Shown piece after piece: positions 1 through 64,000 of a stretch of DNA of 64,000 nucleotides. The translations under genes and the position numbers were made by a program. Position 1 is the first letter of the stretch, and the number at the start of each line of letters is the position of its first letter. The stretch is taken from IMG/VR virus record IMGVR_UViG_3300013936_000014. One strand, given 5' to 3'. Under the pieces are notes generated by a model, which had not been told where the DNA came from, did not search any database, and saw only the letters and a list, made by a program, of their open reading frames with translations. The DNA comes from a virus (lineage: Duplodnaviria; Caudoviricetes).

Positions 1-630
1 GACGAACTCTTTTTTGCCAAAGAGGCAGACATCGCCGGACTCGAATGATTCGACCCCTTCCACGGTGGCTCCGCCTTCAGAGGACGGATCGGTGGTGGAG
101 GTGCCGACGAAATGCATCGCTCCGGTTATTCCGGCAAGCTTGCCTTCGGCCGCGGTGACCCTTGTGTCTAAGCCAGTTATGGCATCGGCATTCGTTTTTT
201 CGGCGGCTTTTGCCCTATCAGCCTCGGCGGTGATCTTCGCTTCCACCCCGTCAAGCTTCGCTTTGTCTTCTTTTGACATCAAGCCGTCTTTTTCGGTCGT
301 TGCGAGGATCAGCTTGCCCTCAATGGTCGTGCAGCGAGTCTCGAGAGCGCTCACTTTGCTTGCCAATTCGTCCGCGCTGGACGCTTGACCGAATTTCGTC
401 AAGGTCTTGCCGGCATTGATTTGATACAAGCCAACCCCGGCTTCGCTATCCTTGACGATCAAGAGCTGACCGATGTAATAAGCGCTGTCCGAACTGCCTA
501 CTTCGGCAGCTCCGGACGCGGCTTGGACCGCATCGTCGTAACTTTCGAAATAACTATTGGCGTCTAACGGGAACGCGGAGGTTCTGTTGAAACCAACAGC
601 GAAATTCAATTTACCAAATTCCATTGACAT
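1..630 (-). CDS. Partial (runs off window) putative tail fibre/structural protein, MSMEFGKLNFAVGFNRTSAFPLDA...
   Basis: Manual translation from ATG at 630 after a GAGGGGG/AAGGA RBS; open to the window edge; repeat-like DGLMSKEDKAKLDG motif typical of phage fibres. Confidence 0.7.
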   Translation of the reverse strand, partial: MSMEFGKLNFAVGFNRTSAFPLDANSYFESYDDAVQAASGAAEVGSSDSAYYIGQLLIVKDSEAGVGLYQINAGKTLTKFGQASSADELASKVSALETRCTTIEGKLILATTEKDGLMSKEDKAKLDGVEAKITAEADRAKAAEKTNADAITGLDTRVTAAEGKLAGITGAMHFVGTSTTDPSSEGGATVEGVESFESGDVCLFGKKEFV

Positions 631-647
631 ATTTCCTTACCCCCTCA

Positions 648-1715
648 TCAAGCAACCGTGAAATGCCATTTGTTGGCTTTGTCGCAGGCTGCTGCATTGT
701 CCTTATAATAGACATTATAGGATTTGGCCGTATAGCCGTTGGCGCCTTCAACATCCACAGTGATGTGCTTGAATGCGCTGAAAGCTTCGGCATTCAAACC
801 GTTCACGTCTTTGATCGACGTGATCGTCCTTGGCGCCGGAACGGCGATGATGACTCTCATATCGCCGACGGATTCAGCCGCATCTCCGGTATTGCCGGCG
901 GAAATCGATCCGCCTTTTTTGCCGGACAATCCGCGAATGACGGCGCTCGTTGGGGTGCCTTCCTTCGATTTGACACCGCCCCAGAAGCTGTTCCGGTAAC
1001 CAGTGATGGCAGATGAGGTGGAGCTCTTCGTGCCCGCTTTGATTGCCAGATCAGGCTTCTCAGTGCCTAAATTGTTCTTAGGGCTTACGCCTGCGGTGTG
1101 GGTTGCCACAACGCTCACTTTATAATTGGTGTCATCAGCGACGGTGAATTGATAATTGCCGTCTTCCACGGCGAAATTGCCGCTGTCGGCGGTAGCGGTG
1201 TGCTTATCGGTGTCAGAAACCGCAAAAGTGGCGGTAACCCCCGTAGCAGGGCCATATTGATAACTGCCGCTGCCAAAACCGACCTGATAGCTGGGGGTGA
1301 TGACCGTGCCGACCTCTTTTGCCCCAGCCTCATTCAATCTGATACTGACCCAAGGTTGGTCGACTTTAGGATCTTTCGCCGAAGCGAACAGCCCGGATAA
1401 GAATTCCTTCAATGTCTTGTCTTTGGCGGCTATCGTTCCGCTTCCGGAAGCCGGCACGGTGAAAGTGCCAATATTGACGGTCGCGGTGAAATCGCTTGTC
1501 ATTTTGACGTTTTCGTCGGTGAGCTCTATCTCGTCTTTGACCGCGTAAGGAAGCTCTTCCCAAGTCTTAACGCCATCACCGATCTTGAATTTGTTCGTAT
1601 CGGTCTCAACGCCAATCTCACCCGCCAAGAGAATGACGCTCTTATTGGCCAGCCAGTTGGCCGCGGTGTCATGACGAAGCTGAATTTTCATTTTCAAAAT
1701 ACTGTTTTCAGCCAT
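648..1715 (-). CDS. Tail fibre-associated protein with major-tropism-determinant/hyaluronidase-type N-terminal domain
   Basis: IQLRHDTAANW...LLAGEIGVETDTNKFKIGDGVKTWEELPY motif; GGAGGAGG RBS before ATG 1715. Confidence 0.75.
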   Translation of the reverse strand: MAENSILKMKIQLRHDTAANWLANKSVILLAGEIGVETDTNKFKIGDGVKTWEELPYAVKDEIELTDENVKMTSDFTATVNIGTFTVPASGSGTIAAKDKTLKEFLSGLFASAKDPKVDQPWVSIRLNEAGAKEVGTVITPSYQVGFGSGSYQYGPATGVTATFAVSDTDKHTATADSGNFAVEDGNYQFTVADDTNYKVSVVATHTAGVSPKNNLGTEKPDLAIKAGTKSSTSSAITGYRNSFWGGVKSKEGTPTSAVIRGLSGKKGGSISAGNTGDAAESVGDMRVIIAVPAPRTITSIKDVNGLNAEAFSAFKHITVDVEGANGYTAKSYNVYYKDNAAACDKANKWHFTVA

Positions 1716-1762
1716 AACTTCTAATTTCCTCCTCCTGAAAATGTGCCTTTTGGACAACACGG

Positions 1763-2368
1763 TCACAAACCGTTGCTGTCTCCCCCGAAAAGAATTACGG
1801 AACTCTCGTCGGATTCCCCGTTGAGAACATTCACTATGTCTTGCTTCGCGGTGGGCGAATCGGTGAGCTTCGCCGCTTTGACATATGCCAGCCCGTTTTC
1901 TTCGACCTTGACATAATTCCTTTCACCGTCTTCGGAGGTCTCGACCTTTGAGGATCTTATGCCTCCTATTGCATCTTCCGTGGCGATTTTCGCATCGAGG
2001 CTGGTGGCCCCAGCGGCATGCCATTCATTCTCGCTCCAGAAGTATAGCAAATAATTTTTCCCGTCTTCCGAAAGCACCGCATAAAGGGCGTTTTCGCTCG
2101 CCTCGTCTTCTTTTGGCAAAGAGCTCACGACCTCAAGCCTGAGGGACGGGATGTCCCCGGCGCCGAATATCGATTGCCCGCCTATCGTCTTGACGTCCAA
2201 CGGCGTCTGTCCTTCCAACGGCTCTCCTTTCCGATAAAGATAAAGCTTTCCGTCTACGGCGACGATGTCCGTGGGGGCCTGCTCCGTGGCGATTATGCCT
2301 GCGCTCGAAAGCCTGATTCTCTTTTTTATTACCAAATTGATTTCCGAGTTTTCCTTGTCTAATGACAT
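1763..2368 (-). CDS. Hypothetical tail-associated protein
   Basis: ORF with GGAGG RBS; co-oriented in the tail region. Confidence 0.6.
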   Translation of the reverse strand: MSLDKENSEINLVIKKRIRLSSAGIIATEQAPTDIVAVDGKLYLYRKGEPLEGQTPLDVKTIGGQSIFGAGDIPSLRLEVVSSLPKEDEASENALYAVLSEDGKNYLLYFWSENEWHAAGATSLDAKIATEDAIGGIRSSKVETSEDGERNYVKVEENGLAYVKAAKLTDSPTAKQDIVNVLNGESDESSVILFGGDSNGL

Positions 2369-2793
2369 ATTTCTACCTCCGCTTTGTTGTTGACGCAAAT
2401 CGTGGTAATATCCGTCGACACGGAACCATTCTCATCTTTGCGCACGTATCTCACGCAATAAGTGTATTTCCCGCGATGAAATTTATGGGAAATATCCTTG
2501 GTGAACTCCAAAGAAGCCACGTGGTAGTTCTCCGACCCATTGTCATTGCTTATGTTTTTGCAGATGAAAGAGTGGATCACCTCTTTCCTTCCGTTGTAGA
2601 AAGTCACAACTACCTGGTCATTTGGTCCGAAATCGATCAATTTGTTGACCTGGTTGCCTTTCTCATCGGTCTCCTGCTCTACGAGGTTGATTTCCATGTC
2701 GACAGCGAAAGTGTCCCCATAGAACCACTTCAGCACGCCCTTGTCCATGCGAGGACTCTGGGGCGCAGGAACCATAATATTCTCATCTTCCAT
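2359..2793 (-). CDS. Hypothetical protein (start may extend to 2910)
   Basis: ORF; GGAGGG RBS before ATG 2793. Confidence 0.55.
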   Translation of the reverse strand: MEDENIMVPAPQSPRMDKGVLKWFYGDTFAVDMEINLVEQETDEKGNQVNKLIDFGPNDQVVVTFYNGRKEVIHSFICKNISNDNGSENYHVASLEFTKDISHKFHRGKYTYCVRYVRKDENGSVSTDITTICVNNKAEVEICH

Positions 2794-2902
2794 AATTAAG
2801 CCCTCCGCGTTGAGATTCCTTTTTCGCAAGAAACCTTTGTTGAGGGAGCTTGAAATCCGAACCCCCTCTGAAAGATCCCTTGCAGACCTCTTTAAAACCA
2901 TG

Positions 2903-3394
2903 TCATCCATGGTTCTTCGTATCGCTTTCCCTCATCTTTTTCAGATTCAGTATTCTTTGGTTGGAACTGCCTCTCCAAAGAAGTTTGCCTCTGCCCGGAT
3001 TCAGGGCATCCACATAAGGACCGTCGATGAGCACGTCTATATATCTCATCATTTCAAGATCCTTGATGTCCTCATAGAGGAATCCCGTATAAACCCATAT
3101 GGTCTTGTCGGGATAGCGTTCTTTTATCCATTTCATGATTTCGGCGCCTTCCTCTCTGTTTGACGGGAAAGTGACCTCCCCTCCAGAAAAAGTGACGCCC
3201 GAGATCTCTTCTCTTCTCAATTGCTCATCAAGAGCGTCGTACAGCCATTCCCCGACAGGGGTGCCGACATTGGGGTCCCATGTCTCCGGATTATGGCAAT
3301 GCGGGCATCGATGGCTGCAGCCAGCGCACCATATCACGCATCTGAGCCCATCCCCATTGACCTGATTGTTCCTCTCAAATCTGATGATGTTCAT
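2903..3394 (-). CDS. nrdG: Anaerobic ribonucleotide reductase activase (radical SAM)
   Basis: NGDGLRCVIWCAGCSHRCPHCHNPETW (CxxxCxxC), GVTFSGGE, WRGSSNQR; start overlaps the nrdD stop. Confidence 0.93.
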   Translation of the reverse strand: MNIIRFERNNQVNGDGLRCVIWCAGCSHRCPHCHNPETWDPNVGTPVGEWLYDALDEQLRREEISGVTFSGGEVTFPSNREEGAEIMKWIKERYPDKTIWVYTGFLYEDIKDLEMMRYIDVLIDGPYVDALNPGRGKLLWRGSSNQRILNLKKMRESDTKNHG

Positions 3395-4377
3395 CACATG
3401 GACCTTCTGTCTTTCACTTCCGCCATTTTGGCGTCGTTCATTTTCGTGGTGCCCTCCACTTTGGAATAGCCGAGGTATCCGCACACCCTGTTTATGGTGG
3501 TGAGGTTATGGGACCCGCAGAAACCGCAGACCTCGTCGGCATCGTCGGTCTCGTTCCCACAGTCCTCACAATAGGATTTCTCTATGTTCACACCGAAATA
3601 ATATCCCAATTTCATCGCGCGCCTTATGCATTGTTTGATATATGCCTCATTCATCCCAGAGACGAAACGGCAATATTGGATGTGCCCGCCGCTCGCGATA
3701 TGGAAATATCGGAATTCCGCGTCCTGCTTCTCATAAGGCGTAATATCCTCGGTCACATGCATATGAAAGGAATTCGTGAAATACGCCCTATCAGACACTT
3801 TGTGGATCACGCCATATTTCTTCACGAATTGCTCTCGCTGAGTCCCACAAAGAGACTCTGCCGGAGTCCCATAAAGGGCCGCTATATAACACAGTTTTCC
3901 TTCTTGATATTCTATTTTTTTCTCATCGACATAGTTGCTTATGTATTTAAGGACTTTGTAAGCAAAAGCATCTTCGTCGTTTCTCACGTCATACAAAGAT
4001 TTCCCGTTATAAAGTTCTTGCAGCTCGTTCAAAGCGGTGAATCCATAAGAGAAGGTTATCCTCTTGACAAGAGGAGCGATGTCGTCTGTCGGCTTGAGGC
4101 GTCCAAAACCGCCTTCGCAATATCCGACCGGATTGCAGCTCGCTTTCAGTTTGCATAAGAAATCGAACGTTTTTATATGGAGATGGTTGATCATATCAAG
4201 ATAATAATCAAGCACTTCATAAAATCCTTTTTTCTCTTTCAATGATTTCTCATAAATCATCGGAAGATTCAAAGAAATTGCGCCGCCGTTAAAACGCCCG
4301 GTAAATATCGGCCTGTCTTCATCGCTGGCCGGCTTCAATCCGCCCTTCTCATAATAGGCGGACAAGTAGGCTCTACA
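3394..4377 (-). CDS. nrdD: Anaerobic ribonucleotide reductase, exon 2 (starts CRAYLS)
   Basis: GRFNGGAISLNLP, YGTPAESLC, C-terminal Zn ribbon and RVCGYLG glycyl-radical motif. Confidence 0.92.
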   Translation of the reverse strand, partial: CRAYLSAYYEKGGLKPASDEDRPIFTGRFNGGAISLNLPMIYEKSLKEKKGFYEVLDYYLDMINHLHIKTFDFLCKLKASCNPVGYCEGGFGRLKPTDDIAPLVKRITFSYGFTALNELQELYNGKSLYDVRNDEDAFAYKVLKYISNYVDEKKIEYQEGKLCYIAALYGTPAESLCGTQREQFVKKYGVIHKVSDRAYFTNSFHMHVTEDITPYEKQDAEFRYFHIASGGHIQYCRFVSGMNEAYIKQCIRRAMKLGYYFGVNIEKSYCEDCGNETDDADEVCGFCGSHNLTTINRVCGYLGYSKVEGTTKMNDAKMAEVKDRRSM

Positions 4378-4639
4378 CGTTTTATCGAATGTCACCATTC
4401 GCACTGACTATATTATCAGCTTTCGCTGTTTCCTATTTGGACTCGGTGCTTATCTCCGAGTCTACTCCGTTACATTCATCGCGGATAGTCGATACAGGTT
4501 CCTAATCTTTTTATAACCAATAAGATTAAGCTTCTCACGGTCTCATCTTATTTCTAAGACCTAACCGTTAGCAGCGACTAGTGTCGCCACACCCCCGAGC
4601 GGGGTTAAGGAAATTTAAGATGGGCTGTAGTTTGCGCTT
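4378..4639 (-). mobile_element. Group I self-splicing intron in nrdD (262 nt, no ORF)
   Basis: Exon ends AUGGGU and pairs with intron GCCCAU (P1, U.G wobble); CUACA pairs with 3' exon UGUAG (P10); P7 GACUAU/AUAGUC; terminal G; splicing restores PMG-CR. Confidence 0.92.
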
Positions 4640-5926
4640 ACCCATCGGGCTGATAATCGAATCAACCCATTCAGGATTCTCCTGAACATTCTCGTTCTTA
4701 TCCAAATACCATCTGGACACTCCGAATTTATGATATTTCTTGAATATGTTTGCAATCTGCGGGTCGTAATGAGGAGCGTGGGCGCCTTTGATCAAAGTCT
4801 CGTCCGGCTCATCGAGCGACAGCCAGTCCGGATACATTGCCACACAGGAAGTCTTCACGCCTTCGTTGAACAACCATTCTAATGGCTTGCCTTCCCCATG
4901 GAGTTCTTTCGTATAAAGGAACACCATCTTCGGGAAGATCGCCGGACGTTTGTGGCCAGGATGTCCTTGTCCTTCGCGTCTGACTTTCAGTGCCGTGGAC
5001 CAAACCAGAGCGCCGAATCTCGTTTCGTCACATCCGCCGGTGACGGTGATGAACGGGTAATCGCCGCGGCTTGAAGCCACAGTGTTGAACGTATGCTCGA
5101 ATCCCTGGAATACCTGCTCGATATCCCTTTCGACTTTCTTGATCGCGTACTGATCCGCCGCATGCTCATCGTAATTGCCGTTCGTCAAAGCGCAGAGCGT
5201 TTTGTACTCGAGCATGTATTTGTCATAGGTTTTTTCGGCATAGGGGGCCAAGATCGAATCTATCTCCGGCAATGTGAACCCCCCGTATTGCTGAGCCGCG
5301 CAATTCAGCGTGATGTCGCTGATCAGATTGCCTGCGGTTCGCACATCTTTAGGCTCATTGTAACCTATATGCTCCCACTCAAATCCGCCTTGCAATACTT
5401 TACCCATATCGAATAAACAGCAGTTTCCTGTGTCCAGCCTAGCGGACAGATCATGTATATAAATATACCCGTCGCTCATGGCGGACAATTCCTCTTTGCT
5501 GAGAAAATTCTTTTTGTAGATCTCTTTATTCAACGCGGAATACACCATGCTTCTCTTCGTGGAGACGAGAGCCGCCGATGTGTTCGCGTTGCTGCGATCT
5601 ATCTTGTAATTCATTTCATCCGCCGTTTTGAGGACGTTATCCATCATTTTGATGAAATCTTCCTTGTAGTTGCGGTAATCCCTATATGCCTTCGCGACAT
5701 CTTTATTCACTTTATCCAAAGCGCACTCCACGAAATTGTGCATCTTGGCCACAGGGATATTATCTTGTCCGTCTTTCTCGATTTCTTCTCCGATGAACCT
5801 CTTTATGTCTTCGAGGTCTTTGCCAGACAAAGAGATATTCACCCTATCCGCCGACTTACTCACCGCGGATCTGATTTTCTCGAAATCGAAAGGGACACAA
5901 TGATTGTCTTTTTTAATAACATTCAT
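4640..5926 (-). CDS. nrdD: Anaerobic ribonucleotide reductase, exon 1 (ATP cone; ends ISPMG)
   Basis: N-terminal ATP cone, IYIHDL, NCCLFD, QQYGG, IFPK; spliced product ~756 aa. Confidence 0.92.
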
Positions 5927-5977
5927 AAGATGATGTCTCCTTTTCAGAAAAGATTATACGATAAAAAACTTGCGGAA

Positions 5978-6706
5978 TCAAGCTTTTTGCTTTCCTTCCT
6001 GTTTCTCTTCGTTGTCTTTTTCCGTTTTCCCATCGGCTCCGCCGGCTTTGTTCTTCGTGTTAATTGGGGCAGAGATGCCAAGAGTGGAATATATCTCTTT
6101 GTCAAGGGCATTACCAAGAGCCTCGTCTCCCACGGCCTGCTTCAAAGCCTGCCAATGAGGATCTTCCCCATTGAGGATGCTCTTCATGTCAGACAGCATC
6201 TCGGGGGTGAGGGTCTTCGTCGCCTTGTCCATTTGCTTGACCAACTCGTCTATTTTCTCGCTGGAGAAATTATCCGCCGCTTCCGTGATTTTGTAGATGT
6301 TCCCGAAATTCACCATTTTGTCGATCAGATCACACAGACGGGCGAAATCGGCACCGCAGAATTTCATGATATAGTCGATGAAGCCGAATTCGCACAGGGC
6401 GTCATAAATCGTCTCATCCGCGACGAAACTGCCCAAATCATTCTCCAGATTGATGCAATATTCCAAGATTCCGTACATCGTTTCCGCCACCATAAGATGG
6501 ACGGCGGATTTCACCATATCCCTCTCAACATTGAAGATGTTGGCGGATATGATGGACGCGCAGATCGCCTTCCTGTCTATGCTGAGATAGGGGATCACCT
6601 GCAGTTTCTGCATGTATTCGTGGACTTTCTTGTCGTTTTCTTCCGTTGGGTTCTTCTGGAACTCAAGGACAGAAGTCAGAATGTCAGTAAGTTTTATTTT
6701 ATCCAT
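5978..6706 (-). CDS. Hypothetical protein (possible tail assembly chaperone)
   Basis: ORF with AGGAG RBS; position only. Confidence 0.55.
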   Translation of the reverse strand: MDKIKLTDILTSVLEFQKNPTEENDKKVHEYMQKLQVIPYLSIDRKAICASIISANIFNVERDMVKSAVHLMVAETMYGILEYCINLENDLGSFVADETIYDALCEFGFIDYIMKFCGADFARLCDLIDKMVNFGNIYKITEAADNFSSEKIDELVKQMDKATKTLTPEMLSDMKSILNGEDPHWQALKQAVGDEALGNALDKEIYSTLGISAPINTKNKAGGADGKTEKDNEEKQEGKQKA

Positions 6707-6726
6707 ATTGTTTTTCTCCTTTTGCC

Positions 6727-7737
6727 TCATTCCTGCTGAACAGGCTTTTTTGAGAAGAAATCGCTCAGGATCTCCTCATCGCTCACATCATTGTATATCT
6801 TTATCATATCGGGGCTGGACCAAGAGAATATAAGGGTCACGACCGAATCCGGGAGGTGCATGCTCTTCAGCAAAGTGCAGAAATAATGCCTGCCGGAATG
6901 GCTGTAGAAATCTATCCCGAATTTTTTCGAGATCCTTCTGGCGAACATATTCGCGGTGGAGACATTGGCGGGCACCCATTTGCCGTCTTTTTCGGTGACG
7001 AACAGATAGTCGTTTTCTATGCCCAGGTTATTCCTTTCCTCCATCCAGTTCCTCAAATAAGGGTCGAAACTGTCTTTTATGACGTATTTTTTGATCAATT
7101 TTCCGATTTTGCCTCTGCCTTTCGATCTGATTTGGGGGGTGCAGTACATATATCCGTCGAAAACCTCGTTCTCTTTCGTGAAAAAAGAGGCCTTCATCTG
7201 AAGCATCTCCGATTTCCTCGCACCGCAGGAGCATACCAAAGCCACATAACAGGCCAATTGGTATTCCTTTTCGGCCGTAAGCGTGTCCAGCATGCTCTTG
7301 ACCTCTTCGTTGGAAAGAACCGTTTTTTCCCTCACCGTCGTGATATGCACGGGCTCAAGCCCTCTGAGCTGATTATGAAAATTCGGATATTCGTCCTCGT
7401 AAAGAAGCTCAATCTCGGTGGAAAGACTGCTGAGGCATGATTTCAAGGAGGCAATTCTGTTGGGGCTCATCCCCAACTCTCTCAAATACCCGAAATAGAA
7501 TACAAAATCCCTCTTTTTCAGGTCGACGAAAAACTTATCGCCGTTCTCCCTATAATTCCAGCAGAAGAAGACCTTGAGCCACGCCTCGTATTGCTGCTGC
7601 GTTTTCGGGGATTTGTCGTTGCTTTTGCAATATTGCAGATATTCCTTCACCAGCCGTCTGTTCTGAGGCGAGACCTTTTCGTAATCGCTGGTGAGGTTGT
7701 CGTTGTATACCGTTGATCTTGCCATGGTAGATTTCAC
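6727..7737 (-). CDS. Tyrosine recombinase (XerC/D-like, SPbeta YomM-like position)
   Basis: N-terminal SAM-like domain, CGARKSE (catalytic R), HSGRH, C-terminal Y. Confidence 0.88.
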   Translation of the reverse strand: MKSTMARSTVYNDNLTSDYEKVSPQNRRLVKEYLQYCKSNDKSPKTQQQYEAWLKVFFCWNYRENGDKFFVDLKKRDFVFYFGYLRELGMSPNRIASLKSCLSSLSTEIELLYEDEYPNFHNQLRGLEPVHITTVREKTVLSNEEVKSMLDTLTAEKEYQLACYVALVCSCGARKSEMLQMKASFFTKENEVFDGYMYCTPQIRSKGRGKIGKLIKKYVIKDSFDPYLRNWMEERNNLGIENDYLFVTEKDGKWVPANVSTANMFARRISKKFGIDFYSHSGRHYFCTLLKSMHLPDSVVTLIFSWSSPDMIKIYNDVSDEEILSDFFSKKPVQQE

Positions 7738-7739
7738 CC

Positions 7740-8591
7740 CTATAACTCAGTCACGACATCAGACACCGTTAAACCTGTAAAGGCAGAAGTGGCATTAACG
7801 GTATTAAACAAAACCCCCATATCTTCACTAGTGTCGGGATAATATAAAATGGTGTTCTTAGAATTATCATATTGTATTTTTTCTATGATTGTTTTTATTT
7901 TAGCTGTCGTATCTACATAAACGCCTGTAACATAAACAACCCCATTATTGCCGAAAACTTCAGGAAATTGACTTGGATTTTTAACTGCAGTTTTATCACT
8001 AGAATAAACTATGGCGTTTATAGAAGCGGACTTAGTCTGATCCTCGCTAGTCCAATACATGCTCAAGCTATGGCTATAATATTCCTTTTGAGCGGCGCTG
8101 ATGGTGCTGTCGCTTGAAATGGTGATGTTGCTTCCCGCCTTCAATTTGTTTTGTTTACCATTCAGGTCATTAGCGGTGGCCAATCTGACCCAATCGGCCC
8201 ACGACGTCCCGTTGTATGTTCTTTCGTAGATTGAGCCGGTGTTCTGATTGCTGCTCACCAAAAACTGGGTGTACCAGCCTATGGCCGTTCTCACCACGGT
8301 CAGCCCGAAAGCCGCCACTCCCGAAGGTTTATTGGGGCTCTTATTGCCGCCATCGGCATAATATTTCCCTTCCCCAACCAAAGTATTCAAATCAATCCCT
8401 GCATCAAGAGCGCTTGCTGTAGCAGAGGCGGATCCTGCCGACCCACCAGATTCTCCGCCAGCGATATTGCCGACGAACATGGATTTCGTGATGGCTTTGA
8501 TCTCTCCCGCTTTCAAATCACCGTAATCAGAGCTGCCAGCATCCGCGGCGGCCAGAAACGTTTTCGTTTTTTTATTGATTTTCTTTGCCAT
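7740..8591 (-). CDS. Tail fibre/receptor-binding protein with pyocin-knob-like domain
   Basis: DLNTL..GKYY...NKPSG...TQFL...IYERTYNGTSWADW knob motif; AT-rich variable C-terminus. Confidence 0.65.
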   Translation of the reverse strand: MAKKINKKTKTFLAAADAGSSDYGDLKAGEIKAITKSMFVGNIAGGESGGSAGSASATASALDAGIDLNTLVGEGKYYADGGNKSPNKPSGVAAFGLTVVRTAIGWYTQFLVSSNQNTGSIYERTYNGTSWADWVRLATANDLNGKQNKLKAGSNITISSDSTISAAQKEYYSHSLSMYWTSEDQTKSASINAIVYSSDKTAVKNPSQFPEVFGNNGVVYVTGVYVDTTAKIKTIIEKIQYDNSKNTILYYPDTSEDMGVLFNTVNATSAFTGLTVSDVVTEL

Positions 8592-9285
8592 ATTCTTCCT
8601 CCTTTAATCTTGGCGCCACTTTCATTCTCTCCAGCCTCTCGATCTCTTGGTCTAAGGCCGAGATGGCATGCGCGGCTTTCAATTCCTTTTTGTGACGTTT
8701 GACTTCTCGCATTCTTTCAGCGATGTCTTTGTCCCATTTGAATTCGCAGAGCGTTTTTGCCAAAAAGACGGCGTCTGTCTCATCCAAAGTCGTTGTTTTC
8801 AATTCGGCGGGGAATATGCCATACAGGTAATCCCTCACCATTTCTTTCGTTACTTTATCCCCGGCACCCAGACCGTTGATATGCCTGAAATAAGCATGGG
8901 TGGTCGCCGGAGCCACCCCTTTGTAATCATAACAGGGTATCCCCCTTTCGTAACAGCAGACATCCAGAATTGCATGGCTTTTCGCCAAGGCGACGAAGGT
9001 CTGCACAGTTGACGACCCTCCATGAATCTGGGTTGGCATCATTTCCTTCGAGACGAAGTAATTTTCGCGTCCTATCTCCTTATCCAATTCATCAAAGAGC
9101 GCGTTTATCCTTGTTTTGAGCTCCGCGGCAGGAAGCTCTGTTCCGTCCTTTACCCTTATCACCGCGGTGCACAGAGGCTCTTTTTTCGCGATGTTCCAGA
9201 CGCATACTCCCGTGACCTTGCTGGCCAAATCGAACATGACAAGATATTTATAGGAATCCATTTTGTCTTTAAATTTAATCTCCAT
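8572..9285 (-). CDS. RuvC-like Holliday junction resolvase
   Basis: LVMFDLASKVTGVCV, SKE, DETDA RNase H-fold acidic residues. Confidence 0.7.
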   Translation of the reverse strand: MEIKFKDKMDSYKYLVMFDLASKVTGVCVWNIAKKEPLCTAVIRVKDGTELPAAELKTRINALFDELDKEIGRENYFVSKEMMPTQIHGGSSTVQTFVALAKSHAILDVCCYERGIPCYDYKGVAPATTHAYFRHINGLGAGDKVTKEMVRDYLYGIFPAELKTTTLDETDAVFLAKTLCEFKWDKDIAERMREVKRHKKELKAAHAISALDQEIERLERMKVAPRLKEEEYGKENQ

Positions 9286-9344
9286 AAAAATCCCCTTTTC
9301 AAAAAATACTATTGCCAATAATATGCTCTGAAAAGAGCATTTGA

Positions 9345-9371
9345 AAAAAGCGGACTTCATGTCCGCTTTTC
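9345..9371. terminator. Intrinsic terminator (possibly bidirectional)
   Basis: AAAAAGCGGAC-ttcat-GTCCGCTTTT. Confidence 0.75.
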
Positions 9372-9383
9372 TATTACTTCCTT

Positions 9384-10526
9384 TTATCTCTTGCTCGGCT
9401 CATTGAGCTCTTTCTCCAACCTTTCCAAATTGTCCTTCAGCCTCAAATCGCCTTTGTCTTCCTCGTGCGCAAGCCTGGCGTACATCAGAGCCGTGTGTTT
9501 CGCACCCGCGTAATAATAGGCTATGCACAGCAGATCGGCGGGCTCGCTCGTCCAGCATCTGTCCCATTCGAGCCACGAATAGAGCCTTCTTGACTTCAGC
9601 AACGCCTCATTGATGATGTTAATCGCCTCTTCGTATCTTTTCTGGGAGATGTACACTTTCGCCAACTCAAGGTAATTGTCCCTGAATTCCGGGCTTTGCG
9701 CGATTCCTTGCTTGAAATCGACGATGGCTTTCTCTGGCATCCCCAAATCGACATGGCACTTGCCTTTGAACATGAACAAATCCGTTTTGCATGAATACAG
9801 ATCATTCGCGCCGATATTCGGCATCACCGTCTTGTCTATGAATTCCAGGCACTTCTCTTTGTTTCCCGAATAATAATACTCATGTGCGAGGTAAACCAGC
9901 CCATAGTAATCATCCGGGTTCTCCTTGGCTCTCAATTCCAGCAACGGAAGATAAGACGACCTTCCTTCTTTATGCAAAGGATAATGATGCAGCCATATGT
10001 CATCGCTCACGGCGGTTCCGGATTCCCCATCATAAGAGGAATCCCCTCCCCAAGTCAGGGTTTCGTGCACCGGGTATCTCCAGAACCAGTTCCCGGAATT
10101 GTCATGGCATTTGTCATACCAGAAAACCCTAGCCGGACTCCCGTCCTGATTGTGGGACCATGCGTATTTGTACCACATGCGATGCTTGTTCCCTTTGCCC
10201 CACGCCTCCCTGAATCTGTCGCCCCATCCGGGCTCCAAAACCTCATCAAGATCCGTGGAGATGCAGAAATCCGCGTCTTTGGGAATCATCCTCATGTTCG
10301 CGTTTCGGGCGACATCAAACCTCCAAGGCCTAACTTCCGCCTGAGACAGGATAATTTTCCGAGGGTATTTCGCCTGCCATTCCTTCAGCCGTTCCCAAGT
10401 ACCATCGGAGCTGCCCGTATCGAGAATGCACAGGTAGTCCGCCTCCAGCATGGAATTCATCCATCTGTCGACGTTCTGCAGCTCGTCCTTGCAGATTGTG
10501 TAGACCGCGACCTTGTATTGACCCAT
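9384..10526 (-). CDS. Family 2 glycosyltransferase with TPR repeats
   Basis: VAVYTICKDE, ILDTGSSDGT, FDVARN, DLDE (DxD), VHE; C-terminal TPR helices. Confidence 0.88.
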   Translation of the reverse strand: MGQYKVAVYTICKDELQNVDRWMNSMLEADYLCILDTGSSDGTWERLKEWQAKYPRKIILSQAEVRPWRFDVARNANMRMIPKDADFCISTDLDEVLEPGWGDRFREAWGKGNKHRMWYKYAWSHNQDGSPARVFWYDKCHDNSGNWFWRYPVHETLTWGGDSSYDGESGTAVSDDIWLHHYPLHKEGRSSYLPLLELRAKENPDDYYGLVYLAHEYYYSGNKEKCLEFIDKTVMPNIGANDLYSCKTDLFMFKGKCHVDLGMPEKAIVDFKQGIAQSPEFRDNYLELAKVYISQKRYEEAINIINEALLKSRRLYSWLEWDRCWTSEPADLLCIAYYYAGAKHTALMYARLAHEEDKGDLRLKDNLERLEKELNEPSKR

Positions 10527-10614
10527 AAGATTCTCCTCTTCCTTTCGATAGATGGCTTTGAAGGGGGTTCTAAATCTATTGACCGACCCCCATCAAAGCC
10601 ATCTATATGTGCTG

Positions 10615-10643
10615 ATAATAAGCCGAAAAACACGAAAAGTCAA
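10615..10643 (-). promoter_or_regulatory. Sigma-A-type promoter for the glycosyltransferase
   Basis: TTGACT-17-TATTAT on the minus strand. Confidence 0.6.
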
Positions 10644-10648
10644 TCGGC

Positions 10649-11311
10649 TCAGAAAAAATCTTTCGAGACGTATCGCCGAGGAACGCCCCAAGATCTCGCG
10701 ATCAGACGGCTTTCTTTCCCCTCTTGGAAAATCCAGGTTATCTTCACGGAAAAATAAAGATCGAGATTGCGCACTATGATCTCCCCTCTGGGAGTCAGTC
10801 GCTCATCATCTTTGTCCGAATCATAAACAGCCCCGCGCTCTAAAGAATTATACCCGGCGAAAACAGAATAACAAATATCATTAGCGCAGCCTCTCATCCA
10901 TTCAAAAAAGGAATTGTCCCCAAACGGCTTCCAAAATAGGTTATCGGCCGTTACCGGCAATGCGAAATCGAGTGTAACCACACGTCCGGAACCGTTCTGA
11001 GAATAGTTCTTTGGTTCATACCATCCGCTTTCCGGGACCGGGTACCATTTTGGCGTTATCTGAGACACTATGCCGCTTCCTGTTTTCCCGTCTTTCGCCC
11101 TCAAATATTCGAACCCCCTATCAAACCATCCTTGGCGATGAGTTGGCGCGATGAGAGTAGCCCTTCCCACGCATCCGAAAGACAAATCGGAAGGAAGATT
11201 GTCAAAATGCAGGTTTACCGTCAGAACCTTGTTGCCGTCAACAATCGGCTCATATCGCCATTTTAGGTCTTTGTCGAGGAAATCCTTGAATTCATCCAAA
11301 CTTAGCCCCAT
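10649..11311 (-). CDS. Hypothetical protein
   Basis: ORF with GGAGGGG RBS. Confidence 0.65.
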   Translation of the reverse strand: MGLSLDEFKDFLDKDLKWRYEPIVDGNKVLTVNLHFDNLPSDLSFGCVGRATLIAPTHRQGWFDRGFEYLRAKDGKTGSGIVSQITPKWYPVPESGWYEPKNYSQNGSGRVVTLDFALPVTADNLFWKPFGDNSFFEWMRGCANDICYSVFAGYNSLERGAVYDSDKDDERLTPRGEIIVRNLDLYFSVKITWIFQEGKESRLIARSWGVPRRYVSKDFF

Positions 11312-11321
11312 AATCCCCTCC

Positions 11322-11978
11322 TTATCTGAGATCGATGATGTCTATCGTGCCTTTCGGTCCCTGGACGCCTGTCGGCCCAGCGGCCCCGGTAGGCCCGATG
11401 CCCCCCATCGGCCCAGTAGGCCCGACCGGTCCTATCAATCCTTGGAATCCAGTGGGGCCCATCGGGCCAGTAGGCCCGACGATTCCCGTGGGGCCGACAG
11501 GGCCAGTGGCCCCTGTTGGGCCGACAGGTCCCACCCCGCCGGCTGATCCCGTAGGACCCAAAGGTCCTTGAGGCCCCGTCGGGCCAACGATGCTGCTTCC
11601 CTGTGGTCCGGTTGGACCCATATCGCCCTTCTCGCCTTTCACGCTATCGGTGTAAAGATGGGTGCCGTCTGTCATGGTGAAATCGAGACCGTTGTTCGAG
11701 CCCATCGCGACGCCTTTGATGCCATTCCCGGTCTCTCCGGTGGCTCCTTTCTCCCCGATCGCCCCTCGAGGGCCGGTCGCCCCAGTGGGGCCTTTTATGT
11801 CGTCTCTCCAGCACACATAAAAGAGATTGTAGTTTTTGAGATTGTTCAAACCCGGTCCAAGGGTGATCTTGTTTCCGTTAAGATCCGTGACCGAGATGGT
11901 GTCTTTCCCGTTAACCAAGGTCTCATATTGAGATTGCGTCAGGAAAACAGTGGGTATATTTTCAAATGGATTCGCCAT
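11322..11978 (-). CDS. Collagen-like (GPT)n protein D
   Basis: Gly-X-Y/GPT repeats; N-terminal FLTQSQYETL domain. Confidence 0.85.
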   Translation of the reverse strand: MANPFENIPTVFLTQSQYETLVNGKDTISVTDLNGNKITLGPGLNNLKNYNLFYVCWRDDIKGPTGATGPRGAIGEKGATGETGNGIKGVAMGSNNGLDFTMTDGTHLYTDSVKGEKGDMGPTGPQGSSIVGPTGPQGPLGPTGSAGGVGPVGPTGATGPVGPTGIVGPTGPMGPTGFQGLIGPVGPTGPMGGIGPTGAAGPTGVQGPKGTIDIIDLR

Positions 11979-11994
11979 ATGAGACCTCCTTTCA

Positions 11995-12900
11995 TCATTC
12001 TATTGAGTCGTAGAACACCACAGACCCTGGTTGGACATTGTATATTATCTTTTTCGTGCCGGAATCGTAAGACATTCCTGTGACGACCCCCTCTGCGGAG
12101 GAATTCCCGATGACGCCGGCGACATTAGCCGTGACACCATCCGTTCCGTCTCTTCCGGCAGCCCCTTTGAAATTCGCCACCTTCGTCCAAAGATCGGATT
12201 CGTTGTATCTGAATACATCGTTTGAAGATAGATTAAGATAATAATCCCCAGTTTTCGGAGATACGGGAGGAATCTGCCCCGTGACGGATTGGATCACGTT
12301 TCCGGCATTATCCGTTGCCACGGACTCTCCCGAGAACCATGTGCTGCCCGTAGGACCCAGAGCACCCGTGGGACCGGTGGGACCAATAGGGCCGGTTGGA
12401 CCGATTTTCCCTTCGGGTCCGGTAGGGCCTATTAGGCCAGTGGGACCAAGGTTGCCTTGCGGCCCAGTTGGGCCGACTGGACCTGTGGGGCCAATTTTTC
12501 CTTCGGGACCGGTAGGACCGACGGAGCCCGTCGGCCCAATTTTCCCCTCAGGGCCAGTTGGGCCGACAGAGCCCGTTGGGCCGACATCTCCTTGCGGACC
12601 AGTAGGACCCATTGCCCCAGTTGGGCCAATTTTCCCTTCGGGGCCAGTAGGACCGACGGAGCCCGTTGGGCCCGCGTCTCCCTTGGCTCCCGTCGGCCCA
12701 ATGGCCCCTGTAAAACCTCTGGGGCCCGTTGGACCGATTATATCCTGATAATAGCAAACGAAATATCCGTCGCTGGGAAGGCCGGTCAAGGTTTTTTTGT
12801 TGCCGTTGTAGTCGGTGACTTCCGTGGATCCTCCGGTTCTCAGCATCTCATATTGAGCCTGAGTGAGAAAATAGGTTTTTGTATTGGTAATATCTGCCAT
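11995..12900 (-). CDS. Collagen-like (GPT)n protein C
   Basis: Long GPTG repeats between shared N- and C-terminal domains. Confidence 0.88.
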
Positions 12901-12914
12901 TCTCTTTTTCCTCC

Positions 12915-13814
12915 TTACCAGGCCACTTCCGTGTTTCCGTCATCGGAGAGCTTCACATAGAAAACGCCATGCACGGCATCGATCATCTCAGCGGCCGGAA
13001 CATTCGTGTAGACTATCTTTTTTGAAGAATCGTCATATTCCATTGCGACCGTCACGCCCGTGCTAGCTTCATAAGAGCCACTGGATGAAGAGACCCCCGA
13101 CACGTTTCCCGTCTCCCCTTTCGGCCCCTGCGGGCCTTTAACCTGAGCGATTTTCGTCCATTGTTTCTGCTCATTGTACCTGAATATCTCCGCCGTCGAG
13201 TTGTTGAAATAGAAATCCCCGACGACTGCGCCGACCGGGTCTGGATCGACGACGACGTTTCCCTGTTGGGTGGAAACCGCCGTGCCCGAATACCAGGTGC
13301 TTCCCGTTGGGCCGATCGCCCCAGTGAGCCCCGTGGGCCCGATGGGTCCGGTGTCGCCTTTGTCTCCCTTGGCGTGTACCTCCGTGTCGACTCCGCCAAT
13401 GAGCCAATTCCCCGATGTGGGATCTATTGTCGGGGAGTAGCCGTTTTTAACGACGATGTTCCCCGCTTCAAGCGTCTCATCTTCGGTATTGGTATATTTC
13501 AGGCCGTAAGTGGATTCGGCTCCTGAGCCTTGCTGCAAAGAGCCCGTCACCTCTATGCTTTTGAGTCCGACGCCGGTATTTCCCGTAGGCCCGGTTGGGC
13601 CGATTTCGCCCTTATCGCCCTGGACACCCCTCGGTCCGGTTGGACCGATTATGTCCTGATAATAGCAAACGAAATACCCGTCGCTCGGAAGGCCGGTCAA
13701 AGTGGCCACATTGCCATTGTAGTCCGTGACGGTCGTGGTTCCGCCCGTTCTCAGCGTCTCATACTGCCTCTGAGTGAGGAAGTAAGTTTTTTTCTGCGTT
13801 ATTATATCTGCCAT
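12915..13814 (-). CDS. Collagen-like protein B
   Basis: N-domain near-identical to protein C; short GPT runs; shared C-domain; RBS before ATG 13814. Confidence 0.85.
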
Positions 13815-13827
13815 GTTCTTCCTCCTC

Positions 13828-14976
13828 TCAATCCGCGACATCGTTGCCCGCGTCGTCTATCTTCGTGTAGAATACGCCATTCACGGATTCGAACATTGTT
13901 TTTATCGGCACGTTCGTATAAAGAATCTTCTTCGTCTCCTTGTCATACTCGACCTTTGTGGTGAGGCCGTTTTTCTGATCATAGCTCCCTTCGGCAAGAG
14001 CGGCCCCCTCCACGTTGCCGATATCACCTTTGGGGCCTTGAGGCCCTTTAAGGCTGGCGATTTTCGTCCATTCTTTCGACTCGTTGTATCTATATACCTC
14101 GCCTTTTTCCTCATTGAGGTAAAAATCCCCTATTTTGACCCCTTCGGGAGACGGATCGACGGAGACTTGCCCTTGGTCGGTTCCCACGTCGTTGCCGGAG
14201 AACCATGTGCTGCCCGTTGGGCCTATTGGCCCCGTTGGGCCGACCACGCCTGTTGGCCCTAAAGCCCCTGTGGGGCCGGTGGGACCCGTAAGACCGATTG
14301 GGCCCGTAGGCCCTACTGGGCCTATCAGCCCTTGGACCCCCGTGGGACCCATTGGGCCGGTGGGACCTGTAAGGCCGATTGGACCGGTAGGGCCGATAAG
14401 CCCAGTGGGACCCAAAGCCCCTGTGGGGCCGGTGGGACCCGTGAGGCCTATAGGCCCCGTTGGTCCCATCACCCCTGTGGGGCCTATTTGGCCAGTTGGG
14501 CCGATTGGGCCCGTGGCTCCGGTGGGGCCGATGTCCCCCTGCGGGCCGGTGGGGCCGATGTCCCCTTGATCGCCCTTCGCCCCAGTTTCGCCTTGGGGTC
14601 CCTGAGAGCCCCTCTCCCCTTTTGAGGAAGATCCAGAGCCCCCCGTTTCCCCCATTTCCGTCTCCAGTTGCTCCAACTGCTCCCTCAGATCAAGGTTGCT
14701 TCCGATTTTGGCGAAAATGAACGACTGCGCGAATTGGTTTCCCACTTTGTAGACATAGACGTAATCCCCAGTCTCCAGGTCGAATCCGAACTTGTTCGGA
14801 ATGCCATGGATGACATTGGCATCGTCGGGCACCACGTAAATGTTGTAATTGCCGTCGCTTCCGGGGGATGCGATCTGGCATAGCGCTACTTGATCCTTTG
14901 AATCGAGTTGCTGTTTTATCAACTCTTTTATGAGATCAAGCATCGATTTGGCTGACTTTTCATTGTTGTTGCTCAT
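13828..14976 (-). CDS. Collagen-like (GPT)n protein A
   Basis: ~45 Gly-X-Y triplets; shared GSTWFSG...GDFYLN C-domain; GGAGGG RBS. Confidence 0.85.
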
Positions 14977-15020
14977 GATGCTCCCTCCGTCGGTTGTGTT
15001 GACCGTCGAAATCACGACGG

Positions 15021-15048
15021 AAAAAAAGGAAAGGGTATCACCCTTTCC
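15021..15048 (-). terminator. Intrinsic terminator after the holin
   Basis: GGAAAGGG/CCCTTTCC hairpin followed by a U7 tract on the minus strand. Confidence 0.7.
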
Positions 15049-15104
15049 CAGAATCGACAGTCTCCTGTCTCAGCGGCGCTTGAATAAAAGCGCGTTTTTA
15101 TTCA

Positions 15105-15560
15105 TTACTTGCTTTCGTTGATTTTCTTCTCTTCTTCAGAAGTGACCATGAATTTGCGCGTGGTTTTCGCGCTTTTTTTTGCTTCTTTTGAAGAATCGAT
15201 CATATTGTTGAACCATCCGATGGTCTCATTGATGTAATCGGCCAATTTCTTGAGGTCGTCTTCGCTGACTTCAATTCCAGCTTCTTTGCATCCCGCCACG
15301 ACCGCGTCGATGACCATCTGTTGCTTCTCAGAGCCTTTCTTTCCGCTTGCTTCGGCTTCTTTCATGGCCGCCATGGCGATATCTTTGATTTTCGACCAAT
15401 TTTTGTTTTTCATCAGTTCCGCTCCTTTTTTGACCAAACTCACCGCGGTCGGCACCAGGGCCGCGACAGCGATGACAAAACCAGCTATGAAAGTGATGAG
15501 ATTCGCCCATCCTTCGACTGTGGTGGGCCAGATGGAATTTAAGATGATGATAGAGTTCAT
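15105..15560 (-). CDS. Putative holin (LL-H-like)
   Basis: Single N-terminal TM segment, AMKEAE..GKKGSEK motif, basic tail. Confidence 0.65.
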   Translation of the reverse strand: MNSIIILNSIWPTTVEGWANLITFIAGFVIAVAALVPTAVSLVKKGAELMKNKNWSKIKDIAMAAMKEAEASGKKGSEKQQMVIDAVVAGCKEAGIEVSEDDLKKLADYINETIGWFNNMIDSSKEAKKSAKTTRKFMVTSEEEKKINESK

Positions 15561-17380
15561 AATGTTTCCTCCTTTTTCCAAAGATATTTTTTAGAGCCAG
15601 AGCCCCATATGACGGCTTCTGCTTTCTCTTTGTACTCTTTGTATTTTGACGGATTGCGCTTATAGGCAACCCCATCGATCAGATAGGTCTTGTCAGGACC
15701 GGTGTATCCGACGAACTTCATCCCAATGGCTTCATAGGATCTGCCGTCGAATTTGTTGAAATCGCAATAGCTGAAAACCTCATCAGGATTGTAATCTTCG
15801 ACGAACCTGGAAAACAGTTTGCCCACGCCGCCGATCACCACATTATTGGAGCCCGGGCAGCCGCGGATGATCTCCCAGGAATTGCTTCCCTTCAGATTGC
15901 GATTATAGCGGGTTTTGCTGAAGCTCATCAATTGCACCAATTCCCCCTCATGGAAAAGACCATAGGTGACTTGGGCATTGCGATGCCCCTGCAAATGCAC
16001 TTTGTCATTAAGAGGCTTGGCCTCTTGATTAGTGATTTGCCTGATTTCGCATTTGCGAGCATAGATTTTTCTATCCACGATGCCAAGGGCTATCTTCAGC
16101 AATTGGATGATCTTGTCTTTCATGGCGTTCCACTCATATTCGTAGATGTGAATAAGACGGATGCCTTTCGATTCAGCCAGTTTTGATTTGTCAAAATGGT
16201 AATTCCTTTCTTTGACGGCATTCGAATGCCAATAATCGCCATTGAATTCGATACCCATCTTCTTAGAAGGAACGTAAATATCAATTTCCATTCCCCCCAA
16301 AACCTTTCGGTCATGGGAGACGAAGTCGATTTTCGATTGCTTCAGGAAAGACTGCAGCTCCAATTCGGGAGATGAAGTGTAAACAGAGAAATAATTTTCC
16401 CAATGATTCTTCTTTGCGGCGGTCCTCACTTTGTTATCCGAGCACCCCAATGCTTGAGCCGCCGCGGTATAATTTGGTTTGTCGCTGAAACTATCCGTCA
16501 GGAATTCTGCGAGCCTCTCTTCGGAAGCGAGAATTCTTGCAGATTTCTCAGATCCTTTGCCGACGGGATGATCAACGCCATATTTTTTGATGCAGTTTTC
16601 CCTGTAATGCGCTCTGACCGTCGATGAGGAAAAAGAGTTTTCCACTCCGAAACGCTCTTGGTTTGTTTTCCTTTTCGTAGCTTCTATGCAGGCTTGCGAT
16701 TTGCGAATGTCGTTTTCGGCAAGCCATTTCAGCAATGTCCTCACGCTCACTTTGAATCGAGCGGCGGTCTCCAATATCGAATGGGAATTTGCAACATAAT
16801 AATCATACAATTCTTCCCTAGAAGGAAGTTTTTTGGTTTTCTTTTCGCTTAACGCCTTTTTCGCCAATTTGGTTTTCGAATAGCACTCGACGCCATATTT
16901 TTCCAAACAGGTTTTTCTGCTTTTTTCGCGCACCTCTTCCGACTGCATGGCGTAATCGCAGCCCAAACGATCTCTCATGGAGTTCTTTCGGGTCTCTTCA
17001 ACCCCTTCCTTGTCTTTTTTGATCTCGTATCGGGACAGCCAGTTTCTCACAGTATCCAGAGACACCCCATAGAAAGAGGCCAGCTGCTTTTGCGTTTTTC
17101 CTCCCAAATATTCTTTTTCTAATGCCTCTTTGGCGGGCATTTTCCAGTCAAGTTTATTCACGGGGGGTTTTTTCTCGGAGACGGCAAAGTTCCTGCATAT
17201 CGTCTCCCTCCTTGTCTGAGCCACTTCCTCAGATGGTTTCTTGATATCATTCCTATGCAAAAATTTCTCCATGCCGCTGACGGATCTGTTAAAATGACCG
17301 GCAGTTTCCACAAGAGAACGGTGCTCGTTGACGTAATATTCCCTAACTTCTTCGGGATTTAATTTTGTCATTTTGCCCAT
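15557..17380 (-). CDS. Free-standing Hef-like homing endonuclease 1
   Basis: HTH plus KYGV repeats; EIDIYVPSKKMGIEFNGDYWH (Vsr/PD-(D/E)xK); C-terminal HLQG...SYCD domain. Confidence 0.8.
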   Translation of the reverse strand: MGKMTKLNPEEVREYYVNEHRSLVETAGHFNRSVSGMEKFLHRNDIKKPSEEVAQTRRETICRNFAVSEKKPPVNKLDWKMPAKEALEKEYLGGKTQKQLASFYGVSLDTVRNWLSRYEIKKDKEGVEETRKNSMRDRLGCDYAMQSEEVREKSRKTCLEKYGVECYSKTKLAKKALSEKKTKKLPSREELYDYYVANSHSILETAARFKVSVRTLLKWLAENDIRKSQACIEATKRKTNQERFGVENSFSSSTVRAHYRENCIKKYGVDHPVGKGSEKSARILASEERLAEFLTDSFSDKPNYTAAAQALGCSDNKVRTAAKKNHWENYFSVYTSSPELELQSFLKQSKIDFVSHDRKVLGGMEIDIYVPSKKMGIEFNGDYWHSNAVKERNYHFDKSKLAESKGIRLIHIYEYEWNAMKDKIIQLLKIALGIVDRKIYARKCEIRQITNQEAKPLNDKVHLQGHRNAQVTYGLFHEGELVQLMSFSKTRYNRNLKGSNSWEIIRGCPGSNNVVIGGVGKLFSRFVEDYNPDEVFSYCDFNKFDGRSYEAIGMKFVGYTGPDKTYLIDGVAYKRNPSKYKEYKEKAEAVIWGSGSKKYLWKKEETL

Positions 17381-17404
17381 CTGTTGTTTCCTCCGACCAA
17401 TTCA

Positions 17405-17433
17405 AAAATAACATAAAGCGCGCCAAAGGTCAA
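17405..17433 (-). promoter_or_regulatory. Sigma-A-like promoter of Hef-like gene 1
   Basis: TTGACC-17-TATTTT with a TG extension. Confidence 0.5.
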
Positions 17434-17522
17434 CAAGGCTTTTGGCCAAACGTTATCTTTTTGATAACGCCCAACCAAAAGCCTTGTTGAAGGCAGTTTC
17501 CCGCCTTGCAACAAGGCTTGTT

Positions 17523-17690
17523 TCATTCTTCTTCCTTTTTCTGAAATTGAGAACAAGTTTCCATATCCGTTATTTCAAAATGCTTTTTGACTGTGCACCA
17601 TCTCTGAAACGGGCACACTTCCATACGCAACTTGCAAATATAACGATAGATGTCGCCTTTCCCTATCAGAAATCGACATCTCTCAGGCAT
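17523..17690 (-). CDS. Small Cys-rich protein (55 aa, MPERCRFLIG...CPFQRWC)
   Basis: Manual translation; below the ORF-track cutoff; directly follows the tail tube gene. Confidence 0.6.
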   Translation of the reverse strand: MPERCRFLIGKGDIYRYICKLRMEVCPFQRWCTVKKHFEITDMETCSQFQKKEEE

Positions 17691-17698
17691 GAAATGCT

Positions 17699-18709
17699 TT
17701 ATTCTCCGACAGTGACGTCATCGCTGACAGTGGTGCCAGTGATGGTGATTTTGCTAGCGCCAGCAGCAAATTTGCCATCGGTCAAAGCAGGTTCAAAGGT
17801 CAAATTCTTATTATCCATCTTCATGACCTTGCCTTCTTTGGTAAGAACGTAGACAACGGGAATAAGACCCGCTTTCAAGCTGTCTTCATCAACAATCAAC
17901 TCGCTGTAATTGTCCGAGGCATAATCGTTGAGAGAGAGAACGATGTTATAAAGATTCTGTTCGCCCATCTCGCAGGTGCTGTCGGAAGCAAGAGCAGAAC
18001 CGGCCAAGCTGATGGTTTGGTTCTGAGACATGTTGAACGCCATTTCGGATCCGCCGTTCAAACGGAAACGAGGAATTTCGTAGGTGATGGTTCCGGCTTT
18101 CCTGCCATTGGAGGCAGAGCAGGCGTCTCCTGCGAAGACCGGGGCGGTAATGAGCAGCATATATTCGGCAGGAATGATATTCGACGTGACGTGGGCGATA
18201 ATGGCATTTGGATCCTGCTTGCAATAGCGGACGCAGTAGGACTTGCCGGCCTTGAAATCGGCGCTGGTGATTTCTTTGCCATCGGTGAATTCATAGGTAT
18301 TCCATTTTTCTTTGCCGGCTTCGAGGACCCAAACGTATTTGAGCTCGCCGCCGCAAGCGCCGAAATTGAGGGCGAGAGGCTGATCCGTAAGAGTTATTTT
18401 TCCCTCTTCGGCGACGACCGTTTCGGTGGCATAGCCATGGGAGCCTTCGTTTTTGAATTCGGTGCCAAGCTGTGCTTCAAGATATTCTTTCTTGAAAACG
18501 ACATCCGTGAGGGTGATTTCGACGGCAGGATCGTGATAGAAGCTGAATTGAATAGGTGCGCCAGTTCCGCCACGAACGTCGTCTTTAGTAATGGTGGTAT
18601 TGATACCAGAATCGGTTAAAGTTTTGGAAACGAAAGCCAATTCATAGCTTCCGTCTTCTTTTTTCTTAAAAGCTTCGACCGAACCAACTGATCCGAGAAA
18701 ATACTTCAT
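17699..18709 (-). CDS. Putative major tail (tube) protein
   Basis: SKTLTDSGI...DDVRGGTG pattern; highly expressed codon usage; synteny. Confidence 0.65.
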   Translation of the reverse strand: MKYFLGSVGSVEAFKKKEDGSYELAFVSKTLTDSGINTTITKDDVRGGTGAPIQFSFYHDPAVEITLTDVVFKKEYLEAQLGTEFKNEGSHGYATETVVAEEGKITLTDQPLALNFGACGGELKYVWVLEAGKEKWNTYEFTDGKEITSADFKAGKSYCVRYCKQDPNAIIAHVTSNIIPAEYMLLITAPVFAGDACSASNGRKAGTITYEIPRFRLNGGSEMAFNMSQNQTISLAGSALASDSTCEMGEQNLYNIVLSLNDYASDNYSELIVDEDSLKAGLIPVVYVLTKEGKVMKMDNKNLTFEPALTDGKFAAGASKITITGTTVSDDVTVGE

Positions 18710-18745
18710 GTTTTTATTCTCCTTTAAAATTTTATTTTATAAAAA

Positions 18746-19801
18746 TCACCTTTCGGTATACTGCTGAGCTTGATCGGTCGTCTTATACCCGTCTCCATAC
18801 ATATCCTTTTCGGTTTTGTACAGCCAATGCTCCAATTTGAAGCCTTTCGGGAAAGACACCATCCCGCTCATCATCGCCGACCTGGTGATCTTATAATTGA
18901 TTAAATCGTCCACCAGACTGAGAGCCATGGCGAACTTTCGAATTGTCATGTCGTAAATGTCGGATAGCTTATAATTACTGGCTATCGACAAACCGACAAT
19001 CTTTCGCTCCAGCGAAGCTGTAGCGCCGGCATTTGCTTTCTGCTCAAGAGCCAATCGCTCCTCGTAGTCAGCCTTCACATCAGGATCAACCCAAGAATCA
19101 TTTTGATAATCAGAAAAATTCTGATACATAATGATTTCTCTCAAATCATTGAACATCTGCGATGTGACCGTTTTCCCATCAATCAAAAATGAGTAATGTT
19201 TCCCTTTTTCGTCCTTAACTATTTTTATCATCTCCAAATACTGAGATTGGTCTTCGTTGCCGCACTTATCGCAGATAAGCTTGGGCTCCTCAAACTTTTC
19301 TCCCTGTTTTGGAGGATTGGCCAAAAGGTTTTGGACTTCATTCAGGAATTTCACAAAAATATCACTGTGATATTCAATGATGTTTCCACATTTCTTGCAT
19401 TTTAGACCATTCTTGAGATGAAAGACCACCTCAATCAATGAATTGAATCTGAAAGACCACGCCGGGCCTTCTTTCTTATCGTTCATTTTAGACACCAGAA
19501 AGTCAAGATTCGTCATCCGGATGCCTTCTGGCGTTTTGTTTTTGTCTAAGCTGAGACACGTGGATGCGGAAGCAAACTTCTCATAATCCCGAACGGTCGC
19601 CGGATATAATAGAAAACCATGAAAAGGGACCGGAAGGTCCAGTTTGAAATATTCTATCTCATCTTTGCGCAACTCGTCCGCGAGGGACTCGCTCAGGCCT
19701 TTATAACGGTCGGGCTTCGCCGCTATGGCCCCTGATTCTTCATTCGATGTCTGTGACGTCTCCTGATTGCTCGTCTCTCTGATTTCCTTATCTTCCGCCA
19801 T
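18746..19801 (-). CDS. Virion morphogenesis protein (tail/neck)
   Basis: ORF; SPbeta-like synteny. Confidence 0.55.
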   Translation of the reverse strand: MAEDKEIRETSNQETSQTSNEESGAIAAKPDRYKGLSESLADELRKDEIEYFKLDLPVPFHGFLLYPATVRDYEKFASASTCLSLDKNKTPEGIRMTNLDFLVSKMNDKKEGPAWSFRFNSLIEVVFHLKNGLKCKKCGNIIEYHSDIFVKFLNEVQNLLANPPKQGEKFEEPKLICDKCGNEDQSQYLEMIKIVKDEKGKHYSFLIDGKTVTSQMFNDLREIIMYQNFSDYQNDSWVDPDVKADYEERLALEQKANAGATASLERKIVGLSIASNYKLSDIYDMTIRKFAMALSLVDDLINYKITRSAMMSGMVSFPKGFKLEHWLYKTEKDMYGDGYKTTDQAQQYTER

Positions 19802-19804
19802 ATG

Positions 19805-20494
19805 TCACAATTGCTCCCCAGGAACTCCCATTGCCTCTCCGCTTGAATCGTTGTTCATGTTGCAAGCGAAGATTATCGAGTGCCCATAATAAGAGCGCCT
19901 GTTGTACAACGGCATGGTCGCCTTGCATTTGATCGGCATCCTCATGTTGAACTGAAGATACCCGGCGCCATCCAAATACAGGCCGTTGAACTCGGCCAGT
20001 ATGCACTTCAGCAAAACCGTCGCGCGATTCTTGAAGGCAACAACAACATTGTCTTTCCCATCCGAATCGTTTGGATTCGCCAACGGATACAGGAACTCAT
20101 CCCCGTCGCCGTTTATGGCGCTGATTTTGCTATGCGTCACAGTCTCGATCGTGACCCCCACCGTCGATCTCAGATGATCGACAGGAAGGACGTCTTCGAC
20201 GTAAATGTACAAAGAACTGCATTGTTCTTGCCACGCATCATCAACAAAAGGCGAGAAGAAGACCCTCTTCGACGTCGGATTTCCGTTGTCGTAGCACACG
20301 AGCCCCCATCTATCGGCCTCGCTGACAGTTGGCTTGCTTAACGCGTCTAAGCTGTTGTACTTCAGCAATTTCCAGATTATGTCCGCGAATTTGGTCTGTG
20401 ACTTGACCAAATGCGACACCATTTTGGCTTCTATGCCATCCAGATTCTGGTATCTGTTGAACTCATTGAAATCGCTGCGTTCCAAATAATCCAT
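19805..20494 (-). CDS. Putative tail completion/neck protein
   Basis: ORF; synteny. Confidence 0.5.
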   Translation of the reverse strand: MDYLERSDFNEFNRYQNLDGIEAKMVSHLVKSQTKFADIIWKLLKYNSLDALSKPTVSEADRWGLVCYDNGNPTSKRVFFSPFVDDAWQEQCSSLYIYVEDVLPVDHLRSTVGVTIETVTHSKISAINGDGDEFLYPLANPNDSDGKDNVVVAFKNRATVLLKCILAEFNGLYLDGAGYLQFNMRMPIKCKATMPLYNRRSYYGHSIIFACNMNNDSSGEAMGVPGEQL

Positions 20495-20513
20495 TCCTTT
20501 TACCTCCGAATCA

Positions 20514-21716
20514 TCACTCCAGCCCTCTCATCGTCATCTTGAAAGACGAGGAGATTTCCGCGCCGGTTGGCGATTCGTCGGCTGGCACGAAGCATCTCAC
20601 GGTTATGTCGCCGTTAGGATACAGTTTCTTTCTTCTCAAAGAGAAGCCCACACTGTCCTTCTTGAGCTCGAAATACGGGTTGTTGTATTGGTCGAATTCT
20701 CTCGACTCTGGCCAATTCTCAAGGGCGCACTCGACTTTGAATGCCGAATTCTCCCATTCGCCGTCGTAGGAATCCTTCAACACCGGAACGAATTCGACCG
20801 TCTCCGATCCAAGGTTCGCCGGTATGTAACCAGGCTCTTTGTATTCGATCCTGAATTCCCTGTCATGCGCGTCGTCGACGTCGATCTTCACTTTCGGCTC
20901 TTCCTCATACGCGATGCGGTTGACGAAGTCGTCGTAATGCGATTTCTCCGTGATCTCCATGTATATCCTCATCAGCCCCACATCCATCGGATTGTTGGTG
21001 CTGTTCGAATAGAATTTGTTTATGGCTTTCACCCTATACACCTCATCGTATCCGACGATGAAGCGCTGATTGAGCTTATACGCCATGGTGTATCTGTTGT
21101 GTTGGCAGATGACGGTCAGCCCCGATTGGGGCGATATCGCCACCTCGTTGTACGAAAGGTTGGTCGAGGAAAGGTCTTTTCCAAGTATGGCGGGCTCATA
21201 ATGGTAATGGGAAACCCCCTGCGCGTCCTCATAGACGCTGCCCAAGGTGCCATTGCATCTCTGCGCCACCACGCTTGACGTCACTTTGACGTCATCCCTG
21301 TTCGTCACCAGCCAAACGTTCTTCGATGTTTGTTCCGCGAAAAGGTCGTAATTGGGGGCGAATCTGAATTTGCCTCCTATCCTGAACCTGTCCTCACGGA
21401 TGTTTTTGAATACGAATCTTCTGCAGTCCTCTGAGATATCGGACCCTTTGTCGGTCTTCACCTGCTGGACCACGACCTCTATCGGCTTCCATTCCAGATC
21501 GGGATAGCCTTCGGTTTTCCAGTAATCGCCGGAATTCCATCCATCCTCATATTCGATGGTGACCGCGTTGGGCCTATAGCCCCATTCGGCTTCCACCTTC
21601 TGCTGAAGCGTCCTCAGATAGAAATTGTCCTTATCGTAATTCATCGGGGTTTGCGACAGCGACCCGTAAGCGCTATTGATGGGCATTTTGCCTATGTCTA
21701 TCACTTTATTTGCCAT
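20514..21716 (-). CDS. Putative head-tail/neck protein
   Basis: ORF with GGAGG RBS; synteny. Confidence 0.55.
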   Translation of the reverse strand: MANKVIDIGKMPINSAYGSLSQTPMNYDKDNFYLRTLQQKVEAEWGYRPNAVTIEYEDGWNSGDYWKTEGYPDLEWKPIEVVVQQVKTDKGSDISEDCRRFVFKNIREDRFRIGGKFRFAPNYDLFAEQTSKNVWLVTNRDDVKVTSSVVAQRCNGTLGSVYEDAQGVSHYHYEPAILGKDLSSTNLSYNEVAISPQSGLTVICQHNRYTMAYKLNQRFIVGYDEVYRVKAINKFYSNSTNNPMDVGLMRIYMEITEKSHYDDFVNRIAYEEEPKVKIDVDDAHDREFRIEYKEPGYIPANLGSETVEFVPVLKDSYDGEWENSAFKVECALENWPESREFDQYNNPYFELKKDSVGFSLRRKKLYPNGDITVRCFVPADESPTGAEISSSFKMTMRGLE

Positions 21717-21741
21717 CGTCAACCTCCGTTTGTCTCACTCC

Positions 21742-22128
21742 CTATTTGCCTTCCTTGTGGAAAGCGCCGCGGGCGGCGGCTTGTCTGAGGGAAGCGTTTA
21801 TGAGACCGTCCACTATCCCCCTACATTCCATGATCTGGCGCTTGATCTGCGCATGGGTCATGGTTTTGTATTTCTCCTCATCGTACAATCCGTGGACTTT
21901 CACCAAAACCTTGGTGAGTTTCTCGTCGCACAGCACGTTGGAGGAAGCAAGCTCGTAGACGAATCCGTAGAACCACAGGGAGATATCCTGCTCTCCTCTG
22001 GACTCCGCCTCGATCATATACAACAATTTTATCAATTGGGATCTGAGATCCCTGAAGCACTGGACCTCGCCTTCTGGGGTCAGCCTTATGGCTTCTCTCT
22101 CTTCTTTGAGTTCTTCGTTATTTGCCAA
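21742..22128 (-). CDS. Hypothetical virion-module protein
   Basis: ORF; synteny. Confidence 0.55.
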   Translation of the reverse strand: MANNEELKEEREAIRLTPEGEVQCFRDLRSQLIKLLYMIEAESRGEQDISLWFYGFVYELASSNVLCDEKLTKVLVKVHGLYDEEKYKTMTHAQIKRQIMECRGIVDGLINASLRQAAARGAFHKEGK

Positions 22129-22810
22129 AGCGGTACCCTCCTGTGGGCGTTGAGCCGATTCTCCAAGTAAGCTCAGAGATCAGCGTGTCCATGTCATGAT
22201 TGATTTGGTTATGCCATTCAACTTTCGCCTTTGCCGAATTTGCCGGGCTGTAGAAACTCAGATCGGAATCCGAAAATATGTTTCTCATCTCTATCGCGCG
22301 GTTCATTTCCACGTCCCCCCATGCGGAAAGGACGCCGTAAGCCAGGATGTTCTTGACCTTCTCCAACATCGCTCTTATGTTGAAGTCGCCTCTGAATACC
22401 CCCTTGAAGTCCGCTTCGAATGCGCCGGCATAGTACCATGTCACGGTCAGTTTCTCCGTCTCCAGAACGGGCCTTTCGATCTTTACCGTATTGGTCTCAG
22501 GATCGTATTCGCCTCTCACTGGCTTGCCGCAGATGCGGTAGCTTATGGCGGAATTGTCAACCGGATGCGATACCAAAGCGTAAGTATCCACGTCTTCGCC
22601 ATCAATGATCTCGACTTTGCCGACCGGGTCTGAATAGACCGTCAGCTTATCCGTGATCTCCGTCGGGCTCGTCCATTTGTGGAGCCCGTTTATGAGAAAA
22701 GGCCTCATCTCCTGCTGAAAGCCAGCGGGATCGAGGACATAATCTCTTCTGATATCGGGGTCGTCAAAAAGATTGACTGCCCTATCGAATATCTCGCTGA
22801 ATAGGATCAT
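22118..22810 (-). CDS. Putative head-tail adaptor
   Basis: FSEIFDRA N-terminus, DLSFYSPAN motif; synteny. Confidence 0.55.
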   Translation of the reverse strand: MILFSEIFDRAVNLFDDPDIRRDYVLDPAGFQQEMRPFLINGLHKWTSPTEITDKLTVYSDPVGKVEIIDGEDVDTYALVSHPVDNSAISYRICGKPVRGEYDPETNTVKIERPVLETEKLTVTWYYAGAFEADFKGVFRGDFNIRAMLEKVKNILAYGVLSAWGDVEMNRAIEMRNIFSDSDLSFYSPANSAKAKVEWHNQINHDMDTLISELTWRIGSTPTGGYRFGK

Positions 22811-22847
22811 TTTCTGACGCCTCCTTTGATTCAAACAAAAAATCCCT

Positions 22848-23540
22848 TTACGCCAAATCTATCGGGCGCAGCTTCAGGTCCATGCCGCTGGCTTCGATGG
22901 CCTCTCTGGAGAAGCCGTTGCTCGTGAGCCTGTTGAGCATGTCTATCTTGCTGCGATCGTTATATCCAGCCGCGCCTTCTATAAATTTCTGCTTATAGAA
23001 GAGAACGAGGCTCTCTTTCTGGCTGTCCATGGTAAGGGAATCCCATAAGGACTCGACCTCGGATGCCGTCATGCGCCCAAGCTTGTTCAGGGTGTCCGCT
23101 CCAAGCTTAAGCTGACTGAAGGTGTAGACGCCTTTTTCCGCGGCGACTTTAGCATCTTTGTCTGCCAAAGCCAGAATCCCTTGGTCGAACCACGAGCGGT
23201 ATTTGCCGACGAGGGCGTCCAATTGGGATCTGCTGAGAGAGAAAGTCTCTCCGTACTTAGTGCAATGCAGGCTCAGCCCCGAGCCTTCCACGAATAGATA
23301 GCCTGGGCTGGCGGAAGCATAGACCAAAGTGACGTCTGCGGACGAGGCGGCGTAAGCTGTTTGGGCCGCTGTAGACGTCTGGGCCTTCAGCAGCTGAGCC
23401 TGCATCTCCTGCAGCATCTGCATCATCTTCGCGTTCATGTCCTGCGAAGCCTTCAATTGAGCCGCAAGGGATTCCTTCTCGGAATCTGCGGCGGCGACCG
23501 GCGCTTTTGGGGCGACGGTTGTTTTCTTTGTTTCTGACAT
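22848..23540 (-). CDS. Hypothetical protein after the capsid gene
   Basis: ORF with AAGGAG RBS. Confidence 0.6.
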   Translation of the reverse strand: MSETKKTTVAPKAPVAAADSEKESLAAQLKASQDMNAKMMQMLQEMQAQLLKAQTSTAAQTAYAASSADVTLVYASASPGYLFVEGSGLSLHCTKYGETFSLSRSQLDALVGKYRSWFDQGILALADKDAKVAAEKGVYTFSQLKLGADTLNKLGRMTASEVESLWDSLTMDSQKESLVLFYKQKFIEGAAGYNDRSKIDMLNRLTSNGFSREAIEASGMDLKLRPIDLA

Positions 23541-23575
23541 ATTGATTTATATCTCCTTTTACCTCAAGGGCGGAT

Positions 23576-25336
23576 TCATTTCACCGAATACACCCATACT
23601 TTGTTTCCCGAGTCAAAAATACGCTTATATCCTTGCTCATGCATTATTTTATCTTCGTCTTTCATCTGACACGAATATCTGGATCTCACTTCACCCCTCC
23701 TCTTCCACCAAACGTAATTCGGCTTCGAGATATGGTCCAGAGTGAAACCCAGCTTTTCATACAGATCACCTCTCATTTTAGAGATGTCGCTGTAAGAAAT
23801 GATCTTCTGACCAGAGACGGCGTTTTTCTTTAGGAAATAGGAAAACAATTTGCTGGCCCCTCCCAAAACGCGCACGTTCCGGAGAGAGCAGTATCTCGAT
23901 ATCTCCCAATCGCCGGCTTTCGAGAATCTAGGTTTGCAAAAACTCATGAGAGCCACGAGTTGGCTACCGTCATAGAGCCCATAGCAGACAGAGCAACGGT
24001 CGTTGCCTTGGAGGTGATTGGCATCCAAAAATGCTTTTTTGTCCTTTTTAACAATCTCCTTGACAGCGGTGTCTCTCGCATAAATGCGACGAGCGCCGTC
24101 ATCTGAGAGGAGCTCTCGGATAATGCTAAGCATTTTTTCCTTTTTTGTCGGATTCTCCCATTCATATTCGAAAATATTGAAAATGAAAACCCCTTTTTGC
24201 AGCGCCAACAAAGATTTTCTCTGATGATACAGGAGATCTTTTCTGGCCTCGCTGTGCCAATAGCTTCTGTTGAACTCGATACCAATCTGCCTGGCTGGAA
24301 CGTAGAAATCTATTTCTTTTCCAGAAAGGACCGACCTGTCGTGCTCGACGAAATCGACATTCATCCCTACCAAAAACGATTTTATTTCCTTCTCCGGCAA
24401 AAAATCGCGGTATCCTATCAAATCCTGCATGCCCCAAGCGTTGATTTTGTGGCCAACAGCTGTTTCGCTGCAACCAAGGTCCGCCGCAATCTCTACTATG
24501 GTCGGTTTTTCACCACCATATTGAGAAGAAATAAAATCACGAAGGTTTTCTTTTGTTGATAAGACCGATACGGCCCCTTGCGTCGCATGAATCTGACCCA
24601 CATGCTCAACCCCATACTTCTCATGCATGCCTTCCTTGAATTTTTTGCGGAATTCCTCATTTTGCATAGGGCTTTTGGCGCCGTATTTTGCCAAATTGGC
24701 ATCTTTTATTTTCTTCTTTATCTCCTCAGAGGCAAAGACATTATCAACGCCATATTTACTACGCACAGTAGCAATGGCTTTGTTTTGAACCTCTTCGCTT
24801 TTGAGGCAGCAGTCAACGCCATATTTTTGCAAGCAGGTGTTTTTTCTGCACTCTGAGATTTCCTCTGCGGTTTTTTTCACCCCGAATCTCTTCAAAAGCT
24901 TTTGGGCGGTGCTTTGGTTCATGCCGAATTTCTCCGCGCATTCCGCAAGGCTGTGTTTCCGCAGGCAATAGTAGTCATAGAATTCCTCTTTCGTAGGCGT
25001 TTTGTAATGCTTTGAAAGCGAATCTTTGATCTTCGATACCACATCGGCCCTCTTGGAGACGTTATCTACCCCGTATTTGCCGAAGCAGGTCTCTTTTCTT
25101 CTTTCCAGGGCCTTTGCGTTGAGCTTTTCCCTGGAACCGTATTTCTCCTCTATGGATTTGCTGATGGACTGTTTGAGCAAAGCTGCGTCTTTTTTGATGC
25201 CATAATGGGAAAGCCAATGACTTATGGTCGAAACCGACACGTGATAATGGGAGGCCAATTCGTCCTTCCTGAGATTTTCCAGTATGTATTTGGAGCGAAG
25301 CTCCTCTTTGTCTGGCATGTCGATTTTTTTGCCCAT
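23576..25336 (-). CDS. Free-standing Hef-like homing endonuclease 2
   Basis: KYGVDN repeats; EIDFYVPARQIGIEFNRSYWH; HLQG/GGASKL/SYSD; RBS before MGKK at 25336. Confidence 0.8.
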   Translation of the reverse strand: MGKKIDMPDKEELRSKYILENLRKDELASHYHVSVSTISHWLSHYGIKKDAALLKQSISKSIEEKYGSREKLNAKALERRKETCFGKYGVDNVSKRADVVSKIKDSLSKHYKTPTKEEFYDYYCLRKHSLAECAEKFGMNQSTAQKLLKRFGVKKTAEEISECRKNTCLQKYGVDCCLKSEEVQNKAIATVRSKYGVDNVFASEEIKKKIKDANLAKYGAKSPMQNEEFRKKFKEGMHEKYGVEHVGQIHATQGAVSVLSTKENLRDFISSQYGGEKPTIVEIAADLGCSETAVGHKINAWGMQDLIGYRDFLPEKEIKSFLVGMNVDFVEHDRSVLSGKEIDFYVPARQIGIEFNRSYWHSEARKDLLYHQRKSLLALQKGVFIFNIFEYEWENPTKKEKMLSIIRELLSDDGARRIYARDTAVKEIVKKDKKAFLDANHLQGNDRCSVCYGLYDGSQLVALMSFCKPRFSKAGDWEISRYCSLRNVRVLGGASKLFSYFLKKNAVSGQKIISYSDISKMRGDLYEKLGFTLDHISKPNYVWWKRRGEVRSRYSCQMKDEDKIMHEQGYKRIFDSGNKVWVYSVK

Positions 25337-25398
25337 AGAGTCTCCTTTCCGCAACAAAGCGATATGGTTGTGGGTCAGCTTTTGCCAACCCACAACCT

Positions 25399-25427
25399 AT
25401 CATAATGCAAAATTACTTCGATTGCAA
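25399..25427 (-). promoter_or_regulatory. Sigma-A promoter of Hef-like gene 2
   Basis: TTGCAA-17-TATGAT immediately after the capsid stop. Confidence 0.6.
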
Positions 25428-25431
25428 GCTA

Positions 25432-26520
25432 TTAAGCGAGCTTGATGGTTCCATATTTTGAACCAGTGATGGTAGAGACGCCATAACGCATCTCAACAGA
25501 CAATCCAAGACGGCTGTCAGAGCACATTTCAGGAACGAAATTCACAGAGACCTCATTGCCTTCGAAGACGATCTTGACAGGTTTATCACCAGCGGCAGGG
25601 ATCATATACATGACCTTGTTGTCAAGAGCGAGCTTGGCAGTGGTGTTGGTGGTTCCAGGAACCAAAACGTTGTCAACCGCGATGATTGGGGTGCCGAGAT
25701 ATTGATCGAGGTAACCGACTTTGTTCATCTCTTCGCCGACTTGGACTTGGTAGTTGCCTTGCAGGGAAAGAGCGCTCAAAGCGACCGGGGTGCCAATGAC
25801 AATGACGTTCATTCCGCCATTGGCAGCAGAGACTTTGGCCTTAAGATCTCCGAAGAGTTCCGGGGTAACGCCATTGATGGTGTAGGCAGAACCGAATTCG
25901 GTGGTGGCAGCGGTCATTCCTTTAATGGCTTTGATGAAGATGTGGGCCATGAAGGAACGAGCGATGCGAACGCCCCAAGAGCCGATGTTGAAAACACCGG
26001 AGGCCAATGGATACCAGTCAATGTGGGTATCGATGGTGTGATTGGTGGCATTGACAGTGATTTCGTTGTCGAACAGAGGTTGATCGACGCCTTTGCGGAC
26101 GCCTTCGCCTTTGCTGTTGACGCGGAATAGGTCATTGCTCTCAATGACGAATCTCGCAGTTTCGCCGTAACCAACTTGATGAACTTCAGCAATGAATCTT
26201 GCGAAAGCATCATTAACGACTTCTGGGACAATGGCAGAGACGATTTGAGCCAAAACGACATCAAAGTTCTCGCGGACGTTGGTGCTGTTCTTGACCTGGG
26301 AATGATTGAAGACTTTCAGGCCTTCGTTTTCATACATGGCTTCGAATTTGGTGCCTTCGACAGCGAATTTGGCCATTCCTTCAAGGACAGCTTTGTTCTT
26401 TTCGTCATAATCAGCAGGTTTCTTGCCATCGTAGTAGTCTCTCGCTAATTCAAGAGCGGAGTCAACGATAGCGTTTTGATTCTCGTTGCTGGAACGAGTG
26501 TAGTTGAACATCTTTAACAT
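25432..26520 (-). CDS. Major capsid protein (putative)
   Basis: 362 aa; biased codon usage; position after protease/scaffold and decoration genes. Confidence 0.75.
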   Translation of the reverse strand: MLKMFNYTRSSNENQNAIVDSALELARDYYDGKKPADYDEKNKAVLEGMAKFAVEGTKFEAMYENEGLKVFNHSQVKNSTNVRENFDVVLAQIVSAIVPEVVNDAFARFIAEVHQVGYGETARFVIESNDLFRVNSKGEGVRKGVDQPLFDNEITVNATNHTIDTHIDWYPLASGVFNIGSWGVRIARSFMAHIFIKAIKGMTAATTEFGSAYTINGVTPELFGDLKAKVSAANGGMNVIVIGTPVALSALSLQGNYQVQVGEEMNKVGYLDQYLGTPIIAVDNVLVPGTTNTTAKLALDNKVMYMIPAAGDKPVKIVFEGNEVSVNFVPEMCSDSRLGLSVEMRYGVSTITGSKYGTIKLA

Positions 26521-26539
26521 ATTCTCGTTTCCTCCTCAA

Positions 26540-27067
26540 TTATAGGCTGACAACTTCGCAAAGGAAGATGTTGCCATTGGCTTTCATACCGACGGTCATG
26601 CCTTTTTCGGCAATGATCTTGACGGCATAGCCGGAAGCCGGCTTCTCGTCAGCGACTTTGTGCGTATACTTGCCAGCTTCGGCAGTGGCGAATTTGCCAA
26701 CGGTCGGAGCGGCGTCGAAATTGTCTTCGGCAAGCCAGAACTTGTCGTGAAGGGCCAAACGGCGGACGCGGAAGACCTCGCCGGCAGGGATCATCAAATC
26801 GTGCAATTTGACTCCCAATTTGTATTCGTTGCCAGCAATAGCGCCTTCGGAAATACCGGCATAATCGGCGATGACGACTTCTTCGCCATCAGCAGGCTTT
26901 TCGGCCTTGTAAGTATCATATTCGGCATCCCCGTAGACGTCGTCGGTGACAAGATCACCCAATTTGACGAGGGAGCCATCTTTGATAGCCTCGGCAGCTT
27001 TGGCATTAGCAAGCATGCTATCCAAAACATTAGAGGCCATTTTTCCAGAATAAACCATGTTTTTCAA
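26540..27067 (-). CDS. Putative capsid decoration/cement protein
   Basis: 175 aa; immediately upstream of the major capsid gene. Confidence 0.6.
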   Translation of the reverse strand: MKNMVYSGKMASNVLDSMLANAKAAEAIKDGSLVKLGDLVTDDVYGDAEYDTYKAEKPADGEEVVIADYAGISEGAIAGNEYKLGVKLHDLMIPAGEVFRVRRLALHDKFWLAEDNFDAAPTVGKFATAEAGKYTHKVADEKPASGYAVKIIAEKGMTVGMKANGNIFLCEVVSL

Positions 27068-27101
27068 TCTCCTTTATATTCATCAATATATGAGAACAAC
27101 G

Positions 27102-28820
27102 TTATTTTTCGCCTTTGCTATAAGCTTTGAGCGTGTCCCATGAGGACTTCTTCCTGGAAGACTTTTCGGCTTGGTCTCCGGAAAACACCTCAGGGTTGCT
27201 TATAGGCAACGATATATCGTTGTTTCCATCTTTGTTGCGATTGCTGTCGAACACAGCAACGGCGATATCGGTTTTCAAAGTATCGATATCATGATACTTG
27301 CCATCCTCGCATTCTTTGCAGAATTTCTCTTGAATGGACTTGTCGCATCCGGAAGAAGCGACGAAGGAAATCGCTTTGGAAACGAATTCCTTGCGTTCAT
27401 AATCCGCGATTCTCCTCTTGTCTTCCTCATTTGTCTTTGAGAGTTCCGCGAATTTCTTCTCGGACTCCCCGCATTCATGTTCGAGTGAAGCACATTTTGC
27501 CTCAAGCTCTTCATATTTCTTGCATGATTCCTCGCAATTTTCGTATGAGAGAAGCTTCTCTTCTTCGGAAGGGTCCATGACTTCGGCGTCCTCCGCGAGG
27601 CTGCCGACGGCTTTGGCCAGCAGACCAGTGACCTTTTCCAGGTTCTTCTTCGCTCTTTTGACAACAGCCACGACATAGTCGGCATTCTTGATAGAATCCC
27701 TATTGTCGCTGTAATAACCTATGCACCCGTCGAAACTGTCTAAGTCATATTTAAGTCCGGACATCAGGCAAGCCAAATCATAAACCCCGTCGTTTTTGAG
27801 GGGTTCGTCTTCAGACTCTGCCTTGATTCCCTCTTCGGGCTCGTCTTCCTCGAGCGATTCGCAGTGATGCTCTTCCTCTTCAGACTCCTTATGAGGCTCT
27901 TCATGCTCGCCCTCATCATGCTCGTCTTCATCATGGCCGTCTTCATCATGGCCGTCTTCATCATGGCCGTCTTCATCATGATCCGGTTCGGGTTGGGCTT
28001 CGTCTTCCTCATTATTCTCTTTTTTCTCTTCCGAGGACTCTTCCGAAGATTCAAAATCTTTCTTTTCCTCTTCGGGTTTCGTCTCTTCTTCATCCAGCAT
28101 ATCCTTTGCCTCCTCTTTTGACTCGTCCCCCTCAAGTTTGGCATAAGCCATCCTCAATTCGGAGCTTTGTCTCTCATAGTTGTCCGTGCCGACCATGTCG
28201 AGCACCGACAGTTCGGCATCTTCGATGCCAGGCTCGATCTTTTTGCCGTTCCTCGATCCAAGTATCGTTATTCCGACAAGCTTGAAGTCGTTTATCTTCA
28301 TGACGCCGTTCGGCAGATTGTCGTAATCGAGGACGTCTATCTCGACGGAGATGTTCTTCGTCGGGCCTCCTTGTTTTTGGGCTCTGAGAGCGTCTTTCAG
28401 CAATCTCTTCACCTGCTTGAAGGAATATTGCGTCCAAAGGGCGCAGGTAAGCGTTATCCACTTCAACCCGCCATCTTCCACGATTTTCACCTCATCCTCG
28501 GATCTTATCAGCCCAAGGATTCTCTCGCCGTTGGAGCCAAGGGTGTTCCAATAGGACATCCCCGTCTCCCCATCTTTCTCCCAAGAGCCGTTATGGCTCT
28601 CGAAATCGCCATTGCTGAAGCATCCCAGAATAGGCTTGTTGTAAAATGTCGGCAAAGCCTTTTCCATGGCCTCCGGAGTGAACCAGGACATATTCCTGTT
28701 GGGGTTCGCGTCGCTGATGGCTTTCATGGAAAGCTCAAGGAAATCCTTTTTGAGCAGCTTCTTGATTTTGATCTGCCTGGCGTCAACGTCGAACACCATT
28801 TTCTTATTGCTGTTTAGCAT
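27102..28820 (-). CDS. Prohead protease/scaffold protein
   Basis: NRNMSWF...KPILG...H...ISVEI...ITILG protease-like N-domain; acidic and coiled-coil C-terminus. Confidence 0.7.
   Translation of the reverse strand: MLNSNKKMVFDVDARQIKIKKLLKKDFLELSMKAISDANPNRNMSWFTPEAMEKALPTFYNKPILGCFSNGDFESHNGSWEKDGETGMSYWNTLGSNGERILGLIRSEDEVKIVEDGGLKWITLTCALWTQYSFKQVKRLLKDALRAQKQGGPTKNISVEIDVLDYDNLPNGVMKINDFKLVGITILGSRNGKKIEPGIEDAELSVLDMVGTDNYERQSSELRMAYAKLEGDESKEEAKDMLDEEETKPEEEKKDFESSEESSEEKKENNEEDEAQPEPDHDEDGHDEDGHDEDGHDEDEHDEGEHEEPHKESEEEEHHCESLEEDEPEEGIKAESEDEPLKNDGVYDLACLMSGLKYDLDSFDGCIGYYSDNRDSIKNADYVVAVVKRAKKNLEKVTGLLAKAVGSLAEDAEVMDPSEEEKLLSYENCEESCKKYEELEAKCASLEHECGESEKKFAELSKTNEEDKRRIADYERKEFVSKAISFVASSGCDKSIQEKFCKECEDGKYHDIDTLKTDIAVAVFDSNRNKDGNNDISLPISNPEVFSGDQAEKSSRKKSSWDTLKAYSKGEK
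27900..27981 (-). repeat. 15-bp tandem repeat encoding (HDEDG)n
   Basis: catcatggccgtctt x3 plus degenerate copies. Confidence 0.85.
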
Positions 28821-29742
28821 CGCCGTTGCCTCCTTTCTTGAATTCCTGTCTCATCTCCTCGTCCACGGCGCTAGCCTTGAAGACTCCGGAAATGCTGTCC
28901 GCCGCACGCGTGACAGGCACTTTTCTCGCGTGCCATTCCTTATCGCCCCATTCCGGGTGAAGGTCCATGTACTCGGATACCAGGAATCCAAGCATCACCT
29001 CGTCGTTCTTGTCATATACCGCCTGCATGATGGCGCTTTTCGCCCCTCTGTCTTTGAAAAACTGATAGGAAGCGGGATCATCGCGCAATTCTTCGACGTT
29101 CTTGATGATCAGACCTTTTCTGCTGGCATCCATTCTGTCAAGCAGAGAAGAGTATATGGCAACCTGGTAATCCTTCAACCTGCCTCCGACCGAGGCCAGA
29201 TTGTCGTCCCACGACTCCCCCATAAGGCTGAATTTATAGAAGTTGATGTTGTTCAGGGAATGCGACCCATTATGGAACATACAGAAAAAGGCTCTTTGCG
29301 AGCAGGTCTTTTTCATCACCGAATCCAGCGTCTCTTTAATGAACTTCCTGAATTCGACGTTCTTCTTCTCCTCTTCGGGGGAATATTTCTTTGGGAGGGA
29401 ACTCTCATTGAGGACCGTCAGCATCTTATTAATGGCGGAGGATTGGGCTTCCATCCATTTCTCCATCATGCTTTGCTGCGATTCCATCCATTGCTTGTTG
29501 CCCTCCTGCTCTTTCATGAACATGTCATGAATCTGTTTGGAAGCGTCGACCGACTTCTGCATCACGGCTTCCTCCCTTTTGCTGATGTCTTCATTTCTTT
29601 TCGTTATTTCCTCATTGTGCGCCTGGAATTGCTTCGATGCAATCCAAAGGCCGACTCCAATGGCAACCAAGACAACGCCGCTGATTCCCAGCTCCACCCA
29701 ATGACTGACGCCCATGTCAGTCAGCATATTCACCATTGCCAT
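28804..29742 (-). CDS. Membrane protein: TM, coiled coil and GAF-like domain (T-holin-like?)
   Basis: TM WVELGISGVVLVAIGVGLW; RAFFCMFHNG motif. Confidence 0.5.
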   Translation of the reverse strand: MAMVNMLTDMGVSHWVELGISGVVLVAIGVGLWIASKQFQAHNEEITKRNEDISKREEAVMQKSVDASKQIHDMFMKEQEGNKQWMESQQSMMEKWMEAQSSAINKMLTVLNESSLPKKYSPEEEKKNVEFRKFIKETLDSVMKKTCSQRAFFCMFHNGSHSLNNINFYKFSLMGESWDDNLASVGGRLKDYQVAIYSSLLDRMDASRKGLIIKNVEELRDDPASYQFFKDRGAKSAIMQAVYDKNDEVMLGFLVSEYMDLHPEWGDKEWHARKVPVTRAADSISGVFKASAVDEEMRQEFKKGGNGDAKQQ

Positions 29743-29761
29743 AAGATTGCCCGCCTTCCCG

Positions 29762-30259
29762 TTATTTGAGATAATGGGTGTAGTCGGCAATGTGAATGTT
29801 GAGTTCGGAATCCCCAAGTGCATCAGTTGCGTCAAGCCATTCAGCGGCTTGTTTTCTCAGAGGAAGAACCCTGTCAACCAGAAAATTCTCAAGCCATATC
29901 CTCACTTCAACGTCATCATTCATATCGGCATCGTCAATAGACAGGATGACATCCTTTCTCAATTCCTCGAAATAATCGGACAATTGAGCAAAAACCTCTT
30001 TCGCGTTTCCGTATTCGTCTTTGTAATCCGGCGTCCCATATCTCACCGCTCTGCCGCCCAGCTTATCCATGAAATCGCTGACATCGTCAGCGAGCTCCGG
30101 CAACCTGTGTGCGACTGGCGCATGAAGGGCGTCAGCCAGATTGTTCAGATGCAAATGCTGCAGATTATAGCAAAGATTGTCTATCTTTGCGTTGCCGTTA
30201 AATAAAACCTGCAAGACTCTATTGAGCGATTCTTGCGTTTTTTCAGTCATTAACAACAT
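29762..30259 (-). CDS. Ferritin/Dps-like protein
   Basis: 165-aa four-helix pattern, H..AH...ELADDVSDFMDKLGG. Confidence 0.55.
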   Translation of the reverse strand: MLLMTEKTQESLNRVLQVLFNGNAKIDNLCYNLQHLHLNNLADALHAPVAHRLPELADDVSDFMDKLGGRAVRYGTPDYKDEYGNAKEVFAQLSDYFEELRKDVILSIDDADMNDDVEVRIWLENFLVDRVLPLRKQAAEWLDATDALGDSELNIHIADYTHYLK

Positions 30260-30283
30260 CCTCTTGCCCTCCTTATGTTTTTT

Positions 30284-32029
30284 TCATTTCACCGTGTATA
30301 CCCATGTTTTCGTTCCACAGTCGCATACGCGATGATAGCCAAGAGAATGCATTCTCTCAACTTCTCCCGCTTTTTGCTCTTGATAGCGGGTTCTCATGTC
30401 TTTTGTTTTGAAATTTATCCACACATAGTTCGGCGCATTCACCGAGACGCACTCAAAGCCAAGGATTTTATATAAATCTCCTTTTGTCTTTGTAATGTCA
30501 TTATAAGAAGAGACGGTATCGCCACTATTCAAATGTTCTTCTATAAATTCTTTAAATAGTTTTGAGGCCCCTCCTTGCACCGTCACACCGTGCTTTGTGC
30601 AATATCTTGTCAGCTCCCATGTGTATTTATTGTTTTTAGGATGAGAAAAAGTCATACAAGCAACCAATTCTCCATTGTATTTCAATCCATATCCGAGATT
30701 GGCCCCCGAATTTCCCTGTATGTGGTTCTGATTCAGGAATTCGGAACGCTCTTTGGAGGATAATTCCACCAAAACGCATTTTCTTGCGGGAATCTTTTCT
30801 TTGTTCAGAATCAAAATAGAACTCAAGCGGTCTTGGATGGATTTCCTAATTCGGGGATCGTTCCATTCTCTTTCAAAAATAGTAAACAGAAAAACCCCTT
30901 TCTTTTCGGCGTTAAGAGATTTCTCCTGAGCCTGAGTGGACCTTCCGCCATGATCGGCATAGAAAATATCGCTATGCCAATAATCTCCGTTGAACTCGAT
31001 TCCGATTTTGTCATCGGGCAAATAGATGTCTATCTCTTTTCCGTTCAGGACACTTCGGTCATTCTTGACTATGTTCTTAACCCCCAAATATTCCAATAAA
31101 TCAATGATCTCGTCCTCATAGCAATATCTTGGCGGATTCAAAGAGACAAGATCTTCCAATCCCCAGTTATGAACCTTCTCATAAATGACTGTTCTGTCGG
31201 ATAGATTAAAGTAATCCTTCAATTCGTACACAGAGGGTTTCTCTGGTAGGGAAGAAAGAAAACCTTTCATCGCATCTTCTTCTTTCCAAACATCGAGATG
31301 ATGCATTTCCTTTTGCATGTGATTCTGAACTCCATATTTCTCTAATGAAGTTTTAATTCTTTTCTCTCTATATTCTTTCGTTTTGGAATAATTATCAATG
31401 CCATACCTGTTTCGCGTGGTGCTCTTAATTTTTTCTTTTATTTCCTCTGACTTCATGACATTATCGACCCCGTATTTTTCCAAACAGGTTCGGGCCGCTT
31501 TCTCTTTTACATTCTGTAACTGCAAAGTCGAGACAACCCCGTATTTGTCTTCCGTCTTGCGTCTGATGACATCGTAACGAAGCTCAGGGTCTTTGAACAC
31601 CCCGTAATAAGAGAGTATCCTATGGAATACCGCGTAGGTGATCCCCAACGACTCGCACATTTCCTCAGAGGACCTGTTCTGCGTCAAATACTGGGTTTTC
31701 AGCCAATCTACCGTATATTCTTTGCCGCAGACGGTGAATCTTTCCGCATCGATAAGCCTGATTGGGCTGTCCGCGGCGGTTTTGTTAGCCGCGCCGTATC
31801 TGACGATATTGGTATTTCTGATTTTGTTTTTCACTTCCTCAGATTTTTGCGTCTGGGAGTATATCTTCGATTTGTCCTCTTTGGATCTCCGTATACCGTA
31901 ATTCCTGAGATAGCGGTTGAAGGTCGCTCTTGCGACGCCAAAATGATCGGCGCATTGCTGGGCGGTGTGAAGCCCACGGACATAATATTCTTCTATTTGC
32001 TCTTTGGTGATGTTGTTTTTTTTGCCCAT
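30284..32029 (-). CDS. Free-standing Hef-like homing endonuclease 3
   Basis: KYGV repeats; EIDIYLPDDKIGIEFNGDYWH; HIQG/GGASKL. Confidence 0.8.
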   Translation of the reverse strand: MGKKNNITKEQIEEYYVRGLHTAQQCADHFGVARATFNRYLRNYGIRRSKEDKSKIYSQTQKSEEVKNKIRNTNIVRYGAANKTAADSPIRLIDAERFTVCGKEYTVDWLKTQYLTQNRSSEEMCESLGITYAVFHRILSYYGVFKDPELRYDVIRRKTEDKYGVVSTLQLQNVKEKAARTCLEKYGVDNVMKSEEIKEKIKSTTRNRYGIDNYSKTKEYREKRIKTSLEKYGVQNHMQKEMHHLDVWKEEDAMKGFLSSLPEKPSVYELKDYFNLSDRTVIYEKVHNWGLEDLVSLNPPRYCYEDEIIDLLEYLGVKNIVKNDRSVLNGKEIDIYLPDDKIGIEFNGDYWHSDIFYADHGGRSTQAQEKSLNAEKKGVFLFTIFEREWNDPRIRKSIQDRLSSILILNKEKIPARKCVLVELSSKERSEFLNQNHIQGNSGANLGYGLKYNGELVACMTFSHPKNNKYTWELTRYCTKHGVTVQGGASKLFKEFIEEHLNSGDTVSSYNDITKTKGDLYKILGFECVSVNAPNYVWINFKTKDMRTRYQEQKAGEVERMHSLGYHRVCDCGTKTWVYTVK

Positions 32030-32050
32030 ATGCCCCGCCTTCCTTTCCTT

Positions 32051-32078
32051 ATTATATCCGAGAAGGAGGCGAAAGCAA
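32051..32078 (-). promoter_or_regulatory. Sigma-A promoter of Hef-like gene 3
   Basis: TTGCTT-16-TATAAT. Confidence 0.55.
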
Positions 32079-32093
32079 CCTTTTTCGGCTGCC

Positions 32094-32732
32094 TCACATG
32101 TCGTCTCCCAGCCAATACATCGACGGGTCGATGCCGGGGGCGTCGTAGTCTCGGGTGAAAGGGTCGCCGACCAGCTGCTCGGAGGTCTTGCCTTCGCCTA
32201 TTTGGCTCATTGCGTCCTCCTGGGCGTCTTTGCCGGCCGACAGCATGTCGAGGTAAGAGGAGGAATCGTACTCCGCCGCGTTTGAGTACAGCCCGAAAGG
32301 CACGTACCCCTCATGGATGGAGTCTCCTCCGGCTATCGCTTTGGGAACGATGTCCCTGTTGTCCACGTACGGATTGACCATCTCCACGTGCACGCCGTTG
32401 CCGCTGCTGTAATAATGCGTCGGCTGCCCGAGGAACCACCCCACTGTATAAAGAGTGCTCGTCCTTCCGGTCCTGAGCGCCTCCGTCACCATGGGGTCCG
32501 TGGACAGCTTTCTGTAGTCCAGGCCCCTCCCGCTCGCGTTGTTGGCGAACATCACCATGGCTGGAAGCCCTTCGGTGTCCAGCACAGGGACTATCACCGG
32601 CTTATGCAGCCCCCAGGCGGCCGCGATCCTTGGATAATCCTCCCGTCTTACGTACATCAAAGAATCGGCGGTGGAGGTGATGCCCCCGCCGCCGACGCCC
32701 CGTTCCGTGAATGTCTGCGAGGTGAATGCCAT
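32094..32732 (-). CDS. Hypothetical protein
   Basis: ORF after the portal gene with a GAGGGGG RBS. Confidence 0.6.
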   Translation of the reverse strand: MAFTSQTFTERGVGGGGITSTADSLMYVRREDYPRIAAAWGLHKPVIVPVLDTEGLPAMVMFANNASGRGLDYRKLSTDPMVTEALRTGRTSTLYTVGWFLGQPTHYYSSGNGVHVEMVNPYVDNRDIVPKAIAGGDSIHEGYVPFGLYSNAAEYDSSSYLDMLSAGKDAQEDAMSQIGEGKTSEQLVGDPFTRDYDAPGIDPSMYWLGDDM

Positions 32733-32735
32733 GGG

Positions 32736-34685
32736 CTATTCCCCCTCGTCTATTCTTTCTTTGCAGGCTTCGCAGACGATCTGCCCGTCTTCGAGCTCAG
32801 CCCCGCAGATGGGGCATCTCGCCTCCATCGTGTCCCTGTTTTCCGCCGTGTTGCCCCCGGCGTCCCTTGAGGCCGCCGTGGCGTCGTTCTCGATGTCATT
32901 CTCATCGAGGGCCGGCCTTCCGACTTGGCTTTCGTCGGAGATCGCGTTTTGCTCCGCCTCCGCGGTTGCGGTGGCAGTTGACATCCAGGTGGAAAAATCT
33001 TTGTAAAAATCCAAAGTCTTGATGTAAGACATTATCGCTTTGGTATCTCTTAAGGACAGATCTTCGGCGGATGCGAGCTTCGGCAGCAGGAAGGTCGCCC
33101 CTCCGGCCACAAGCTCCTTGAGGTATTTCTTCTCATTCTCGAACGAGAAGATGTCGCCCCAGATATGGAGCGTCCAATCGTATTCGAATCCAAGTTTGTT
33201 CCTGATCACGAAATTCAGCGCCCTCTCAAACTGAAGGGTGACGTATTTCTCGCGCGCGGCGGCCAAAAGCTGAGCCGTCTTCACCTGAGAGACGTTTGGT
33301 TTATCCGTGGTTATGGTCAAACCGCCCTCTCCGGCGCTGGTAACGAAATTCTGCGTCGCCTTCGTGATGATGTCGCTCGAATTGACATCGGCGCTGAGCT
33401 GCTGCAATTTGATATTCTTGGCAGGCCACATCCACGCCTCCACATTAGTGGAGGTGACGGCGTTGAACATATCCTGATACCCTTGGATGACCTCTGGGCT
33501 GAAAACGGATTCGTTCTTCCCGGCTCTGGGGCTGGGAATCGTTTCTATTTCGCCAGTAAGGACAGCGGTAAGAGGCGTGCTCGCGATGAGCCCGGCCAAC
33601 TTGCCGTAATCGCTCAGTTCCTGCAGTTTCTGCAAAAGCCCCATCGTGTCGGGGGCGACCCAGGGGTTTGAGTTGTCGCTCCCGAAAGTGAAGCACATGT
33701 CGGCGGGGAGCCTCAGCCAGAAGAAATAGCTTCTCGCCTTCTTCCCCAACAGCTTCTGCTCTATCATGGACGGATAGGAAACCCCTTCGTATAGAAAGGA
33801 GTAATCCTTGGCCAGATCGTAATTTATCGACGCGACCCCGTTCTCGTCCTGATACACGACGCCCTTAGAGGTGATGTCGTTCCATGCCTTCACCATGAAC
33901 TCGCCGAAATCGGCCGGGGAATTCCCCATGTTCATGAAATACATCATGTTGAACGAGACAAGGAAGCCGTTTTGACCTATGCCGACCAATTTCACCCATT
34001 CGGTAGGAAGTTTCTGGAAAGTCGCGAAGGCCGTTTTCTTGTTCTTGCCCTCCCCGACGAATTTGTTCCTGAGGATGTAGCTCTGTTTGCCCTCCCTCTT
34101 GACTTCCAGCGCCATGGTTTTCAAAGTGGTCGGGATATTGAAGACCCGCAGCCAATCGTGCACGAGGTTGTCCTCGTTTTTGAAATCCTGCGCCTCATAT
34201 TCGCTTTCCTTCTCAAGAAGAGGAGGGGTGACGTAGTATTTGTATTGCGGGATATCCGCGGCGCGGCGCAGGATGTTGTAGTATATCTGCTGCGCCCCGC
34301 TCTGAGACCACGCGAGGCTTCTGAGCTCGGATTCGTGCCCGCCTGGGTTCTGAAGGAATTCCAGAATATGGGCTTTGTCGAACTCCCTCGCCCCGCTGTA
34401 GAGGTTCTTGATCCTCTGATTCTGAAGGAAAGGGTTCAGTTTGTTGTACTGCATGGCCGTCGCGTTGATGTAGCGGGAATCCTCCTCGCCGCTTCTGTGG
34501 GAGTCCGCCTGCATGATCTTGTTGTACGTCTTTTGGTACCTCGCGCCGAGATCCTCCAAAGTTATGATGCCCGACTCTTTCTCGGACATCTCGAGTTTCT
34601 CGACGCTTTGCTCGTCGACGGTGTCGAATTCCTTTTCCGGGTGCTTTCTAGGCCTTCCCGCTTTCTTTTTCTTCGTTTCTGGCAT
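32736..34685 (-). CDS. Portal protein (putative)
   Basis: ~650 aa after the terminase; C-terminal VGRP motif typical of SPbeta-like portals. Confidence 0.7.
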   Translation of the reverse strand: MPETKKKKAGRPRKHPEKEFDTVDEQSVEKLEMSEKESGIITLEDLGARYQKTYNKIMQADSHRSGEEDSRYINATAMQYNKLNPFLQNQRIKNLYSGAREFDKAHILEFLQNPGGHESELRSLAWSQSGAQQIYYNILRRAADIPQYKYYVTPPLLEKESEYEAQDFKNEDNLVHDWLRVFNIPTTLKTMALEVKREGKQSYILRNKFVGEGKNKKTAFATFQKLPTEWVKLVGIGQNGFLVSFNMMYFMNMGNSPADFGEFMVKAWNDITSKGVVYQDENGVASINYDLAKDYSFLYEGVSYPSMIEQKLLGKKARSYFFWLRLPADMCFTFGSDNSNPWVAPDTMGLLQKLQELSDYGKLAGLIASTPLTAVLTGEIETIPSPRAGKNESVFSPEVIQGYQDMFNAVTSTNVEAWMWPAKNIKLQQLSADVNSSDIITKATQNFVTSAGEGGLTITTDKPNVSQVKTAQLLAAAREKYVTLQFERALNFVIRNKLGFEYDWTLHIWGDIFSFENEKKYLKELVAGGATFLLPKLASAEDLSLRDTKAIMSYIKTLDFYKDFSTWMSTATATAEAEQNAISDESQVGRPALDENDIENDATAASRDAGGNTAENRDTMEARCPICGAELEDGQIVCEACKERIDEGE

Positions 34686-35082
34686 CAATAGGCCCTCCTT
34701 TGCGCCCGGCGGATGAGATTATCTCATCGGTTCTTCTGTCTATGATATCCAGCGCGTCCGAGATGCGTCTGAATTCCCTCTGGGATTCCGCCTCATAAGT
34801 CCTTGAGTTGATCGCGACCAGCTGGTCATACAGCCAGCCGTTGACGCAATTCTCCTCATGGGGCTCGTTCTCCTTGCCGTATTCCTCGATGAAGAACGCA
34901 GGGTATCCGGCTTTTCTCAGTTTGGCGCCCACCTTCCTCGCGTCGACCTTCTGGATGGTCGAGCCGAAGTACAGGCAGCCGTTGATGTAGAGAAGGTTGC
35001 CCATTTTCCCCAGGTCTTTGTAAAGGCTCCCGAAATTGCCGGCGCCGTTATGGAAATTACTCGTAATCTTGCAGCAAATCAT
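34648..35082 (-). CDS. Hypothetical protein
   Basis: ORF with AGGAG RBS. Confidence 0.55.
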   Translation of the reverse strand: MICCKITSNFHNGAGNFGSLYKDLGKMGNLLYINGCLYFGSTIQKVDARKVGAKLRKAGYPAFFIEEYGKENEPHEENCVNGWLYDQLVAINSRTYEAESQREFRRISDALDIIDRRTDEIISSAGRKGGPIDARNEEKESGKA

Positions 35083-35211
35083 AGTCTCTCTCCTTTCGCT
35101 TCTGGGTCCAATCGCCCAAAGCCGCGATAAAACGGCTGTTTTATTCGAGAGAAATAATGCTGATTCTCTCCTTTATCCATATATACAAATATCGTTTTTC
35201 GTGACTCCGTT

Positions 35212-37152
35212 TTAGTCCGCAAACGGGTTTTTCCCCGCGAAAGGAGACGGGTTTCTGCGCCTCGTCTCGCCCGGGAAAGAGCTTCTCTCCATCCTTCCGA
35301 ACCATTGGGAAGATTTGTCGGCTTGGGGCTTGGCCACCGACTCTTTGTTGAAATATCTCAGGTAATCGATGCCGCCGTCGTCCCCCAATGCGCTGTCTTG
35401 CTGCAGCTGGTCTATCCACCAGCAGGCCATGATGGCGACGTAGTTCCTATCGTCGTGCATCTTGCTGCTCTTTTCGGGAGACAGACCGAAGGTCACCGTG
35501 CCTTTCGGGGTTTTGAATCTCGTCATGCAAGCCATCTCCTCCTTCATCATGTCCATCTGGATCAAGGAGGCCAGCTCGTTCCGGTTGAGCTTCCTCTCCG
35601 TGCCATCGTCGAGGACGATGTGGTCGCCTTTCGGCGCGCGCGGCGGGAATTTGATGTCGCCCAGCGGCACGAGTTTTCTTGCCGACTCGAAAAACTGGTT
35701 TCTGTATCTCGTAGGCTCAAGGATATGCAAGGATCCCCCAATTGCGTGAGGGAAAGCCTCAGCCCATCGTTTCATGTTTTCGGAATCCTCATCATAAAGC
35801 CCTGGATGCATATTGCCCCTGGAGTCTTTCCAGTCTTTGCAAAGCTCTTGGGCGATAGCGGGGGCTTGTCCCCCTACGCCTGCGTCCATAAGGACGGTGA
35901 CGTTCTCATAAGGGTAAACCTTATCTCTGCCATTGTATTCGTAAATTATCTCTCGGAGCCTTTGGACCTGCTCGTCGATTCTCATGGGTCTCTTTGACCC
36001 ATCGCCGAACGTGACGATGAGGTTCTCCATGTGGATGAACCTGCCCCTTATGTGCCCGTCGTCGTCCGTCAGTATTTCCGTGATGAGCACCGGGGCGTTG
36101 TCCACCTTCGCGGCGGGGTCGTAGGTGATGAGGTATTTGTGTTTTCTCCCTCCCCAGCCGAGCTGCGGCGGGATGTTCTCCTCGTTCTGCGCGATGTCTG
36201 TCCTCGACACGACGCAGTCCTCGATATCGAACCTGTCGAATATATTGTAATACTCCCTGTTGCAGGCAATCTCGTTTTCCCTCCTCTTCCTCTCGATTTC
36301 CTCTTGGGAAAGCAAAGGCTTGACGCTTATGCCGTTGATCGTCGGATGCAGAGGGATCTCGCAATTGAGGTCGGCGACGAAGTATTTGTCGTTGCCGACG
36401 AGCATCTGCTTCGTGCCTTCCCTGTATTTTTCCCAGAACAATGAGTTGGTGTCGGAAGCCGATCCGACATACAGCCTTAGGTTCGGGACCTCTTGGGGAT
36501 AGACGTCCGGGTCGTAGGAGGCACCAGTTTTAAAGTCAGCACTTTGAGTGACGAATGGTTCCGTTGCATCAAAGAAATCCTTTGGAATTGTTCCAGCTTC
36601 GTCATAAATGTTAACATTACTTCTTTTGCCCCTGACGGTTTTCGCCGTGCCGGCGACCGCCTGAATGAACGAATTGTTCGACAGATCGCATCTGTCGCCC
36701 TTCTTGGCGTCGTGGGTGAAGCCATCCGAGTCCGATTTGGATTTCGCGACCTCATCCCAGAACACGGTGTTGTCGCTTATCAAAGTCTTGACGGTGTGCT
36801 TGGCGATGCTCTCCATCGTCTCGAACGTCTCATTGGCCTGCCTGGAGCCGCTGGACATGATGTGTATCTTCGATTTCGGATACAGAAGGGACCTCGCTTG
36901 CGCGAAGATCCCCACGAGGAACGATTTGCCCGCGTTTCTCGAGCATACCCAGACGACGTATTCTTTGTTCCAGGACATGGACAGAAGCCATTTCTGGTAA
37001 TCCATCAAAGGTATCTGGAAGATCTTCTCCACGAACTGGACGGGGTTTCTTCTGCCCCACTGGATCAACGACACGTACTTCCTGAGAGACTCTTCGTCCC
37101 TCAGGGTTATGCCATTGTCGGTCATGTTTCCGTAAACGCTCAGCATGATCAC
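35212..37152 (-). CDS. Terminase large subunit
   Basis: Walker A SRNAGKS, Walker B NIYDEAG, nuclease YDPA and HDDR. Confidence 0.9.
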   Translation of the reverse strand: MIMLSVYGNMTDNGITLRDEESLRKYVSLIQWGRRNPVQFVEKIFQIPLMDYQKWLLSMSWNKEYVVWVCSRNAGKSFLVGIFAQARSLLYPKSKIHIMSSGSRQANETFETMESIAKHTVKTLISDNTVFWDEVAKSKSDSDGFTHDAKKGDRCDLSNNSFIQAVAGTAKTVRGKRSNVNIYDEAGTIPKDFFDATEPFVTQSADFKTGASYDPDVYPQEVPNLRLYVGSASDTNSLFWEKYREGTKQMLVGNDKYFVADLNCEIPLHPTINGISVKPLLSQEEIERKRRENEIACNREYYNIFDRFDIEDCVVSRTDIAQNEENIPPQLGWGGRKHKYLITYDPAAKVDNAPVLITEILTDDDGHIRGRFIHMENLIVTFGDGSKRPMRIDEQVQRLREIIYEYNGRDKVYPYENVTVLMDAGVGGQAPAIAQELCKDWKDSRGNMHPGLYDEDSENMKRWAEAFPHAIGGSLHILEPTRYRNQFFESARKLVPLGDIKFPPRAPKGDHIVLDDGTERKLNRNELASLIQMDMMKEEMACMTRFKTPKGTVTFGLSPEKSSKMHDDRNYVAIMACWWIDQLQQDSALGDDGGIDYLRYFNKESVAKPQADKSSQWFGRMERSSFPGETRRRNPSPFAGKNPFAD

Positions 37153-38480
37153 TTACCGTCCCACATTTTGTATTCCCTGGAGATGAATTCCTGGATTTCG
37201 GCCTCTGAGATCCCCTTCTTCCGGTATTCGCCTTCCAGCTCTTCCAGTAGCTTCTGCTTCGTTATCTTGCTGCGGCAGATCCTCAAAGCCTCCAAAGCGT
37301 CTTTCGAGACCCTTTGAGCCTCATGAACCATTTCTGATTGCTGAGACAGGATATCGGCGTAATCTGTTCCGGATAATTTAACCTGGTTCATCTGGGCGCG
37401 GAAGCTTATCTCCGCGACCTCCCCGATGCTTTTTGACGTGGCTTGGTCATAATAATTCGTTATGCCGTCATCGTAATACTGAGTCTCAACCTGATTCATG
37501 ACATCCGAAAGCATGCCCCTTCCGCCGTTGCCCAATGTTTTGCCCGTCGAGAACCCGTTTTCCTTCGACGTCGCGTTGATGATCGCCTGTATCTTGGCGA
37601 TCATCGCCAGGAGATTGTCTATGGTCTCCTGGGTTTCGGGATCCACTTCGCCGCCTTTGAGAAGGTCGGAGACCCTGTTCTGGTATTTGGCGATGGTGGA
37701 GTAGTTCTTGACGATCTCTATCGCCGCTTTCTGCTTTGTGATGTCTTTCCTCAAATTATCGGTCAACAACCCCGTAAGATCTCGATAAAGCTGCGGCTTG
37801 TCTTGCTGAAGCTCCTCCTTGAAGGGGTCATAGCCGATGATGCTGATGATCTGCTGCCTGTTCTTTTTGTCATCTTCGGAAAGGGACAGCAAGCTCAGAT
37901 CCTCGCTGTAGACCTTCTCGAAATTCTCCCTCTTCAGCTGTGATCTGAAAGTCAGCCCCGAGTATTTCGGATCCGCTTCCAGATACCTGATGTACAGCTC
38001 AGGCATCTGCTCGAGCGCCTTCTCCGAAGAGAACAGGATATGGCGGGCCAATTGGCTGTCATAGAAGACGTTGTATCTGTAGCAGTAATCGAAAAGGGCG
38101 TCTTCCGAGGACGCCCCTTTTTTGACAAGGTCCTGATAATACTCCTTCCCATTCGCCGGAGCGAGGTCGGCTGTGTCCACTTCCCTTTCTTCGAATGTTA
38201 TTTCGTTTTTCGCCGCCTGGTTTTCCGCAGGCGTTCTTATGTTTTCCTCAAACTCCTTCTCTTTTTCCTCTTCCACTTTTTTCTCCGCTTCCCGCTCAAG
38301 CTCGGAAGCCGCCGTTCTCTTCGCGGCTTTTGGAGAGGAATTCGCCTTTTTGCCGCCGTCTTTCTTCTTCAGGTCGGCTTGCTTGGCCGGAGAGGGCTCG
38401 AATCTTTGGGGGGCCACCTTCGCGTCGCCCCCGAATGTAAATCCGGATCCGACGGTGGGCGCCGGTTTTGTTTTTTTCAT
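37149..38480 (-). CDS. Hypothetical protein upstream of TerL (small-subunit position)
   Basis: ORF overlapping the TerL start; synteny. Confidence 0.55.
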   Translation of the reverse strand: MKKTKPAPTVGSGFTFGGDAKVAPQRFEPSPAKQADLKKKDGGKKANSSPKAAKRTAASELEREAEKKVEEEKEKEFEENIRTPAENQAAKNEITFEEREVDTADLAPANGKEYYQDLVKKGASSEDALFDYCYRYNVFYDSQLARHILFSSEKALEQMPELYIRYLEADPKYSGLTFRSQLKRENFEKVYSEDLSLLSLSEDDKKNRQQIISIIGYDPFKEELQQDKPQLYRDLTGLLTDNLRKDITKQKAAIEIVKNYSTIAKYQNRVSDLLKGGEVDPETQETIDNLLAMIAKIQAIINATSKENGFSTGKTLGNGGRGMLSDVMNQVETQYYDDGITNYYDQATSKSIGEVAEISFRAQMNQVKLSGTDYADILSQQSEMVHEAQRVSKDALEALRICRSKITKQKLLEELEGEYRKKGISEAEIQEFISREYKMWDGK

Positions 38481-38499
38481 TTTTTCCCTCCTTATTCCG

Positions 38500-39759
38500 T
38501 CAATTCAGGTATATGTCCATATTATACAAGTTGATTCCTTCGAAAATGAGCAATTTCTGGCTTGCTTTGCCGAACAGCCTCTTGCTGAAGGCATACTGCT
38601 CCGGCCCGACTATGCTTGAGTTGACTATGACATTGCACCCCTCGAACACCTTCTGCTTGGGGCTGTGGTAATGCCCCATCAAGACATAGTCGATGTATCT
38701 GTGGGTCGCGCCCACCATGCTTTGCATCGATTGGTTTATGGAGTCGTGATGGCCATGGGAGAAGACAACCGTTTTCCCATTCATGAGCTCGAACATGCCG
38801 ATTTCCTCATTAAGGGGGCTTTCCTCGAATTTGATTCGGGTTTCCTTCAATCTCTCTTTGAGGTAGAAGTCTATCAGTTTGCCGAAATTCTCCTTTTCTA
38901 TGTGCTGCTTGAGGTCCGCCATCACCCTTGCGTGGTTGTCCGTGCAGCTGCGGTAGATGACTTCGGGGGCGGCCTCCTGCAGCTCGTTGAGGGCATCCGC
39001 GATTATCTCGGACGCGACCATCACCTGCTGCACGACGTCAAGCTCTTCCTCGAGCCTTGCCGTGACGTGGATGATGCCATGGATGGCATCGCCGAGATTG
39101 AGGAAATTGAGCCTTCTCACATGATTTCTTTTGCAAAGGGCGACCGTGTCTTTCACGAGCTTGTCCACTCTTCTCCTGGCTTCATTCACGTTGTAAGAAT
39201 TGTAGAAATCGTCGACCTGAACGCCTATGTGCAGATCGGAGAATAGGAGAATCGCCTCATTGTCCGTTCGCTCCTCTCCCTCGTATCTGGCTTTTGGCAG
39301 CTCTTTCAGCTCGGACACCGCTTCTTTGATGGTGTCCTTGAGGCTTTGTATCCTGGCTTCGTCCCTCAATGTCCTTCTGTATGCGTTCCATGTGTCCCTT
39401 GTTTTGGTCTGCTGTATGTAAAGGTCTCTCTTGATGGCCGCGGTCTCTTCCTTAAAGTCGTCGAACTCGAGCTCCTCGACCGTTTTGTCGGACAGCACTT
39501 TCGGGTTTTTCTCGAGCGTGCCGGCCGCCAATTGCTTGTCTTTGAGCCAGATTCTGAACGTCTCTCCGGACTTTTGGTTGCCGTCTTTGTCTTTGGCCCC
39601 CAGCGTCGTCGCCAATTCGTTCCATCTTTTCTCGCTGGTTGGCAGCGACTTGTATCTCATCCCGATCTCATACATCTCCTGATCGGTGTATTCCCCTGGT
39701 TCTTTGTTGAATCCGTCGAGGAATTCATTGAATTCTTTCTTGGTTATCCTGTCGGCCAT
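38500..39759 (-). CDS. Metallophosphoesterase (calcineurin-like)
   Basis: SDLHIG, LGDAIHG, DNH, SHGH, MGHYH. Confidence 0.85.
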   Translation of the reverse strand: MADRITKKEFNEFLDGFNKEPGEYTDQEMYEIGMRYKSLPTSEKRWNELATTLGAKDKDGNQKSGETFRIWLKDKQLAAGTLEKNPKVLSDKTVEELEFDDFKEETAAIKRDLYIQQTKTRDTWNAYRRTLRDEARIQSLKDTIKEAVSELKELPKARYEGEERTDNEAILLFSDLHIGVQVDDFYNSYNVNEARRRVDKLVKDTVALCKRNHVRRLNFLNLGDAIHGIIHVTARLEEELDVVQQVMVASEIIADALNELQEAAPEVIYRSCTDNHARVMADLKQHIEKENFGKLIDFYLKERLKETRIKFEESPLNEEIGMFELMNGKTVVFSHGHHDSINQSMQSMVGATHRYIDYVLMGHYHSPKQKVFEGCNVIVNSSIVGPEQYAFSKRLFGKASQKLLIFEGINLYNMDIYLN

Positions 39760-39830
39760 TCTGTGCCCTCCTTCTGCTTCTGGATTTGCTTCTTTATCCA
39801 TATATACAAATGTCGTTTTTTGTGACTCCG

Positions 39831-40655
39831 TCATTCTTTTTCCAAAGTTTGCATTTTAGCCAATCTTCTTTTCTCTCTCTTGCAAAAATTCTTGTTTTCC
39901 TGCCTTTGTTTCTTATAGCAATCCTCGCACACCTCTCTCTTTGTGTATCCGGTTATCTCGAACCTCTTGCCGCAGATGGGGCAGACCCCAAATGGTTTCT
40001 GCACGAATTCCTCGGCTCTCAGTATCGCCTCCAGCGGATCTTTGAATCTCAGGGCCTCTTTCCCGGATTTCGCGTAGAACACCGTCTCCGCATAGACCTT
40101 CCCCCTGACGCACGTCGAGGTCAGAGGCCTTCCGGCCTTGATGTTCGCCTTGATCATGTTTTCCGCGACTTTGCAATAGACCTTCCCTCCGTTCGCGTGC
40201 CAGAAGCAATAGGACCTGATGTCGTTGGTTATCTCGAATTTTCCTTCGGCGTCTCTGTAGAATTTCTCTATGCACAGCAGATTGAACAGGTATTTCCTGA
40301 AGACATAGGTGGAGTTCAGCGAATTGATCGCGTCTATCTCCTCCCGGTAAAGGACGTGCTCTTTTCCATAGTCCAAAGTGAGGGTGTGGGAATATTTTTT
40401 CTCCATGGCCCTTCCGTATATCAATCTGAATCTTCCCTCCAGCTCATCCTCCGCTATCGCATCCCTCTTCCGCCCTTCGGTCGGGATGGACCTCCATTTC
40501 TCGAATATCCTGCTTTTGTCCCATCCCAGAGAAGACAGATAGGCGCACAGCGTCAGCTGCTGCAGATATTCCTTTTTCCTCTCCCATTTGTCCCCGTCTG
40601 AGTATTTTCCCTCGCAAAGGACTTTGACGGCGTTCGCTTTCCAGTCGAATATCAT
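39831..40655 (-). CDS. Hypothetical protein with C-terminal Zn ribbon
   Basis: CPICG...CEDC; GAGGAGGTG RBS before ATG 40655. Confidence 0.65.
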   Translation of the reverse strand: MIFDWKANAVKVLCEGKYSDGDKWERKKEYLQQLTLCAYLSSLGWDKSRIFEKWRSIPTEGRKRDAIAEDELEGRFRLIYGRAMEKKYSHTLTLDYGKEHVLYREEIDAINSLNSTYVFRKYLFNLLCIEKFYRDAEGKFEITNDIRSYCFWHANGGKVYCKVAENMIKANIKAGRPLTSTCVRGKVYAETVFYAKSGKEALRFKDPLEAILRAEEFVQKPFGVCPICGKRFEITGYTKREVCEDCYKKQRQENKNFCKREKRRLAKMQTLEKE

Positions 40656-41028
40656 ATGCACGCACCTCCTCGTGCGCATCATATCATTTTCTCTTCGAAA
40701 GGTCAATGGCCAAATGCGTTTTCCCTTTTTTAAATGCCTCTCGGCTTCTCCCATCCCAAAGAAATACATAAAGAAAGTCCTTCCCCCCTCTACTCCCCTC
40801 TTTCTTTCCCTCGCTCGCTTCGCTCGCTCGGGATATCCACTTTAGCTCACTTCGTTCGCTATAAGTGTAGGCTATGCATATATTTTTTGTGTTTTCTTTT
40901 TCTAGTATACGCAAAACACTTAGAGCAGGCGGGCGCGCGCGGAATGTTATGTAGCAACCAATGCATATGCAAATCGCGCGCGACGCGCTCCAAATCAAGG
41001 AAAAAGCGGCGGGAAACGGAGAAAAGCC

Positions 41029-41057
41029 TTGACTCGCCGCCCCCGGCGTGATAGAAT
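41029..41057 (+). promoter_or_regulatory. Sigma-A promoter of the RNAP operon
   Basis: TTGACT-17-TAGAAT with extended -10 TG. Confidence 0.75.
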
Positions 41058-41112
41058 CGAGGAAAGAGAGGAAGGGAACCCCATCGCCCGACCCTGCGAA
41101 GGAGGACTGCCT

Positions 41113-41547
41113 ATGGCAAAAAGAATTACTGATTACGACATCCCGGATGGGTACGACGGCCCGGAGATATTCGTCGTGACGAAGAACCCGGACAACCATA
41201 AGCCCCACTATGAGAGGGCGACCCCAAGGAACGGGAGGCACGAGACCCTCTACCTCGTGGAGAGGATACTCAGGAAATGCAAATACTTCGACGAGCCGTC
41301 CGGCGGCTCCATCTATTACTGGGCGGGCTCCGAGGAATTCAGGGAGATCCTCGAATGGGTGCTGAGCAACCCGTCGATGTGGGAATTCCCGGGTTCAGAG
41401 GAAGACGTCTCCTCTTTGAAGACGGTGCCATTCGAAGAAGACCTCTTCCCCTATTTGGCCGACTGCGATTTCCTTGAGGAATCGGTCGACGAAGGGGAGC
41501 CAGAGAAAAAAAAGAAAACGCGCGCCATGCATCCGGAGGGGGATTGA
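41113..41547 (+). CDS. Hypothetical protein
   Basis: GGAGG RBS, ATG 41113. Confidence 0.65.
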   Translation: MAKRITDYDIPDGYDGPEIFVVTKNPDNHKPHYERATPRNGRHETLYLVERILRKCKYFDEPSGGSIYYWAGSEEFREILEWVLSNPSMWEFPGSEEDVSSLKTVPFEEDLFPYLADCDFLEESVDEGEPEKKKKTRAMHPEGD

Positions 41548-41602
41548 TTTGTCCGCGGCATTGCCGCAAAAGGCGCAGAAGCGCAGAAAGGAGGGCTGAA
41601 CC

Positions 41603-43271
41603 GTGCCAGTTGTGCAGAATCTATATCAGATCTTCAAAATTCCGGCGTCCGTCTTGGTCGCCAAAAACTGCATTTGGGACAATTATTCAAGAGCCCAAGG
41701 CTACAAAGACGGGAACATCGTCTCCATCGGCGACAACATCGTGTTCCAGCAGCTCCGCTATATCCACGGCGACATGCGCGAGCATCATGAGATCTTCAAT
41801 TACATCCAGCGTCTTCGCAATTCCATGAGGCGCTACAAAAAAGAAGGGAAGAAAGAAGAGGCGAAGATACTGGGATACAGGATAAACCAGGTCATGTTCG
41901 TGGAAGACATCGTGAACGTCTTCGTGGACGGCAAGAAATCCGATTTCCACAAATTCCGCACCAAGGGGTTCGAATTCAATGGGCACAGATACGTCTATCT
42001 CTGCTCGGGCGCCGGCCAGATCCGCCGCAACACCGCCACCTTCGTGCGCGAGGAATACCACGACAGGCTCGTCAAAACCATCAACTGCGGGCTCGACGAG
42101 AAGACCTCCGAGTTCGTCCTGGCGAAATACAGCGCCTACTTCGCGCTCGCTTTCTCCTCGATACTCTGGGTCCGCACCCCCCGCTGCTGCGTCATCAGGG
42201 ATTTCAAAAGAAACCTTCCCAAACAACCCGTCGACTTCATCTGCAAGGATGCCGCCGGCAAATCGATCATCGAGAAGCGCGAGATGGACGTCGAGCTCAA
42301 CTGCTTCGACGGGCAGGGGCTCATAGACCCCGAGTTCGCGCAGCTCTGGTCCGAGGACATGGACCTCAACTACACGCCATGCTCGTTTGTCGCCCGCTCC
42401 TGCTTCGTCAAGGGGAACCTCGCGACGTTCGACTTCAAAGCCTATGCCCGCGAGCACGGGATCAAAACCGTCAGGGACCGCTGGGGCAAGGAATACGACG
42501 TCGAGGACATCGACGTCATCCTCTCGGAGTCCCAGTTCAAGACCGCCAAGTATTACTCCTCTTGGGAGGAATACCTCGGCTACGCGAACGCGGGCAGCAT
42601 CCACTGGGGCGTCGCGAGATACAACAGGGAGACGGACGACGAATGGGTGCTGGCAAACTACCAGTACATCCAGTCGCTCACCCTCTCGAAAGACGACATC
42701 AAGGGGCTCATCGCCCCCACGATCGACTGGATAAGGAAGATCTGCTCCGGGGATGAGCTCTACACCCTGCTTTACTGCTTCGGCCCGAAATCCGGCTCAA
42801 GCGACTATCGGCAGATGCTTGGGACGGCGCAGACGACCATGATGAAGGCCATCGTGAAAAACGTCGACTTCCTCAAGGACTCATACGTTCAAGGCAAAAT
42901 ATACAAGAACATCGCCGAGACGATAAACAAGGCGAAGATCGGCAAGATATGGGTGCATGGCAATTACCAATTCATGGTGTCCGATCCGCTCGCCCAATGC
43001 CAATGGGCGCTCGGGCTCGACCCGGTGGGCGGGCTCAAGGCGAACGAGATATACTCAAAGTTCTGGAGCGACCGATTGCGGGAAGACCCCGCACGGGATA
43101 CGGGTTGCCTCGTTGACGCGTGCAGATCGCCGTTGATCGATCAGCATGAGCACAACCCGATGAGCGTCATCATGAACAACGAAGAAGCTGACAAATGGTA
43201 CAGGTTCCTGCCGAGCGGAATAATCTACAACTGCTACGACACGAGCTGCGCCAGGCACAGCGATTCGGACT
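41603..43271 (+). CDS. YonO-like single-subunit RNA polymerase, exon 1
   Basis: RdRP-like double-psi-barrel motifs (SGAGQIR, FDGQG, RSP); ends ..HSDSD+T. Confidence 0.85.
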
Positions 43272-43648
43272 TAACATCTAGGTCTTCCATATGGCGACAT
43301 ATGGTCAAGTCTTGGTGAACACGCAAAGTGGTGTGGGAGGGGAATCCCTCCTGCTAACATCAAAAACCGTAAAATAGGTATTGAAATGGAACGCAACAAA
43401 ACAATCGGCAATAAAAAGAAACAAAAGAGTCGATGGCTATTTGATAAGAAAAATACCTAAAGGCAATGATGTGCCAAGCCTCCGCAAGGAGGAAGGTGCA
43501 ACGACTAGGGAAACCGCCGGCAAAGCCGGAGAAGGGAGTACCGTAGGGGCGTCTGAGATGACGTCTCGAAGTGCCAAGCAACTCGGAAACGAGTTGAAGA
43601 AATAGTCTAAGCCCCTAATAAATATCGGGAAACCGAGGGTATCAACTG
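43272..43648 (+). mobile_element. Group I intron within the RNAP DFDGD motif (377 nt)
   Basis: P1 GGACU/GGUCU with U.G wobble; P7 GACUA/UAGUC; terminal G; splicing gives GAC TTC GAT GGT GAC. Confidence 0.9.
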
Positions 43649-44976
43649 TCGATGGTGACATAGTGATGACTACGGACAACCCGTACTTCATCAAAGGCTC
43701 CCACAAGGACCACAACATAATACTTTACGAAAAAGGCCTCGCGACCCCCGCGAAGATGACCACGTCCAACATAACGGCGGCTGTTCTCAGGGGGTTCGGG
43801 ACAGCTGTCGGGAGTTTCTCAAATTGCGCCACGATCATGTATGCGATGGCTGCGATTTTCGACAAGCCGGGCCAAGAGGACCAGGAAAACACAATTTACA
43901 ACCGAATAAAGCTTCTAAGAGAGATAGTCGGCCAAGAGATCGACAAAATAAAAGGCTGCAAACCTCCTCATCTCCCTTCTGACTGGAAGAAATACGAGCG
44001 CACGCTCCCAGACGATGAAGAGGAAGAAAGGCAGCGCAAATACAAACACAATGCTTTGGTGATATCGAAGAAACCCTATTTCTTCCGTTATCTCTACCCA
44101 GAGCTAAATCGTCGCTACAAGCAATTCGAGGCGTCCTACAACCAAGTCAGCCGCGACATGTTCGGGATCAAATTCAAGAAGCTTCTCGCCAAGCGGGACA
44201 AAACGCCAGAGGAGGTCGCGCTGGTCCGCAAATACCAGAAATACAACCCCCTCATCACCTCAAACTGCACGATGAACGTCCTCTGCAGGATGGTGGAGTC
44301 GGTCGACTTCGACATCCGCTTCGCGAAGGACGACTCGGACACGAGGAGGCAAGCCGTCTCCATGCTTCCAACATACGAGGGGTATTACGGCGCCTCCTTC
44401 TCGCAGGAGAAGTTCAATTACGTCAAGTCGCTCTACCGTCGCTATTGCTCCCGCCGCCAAATAAAACAATTGGAATCCATCATGGATAACGTGCCGACCA
44501 ATCCTTATTCCGACGATTTCGCGGAGATCAGGCACAACATGCTTGACGCATTCCTTGACGAATTGCGCAAAGATCTTGAGTCAAGCAATATCAACGATGA
44601 GGAATTCCTCTTCTATTGCTCCCGCCTTGCCCCAACCTATAACAATTTCAGCTGGGGATTCGCATGGGACGTCCTGGGGGATTCGATCTTGGAGGCAATC
44701 CCGCAAGGCAGAACCCTGTACCCGGTCCGCGACCCCGACGGCGTCGAGTATCTTGGGGGCCGCTACGTCCTGGAGGACATCTCCGACAAAGGGGAGCTCG
44801 CCATACAGTCCCTCCTCGATTCCGTCTTCGGGGACCCGGAGGGCACGCTCACCGAGGAGGAGATAGCCCAGATGGCGCGAGAGGAAAATCTTGACATCAA
44901 GGGGAAAAAATCGGATAATGACGCAGAAAGGGGAACGGAGAAGAAGGAAGGGAAAGACGATGACGAAGATGAGTGA
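43649..44976 (+). CDS. YonO-like RNA polymerase, exon 2
   Basis: (F)DGDIVMTTDN, GQEIDKIKG, KPYFF; spliced product ~998 aa. Confidence 0.85.
44891..44919 (+). promoter_or_regulatory. Sigma-A promoter inside the RNAP 3' end
   Basis: TTGACA-17-GATAAT. Confidence 0.55.
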
Positions 44977-45388
44977 GACCATAAGCAGAACAACGAAAGA
45001 GGAGATCGAGAAGCTTCGCATCGAGCAAAATCCCGTTCGCGACGAAGTCTGCTCTGTTCCTGGAATCGGCGAGACGTCTTTGGGAAGGCCCCGCAATAAA
45101 CTCGGCATCAAGGAAGACCGCAGGCTTTCTGCCCAATCCACCATCAGGCGAAATCTTGAGAGGCATGGGGTCAAGAACGCCTCCGCCCTTCCCGAAGTCC
45201 GCGCCAAGACAGAGAAGACCGCCATGGAGCGCTACGGCGTCCGAGCGTCTTCCCAATCCCCCGAGACCAAGGAAAGGCAAAAACGGACGAACCCGAGAAA
45301 ACACGGCGCCGGATCCCGCAAACACGTCTGGGAGCCAGAAGCCCCGGATGCCGACGAAAAAGGAAAGGAGGGCAGACAGGATGCATAG
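44960..45388 (+). pseudogene. Internally deleted Hef-like remnant (HTH and repeats fused to the C-terminal tail)
   Basis: TKEEIEKL..EQN, ERHGVKN/ERYGV repeats, then GAGSRKHVW resembling the GSGSKKYLW end of gene 1; no nuclease motif. Confidence 0.65.
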
Positions 45389-46148
45389 ACCGATAGAATT
45401 CACGGAGCTCAAGCCGCGCATCTGGCGGCAGCTCCACTCGATATACGAGGCGCACAAAGGGGCGGATCCCGCCCCCGAGTCCCTCGCCGCCCTGCTCGTC
45501 CCGCCCCTTGAGAACGCCGGCTTCTCCGCGGGCGACTCGGCCAGGATAGCCGCCTCGTTCGTGCGCAGCTTCGACGCGATCGGGGACGCCAAGGCCCTCG
45601 GGGACGCCCCGGACGCCCCGGATTACGAGTCGGCGGATTCCCCGTCCGGCCGCCTTCGCCTCACGCTGTCGCTCCTGGACGTCAACTGCCTTCGCGCGAT
45701 GCTGGCGGATGAGCCGTCCTGCGATGCCCGGCGCCTCCTGGTCGCCTTCGCGGCCTGGGACCGCGCCAACCCCCACCCCTCCGGGTGGATCCGCTACGAC
45801 CGCGCGGCCATAATGTGCCTGGCCGGGCTCACGCATCTCCGCCCGTCGGAGCAGGAGGCGCTCACCCAGCTCCTCCACCGCTCCCATGGGCTCGACATGC
45901 AGGTCGTCGGGTCAAACAGCCCCATCCCCTGCTTCCGCCTCTCGTGGCTGGAGGAGGAGCCGCCGATCGGATCCCCGGCCAACCCGGCCCAGGACATGGG
46001 CCCCCTCGCCCCCGCCTCAGTCGCATACGCGACGCGCGAGGTCCTCGGGCTCCCGCCCGCCGGCGAGGCAAAGGCGGACCGAGGAGACAAAGGCGGACGG
46101 AAGGCCGGCAACGGCGGAAGGAAAACCAAACAAGGAGGAAACATCTGA
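45381..46148 (+). CDS. Hypothetical protein
   Basis: AAGGAGG RBS; GC-rich codon usage. Confidence 0.6.
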   Translation: MHRPIEFTELKPRIWRQLHSIYEAHKGADPAPESLAALLVPPLENAGFSAGDSARIAASFVRSFDAIGDAKALGDAPDAPDYESADSPSGRLRLTLSLLDVNCLRAMLADEPSCDARRLLVAFAAWDRANPHPSGWIRYDRAAIMCLAGLTHLRPSEQEALTQLLHRSHGLDMQVVGSNSPIPCFRLSWLEEEPPIGSPANPAQDMGPLAPASVAYATREVLGLPPAGEAKADRGDKGGRKAGNGGRKTKQGGNI

Positions 46149-46897
46149 TGGAAACACGCAGGAAAGACGGCGGCGACGCCGAACGCAAATGGAAGGAGGC
46201 TTCCCAGGCGGCGGAAGCGGCGGAGGCCGCCCGCGAGGCGCGCGAGGGGCTTGAGAGGGAGACGGAAAGCCGCCCCTCCCTCGCCTCCCGCGCCAAGGCG
46301 GCGCTCGCGAGGAAGGCCGACCTCTGGCTCGTCGTCCCGCTCGACGGCGGGGCGGAAAGCGACGTCCTCTACGCCGCCCCCACCAAGAAGGAGGCCTTCC
46401 AGGCGGTCAACCTCCTCCTCTTCCGCCATCTCTTCCCCCATTATTCCATGTGGCTCCCGCTGCACGGATACGAGGGGGACCCAAGGCAATACGGGGCGGA
46501 CAGCGAGGCGTTCGCGGAATACGCCTCCGCCAACCATGAGGAGGCGGACGCCTTCGTCTCATCCCTCGCCATCCAGAGGGTGCGCTACGACATGGCCGGC
46601 GTCGCCTCCATGTTCCGCATGCTCTGCGGCATAGCCCCGATCGGCCTCAGGGGCGAGTCGGGCGAGGAGGTCTCCTATTGGCTCCTCCAGGCCGAGGAGG
46701 CCCTCAGGGAGATGGAAGAGGGGCAAAAGGAAAGCGAAAAAGAGAAAAGCCTTGACAAAGAGGCAGAGGCCGCCCATAATGAGGGGGAGAGGGCAACGGG
46801 CGGCGGACCCCAAAGGAAGAAGGGACGCCCCCGCGGAAACAAGGGTGCCCGGAAAAGCGCCCCCCGCCCCAAGAAAGGAGACCCAAATGGAAATTAA
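46148..46897 (+). CDS. Hypothetical protein
   Basis: GGAGG RBS; TGATG coupling. Confidence 0.6.
   Translation: METRRKDGGDAERKWKEASQAAEAAEAAREAREGLERETESRPSLASRAKAALARKADLWLVVPLDGGAESDVLYAAPTKKEAFQAVNLLLFRHLFPHYSMWLPLHGYEGDPRQYGADSEAFAEYASANHEEADAFVSSLAIQRVRYDMAGVASMFRMLCGIAPIGLRGESGEEVSYWLLQAEEALREMEEGQKESEKEKSLDKEAEAAHNEGERATGGGPQRKKGRPRGNKGARKSAPRPKKGDPNGN
46752..46780 (+). promoter_or_regulatory. Sigma-A promoter inside a CDS
   Basis: TTGACA-17-CATAAT; upstream GAGAAAAGCC identical to that of the 41029 promoter. Confidence 0.65.
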
Positions 46898-47234
46898 GGA
46901 CATCGAGGACGCCCCCGCCTATCAGGTCATCATGCAGGACGAGTACGACAACCTCTACCTCCTCGGGCTCTACGCGAGCCTGGAGGACGCCAGGAAGGAC
47001 GTCAACGAATGGCTCGCCGCGTACGACGAGGACGGCGTCAGATACCTGGAGGAGGGGGAGCTTTCCGAATACGCCTCCACCTTCGGCGGCTGCTTCGACC
47101 GCGAGGTCGAATGGAAGGGCGAGGACGGCGGCCCGGGATGCGTGGCGGTCAGGGGATTCGCCCTCAGCGCCAAGTCGCTCAAAGAAGACGCGGAGAGGAT
47201 CCTCCGCGCCGCCGACAAGGAGGAAACCAAATGA
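46887..47234 (+). CDS. Hypothetical protein
   Basis: AAGGAG RBS. Confidence 0.65.
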   Translation: MEIKDIEDAPAYQVIMQDEYDNLYLLGLYASLEDARKDVNEWLAAYDEDGVRYLEEGELSEYASTFGGCFDREVEWKGEDGGPGCVAVRGFALSAKSLKEDAERILRAADKEETK

Positions 47235-47647
47235 GATTCATCGAAAGGCTGAAGGGGCTCTTCAAGAAGAGAGAGACCGAGAGATCCACATTCGCCATCA
47301 CGTTCAGGCACTCCGCCAAGAGCATCGAGTTCGAGGGGACCTGGGAGGAGGTCAAGGGCCTCTTCGGGAAGTTCGCCGGAGGCAAGGGGCTGAAGATGGG
47401 CAACTTCTTCGTCCCGTGGGACGAGGTCGCCTTCATCTATCAGGAAGACAAAGAGGAGAAGAAGGACGAGGCGAAGAAGGGGCCGAAGCCGGGGGACGAG
47501 ATCCCCGCGACGCCCGAGGCGAAGGACCTCGGGGCGGAGACCATGGAAGTCCTCGGGGAGAAGGAAAGCCCGAAGGACGCGAGGATCGACGAGGTCAAGG
47601 CGGCGGTCGAGAAGGAGACCGAGGTCAAGGCCGAGGAAATCAAATAA
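47231..47647 (+). CDS. Hypothetical protein
   Basis: GGAGG RBS; ATGA overlap. Confidence 0.65.
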   Translation: MRFIERLKGLFKKRETERSTFAITFRHSAKSIEFEGTWEEVKGLFGKFAGGKGLKMGNFFVPWDEVAFIYQEDKEEKKDEAKKGPKPGDEIPATPEAKDLGAETMEVLGEKESPKDARIDEVKAAVEKETEVKAEEIK

Positions 47648-47670
47648 AGGAGGGAAACCTCCTTTTTTTT
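47646..47670 (+). terminator. Intrinsic terminator
   Basis: GGAGG-GAAA-CCTCC-T8. Confidence 0.8.
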
Positions 47671-47924
47671 CATGCCCCCGGAAAACGCCCCGGGGGCTTT
47701 TCGGGCGGGCCGAACCGAAATCAGGGGCCGCGGGCCGCCGGAGGCCGCGCGCGAGGCGGGGGGCGGATGGGGCAGGGGCGACGGCAACGGCTGCGGCGAC
47801 GACTCGGGGGAGCAGCGGCGGCTGCGGCTGCGGCGGCAACTCGGGGGGCGGGGGAGACCAGTGAAAGGGAAATAAGAAAGAAATTATTTCTTTTAAAATG
47901 TAAATTAGGGTTTTCCTGGTTTAC

Positions 47925-47991
47925 CGTCGACTAGGCGACGTTAAACAGCCGTCAGGCCTAGTGCGTCCTTCCTTTTAAGGGAAGGGGTCGG
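47925..47991 (+). ncRNA. Pistol self-cleaving ribozyme
   Basis: P1 CGUCG/CGACG; loop ACUAGG pseudoknots with CCUAGU; UUAAACA linker; P2 CCG/CGG; GCG; P3 hairpin; GU cleavage site at 47987/47988. Confidence 0.88.
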
Positions 47992-48020
47992 ATCGTATAT
48001 CCGAGAAAGGAGATACTCTC

Positions 48021-48236
48021 ATGAAGTATCGTTTCATTTCGTTCCGCACTTACGGAACAGGCGTCGTTCAATACGACACAAAGGCATTCATGTCTGAAGA
48101 CATGGGTGCCTTGATCGAGGCCGTCTGCCAGGAGGCCCGAATCCTCTTGGCGAACGGCCACGACCGCATCACGGTCCACGAGACCTGCGATGCGGAGGAC
48201 GCGAAAAGATGGAATATTTCCATCTGCCGCGTCTAA
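48021..48236 (+). CDS. Hypothetical early protein
   Basis: AAAGGAG RBS; 71 aa. Confidence 0.7.
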   Translation: MKYRFISFRTYGTGVVQYDTKAFMSEDMGALIEAVCQEARILLANGHDRITVHETCDAEDAKRWNISICRV

Positions 48237-49152
48237 GCCGCAAGGCCCCTCTCTCAAAAGAGAGAGGATCGGTGCAAGCCCGATGCCCCGAAAGGGGTGG
48301 CGCTCATGGCCTATGACCATCGAGGTTGCTCTCGTTAAAAAGCTATGGCGCTTTCAGGCGCCAGCGTCGTGCGAATCTTGACGCACGATGGCTGGGCAAG
48401 ACGCTTGAAGGCAAATGCCAGCGGTGGCAAACTCACCATCGCCCAGACGGGGGTCATCCCCGAACGGTGCAAAGCAAATAACCTCGCTTTGCGTAGTAAA
48501 AAAGAGGTAGACGCCCCTGCTTCCGCGGATCATCCGCAGGCGGTTGGGAAACGCACAAAGGAAAGCCAGGACTCAGAGCCTGGCGGCCCGATAAGGGAAA
48601 AGATGGAGCGACTGCAATCCAGGCAGGAAATGGCTTGGACTAACGCGCAACAGCGGCGCGGCGGGAAAACGATACCACTGATTTGATGTGGCTGGGTGAG
48701 ACGCCTCTCTTCTATGTCCTTCGACCGACGATCGAGGGAATGCGGATGGAGGGATGGCGGAAGTACCTCTGCCTCCTCATGCACGTTTCATGAGGGGGTT
48801 GGCACAGAGGGAAAACAGTCGCACCTCAAGGTGGGAGCTCGGTTGCGAAGCAACCAGGTGCACGGCTCGAATGGGGGAGATTCCCCCGGGCCCGGGAACA
48901 AAAATGACATGATTCTGCGGTGTCTTGGGTAGGTTTGCGTCGAAAACCTATCTCCGCGACCCTCAATCGTGTCTCTAGTCAACTGGAGCATCCTCCCTCA
49001 CGATGGAGGGTAACGTCTGCTTCAACGTCGTCGTGAAGAGGCAGTGAGGCGGCATCACGCCAAGACCAGGAAAATGATGGCAGATATCGGACGCGAGGGC
49101 GCTAAGGCCACGACAACGTTCGCGTTCCGGACAAAACATAGTGGCACCGCCA
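48237..49152 (+). ncRNA. Large structured non-coding RNA candidate (~0.9 kb)
   Basis: No RBS-led ORF; more than 15 hairpins; long-range helices; ends at a terminator. Confidence 0.65.
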
Positions 49153-49180
49153 GGGGCTGTCTTCGGACAGCTCCTTTTTC
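49153..49180 (+). terminator. Intrinsic terminator
   Basis: GGGGCTGTC-TTCG-GACAGCTCC-TTTTT. Confidence 0.85.
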
Positions 49181-49240
49181 TTAATGCGGCAAGCTGGTCC
49201 CAAGCCCAGCGGAAGACGCAGAGGGAGAAAGGAGACTGAT

Positions 49241-49696
49241 ATGTCTCAAAACAGAAAAGCGGAAGCTCGCCTCATGTGCGACTATCCGATCTTCGGGACC
49301 GTCTCAGACGTGTCCCGAATGAGCACAGGCGTCGTCTACGTCCGCCCGTGCTACTTCAAAGCAGGCGTGGACAAGGAGGTCGCGATCTTCCTTCGCGACG
49401 CGAAGAAGGAGCGCTGGGCGACCAAAGAGAATCTGAAGGTCGGCACCAAGCTGACCTTCATGATCAGCATCGACCCATTCAAGGGGCCGATGGCGACGAG
49501 CCTCAGAACGGTGAATGCCGCGCCGAAGGACGCGTATTCCGAGCCTTACCGCCCGGACTGCATCCCGGATGCGAAAGGCTTCCGCCGCATCATCGAGGCG
49601 GCGAGAAGACGGGACATGAGGGCTTGCCGCGAAAAGCTGGCGGCCTCATCCGACCCCGTCGACAGGCTCTTGGCGGCCATCCTGCCACGAGACTGA
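49241..49696 (+). CDS. Hypothetical early protein
   Basis: AAAGGAG RBS. Confidence 0.65.
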   Translation: MSQNRKAEARLMCDYPIFGTVSDVSRMSTGVVYVRPCYFKAGVDKEVAIFLRDAKKERWATKENLKVGTKLTFMISIDPFKGPMATSLRTVNAAPKDAYSEPYRPDCIPDAKGFRRIIEAARRRDMRACREKLAASSDPVDRLLAAILPRD

Positions 49697-49793
49697 GACG
49701 AAAAACAACCTGGCGCCCGCCTCCGAGGCGCATTCTAAATATCGGGGCTTTGGCGGTTCGAAACCGCAACGACGGTTTGATTGAAAGGAGAAC

Positions 49794-50447
49794 ATGAGTA
49801 TGTCACAGAACCAAATCAAAAAAGTCAAGATCACCGATCTGGAAATCGGAACGGGAGTCGTCTACAAGGACAATGAGGGCAAATTCTTCCGTCTTTCTTG
49901 GGTGGAGGACAGCACCTCTCCCAGAGAGAGGGGGATAAGCGGAAGGCAATTGACCTTCTACACCTGGATCGAAGGGTATCGAAGCCCCGACGCCTGCAAC
50001 AAGACAATGAAGGAATTCTATGGTTCCTTCGGCGCCAAGAACACCGAAGAGCTCCTGGAGAACATGGACAAAAAAGGCTATTTCGTGAAGCCCGTCTATG
50101 CGATGATCCATTCGGGGATCTACTACTCCTTGAAAGACTTCCGCGATCCATATGACAGCGGATTGGCCGGATTCATCTTCGTGCCAAAGAAATGGATTGT
50201 GCACGAGTCCGAAGCCTCTTTCGAAGGGGTCGCCGAAATGGAGGTGAAAGAGTACAGCGCCTGGGCCAATGGCGAGGTGTGGGCCGTTGAACGCCTGGAC
50301 AAAGAAGGAAATGTCATCGATGGCTCCCACATTGTCTTCGGGGAGGGAGAGCTCGAAGACATAGACGACGCCCTCCGAGAAGCCATGATAGCCCCTCAAT
50401 GGGAATACGAGGTGGCGAAGGTGAAGACCTTCACCGTCTTGGAATAG
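49794..50447 (+). CDS. Hypothetical phage protein
   Basis: DSTSPRE, HSG, DSGLAGFI, WANGEVW pattern of a widespread phage family. Confidence 0.7.
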   Translation: MSMSQNQIKKVKITDLEIGTGVVYKDNEGKFFRLSWVEDSTSPRERGISGRQLTFYTWIEGYRSPDACNKTMKEFYGSFGAKNTEELLENMDKKGYFVKPVYAMIHSGIYYSLKDFRDPYDSGLAGFIFVPKKWIVHESEASFEGVAEMEVKEYSAWANGEVWAVERLDKEGNVIDGSHIVFGEGELEDIDDALREAMIAPQWEYEVAKVKTFTVLE

Positions 50448-50519
50448 CGTCCGAAAAAACAATTCCCTTTGCGGCGGGGTTATGCCGCAACGCCATTGAG
50501 GCAATAGGAGGAAACAAAA

Positions 50520-51155
50520 ATGCCAAATTATGTGAAAAATGCAATAACCTTCAAAACAACCGAAGGTTTGGAGAGATTCAAGAAGGCTTATATGCCGGAC
50601 GGAGAATTCTCCTTCAATTCCATAGACGAGATGCCCGCGTCTCTGGACATCGAAAGGGGCGGCAAAACGCTGCTTGCTTTCAAGATATACGTCACCAAGA
50701 ACCATATAGAAGGCGTCGAATATCCTTTGACTCTGGATTTGACCCCCGAAAAGCTCGAAGAGGTGTATTCTCACCTTTCCGAGAAAGAAAAGAAAGATTA
50801 CCTGAGACTCGGAGAGCAGATAGTCTCCAATCTCAGAGAATACGGCTGTGCCGACTGGTATGAGTGGAGGATTTCCCATTGGGGCACGAAATGGGACGCG
50901 AAAGAGGTTCAGATCGACGCGAAAACCCACTCGATCGTATTCCAGACGGCGTGGTCGGCTCCGATGCCGATCATAGAGAAGATCGCAAGGGAAATGAAAT
51001 CCCAATTCGCGTTCTCTTATGCAGATGAGGATATCGGCTATAATTGCGGAGTGTTCCTCTTTGGGGGAAAATACGGGTCCCAAGGATTCGGAGCGGAGAT
51101 GAGCGGGACGCCGGAAGGGAAGGAATTGGCCAAAAGACTATGGGACGCGGAATAG
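50520..51155 (+). CDS. DUF1281/YubB ferredoxin-like domain protein
   Basis: MPNYVKN, DWYEWRISHWGTKWD, FQTAWSAP, YADED. Confidence 0.75.
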   Translation: MPNYVKNAITFKTTEGLERFKKAYMPDGEFSFNSIDEMPASLDIERGGKTLLAFKIYVTKNHIEGVEYPLTLDLTPEKLEEVYSHLSEKEKKDYLRLGEQIVSNLREYGCADWYEWRISHWGTKWDAKEVQIDAKTHSIVFQTAWSAPMPIIEKIAREMKSQFAFSYADEDIGYNCGVFLFGGKYGSQGFGAEMSGTPEGKELAKRLWDAE

Positions 51156-51181
51156 CCGCGGCGAAAAAAAAGGAGGCAACC

Positions 51182-51292
51182 ATGAAAAACGAACAGAAAG
51201 TCTACGCAGAGATCTATTCTTACGGGGTTTCGGACCACATCGTATGGACAAAGTCCATAACATCTTCAATAAGAAGTACGACAGTCTTTTAA
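51182..51292 (+). pseudogene. 36-aa chimeric remnant of the duplicated 52009-53088 block
   Basis: 51194-51243 is identical to 52018-52067; 51243-51369 matches 52962-53088 with 3 mismatches. Confidence 0.85.
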
Positions 51293-51313
51293 ATTAAGGT
51301 CTGTTGTCAATTC

Positions 51314-51369
51314 CCGTCCCGAGCATGACGCTAAAAGGCTCTGGTTGGACTTCCATTAAAAGTCAACGA
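51314..51369 (+). repeat. Intergenic element type A (pseudoknot plus hairpin-CAACGA), copy 1
   Basis: CCGTCCCGAGCATGACGCTAAAAGGCTC...CAACGA. Confidence 0.9.
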
Positions 51370-51394
51370 TGTGTTCATTAGGAGGAAAACAAAA

Positions 51395-51991
51395 ATGGCT
51401 AACATTTGTTCAAACCAATACCGCTTCGTCTTCTCGACGGAAGAAGCGGCGAAGAAATTTGTCGAATTCGTAGAAAAGGAGACCGAAGAAAACTCTTCGG
51501 TTTATTTGCTCGGCATCAAAGCCGGCATCGCCGATGCGAATAACAGAGACGTTAGAGAATGGGAGGATACCGTGTCCTTCCGTTCTCCAGAAAACAAAAA
51601 AGAGGTGATGATTTACTCCGAGTCGAAATGGACGCCCTGTCCGAACGCTTGGAACGACATTGCGAAGACCTTCGACGAGAGGGTCGCAACATATTACGAG
51701 GCCGAAGAACCAGGATGCGGAATTTGGGCTTCTAATGACCCGGATTTCATTGGGAAATTTGTCGTCGATCCTTGTGTCGGGGAGGGATTCCCCGAAATTG
51801 ATAAACTCAATTATGGGGTTTACAACTACGAAGAAGTCGTGAAAATTCTTGATAGACTTCTAACAGGGAAAGGAGCCGGAATCCTTGATGATCTTGAGAC
51901 GTTGCTCTCGAAATTGAAGGCATCCAAGTACAAGGATGTTTTGTACGTTAATGAGATCATTGAGCAGCCACTCTCTAACTGGAAACAGTAA
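51395..51991 (+). CDS. Hypothetical protein (YubB-like)
   Basis: MANICSN, SESKWTP, YYEAEEPG. Confidence 0.65.
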   Translation: MANICSNQYRFVFSTEEAAKKFVEFVEKETEENSSVYLLGIKAGIADANNRDVREWEDTVSFRSPENKKEVMIYSESKWTPCPNAWNDIAKTFDERVATYYEAEEPGCGIWASNDPDFIGKFVVDPCVGEGFPEIDKLNYGVYNYEEVVKILDRLLTGKGAGILDDLETLLSKLKASKYKDVLYVNEIIEQPLSNWKQ

Positions 51992-52008
51992 GAAAAGGGG
52001 AATAGGAT

Positions 52009-52293
52009 ATGAAAAAGCAGAAAGTCTACGCAGAGATCTATTCTTACGGGGTTTCGGACCACATCGTGTGGTTCGACTCTCTGGAAGAGGCGGAAAAAGC
52101 GCTAGAAGAGCATATCGCCGCCATGCGGAAGGTCGGCGATTACGAGATCTTCAGAGATTCCGTTGCCGACGGGATCAAGATGACGGAGGGCGACATGTCC
52201 ATCACCATCTACATCCCATCGGGAAACGACGACGAGTGCGACCTTAACGTCGCCTTTGTCATCATCAGACCAATGAAAGGAGAAGGGAAATGA
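52009..52293 (+). CDS. Hypothetical protein
   Basis: ORF with RBS. Confidence 0.65.
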   Translation: MKKQKVYAEIYSYGVSDHIVWFDSLEEAEKALEEHIAAMRKVGDYEIFRDSVADGIKMTEGDMSITIYIPSGNDDECDLNVAFVIIRPMKGEGK

Positions 52294-52625
52294 AAACGTA
52301 TAATCTCAAAGTCGAAAAATGGAACATAGAAGAGGAGACGGGTTACAAACCGCTGTTCACCTTCTATGAGGATTTCTCCATCGCGGAGCCCTTCGGGGCT
52401 TCCGCCGTCGAGGAGACTTTCGATAGGATCTTCGAAGAGTGGAAAGGGGATCATAAAGCCCTGACCGAACTCGTGATGGCCCTCAATTGGAAAGTCTGGG
52501 TTCTTTTCGAAAGGGGGTCCAAACTGGCGGAAGTCTATTCCAGACTTTGGAATAAGGCGGACAGCTATGCCGTCTCTCACCTCAAAGGCGAGGAACTGTC
52601 GTACTTCTACAGGACGACAGACTGA
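52290..52625 (+). CDS. Hypothetical phage protein
   Basis: TFYEDFSIAE.FG, LTELVMALNWK, YFYRTTD. Confidence 0.7.
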   Translation: MKTYNLKVEKWNIEEETGYKPLFTFYEDFSIAEPFGASAVEETFDRIFEEWKGDHKALTELVMALNWKVWVLFERGSKLAEVYSRLWNKADSYAVSHLKGEELSYFYRTTD

Positions 52626-52633
52626 AAACGATC

Positions 52634-52687
52634 CGGGGAAGGAAAACCCCTCAAACCGCTTTGGGGATTCAGCTCAAATCCCAGCGA
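52634..52687 (+). repeat. Intergenic element type B, copy 1
   Basis: CGGGGAAGGAAAACCCC..AAACCGCTTTGGGG..hairpin..CAGCGA. Confidence 0.85.
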
Positions 52688-52716
52688 CATTGAAGCAATC
52701 ATAGGAGGAAAACGAA

Positions 52717-53016
52717 ATGAAAGACTTCAAGAAATTAGCCAAGCTCGTCAAGGAGCTCGACGCTCAGGACATCTGGGCCTACATGCTTGAGATCGCTACC
52801 GTCATCGACGGCAGAGGCGACCTCTCCGAAGGGCAGAAAGAGGATGCTTACTCTTTAGCGTCAACGGAATTCGAGAATTCCGAGGACAGCTCCATCGGCG
52901 CCAACGTCTTCGCCGAGGCGGCCATCGAAACCGTCTTGGATGAGGATTACGATGAGGATGATATGGACAAAGTCCATGACATCTTCAATGAGAAGTACGA
53001 CAGTCTTTTAAATTAA
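52717..53016 (+). CDS. Small acidic protein
   Basis: GGAGG RBS; D/E-rich. Confidence 0.7.
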   Translation: MKDFKKLAKLVKELDAQDIWAYMLEIATVIDGRGDLSEGQKEDAYSLASTEFENSEDSSIGANVFAEAAIETVLDEDYDEDDMDKVHDIFNEKYDSLLN

Positions 53017-53032
53017 GGTCTGTTGTCAATTC

Positions 53033-53088
53033 CCGTCCCGAGTATGACGCTAAAAGGCTCTGGTTGGACTTCCATTAAAAGTCAACGA
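53033..53088 (+). repeat. Intergenic element type A, copy 2
   Basis: As copy 1, with GAGT giving a U.G pair. Confidence 0.9.
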
Positions 53089-53111
53089 CGCGTGTTTTGA
53101 TAGGAGGAAAA

Positions 53112-53765
53112 ATGATCATGAAAAACACAATTCAACAAAATTTGGCCGCCGCGGCGGCAGCCAAGAAGGCAGAAGAAGCGGCAAGGAAAGCAAGGGCCGC
53201 AGAGGAGGCCGAACGAGCAAAAATCGAGGCTTTTGCCAAAGAACATGCCGATGTCGGCATTTCCACGATAAAAGGCATCATCGATGCCGCGAAGAAAGGA
53301 GAGCTCTTCTTCATCGCCATGGGAAAAGACGGCTTGGTCGCCGATTATGCGACCTCCGCGAAAGACGCCCAAAAACACGTTGAATGGATTTACAAATCCG
53401 CCCGTGAAAACAAGGAGGAATTGCTTCTCGATTCCTCAGCCATCATGGCCGGCATGATGGAAATGCAAAGAAAGTTCCAGATCGCGCATGACGCGATCGA
53501 AGCGGGGCTAATCCCAGAAGACGTCATCATCGACGAAGACAACGTCGAACACTGGGTGGCGGGCAACAGAGCCTACTCGACCGATGGGGTTGAGGAAGCA
53601 AACCTCGACGATATCGAGACGAGACTTTCTCTCAAAGACCGCAAAACGCTCCTCAAGGAGAGGATCAAAAAGTATCAGGAGCAATTGAAAGCTCTTGAGG
53701 AGGAAGAGGAGGGAGATGCAGACTCCTCTTGGGAGGAAGAAAACGACGGCGAAGAATATGAATGA
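53112..53765 (+). CDS. Hypothetical protein with acidic tail
   Basis: GGAGG RBS. Confidence 0.65.
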   Translation: MIMKNTIQQNLAAAAAAKKAEEAARKARAAEEAERAKIEAFAKEHADVGISTIKGIIDAAKKGELFFIAMGKDGLVADYATSAKDAQKHVEWIYKSARENKEELLLDSSAIMAGMMEMQRKFQIAHDAIEAGLIPEDVIIDEDNVEHWVAGNRAYSTDGVEEANLDDIETRLSLKDRKTLLKERIKKYQEQLKALEEEEEGDADSSWEEENDGEEYE

Positions 53766-53783
53766 TAAAACTTTGATTGCTTT

Positions 53784-53836
53784 CGGGGAAGGAAACCCTC
53801 CAAACCGCTTTTGGGGTTCAGCTCAAATCCCAACGA
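53784..53836 (+). repeat. Intergenic element type B, copy 2
   Basis: CGGGGAAGGAAACCC..AAACCGCTTTTGGGG..CAACGA. Confidence 0.85.
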
Positions 53837-53864
53837 AATTTTTCAAGAAAAGGAGAAAAATGAA

Positions 53865-56198
53865 ATGAGTTTTCTGAAAGAAACCAAATATGACGCAGGT
53901 CAGATCAGAAAAGACCTCACCTGGGAAGAAGCCAAGAAATTGCCTCTGTACATCAGCACCCCGAAAGGGAACGTCTGGGAAGGAGACAGAAAGGTCTCTT
54001 CGGAGGAGATCAGCGCCGGCAACTGCTACATAGCGAACGTCAGCGGCAAAGACATCCTCCTTTATTTCTTCGAGAAGGGGGAGTTCAATGGGATGAAAGG
54101 GGTCAGGCTCCATCTCATAAGGAAACGCCTGTCAAAGGCAAAATCCAAAGAGGAAATCTCCGTCGACGCGACCGGAGCGGAGCCGAATTGGATTTTCATA
54201 ACGCCCGATTGGAAGGCTTATGACAAGCAAGGGGAGCCCATATCCGCAAAGAGCCACTCGTACGGACGTGGCACGGGCTTTGGGTATTATGAGATTTCCG
54301 ATTGGAGGAAATATTCCCATGACCTCAGGATAACCGGCGAATTCAAAGAAACCCCTTATAACGAAAAGTCCGAGTGGCTGTCCCCGGCCAGCGTGGAGAT
54401 CCTGAAGGAAGCCGGATTCGACATGGAGACGAGGCCGGTTTCAAACTGGGAATTGCGGTGCGACTATTGCACTGAGGCTCCGGACGATTCCTACTCAATA
54501 GAATGGTTCGTGGGGAATCTCCTTCACCCCAACCGGATAAACCGAAGAAAGAAGATGTGCGCTTCTTTGCTTCACGACTATCGCTTCTATGATTCTTTTC
54601 TCGGAGGAAGGATATTCGGGATCCTAACGGAGAACGACCAAGCATACGGTGTCTTTCACTTGTTAAAAGAAGTATATAAATCGAATGCAATAATCGTATT
54701 CTCTTTGAAGATGCAGGGAAAGAAAGACATCCCGCCTTTTCTGGTCACGGAGAAAGGAAGCAAGACCATCTCTTCCGAGTTCATGCTCGAAAGCATGAAG
54801 GTGAGACCTTGCTGGTTCTCAAATTCGGAAAATTTGACCGCGGAGGAAATCTTGAAAGAGCTCGTCTCTCATGAAAGCTCCTTGGAACGAACGGAGGTCT
54901 TCAAGAATCTAATTCCTTTGCTGAAAGAGACTTTGAAAGAAATCTCCGTGAAAGGAGAACCTTCTTTCGACGCGATATGCAATCTGCTCTATCTTTTGAC
55001 CCCCAATGGGCAAAAAGACAGGGTTTTTGAAGAGACGCTGAAAGAAAACGGATTCGAAGAGGCGATGTCTGCCTCAGATTTCTTGGGGAAGATAGCTTGG
55101 AATTTGCCGCCCAATCTCAAAAAGAAAACCCCTTATTCTCAGGTGGGCTTGCCCAAAAAGATGTATTACGAGCTGAAGCGGCTGCCAAGAGGAAAAGGGG
55201 AAACGATAAATCTCGGTGGTATAATTCAGGCCATTTCCCCACGTTCTGACAGGGTGTCGTGCACAAATTCAAAAGAGAGAAAGGAGGCATACAAACCTTT
55301 TTTGGATTTCTGCTCCCATGCGGATCCGGCATTTCTGGACGCTTTCGCGGAATTCTCCGCGAGAGTCAAACAGATTGGAGGGAGATTCATGGGCAGGGAA
55401 GATTGGGCCACCATGTTCAGTCTGGGCGGAGGAGACCCCGCATCTCCGGTATCAGCCAAAATCAAGACTCTCGGCAGATCGATAAGGAAGATGCCCTCAG
55501 ACAATAGCAACCTGAAAGGCCTGCTGGACTATGAATGGGCCGATTACTACAGGCAGATAGAGGAGCTATCCCCCCTTGGGCTTGACTGGCCAAAGAGATA
55601 CGAGGCTTTCTCTTCCAAAAACGTCGCCTACTTCCTGAAGACCGTCAAAAGACGCTTCCCATCAATAGTGGACAACTCATACGCTTTGACAGAGAATGAC
55701 TTAATGTCGGCTCCTCTGGAGAAGAAAATGACGATGTTGCATGCGCTGCAGAATCTCATCTCCTCGGAAAACGAGCTGGAAATCGAGAAGGCGGAAATAG
55801 CGGGGCTGGACAACAAGTATGCACCATGGAGGGCGCAGCTTGCAAAATCCCTGTCCTGGAAAGGCAAAGATCTGGAGATCATCATCCCGGAAAGCCTGGC
55901 CGAACTTACCAGGGAAGGGCGGCTTCTCTGCCACTGCGTCGGCAGCTACAAGCAAGATGTCGCCGCCGGGAAAGAGGGCATCCTCTTTCTGAGAAAGCTG
56001 TCTTCGCCCCAAACCCCCTTCTTCACGATAGACGTGGTGAAAAAGGATGGGAAGTTCTCGGTGAGGCAGTGCCATGGGAAATGCAACAGCAATCCCACAC
56101 CGGAAATCGTGGAGGCCCTGAAACAATGGGCAAAAGCCACCGGGAAGATCGATGAGAGCTCAATCTCTTCGGCCTACAGGGCCCTCTGCCATCTGTGA
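53865..56198 (+). CDS. PcfJ-like domain protein
   Basis: C-terminal IIPESLAELTREGRLLCHCVGSY...ILFLRK...PFFTIDV...QCHG. Confidence 0.8.
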   Translation: MSFLKETKYDAGQIRKDLTWEEAKKLPLYISTPKGNVWEGDRKVSSEEISAGNCYIANVSGKDILLYFFEKGEFNGMKGVRLHLIRKRLSKAKSKEEISVDATGAEPNWIFITPDWKAYDKQGEPISAKSHSYGRGTGFGYYEISDWRKYSHDLRITGEFKETPYNEKSEWLSPASVEILKEAGFDMETRPVSNWELRCDYCTEAPDDSYSIEWFVGNLLHPNRINRRKKMCASLLHDYRFYDSFLGGRIFGILTENDQAYGVFHLLKEVYKSNAIIVFSLKMQGKKDIPPFLVTEKGSKTISSEFMLESMKVRPCWFSNSENLTAEEILKELVSHESSLERTEVFKNLIPLLKETLKEISVKGEPSFDAICNLLYLLTPNGQKDRVFEETLKENGFEEAMSASDFLGKIAWNLPPNLKKKTPYSQVGLPKKMYYELKRLPRGKGETINLGGIIQAISPRSDRVSCTNSKERKEAYKPFLDFCSHADPAFLDAFAEFSARVKQIGGRFMGREDWATMFSLGGGDPASPVSAKIKTLGRSIRKMPSDNSNLKGLLDYEWADYYRQIEELSPLGLDWPKRYEAFSSKNVAYFLKTVKRRFPSIVDNSYALTENDLMSAPLEKKMTMLHALQNLISSENELEIEKAEIAGLDNKYAPWRAQLAKSLSWKGKDLEIIIPESLAELTREGRLLCHCVGSYKQDVAAGKEGILFLRKLSSPQTPFFTIDVVKKDGKFSVRQCHGKCNSNPTPEIVEALKQWAKATGKIDESSISSAYRALCHL

Positions 56199-56202
56199 TA
56201 CC

Positions 56203-56255
56203 ATGTCCTGAGCATGACGTTAAAAGGCTCGGCTTTGCAGGCCTCAATGCAACGA
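56203..56255 (+). repeat. Intergenic element type A, copy 3
   Basis: ATGTCCTGAGCATGACGTTAAAAGGCTC...TGCAACGA. Confidence 0.88.
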
Positions 56256-56282
56256 TGTGTTAAACGAAAGGAGAAAATAGCT

Positions 56283-57029
56283 ATGGAAAACGTTAACACA
56301 AACAAGGACATCAGAACAGATGTCAAGCCGATCATGGACAAAATAAAAGTCCATGGAAAACCGATTGACAAATCGGATTTTTGGTTCTACGTCGAGGGAG
56401 ACCTCAAAACGGTCTTCCATGTCTCCGAAGGAGACGGGACGAACCTTTCGGAAGAAGATGAGGCCGAAGGATTCTCTGATTATATCTATTACGACACCTA
56501 TGAGGGGGCAATCTCCTACAGGATGATCGATGCCTTCATGGAAGGCGATACTGAGGCGCTTGACGACCTCGCGTCGGACGGAGGGCAGGTCATGCTTTAC
56601 AATCATTATACGGATTTGTCTTTGAAGCAAATCTGCTACAAAGTTCTTGATATGACCGGCTACAGCCATCCGGAGAATCTTGTAGTCAGAATTCTTTCGG
56701 GGGCGTGCGCAGACGCAGTTTTCCTCGATAAGGACTTGCCGGAGGATTCGTTGGCGAGGCAGACCTGCATCGCCATTTGGTACAAAACCAAAGGCGATCC
56801 TCTCAAGGCCATGGAGATCCTCAAAAAGAAGATCCCCCTTGACCAAGCCTACATCAGAGGCGTAGCCAAGGCAGAAAAAAGAGAAATCGAAAGACTAGGG
56901 GCGAAACTCCGCGTCGTAACCGACGAGGATTTCCCAGATGAGCTCAAGAAGATCACTCCAATCTCCCTCTGCTATATCGAAAAAGACGGGATGTACTCTT
57001 CTTTGCCGATTTTCTGCGGTATAAAATAA
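56283..57029 (+). CDS. Hypothetical protein with a C-terminal DprA-N-terminus-like segment
   Basis: AIWYKTKGD...ILKKK...VVTDEDFPDELKKI. Confidence 0.6.
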   Translation: MENVNTNKDIRTDVKPIMDKIKVHGKPIDKSDFWFYVEGDLKTVFHVSEGDGTNLSEEDEAEGFSDYIYYDTYEGAISYRMIDAFMEGDTEALDDLASDGGQVMLYNHYTDLSLKQICYKVLDMTGYSHPENLVVRILSGACADAVFLDKDLPEDSLARQTCIAIWYKTKGDPLKAMEILKKKIPLDQAYIRGVAKAEKREIERLGAKLRVVTDEDFPDELKKITPISLCYIEKDGMYSSLPIFCGIK

Positions 57030-57043
57030 AGGAGGAAAAGAAA

Positions 57044-57289
57044 ATGAAGCGTCAAATTAGGAAGGTCTTCCGCACCGAAAAGATGCAGAGACTCGCCCAA
57101 GAAGTAGTCGACAGAATCGACTATTCTGCAGAGGAACTCAGCGACTCTCTCGTTGAGGCCCTTGATGCTGCCGTCACGTGGAATGAGGATAAGTGGGCGG
57201 TTGTCGCCTACTACAGCCTCCCCGAGAAACCGTTGCCTTATGATAAGGCGGCTTGCAGATTCTTGGAAGACCTCACGAACTGCGTCTGA
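57044..57289 (+). CDS. Hypothetical protein
   Basis: GGAGG RBS. Confidence 0.65.
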   Translation: MKRQIRKVFRTEKMQRLAQEVVDRIDYSAEELSDSLVEALDAAVTWNEDKWAVVAYYSLPEKPLPYDKAACRFLEDLTNCV

Positions 57290-57294
57290 AAGAC

Positions 57295-57344
57295 CCGTCC
57301 CGAGCATGACGTTAAAAGGCTCGGCTTGCGGCCTACCGCAACGA
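57295..57344 (+). repeat. Intergenic element type A, copy 4
   Basis: Core plus TTGCGG-ccta-CCGCAACGA. Confidence 0.9.
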
Positions 57345-57374
57345 CGTGGTAATATATCAAAGGAGGAAAATGAT

Positions 57375-57950
57375 ATGAAAATCACCAAAAAAGAATTTCT
57401 GCAGAAGGATACTTGGGTCAACAAAGACTCAAGAACCATTATCACATCCGACATCACTTGGCTAGAAGGTGTCGGAGAAGTCCATCATGGCTTCAATATG
57501 AAGCAGAATATGGATAAGACCAAATTCGAAGAGGCTATGAAATGGAAAAATCCAGGAGATTACATCCTGGAAAAATATCCGGCCGACGGAACTTTTCTCC
57601 CGAATAGGCTTATCAGGCTCTCCATCGATGAGGCCTACGACAAAGTATCACAATGGGGGCGCGCGGAGAGCTTCACTTATGAAGAACACTCATTTGATTA
57701 CCAAATTTCTCTATGGAGAGGATACGGATATCAGATGAATACGTCTTTGGCTTTCGAAGCCAAAGACGAAGAGGAGGCTCTCATAAAAGCGTCTCTGGCC
57801 GACCCGAACGCCGATATAGAGGAGGCCGATGAGGGGCAGGTTCAAAACGAGCCGCCAGTTGATCAGGCGGTGTATTTGGACCGTTCTGAGTACGATGCAC
57901 CAAATATCTACTTGAACATTGAAAATGCACGAGTAGAAAAACTTGACTGA
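57375..57950 (+). CDS. Hypothetical protein
   Basis: AGGAGG RBS. Confidence 0.65.
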   Translation: MKITKKEFLQKDTWVNKDSRTIITSDITWLEGVGEVHHGFNMKQNMDKTKFEEAMKWKNPGDYILEKYPADGTFLPNRLIRLSIDEAYDKVSQWGRAESFTYEEHSFDYQISLWRGYGYQMNTSLAFEAKDEEEALIKASLADPNADIEEADEGQVQNEPPVDQAVYLDRSEYDAPNIYLNIENARVEKLD

Positions 57951-57965
57951 AAGGAGGTGAGAGCC

Positions 57966-58367
57966 ATGACACTGACCTATTGGTTCGGCAAGGACAACGA
58001 CGTCGAGTTCGAATACGAGGTCGACGAGAGATACGCGGATTATCTCGCGGATTATCTCGAAAACGAATATTCGAGCGTCGAGGAGGCCGTCAAAGACATC
58101 TACAAAGACGTGGACGACGAGGAAGAGGAGCAGGAGGCGCTCAAGTGCGAAAGCCTGAGCGACCTCGCGAGCTTCATCCGCGAGAGAGACGAATCCTGGG
58201 CCGAGGACATAGTCTGCAGAGATGGGAGCTACGTCGACTATCTCGAAGAGACCCTCAAAGACAAATACGAAGACGAGGCCAGCGAAGCGTTCGACGACGA
58301 GAACGACGGCTGCGACCCGGACGGCTTTTATGGCTGGGACGATTACTGGCATTGGAAGAACGGCTAA
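57966..58367 (+). CDS. Highly acidic small protein
   Basis: AAGGAGGTG RBS; very D/E-rich. Confidence 0.7.
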   Translation: MTLTYWFGKDNDVEFEYEVDERYADYLADYLENEYSSVEEAVKDIYKDVDDEEEEQEALKCESLSDLASFIRERDESWAEDIVCRDGSYVDYLEETLKDKYEDEASEAFDDENDGCDPDGFYGWDDYWHWKNG

Positions 58368-58373
58368 GCGCGT

Positions 58374-58427
58374 CGGGGAAGGAAAACCCTATAAACCGCT
58401 TTTGGAGTTCGGCTCAAACCCCAACGA
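58374..58427 (+). repeat. Intergenic element type B, copy 3
   Basis: CGGGGAAGGAAAACCC..AAACCGCTTTTGG..CCAACGA. Confidence 0.85.
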
Positions 58428-58454
58428 TCTCGCGCATTTGGGAGGAAAAATGAA

Positions 58455-58844
58455 ATGGCGACATTCAGAATCAAAGCCACCGCGACGGTGGAAATCGAAA
58501 AAGAGATAGAGGCCTCATCGAAAGAAGAGGCCAGAAAGCTCTTCTTTGACAACGGCTTCTCCGACATCGTCGAAGAAGCCGACTCGGCATCCGTGGAGGA
58601 CATCGACGTCGACGAGGTGGACATGGTCAGCATGAGATACGTGGTCAAGGCGTACGACATCAGGTATTTCCTCGATGATGAGGAGCCAAGGAAGAATCTT
58701 CCGACGGAACTCATCCTGGAGATCGACTCCGACGGGGAGAAAGAAGACGTCGATTTCGACGGCCTCGTCGGCGACGCGATCGAGGACAGGATCGGATACG
58801 AGCCCGTCAAAGACTTCAAATACCGCGTAATCGAGGCAAAATGA
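58455..58844 (+). CDS. Acidic hypothetical protein
   Basis: GGAGG RBS. Confidence 0.65.
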   Translation: MATFRIKATATVEIEKEIEASSKEEARKLFFDNGFSDIVEEADSASVEDIDVDEVDMVSMRYVVKAYDIRYFLDDEEPRKNLPTELILEIDSDGEKEDVDFDGLVGDAIEDRIGYEPVKDFKYRVIEAK

Positions 58845-58901
58845 CGCAAACCGTCCCGAGCATGACGCTAAAAGGCTCCTTTTGCGCAAGTTGCGCAACG
58901 A
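58845..58901 (+). repeat. Intergenic element type A, copy 5 (57 bp identical to copy 6)
   Basis: Direct comparison. Confidence 0.92.
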
Positions 58902-58924
58902 TGCTGAGAAATCACAGGAGGAAA

Positions 58925-59833
58925 ATGAAAATGAAAGATTTCAGCAAATTAAGCAGAGGAGAGAAAGCCTTTGCGATGAATGAGGTCATCGAAAGCCTCA
59001 ACGTCGAGACGGCATACTATTCCGATTGGCTCAACGAATGGCCGGACGGGGCCACCATTGAAGAGGCAAAAGACGATTTCGACATTCATGCCTCGGACTC
59101 GAAAGAGGACCGGGACTCCAAGGAAAGCCTTTGGGAAACCCTGGAAAGAAAATTCCGGATCAGAGTCGAGATGTTCGGATGCGAGGATGGCCGCTCCATC
59201 CAAGAGGAGGACGTCGTCGGGCTCTGGGTCCCGAAAACCAAGAATCCGGAGTATGAGGAAGATGAGAGGGGAGGAGGCTTCGCCATCCTTAAAGGCGAGG
59301 AAGGAAAGCTCAATAGGGTGAGAAAGACCCTCGAGGAGCTTGGATATCCCCTTACCCCGACGGAAGAAGGAAAGAATTACTATTCCTTCTTCGTGGACTG
59401 GAGGAAATGGAGGCTGCAGAAAGCGGTCTCCTTCATCCTCAAGTCGGCAGAGTGGCTTAGTCAAGAGGAATGCGGGTGTTGCACCATCCGCCTGACGAAG
59501 AACACCCAGCTTGCCGTTGGATGGGCGAACGGCTTCGATCCCGACGACAAAACGATCATACATTCCAAAACACAGCCCGAATGGGCGATCGCCGTGGCGG
59601 TCAAATCCCTCAAGGGCGACGACTTGAAGACGGATCTCGAATGGCTCACGACGCCATATGTGGCCGAAGGCGAGGATGAGGGCCTGGTGTTCTCCCAGCT
59701 GGAATGGACGCTGAGCCCGACGGGCACGGAGGATGACGCGAGAAGGGCGTTCTCCTACCTGATGTCTCAGCTGGACGGCATCATCAAGGGATACCGCCTG
59801 ATGGCTGACGGCAGATGCCTGCTCCGCAAATAG
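58925..59833 (+). CDS. Hypothetical protein
   Basis: GGAGG RBS; flanked by identical 57-bp repeats. Confidence 0.65.
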   Translation: MKMKDFSKLSRGEKAFAMNEVIESLNVETAYYSDWLNEWPDGATIEEAKDDFDIHASDSKEDRDSKESLWETLERKFRIRVEMFGCEDGRSIQEEDVVGLWVPKTKNPEYEEDERGGGFAILKGEEGKLNRVRKTLEELGYPLTPTEEGKNYYSFFVDWRKWRLQKAVSFILKSAEWLSQEECGCCTIRLTKNTQLAVGWANGFDPDDKTIIHSKTQPEWAIAVAVKSLKGDDLKTDLEWLTTPYVAEGEDEGLVFSQLEWTLSPTGTEDDARRAFSYLMSQLDGIIKGYRLMADGRCLLRK

Positions 59834-59834
59834 C

Positions 59835-59891
59835 CGCAAACCGTCCCGAGCATGACGCTAAAAGGCTCCTTTTGCGCAAGTTGCGCAACGA
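59835..59891 (+). repeat. Intergenic element type A, copy 6
   Basis: Identical to 58845-58901. Confidence 0.92.
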
Positions 59892-59917
59892 CTTGCTTGT
59901 ATAAGGAGGTAAAATAT

Positions 59918-60490
59918 ATGAAATACATATACAGCAAAGAAAAAATCGATGCAGCCATGAAGCGTCTCAGAAGGTTCCGCACCTTTAAAGCCTATATCAG
60001 CGAGCATTTCGCCGGCGGAAAGGATACCGTCATCGAAGTCTGTGGGATAGACGACGACAGAAAGGAGGGCTGGGAAAAGATCGATAAAGTTAACAAAATC
60101 CTTTCGGATCTTTTGGGCGAAGACGCCTATCTCGAATGCCACGACCATTGCTGCCACTATTGCTACATCGGAACGGATGAGCGGGCCGAAAAGGGAAGCG
60201 AGCACGACCCCATCCGGCTGAATGGGGGCAACCTGGAAGACTATCCCAACAAAATCATCTATCAGGTCCAGCAGCTCTGGAAGCAGCTTGCGGAGAACAA
60301 AGGAGACGAAGGGACCTGCGTCCTTGGGGAGAAATTGAATTTCTCCTACCAAGGGAAGCATTACTCCATGATCCCTTTGGATAGATGCCAGGGAAGCCTC
60401 TCGAGGGAATCGTACCTCAAGACAATCGAATCCCTTTTGGAATCGATCGGATGCGGCGATCTCCGCTTCGATTGGGGGATCATGGATTAG
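59918..60490 (+). CDS. Hypothetical protein
   Basis: AAGGAGG RBS. Confidence 0.65.
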   Translation: MKYIYSKEKIDAAMKRLRRFRTFKAYISEHFAGGKDTVIEVCGIDDDRKEGWEKIDKVNKILSDLLGEDAYLECHDHCCHYCYIGTDERAEKGSEHDPIRLNGGNLEDYPNKIIYQVQQLWKQLAENKGDEGTCVLGEKLNFSYQGKHYSMIPLDRCQGSLSRESYLKTIESLLESIGCGDLRFDWGIMD

Positions 60491-60599
60491 GAAGCGAGGC
60501 AAAACGCGCGTCTCCACAAATCGAAATGTCGTTAAACTTCTCTTTTCGGGCTTCAGTCAAAGCCAACGATATGCTATAATGTTCAAGGAGGCAAATGTT

Positions 60600-61073
60600 A
60601 TGAACGAACAGCAAATCAACAAAATCCTGGAAGGAATCCATTGCGGTTCCTTCACCAAGGTGGTCTATAAGACCGCCCTTCACGCCAACAAAGACCACAA
60701 AGGCGTGGAAGTCGTCAAACTGGTCAAGGCGATCGTCCGTTTTGGGGTAGAATACTCCAAAATGGCCTCCGTCAGGCAAAAGGCTGCCCAAAAAGCCGCG
60801 CTCGGCTTGGCGGTCGACACCCACAAGCTCCCATGGGGAAGCTGGAAGAACAGATTCCTCATCGAGAACAAAGGGCAGCTTTACATCCGCCTTACGTGCC
60901 CGAAGAACAATGTCTCTTTGAGACCGGTCGTCATTGGGTATTACGCCGATGGGAGAGAAATTTCCAGAGCAGAGGCTGAAAAGATGACCCGTCCATCTGA
61001 CTGGGACCAAAAAGACGAGGCCCTCGACGTCTACACCAAGAGAATCGAGGACATCGTCTCGATCGGCGAATAG
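60600..61073 (+). CDS. Hypothetical basic phage protein
   Basis: AAGGAGG RBS; LPWGSW motif. Confidence 0.65.
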   Translation: MNEQQINKILEGIHCGSFTKVVYKTALHANKDHKGVEVVKLVKAIVRFGVEYSKMASVRQKAAQKAALGLAVDTHKLPWGSWKNRFLIENKGQLYIRLTCPKNNVSLRPVVIGYYADGREISRAEAEKMTRPSDWDQKDEALDVYTKRIEDIVSIGE

Positions 61074-61079
61074 GCGATT

Positions 61080-61134
61080 CCGTCCCGAGCATGACGCTAA
61101 AAGGCTCTGATTTGACTTTCAACAAAGTCAACGA
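61080..61134 (+). repeat. Intergenic element type A, copy 7
   Basis: Core plus TTGACTTT-caac-AAAGTCAACGA. Confidence 0.9.
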
Positions 61135-61161
61135 TTTTCGCAACACAGGGAGGAAAATGCC

Positions 61162-61743
61162 ATGAGCACCAGAAGCTTAATTGCAAAACAAACGAAAGAT
61201 GGGAGGTATAAAGCCATCTATTGCCATTTCGATGGCTACGTGTCGGGGGTCGGCGTGACCCTTGACGCCAACTATGACACCGAGGAAAAAGTCGATGAGC
61301 TGATTTCTTTGGGAGATATCTCCGCCCTTATGGGGACCATCGAGAAAACGAGGGGAAAAGCCTATAAAGAAGGCCATCAGAGGATCTATGCCAAGCATGA
61401 TTTGGAAAATCTTCAGGGAAGCGGGATAGAGTACGTCTACCTGTATGTCAGCAACGGATTGTGGAACGTCTACGATGTCTACGGAGGCTATTGGGACCTG
61501 CTTCCGAATCTGCTTAAGGAACAGGGGCTACAATCCAAGTTCGCGGAGAGGTGGGACGCCAATCTCGGAAACATCGAGAAAGGCGACGCCTACATGCAGA
61601 TGAGGAGGGCTGAGGAAGAAGGCAAGCTCGCCGACCTCCTCATGGACGCTTTGGACTCGCTGAGCGAGGAGGATTACGAATCCTTCAGAAAAAGATGGTC
61701 CGAGGTCTGGGCATCCCACGTCTTCTACAAAAAAGAAGGATAG
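61162..61743 (+). CDS. Conserved hypothetical phage protein
   Basis: MSTRSLI...IYCHFDGY..GVG. Confidence 0.7.
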   Translation: MSTRSLIAKQTKDGRYKAIYCHFDGYVSGVGVTLDANYDTEEKVDELISLGDISALMGTIEKTRGKAYKEGHQRIYAKHDLENLQGSGIEYVYLYVSNGLWNVYDVYGGYWDLLPNLLKEQGLQSKFAERWDANLGNIEKGDAYMQMRRAEEEGKLADLLMDALDSLSEEDYESFRKRWSEVWASHVFYKKEG

Positions 61744-61760
61744 CGCAAATCCGGCAACCA

Positions 61761-61811
61761 TGGAAGGAAAACCACCCAAACCCTCCTGCGGCAGGAAGTC
61801 GGCCGCAACGA
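61761..61811 (+). repeat. Intergenic element type B variant
   Basis: TGG-AAGGAAAA-CCA (covariant stem)..AAACC..TGCGGC..GCCGCAACGA. Confidence 0.7.
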
Positions 61812-61842
61812 CCTTTGTTTGATCTGAAAGGAGAAATTGACA

Positions 61843-62763
61843 ATGTCAGCAAACCAAAGCAAAAAGACCGAAGCCCTTTACAGCTTCGCCGACAAAGACG
61901 TCGCGGGGCTTCACGTCCACATCTCTTCCGGAAACGGGAAGATCGGCCACATCTGGAACGTCTCGACCGTTCCGGGGGACGCCCTCAACGCGCCAACCGT
62001 CAGCCGCGACGGCAAACAGACGCGCATCACCGACGTCGCCGGCACCTGCGGAGGCGTCTGCAAGGACTGCCATAATTTCTGCTACGCCTTCGACTCGATG
62101 CGCCAGCACCACAATGCCTGCGCCCCCGCGTGGAGCGAGAACACCCTCGTCTACCGCAAGGACGTCGACCGCTTCATGAAGGAGATCGACGACGCCATCA
62201 CGGCGAAGAACTCCAGACCCCGCGGCAAGAAGGTCGAGGAGTTCCGCATCAATGTCTCGGGGGAGCTCGAGTCCTATCGCTCGCTCCTTCTCTGGATAAA
62301 GCTCGCCGAGAGGCATCCGGAGACCCGCTTCGGCATCTACACCAAGAGATTCTCCTGGGTCGTGGACTATCTCAAGGCGAACGCCAAGTTCCCGGCGAAC
62401 TTCTTCATCAACGCGTCCGAATGGAACCACAACATCGACCATCTCAAGCCGATGATCGAGGGCAGGACCAACATCTTCGCCTACTGCGATTCCCTCGCCG
62501 AGGCGCAGGAATACCTCGATAAGGGGTACAGGATGTGCAGGGCGATCGATCATCGCGGCTGCCACACCGGCGTGAAGTGCGACGAATGCGGCTATTGCTA
62601 CGGCCGCTACGGCATCATCAACGTCTTCGTCCTCGATCACAGCGCCGCCGGCCGCGTGCGCTTGGCGAAAGAGGCAAAGGAGCTTAAGGCGAACGGAAAG
62701 CTCGACGCCGTCATCAAGCGTCTCGAAGACGCCCAGGCCGTCGAAGGAAAGGAGGCCAAATAA
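61843..62763 (+). CDS. Gp88-like (radical-SAM-related) protein
   Basis: GNGKIG, TC..C..C...CYA, FRINVSGE, YTKR, C-terminal CDECGYC. Confidence 0.7.
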   Translation: MSANQSKKTEALYSFADKDVAGLHVHISSGNGKIGHIWNVSTVPGDALNAPTVSRDGKQTRITDVAGTCGGVCKDCHNFCYAFDSMRQHHNACAPAWSENTLVYRKDVDRFMKEIDDAITAKNSRPRGKKVEEFRINVSGELESYRSLLLWIKLAERHPETRFGIYTKRFSWVVDYLKANAKFPANFFINASEWNHNIDHLKPMIEGRTNIFAYCDSLAEAQEYLDKGYRMCRAIDHRGCHTGVKCDECGYCYGRYGIINVFVLDHSAAGRVRLAKEAKELKANGKLDAVIKRLEDAQAVEGKEAK

Positions 62764-63341
62764 TGACTCTCGCGGAATTCGACGTGATGATGGCGGAAGC
62801 CCTCACGCGCATCGGGATGAACGTCCCGTCCCTCAGACATCGCTACGCGCCTCTCGGCTCATGGGAGGCGAACGCCGTCAGGAACCACTCCCTGATAGCG
62901 ACCCGCGGGCCCGCCAGCGTCGCGATCGACCTCGAAAAGGTAATCGAATCCGGCGAGGATACCGGGGCATTGCTTCCGTCGTACCTGAAGTCCATAGCGA
63001 CCAACCTTCGCCGCATGCGCGAGTTCGGCGACGACGGCAACCGCCCCCTCCGAATGCCGAAATCGATCCCCGAAGAGGCGGTCCGCTCCTACGCCGCCCA
63101 TCTTGACCGATACGGCAGCACCGTCTGCAGACACGAGTATCTGGAGAGATTCGGCGCAGACGGGATCCGCGAGGCGCTGGCCGACCATGGATGCGAAGTT
63201 CGCGTCGATGTGCTCGAAAACCATTTCGAACCCATGACGATGACGAATTACGAATGCGACGGGGGCGGCTATTCGCGCGTCGTCGCGATTCAGCCGACCG
63301 TCAGGCTGACCCTGTTGAGGAAGGGGGGCAAAAACAGATGA
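62763..63341 (+). CDS. Hypothetical protein
   Basis: Coupled TAATG start. Confidence 0.6.
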   Translation: MTLAEFDVMMAEALTRIGMNVPSLRHRYAPLGSWEANAVRNHSLIATRGPASVAIDLEKVIESGEDTGALLPSYLKSIATNLRRMREFGDDGNRPLRMPKSIPEEAVRSYAAHLDRYGSTVCRHEYLERFGADGIREALADHGCEVRVDVLENHFEPMTMTNYECDGGGYSRVVAIQPTVRLTLLRKGGKNR

Positions 63342-63353
63342 GACCCGGAAGAG

Positions 63354-63380
63354 AAAGGCGCCTTGTGCGCCTTTTTTCTT
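63354..63380 (+). terminator. Intrinsic terminator
   Basis: AAAGGCGC-cttgt-GCGCCTTTTTT. Confidence 0.8.
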
Positions 63381-63414
63381 CTTGGTTTTCATATATAGGA
63401 AAGGAGGTGGTTCT

Positions 63415-63567
63415 GTGAATCGCAAACGCGTCTTCGTTTTGACTCTTTGGCTGATTCTACTGACGATGACCATAGCCGCATTGGCTATGGGGGTGAAACC
63501 AGAATATCTCGTCGGGGAATTCCTGGGACTCGCGTCGCCGCTCATCGTCTATCTTGTCTCGAGATAG
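63415..63567 (+). CDS. Small two-TM membrane peptide (50 aa)
   Basis: AAAGGAGGTG RBS; GTG start. Confidence 0.6.
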   Translation: MNRKRVFVLTLWLILLTMTIAALAMGVKPEYLVGEFLGLASPLIVYLVSR

Positions 63568-63622
63568 CGTCTGAGCGGCGACGGCATCGTTCCCCGAAAC
63601 AAAAAGAAAGGAGGTGAGCCAT

Positions 63623-63706
63623 ATGGGATTAGCCATTCTTCCGATTGCGCTTGTTGCCCTGATGATCTGGGCCCTTTGGGCCGTCAACCATCCGGACGGC
63701 AGGTAG
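63623..63706 (+). CDS. 27-aa hydrophobic peptide MGLAILPIALVALMIWALWAVNHPDGR
   Basis: AAAGGAGGTG RBS; manual translation. Confidence 0.6.
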   Translation: MGLAILPIALVALMIWALWAVNHPDGR

Positions 63707-63765
63707 CGGCTTTTTTGGGGGGCGAAAGCCCCCAACGACCCATTCCAAGAAAGGAGGTGACGAAT

Positions 63766-63852
63766 ATGTGGTTCGTTGTCACATTGGCCATGGCTTTTGC
63801 CTATCTGTGCATCCATGTGTTCAAAAACGATAGCCGCCATGGGCCATTCTAG
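63766..63852 (+). CDS. 28-aa hydrophobic peptide MWFVVTLAMAFAYLCIHVFKNDSRHGPF
   Basis: AAAGGAGGTG RBS; manual translation. Confidence 0.6.
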   Translation: MWFVVTLAMAFAYLCIHVFKNDSRHGPF

Positions 63853-64000
63853 GTCCGAGATTGGGGAGGGCTTCGAAAGAAGCCCTCCTTCAAGAAGGTT
63901 CGAAAACGGGTCCCCTTGAAGGTGGGCACGCCCCCCCCGAATTTTTCGCCCCGCCGGGGGATTTTTTCGCCCCCCGTTTTTTTTCTTTCCGCCCCCCTCT

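Follow-up and report, generated by a model that had tools for sequence, protein, structure and literature searches.

A compact pseudoknot recurs seven times in one phage operon

The 64-kb stretch of phage DNA analyzed here (the window) contains seven intergenic, + strand copies of a short RNA element within one ~14-kb operon. The element is a compact pseudoknot in which both stems have 4 bp, a 2-nt C-Y bridge spans stem 2 and A-U forms a 2-nt junction, and on sequence comparison it closely resembles coremin (xrRNA_C), which appears to be its closest characterized relative. The 27-nt consensus of the window repeats is CGUC-CY-GAGC-AU-GACG-YUAAAAG-GCUC. A search for this pattern with up to two mismatches gave seven + strand matches in the window (Table 1), with 0.66 expected by chance and 0 of 100 shuffles reaching eight. 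A covariance model built from unrelated copies gave the seven sites 41-47 bits; no other match in the 64 kb scored above 9.5 bits. The first-pass annotation had reported all seven intergenic repeats, at coordinates each 1 too low. Flanks in common between copies 1 and 2 and between copies 5 and 6 mark recent duplications, which that annotation had not pointed out.

The absence of a strong + strand terminator between 49175 and 63351 suggests that the seven copies lie in one transcription unit. Its head, before the copies, carries a pistol ribozyme (47925-47992), a twister-sister ribozyme (48233) and a twister-like element (49178). The phage encodes its own two-barrel, YonO-like RNA polymerase. 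The host is probably a Clostridium-like member of the Bacillota, because a 79% identical protein is encoded in a Clostridium sp. MAG. In this MAG, the site orthologous to copy 7 (L005:585-611) bears a compensated change in stem 2.

A variable hairpin and a conserved CGA follow the core in 7/7 window copies, a feature that the first-pass annotation missed. These hp2-like hairpins, and that of the relative L005, lie 3-4 nt past stem 2 and comprise five different compensated stems. A strong AGGAGG stands 13-19 nt past the hairpin in the window. In the wider phage family, a hairpin directly after the pseudoknot is not enriched (44.7% versus 45.1% in shuffled flanks).

Table 1. Coordinates of the pseudoknot cores, the hairpins behind them and a terminator-like hairpin in the window.
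Feature	Coordinates	Strand	Score	Details
Copy 1 pseudoknot core	51315..51341	+	44.3 bits	stem 1 CGUC/GACG, stem 2 GAGC/GCUC
Copy 1 hp2-like hairpin + conserved CGA	51345..51369	+		UUG...CAA; SD 51380, ATG 51395
Copy 2 pseudoknot core	53034..53060	+	41.3 bits	stem 2 GAGU/GCUC with U.G
Copy 2 hp2-like hairpin + CGA	53064..53088	+		SD 53102, ATG 53112
Copy 3 pseudoknot core	56204..56230	+	47.5 bits	stem 1 UGUC/GACG, L1 CU; starts 5 nt past TGA of PcfJ-like gene
Copy 3 hp2-like hairpin + CGA	56235..56255	+		UUGCA/UGCAA; SD 56269, ATG 56283
Copy 4 pseudoknot core	57296..57322	+	44.7 bits	6 nt past upstream TGA
Copy 4 hp2-like hairpin + CGA	57326..57344	+		UUGCGG/CCGCAA; SD 57361, ATG 57370
Copy 5 pseudoknot core	58852..58878	+	45.1 bits	7 nt past upstream TGA
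Copy 5 hp2-like hairpin + CGA	58882..58901	+		UUGCGCA/UGCGCAA; SD 58916, ATG 58925
Copy 6 pseudoknot core	59842..59868	+	45.1 bits	8 nt past upstream TAG
Copy 6 hp2-like hairpin + CGA	59872..59891	+		SD 59904, ATG 59918
Copy 7 pseudoknot core	61081..61107	+	43.4 bits	7 nt past upstream TAG
Copy 7 hp2-like hairpin + CGA	61112..61134	+		UUGACUUU/AAAGUCAA; SD 61149, ATG 61157
Terminator-like hairpin with U run	63351..63377	+		first strong + strand terminator after 49175

Both helices covary in copies from other genomes

The first-pass annotation had proposed an H-type pseudoknot with pairing-preserving variants and named covariation as the check. Covariation of both helices in 105 distinct copies from other genomes bears the fold out. 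All 8 base pairs show compensatory changes on both sides, and 94.4% of pair cells over the two helices are paired. The covariation score was 0.473 compared to 0.173 after shuffling (0/500), and slid controls gave at most 0.17. Each of the four pairs of stem 1 has compensatory changes; its loop-closing pair is C-G in 103 of the 105 copies and G-C in the other 2. The four pairs of stem 2 are Watson-Crick, each is changed on both sides, and the helix is 95.2% paired. The pairing-preserving variants of the window are a U.G in stem 1 of copy 3 and a U.G in stem 2 of copy 2.

The loop is C-Y-G-A-G-C-A-U (8 nt), and its bases are near-invariant across phyla. The bridge consists of two nucleotides, an invariant C and then U or C. 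The spacer has an invariant U-A-A-A followed by A-G or C-U; A-G defines the main class, which includes all seven window copies, and C-U occurs only in a UUAAACU subclass. A 7-nt A-rich strand probably occupies the stem 1 minor groove. The flanks of the element are G-poor and single-stranded.

The element closely resembles coremin

Coremin is an Xrn1-resistant RNA from plant and fungal RNA viruses, including BNYVV, cucumoviruses and many more (PMC6546385, PMC10520033). It needs no protein cofactors to halt Xrn1 at the nucleotide preceding hp1, and this hp1 has 3-4 bp, depends on pairing more than on sequence and has a loop closed by a C-G pair. Coremin (GUCCGAAGACGUUAAACUAC; PMC6546385, PMC10520033) and the phage element have the same stem 1, CGUC/GACG, with the same C-G closing pair. 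An invariant C opens the loop of the phage element, and coremin accepts only C or U there. The A-U end of the phage loop fits the A-D of the coremin lp1 consensus, which is YGAD (4 nt) or YGNNAD (6 nt). Both spacers start with UUAAA, and in a phage copy of L043 the spacer is the same as that of coremin up to UAC. Both RNAs occur just past an ORF, in intergenic regions or UTRs, and the tandem phage copies (L212, L043 and L009) have a parallel in the tandem coremin reported in BSBMV and TAV.

The two RNAs differ in the loop, stem 2, the spacer and hp2. The phage loop has 8 nt versus 4 nt in coremin (5-8 nt in natural variants, which also resist), and between its pyrimidine start and A-U end the G is at position 3 rather than 2. 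Stem 2 is a clear 4-bp Watson-Crick helix in the phage element, whereas coremin has no canonical pairing there. The coremin spacer UUAAACUAC is conserved, A15-A20 are essential, and single changes at C18-U19 abolish stalling in BNYVV; in the main phage class A-G takes the place of this required C18-U19. For stalling Xrn1, coremin needs an hp2 of at least 3-4 bp and any sequence directly behind the spacer, and xrRNA_WCC needs an hp2 as well. Its counterpart is the variable hairpin of the seven window copies and L005, but it is missing from most phage copies. The hosts of the phage element, unlike those of coremin, are bacteria without Xrn1, and resistance of the phage RNA is putative.

The Watson-Crick coremin variant xrRNA_WCC is known from the selected Hit1/Hit2 and naturally from Sanxia picorna-like virus 5 and a chrysovirus (PMC10321173). 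Like the phage element, it pairs loop and spacer canonically in a stem 2 based on GAG/CUC, has adenines past stem 1, is soon followed by hp2 and lies a few nucleotides past the last ORF. It differs in its 4-nt loop and 3-bp stem 2, compared to the 4-bp stem 2 and 2-nt A-U junction of the phage form, and in its bridge, a single essential G5; the phage C-Y bridge is nearer the C/U rule of BNYVV coremin. Almost no natural xrRNA_WCC examples were found by its authors (PMC10321173), whereas hundreds of phage elements were found here.

The −1 frameshifting pseudoknots of the luteoviral BWYV and PLRV (PMC10321173) are also H-type and under 30 nt. Their 2-nt first loop contains a critical C, stem 2 is short, and an A-rich loop of 7 nt runs along the minor groove of stem 1. 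The phage element, in contrast, has a stop codon upstream in place of a slippery sequence. The BWYV pseudoknot does not stall Xrn1 even with hp2 added (PMC10321173), so likeness of shape is no guarantee of resistance. Flaviviral and tombusvirid xrRNAs share with the phage element tandem arrangement and a directional 5'-3' exonuclease block, proposed for the phage, but are ring-like folds of 60-90 nt with unrelated sequence. In vitro, bacterial RNase J1 cannot pass a flaviviral xrRNA (PMC5760640), which indicates that such folds can be general mechanical blocks.

In an Rfam 15 covariance-model scan of the window and 17 other loci, no family overlapped the element, and our literature search found no report of the motif in phages. 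The first-pass annotation took a match to a characterized motif to remove the novelty; Rfam gave none, whereas the literature supplied coremin as a relative. The coremin-type fold was known already in RNA viruses, and the phage form with its 4-bp Watson-Crick stem 2 appears to be new. The resemblance to pistol claimed by the same annotation holds for the layout of the 5' domain, in which the loop of a 4-5 bp hairpin engages in the pseudoknot and a UUAAAC-type linker follows, and P1 of the window pistol has the same CGUC../..GACG letters as stem 1. Kinship was rejected: the pistol model (RF02679) gave no match to the sites with E up to 10, counterparts exist for no parts but P1, the pseudoknot and the linker, and the element is without P2, P3 with its G-U cleavage site, or the catalytic G or A positions.

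The element may be a roadblock at cistron boundaries

The core is widespread outside the window genome, which the first-pass annotation did not notice. Loose patterns matched at least 200 IMG/VR contigs and also 11 genomes of many phyla, and the element occurs in isolated phages of Vibrio, Streptococcus, Mycobacterium and Ruegeria and in cyanophages. These phages belong to unrelated families and phyla with different polymerases, and conservation of the element is independent of host phylum. A 5.4-kb RNA-virus contig with an RdRP_1 domain carries two copies in its 3'UTR, which ties the phage motif to the RNA virome.

The element is always sense and intergenic and strictly strand-specific relative to flanking genes. 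The distance from the upstream stop codon to the core is 5-9 nt in 61 of 174 cases and hardly ever shorter, a spacing that the first-pass annotation missed, and the next start is 4 to >150 nt away. Positions ahead of head-scaffold and capsid genes are frequent, and the favored site outside the window has Phage_Mu_F or minor-head genes on one side and the scaffold gene on the other. Some copies are 2-10 nt upstream of tRNAs, and some come directly behind a terminator hairpin, by which the upstream RNA is already capped. Such sites, together with the tandem copies, fit protection of downstream RNA.

The coremin-class resemblance and the genomic context give about an even chance that the element is a directional 5'-to-3' roadblock at cistron boundaries, which would shield downstream RNA from RNase J-type decay or obstruct ribosomes. 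A 5'-3' exonuclease roadblock was one of three guesses in the first-pass annotation, and it agrees with the coremin likeness. The element would be transcribed within a long polycistronic phage mRNA and then fold into the pseudoknot. Host RNases or the pistol, twister-sister and twister ribozymes of the operon head would cut the transcript upstream. A 5'-3' exoribonuclease, for example the RNase J that Bacillota possess, would halt just 5' of stem 1, and the downstream cistron or tRNA precursor would outlive the upstream RNA. We infer nuclease resistance, the halt site and the biological benefit by analogy, which suggests a coremin-like use by phages of the RNA virus nuclease-stopping trick to protect parts of their messages.

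A broader proposal, tentative and somewhat short of an even chance, is that this is the first natural exoribonuclease- or translocase-resistant RNA class of prokaryotic viruses. A coremin-type module common to dsDNA phages of most bacterial phyla and eukaryotic RNA viruses would punctuate polycistronic mRNAs and tRNA precursors by arresting RNase J at the junctions between cistrons, and perhaps also scanning by RNase E, Rho or ribosomes. If true, natural covariation of the phage element would settle the long-sought coremin pseudoknot structure.

Vibrio hosts, to our knowledge, lack RNase J, and the Vibrio phages carrying the element count against a roadblock to this nuclease. The A-G spacer, the one extra loop base before G and the lack of family-wide hp2 enrichment also count against a roadblock.

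Alternative functions

A ribosome barrier or translational control element would block post-termination sliding or re-initiation, or hide a weak Shine-Dalgarno sequence, and thereby set translation of the next frame. A spacing of 5-9 nt is, from the ribosome footprint, the smallest that keeps the structure outside a stop-paused ribosome. A weak Shine-Dalgarno sequence, AAGG, lies at the spacer/stem 2 junction, and 44 of 201 copies have an AUG exactly 7 nt past stem 2, which is proper spacing and opens a mini-ORF of 3-38 codons (36 distinct cases). In Vibrio phage 1.238.A, a gene's AUG is 4 nt past the core with no other Shine-Dalgarno sequence. Coremin and xrRNA_WCC, the latter without hp2, block scanning ribosomes and stimulate −1 frameshifting (PMC10520033, PMC10321173). 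This function is nonetheless unlikely: copies before tRNAs and in the RNA-virus 3'UTR have no downstream translation target, the UUAAACU subclass is without AAGG, and the window has its strong AGGAGG past the hairpin. A programmed −1 frameshift or read-through stimulator was rejected. The spacing fits, but there is no conserved slippery heptamer, in-frame extensions are short (median 18 codons; other frames, 4 and 14), and neither they nor fusions exceed chance level.

An RNA processing site, either a tiny self-cleaving ribozyme or a guide for a host endonuclease (RNase P, E or Y), is improbable. It would do the work of the hammerhead, twister and pistol ribozymes that occupy such genomic positions. 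At 27 nt the element is far under any known natural self-cleaving class, and coremin transcripts remain intact in Mg2+ buffer without nuclease (minus-Xrn1 lanes, PMC6546385). Copies do follow the pistol, twister-sister and twister-like elements in one operon, in similar intergenic slots, but no known ribozyme replaces the element at the same site in 20 related phages lacking it. Mu-like phage genes are the strongest known neighbors of bacterial hammerhead and twister ribozymes (PMC10085705), which suits the favored site after Phage_Mu_F or minor-head genes, and the near-invariant loop and G-poor, single-stranded flanks are consistent with processing. Only 15 of 201 copies have a 3' ACC tail, which might mimic the end of a tRNA.

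It is very unlikely that the pseudoknot senses a ligand as a minimal riboswitch aptamer. The architecture is preQ1-I-like: the element, as do the smallest known aptamers, forms an H-type knot whose third loop is A-rich and whose helix junction carries conserved bases. Phylum-independent conservation, tandem copies and the partial burial of the Shine-Dalgarno-like AAGG in stem 2 in a subset fit sensing as well. However, no riboswitch model matched a 116-nt stretch at E up to 10, the varying distance to the next start makes an inconsistent expression platform, and the seven window copies precede unrelated genes of one operon while others precede tRNAs or lie in the RNA-virus 3'UTR.

A DNA-level signal, either a promoter of the YonO-like polymerase or a recombination site, is scarcely credible: a conserved ~27-bp box does stand before many genes of a phage with its own polymerase, and the core of Streptococcus phage MissE2 is a few nucleotides past a −10-like hexamer in a divergent intergenic region, but the interleaved helices covary as RNA pairs, G.U included, which dsDNA recognition would not select, strand-specificity is strict, and the motif spans unrelated phages with different polymerases and an RNA virus, whose two 3'UTR copies themselves disfavor a role in DNA.

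Seven pseudoknot units lie between genes of one probable operon

A search of the window with the 16-nt head of the motif, allowing up to two mismatches, found seven plus-strand sites where 0.66 would be found by chance. A covariance model trained solely on copies from other genomes, with none from the window, scored these seven sites at 41-47 bits and the rest of the window at 9.5 bits or less. The first-pass annotation had reported the same seven copies, all of which were recovered, with coordinates that were one base too low. Its compact unit proved to be a real core, but reading of the flanks shows that the full unit is longer. The layout is a 27-nt core CGUC-CY-GAGC-AU-GACG-YUAAAAG-GCUC, a 3-4-nt linker, a variable second hairpin (hp2) and a conserved CGA. 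The hp2 stem always starts with UUG and ends with CAA, and otherwise occurs in five versions that are each fully compensated; pairing was checked by single-sequence folds. A strong Shine-Dalgarno sequence and the next ATG follow 13-19 nt beyond the hairpin and CGA. An alternative stem that closes the unit by pairing of the 5' CGUC with the distal CGAYG can form in five of the seven copies, is weak, shows no compensation and is an unproven fold.

The usual copy number is one per genome, and seven is unusual. Part of the repetition arose by recent local duplication: pairs of copies have common flanks, which take in either the 3' end of the preceding gene or the linker and hp2.

Coordinates of features in the window
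Feature	Position	Strand	Support
Pseudoknot site 1	51315	+	motif head, covariance model
Pseudoknot site 2	53034	+	motif head, covariance model
Pseudoknot site 3	56204	+	motif head, covariance model
Pseudoknot site 4	57296	+	motif head, covariance model
Pseudoknot site 5	58852	+	motif head, covariance model
Pseudoknot site 6	59842	+	motif head, covariance model
Pseudoknot site 7	61081	+	motif head, covariance model
Shared-flank pair	51255-51371 vs 52974-53090		common flanks
Shared-flank pair	58846-58903 vs 59836-59893		common flanks
Pistol ribozyme	47925-47992	+	Rfam, 67.1 bits
Twister-sister	48233-48316	+	Rfam, 56.7 bits
Type-P1 twister-like element	49178-49229	+	Rfam, 43.3 bits (gathering score 67.2)
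Terminator-like hairpin	49152-49175	+	strong site
Terminator-like hairpin	63351-63377	+	strong site
571-aa protein	41603-43318	+	Pfam RdRP PF05183, E 9e-9
Product with Clostridium sp. MAG relative	60579-61073		79% protein identity

The window is phage DNA. A terminase-like gene is on the minus strand, and the plus strand carries a putative RNA polymerase gene followed by small genes mostly without an assigned function; a PcfJ-like and a GP88-like protein are also encoded. The match of the 571-aa protein to an RdRP family points to a phage-encoded single-chain, two-barrel RNA polymerase of the YonO or crAss type. Three self-cleaving ribozymes stand consecutively at the head of the operon that carries the knots. 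The third, a type-P1 twister, falls below its gathering score because the P-stem insert is short; its core is conserved, and it makes a convincing sub-threshold candidate. A terminator-like hairpin lies directly 5' of it. Only one other strong plus-strand terminator-like site occurs in the window, beyond the last knot, and the seven elements therefore probably share one transcript of ~14 kb. The host is probably a member of the Bacillota, because the Clostridium sp. metagenome-assembled genome that encodes the 79% identical protein also flanks that gene with copies of the element.

Covariation supports the H-type pseudoknot

Exact matches to the 21-mer of the core were found in 11 genome contigs (Saccharimonadales, Bacillota, cyanobacteria, Geobacteraceae, Anaerolineae and others) and 19 IMG/VR contigs. 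Patterns that held one helix fixed and freed the other matched >90 and >120 viral loci, respectively, both lower bounds, so that the free helix provides an unbiased test of pairing. It was complementary in nearly all matches, with many different pairs. In 105 distinct copies, both-sided changes occur at all eight pairs of stem 1 (CGUC/GACG) and stem 2 (GAGC/GCUC), and 94.4% of cells are paired. The covariation score was 0.473, compared to 0.173 in shuffled controls (0/500) and 0.17 or less with slid partners. These data bear out the H-type pseudoknot proposed from the window copies.

The near-invariant unpaired bases are a C then Y 3' of stem 1, the A-U (sometimes A-A) between the stems, and the U-A-A-A of the long loop followed by A-G or C-U. 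A hairpin of ~20 nt inserted at the A-U junction in one locus (L079:3696-3752) shows that this junction tolerates insertions. In a second class of knot the bridge is 4 nt long (UUUA), the junction is C-A and the strand reads YUAAAGAA (L243:~860-905, and L244, L247 and L249 upstream of the scaffold gene), with both stems compensated between loci; the covariance model R1 does not detect it at these loci. Knots also occur in tandem, with four copies in ~300 nt at L212, further arrays at L043:361-420 and L009:6332-6390, and spacers down to 4 nt. Copies are also present in isolated phages of Vibrio (N4-like), Ruegeria, Streptococcus, Mycobacterium, Synechococcus, Microcystis, Nostoc, Arthrobacter and Bacillus, where they are always unannotated, intergenic and sense to the flanking genes. 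Named carriers include Vibrio phage 1.238.A, Ruegeria phage DSS3phi2, Mycobacterium phage Labelle and Streptococcus phage MissE2, whose copy (L221:2495-2535) has no hp2.

The Rfam search suggested by the first-pass annotation placed no family on the element in four scans at gathering and permissive thresholds (Rfam 15). Compared by layout, hammerhead, twister, HDV-like/theta and hatchet ribozymes misfit in helix order, and the A-rich strand has no conserved upstream partner. There is no sign of read-through or frameshifting, and open extended frames are not in excess. Pairing of a downstream AUG(C) with the core GCAU shows no covariation with the type of stem 2, and a 3' ACC that could mimic a tRNA end is present in 7% of copies only. 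Full-text literature searches turned up no report of the motif, or of an xrRNA, in phages; the core could conceivably be one of the untested or non-cleaving RAGATH candidates of Weinberg et al. 2015.

The core resembles coremin

Coremin, GUCCGAAGACGUUAAACUAC, is an Xrn1-resistant RNA (xrRNA) of RNA viruses that halts Xrn1 one nucleotide 5' of its first hairpin (PMC6546385, PMC10520033). This hairpin has a 4-bp CGUC/GACG stem with a required C-G closing pair and a YGAD loop, or YGNNAD at six bases, and natural loops as long as eight bases are functional; the hairpin is followed by the conserved spacer UUAAACUAC and an hp2 of any sequence that is required for stalling (PMC6546385, PMC10520033). 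The structure is still unsolved. A BWYV-like H-type pseudoknot of triplex type has been proposed as a hypothesis, in which a first loop base restricted to C or U acts as the bridge and the spacer adenines occupy the groove of stem 1 (PMC10321173). Selection yielded a Watson-Crick version, xrRNA_WCC; natural versions are reported to be nearly absent, the one clear case being Sanxia picorna-like virus 5, with a GAG/CUC stem 2 placed 8 nt 3' of the last ORF and hp2 one base downstream (PMC10321173).

The phage core has the coremin stem 1 letters, closing pair, C/U bridge rule and A-D loop end. Its spacer starts UUAAA as in coremin, reads UUAAACU in a subclass and, again like coremin, continues with AC in one copy; stem 2 is built on GAG/CUC as in xrRNA_WCC, and hp2 follows the core in the window. 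In contrast to coremin, the loop is 8 nt, stem 2 has 4 bp and the junction is 2 nt, and the main class has A-G at positions where BNYVV coremin tolerates no change. The knot also occurs twice (5194-5220 and 5249-5275) in the 3'UTR of a 5.4-kb IMG/VR contig (L103) that resembles an RNA virus; its 905-aa ORF matches RdRP_1 and, weakly, the capsid family Peptidase_A6, and the first knot starts 10 nt 3' of the stop codon. The relation to coremin weakens any case for calling the motif entirely new. The coremin papers make no mention of phages or bacteria, and the hundreds of covarying phage copies are the missing comparative evidence for its pseudoknot: a coremin-type knot abundant in dsDNA phages would supply natural covariation for the structure.

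Canonical coremin with a 4-nt loop was found mainly in small RNA-virus-like contigs, and also in one family of large gut-phage contigs (L308, L330, L332 and ~25 others, 50-116 kb). These have a conserved GUC-YGAA-GAC-GUUAAAC head, without UAC or an obvious hp2, that adjoins an apparent divergent gene start.

Knots are placed close to stop codons

Measured from the upstream stop codon, the position of the first paired base has a sharp peak at 5-6 nt; 61 of 174 copies fall at 5-9 nt and scarcely any lie closer than 5. A ribosome on a stop codon covers about five nucleotides downstream, and the knot thus lies as near the stop codon as it can while still folded. From the core to the next start the distance varies widely. 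Nine distinct loci have a tRNA 2-10 nt 3' of the end of the core, and in many Bacillota phages the core is directly 3' of a terminator-like hairpin.

Of 201 copies, 44 have an AUG exactly 7 nt 3' of stem 2, which puts it at Shine-Dalgarno distance from the AAGG where loop and stem meet; in the 36 distinct cases the frame that it opens is only 3-38 codons long. Together with the AAGG inside the knot, this AUG could be a ribosome-loading or 5'-stabiliser device. The mini-ORFs ahead of the scaffold gene (L031, L033, L036-L041 and ~30 other loci) are not conserved.

A proposed roadblock to 5'-3' decay and its rivals

The element is richer than first described, and its putative roadblock function, one of the guesses of the first reading, agrees with the nearest characterised family. 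Host endonucleases, or the ribozymes heading the operon, would cut the transcript upstream; the knot would then stop a 5'-3' exonuclease, for instance RNase J, and spare the unit downstream. We consider the chances evenly balanced that the phage knot is such a directional barrier. Supporting this reading are the family likeness to coremin, hp2 in 7/7 window copies, the position of the knot ahead of highly expressed genes and tRNAs and behind terminators, its tandem arrays and its two copies in the RNA-virus 3'UTR. Bacterial RNase J1, an enzyme that xrRNAs do not meet in nature, is stopped by one xrRNA fold (PMC5760640). Counted against it, hp2 shows no enrichment across the wider set of phage copies, the spacer deviates at positions that are indispensable in BNYVV, and a BWYV pseudoknot with hp2 is not resistant, so shape alone is insufficient. 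Vibrio phages also carry the motif, and to our knowledge their hosts are without RNase J.

A barrier directed at ribosomes, or a translational element, is unlikely overall, and accounts for the spacing from the stop codon, the fixed position of the AUG and the copies that lack hp2. Less probable again is a processing site or mini-ribozyme, which accounts for the ribozyme-like niche. Both are compatible with the exonuclease roadblock because coremin does both jobs in vitro. Coremin also obstructs ribosomes that scan and stimulates -1 frameshifting (PMC10321173). A ligand sensor is very improbable, and a DNA signal is scarcely credible, being contradicted by the RNA-type covariation and the RNA-virus copies.

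The xrRNAs described so far belong to viruses that infect eukaryotes, with Xrn1 as the enzyme that they block. An abundant coremin-like knot in phages would bring the xrRNA strategy to bacteria, and could account for differing lifetimes within one long phage transcript, for example of scaffold and capsid genes compared to upstream head genes. A protective module of 27-50 nt, if it works in bacteria, would be a useful part for synthetic operons.

The scaffold-gene junction

The commonest gene downstream of the core encodes the head scaffolding protein, and the commonest upstream are Phage_Mu_F or minor head protein genes. Mu-like phage genes are the neighbourhood of strongest enrichment of bacterial hammerhead and twister ribozymes (PMC10085705), and the knot may help to explain why self-cleaving ribozymes cluster at these gene junctions. 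Of 80 phages that have a related major capsid protein, the 18 nearest carry the motif 5' of the scaffold gene. In a sample of 20 of the remainder no Rfam ribozyme was detected at this site; several have diverged knots there instead. A conserved GGACG-UAAAACG-AAAGGAG segment is located just 5' of the scaffold Shine-Dalgarno, ~20-40 nt before the ATG (L224, L231, L237 and relatives). The segment is complementary to the CGUCC that starts the upstream knot and could form a candidate long-range alternative pairing.
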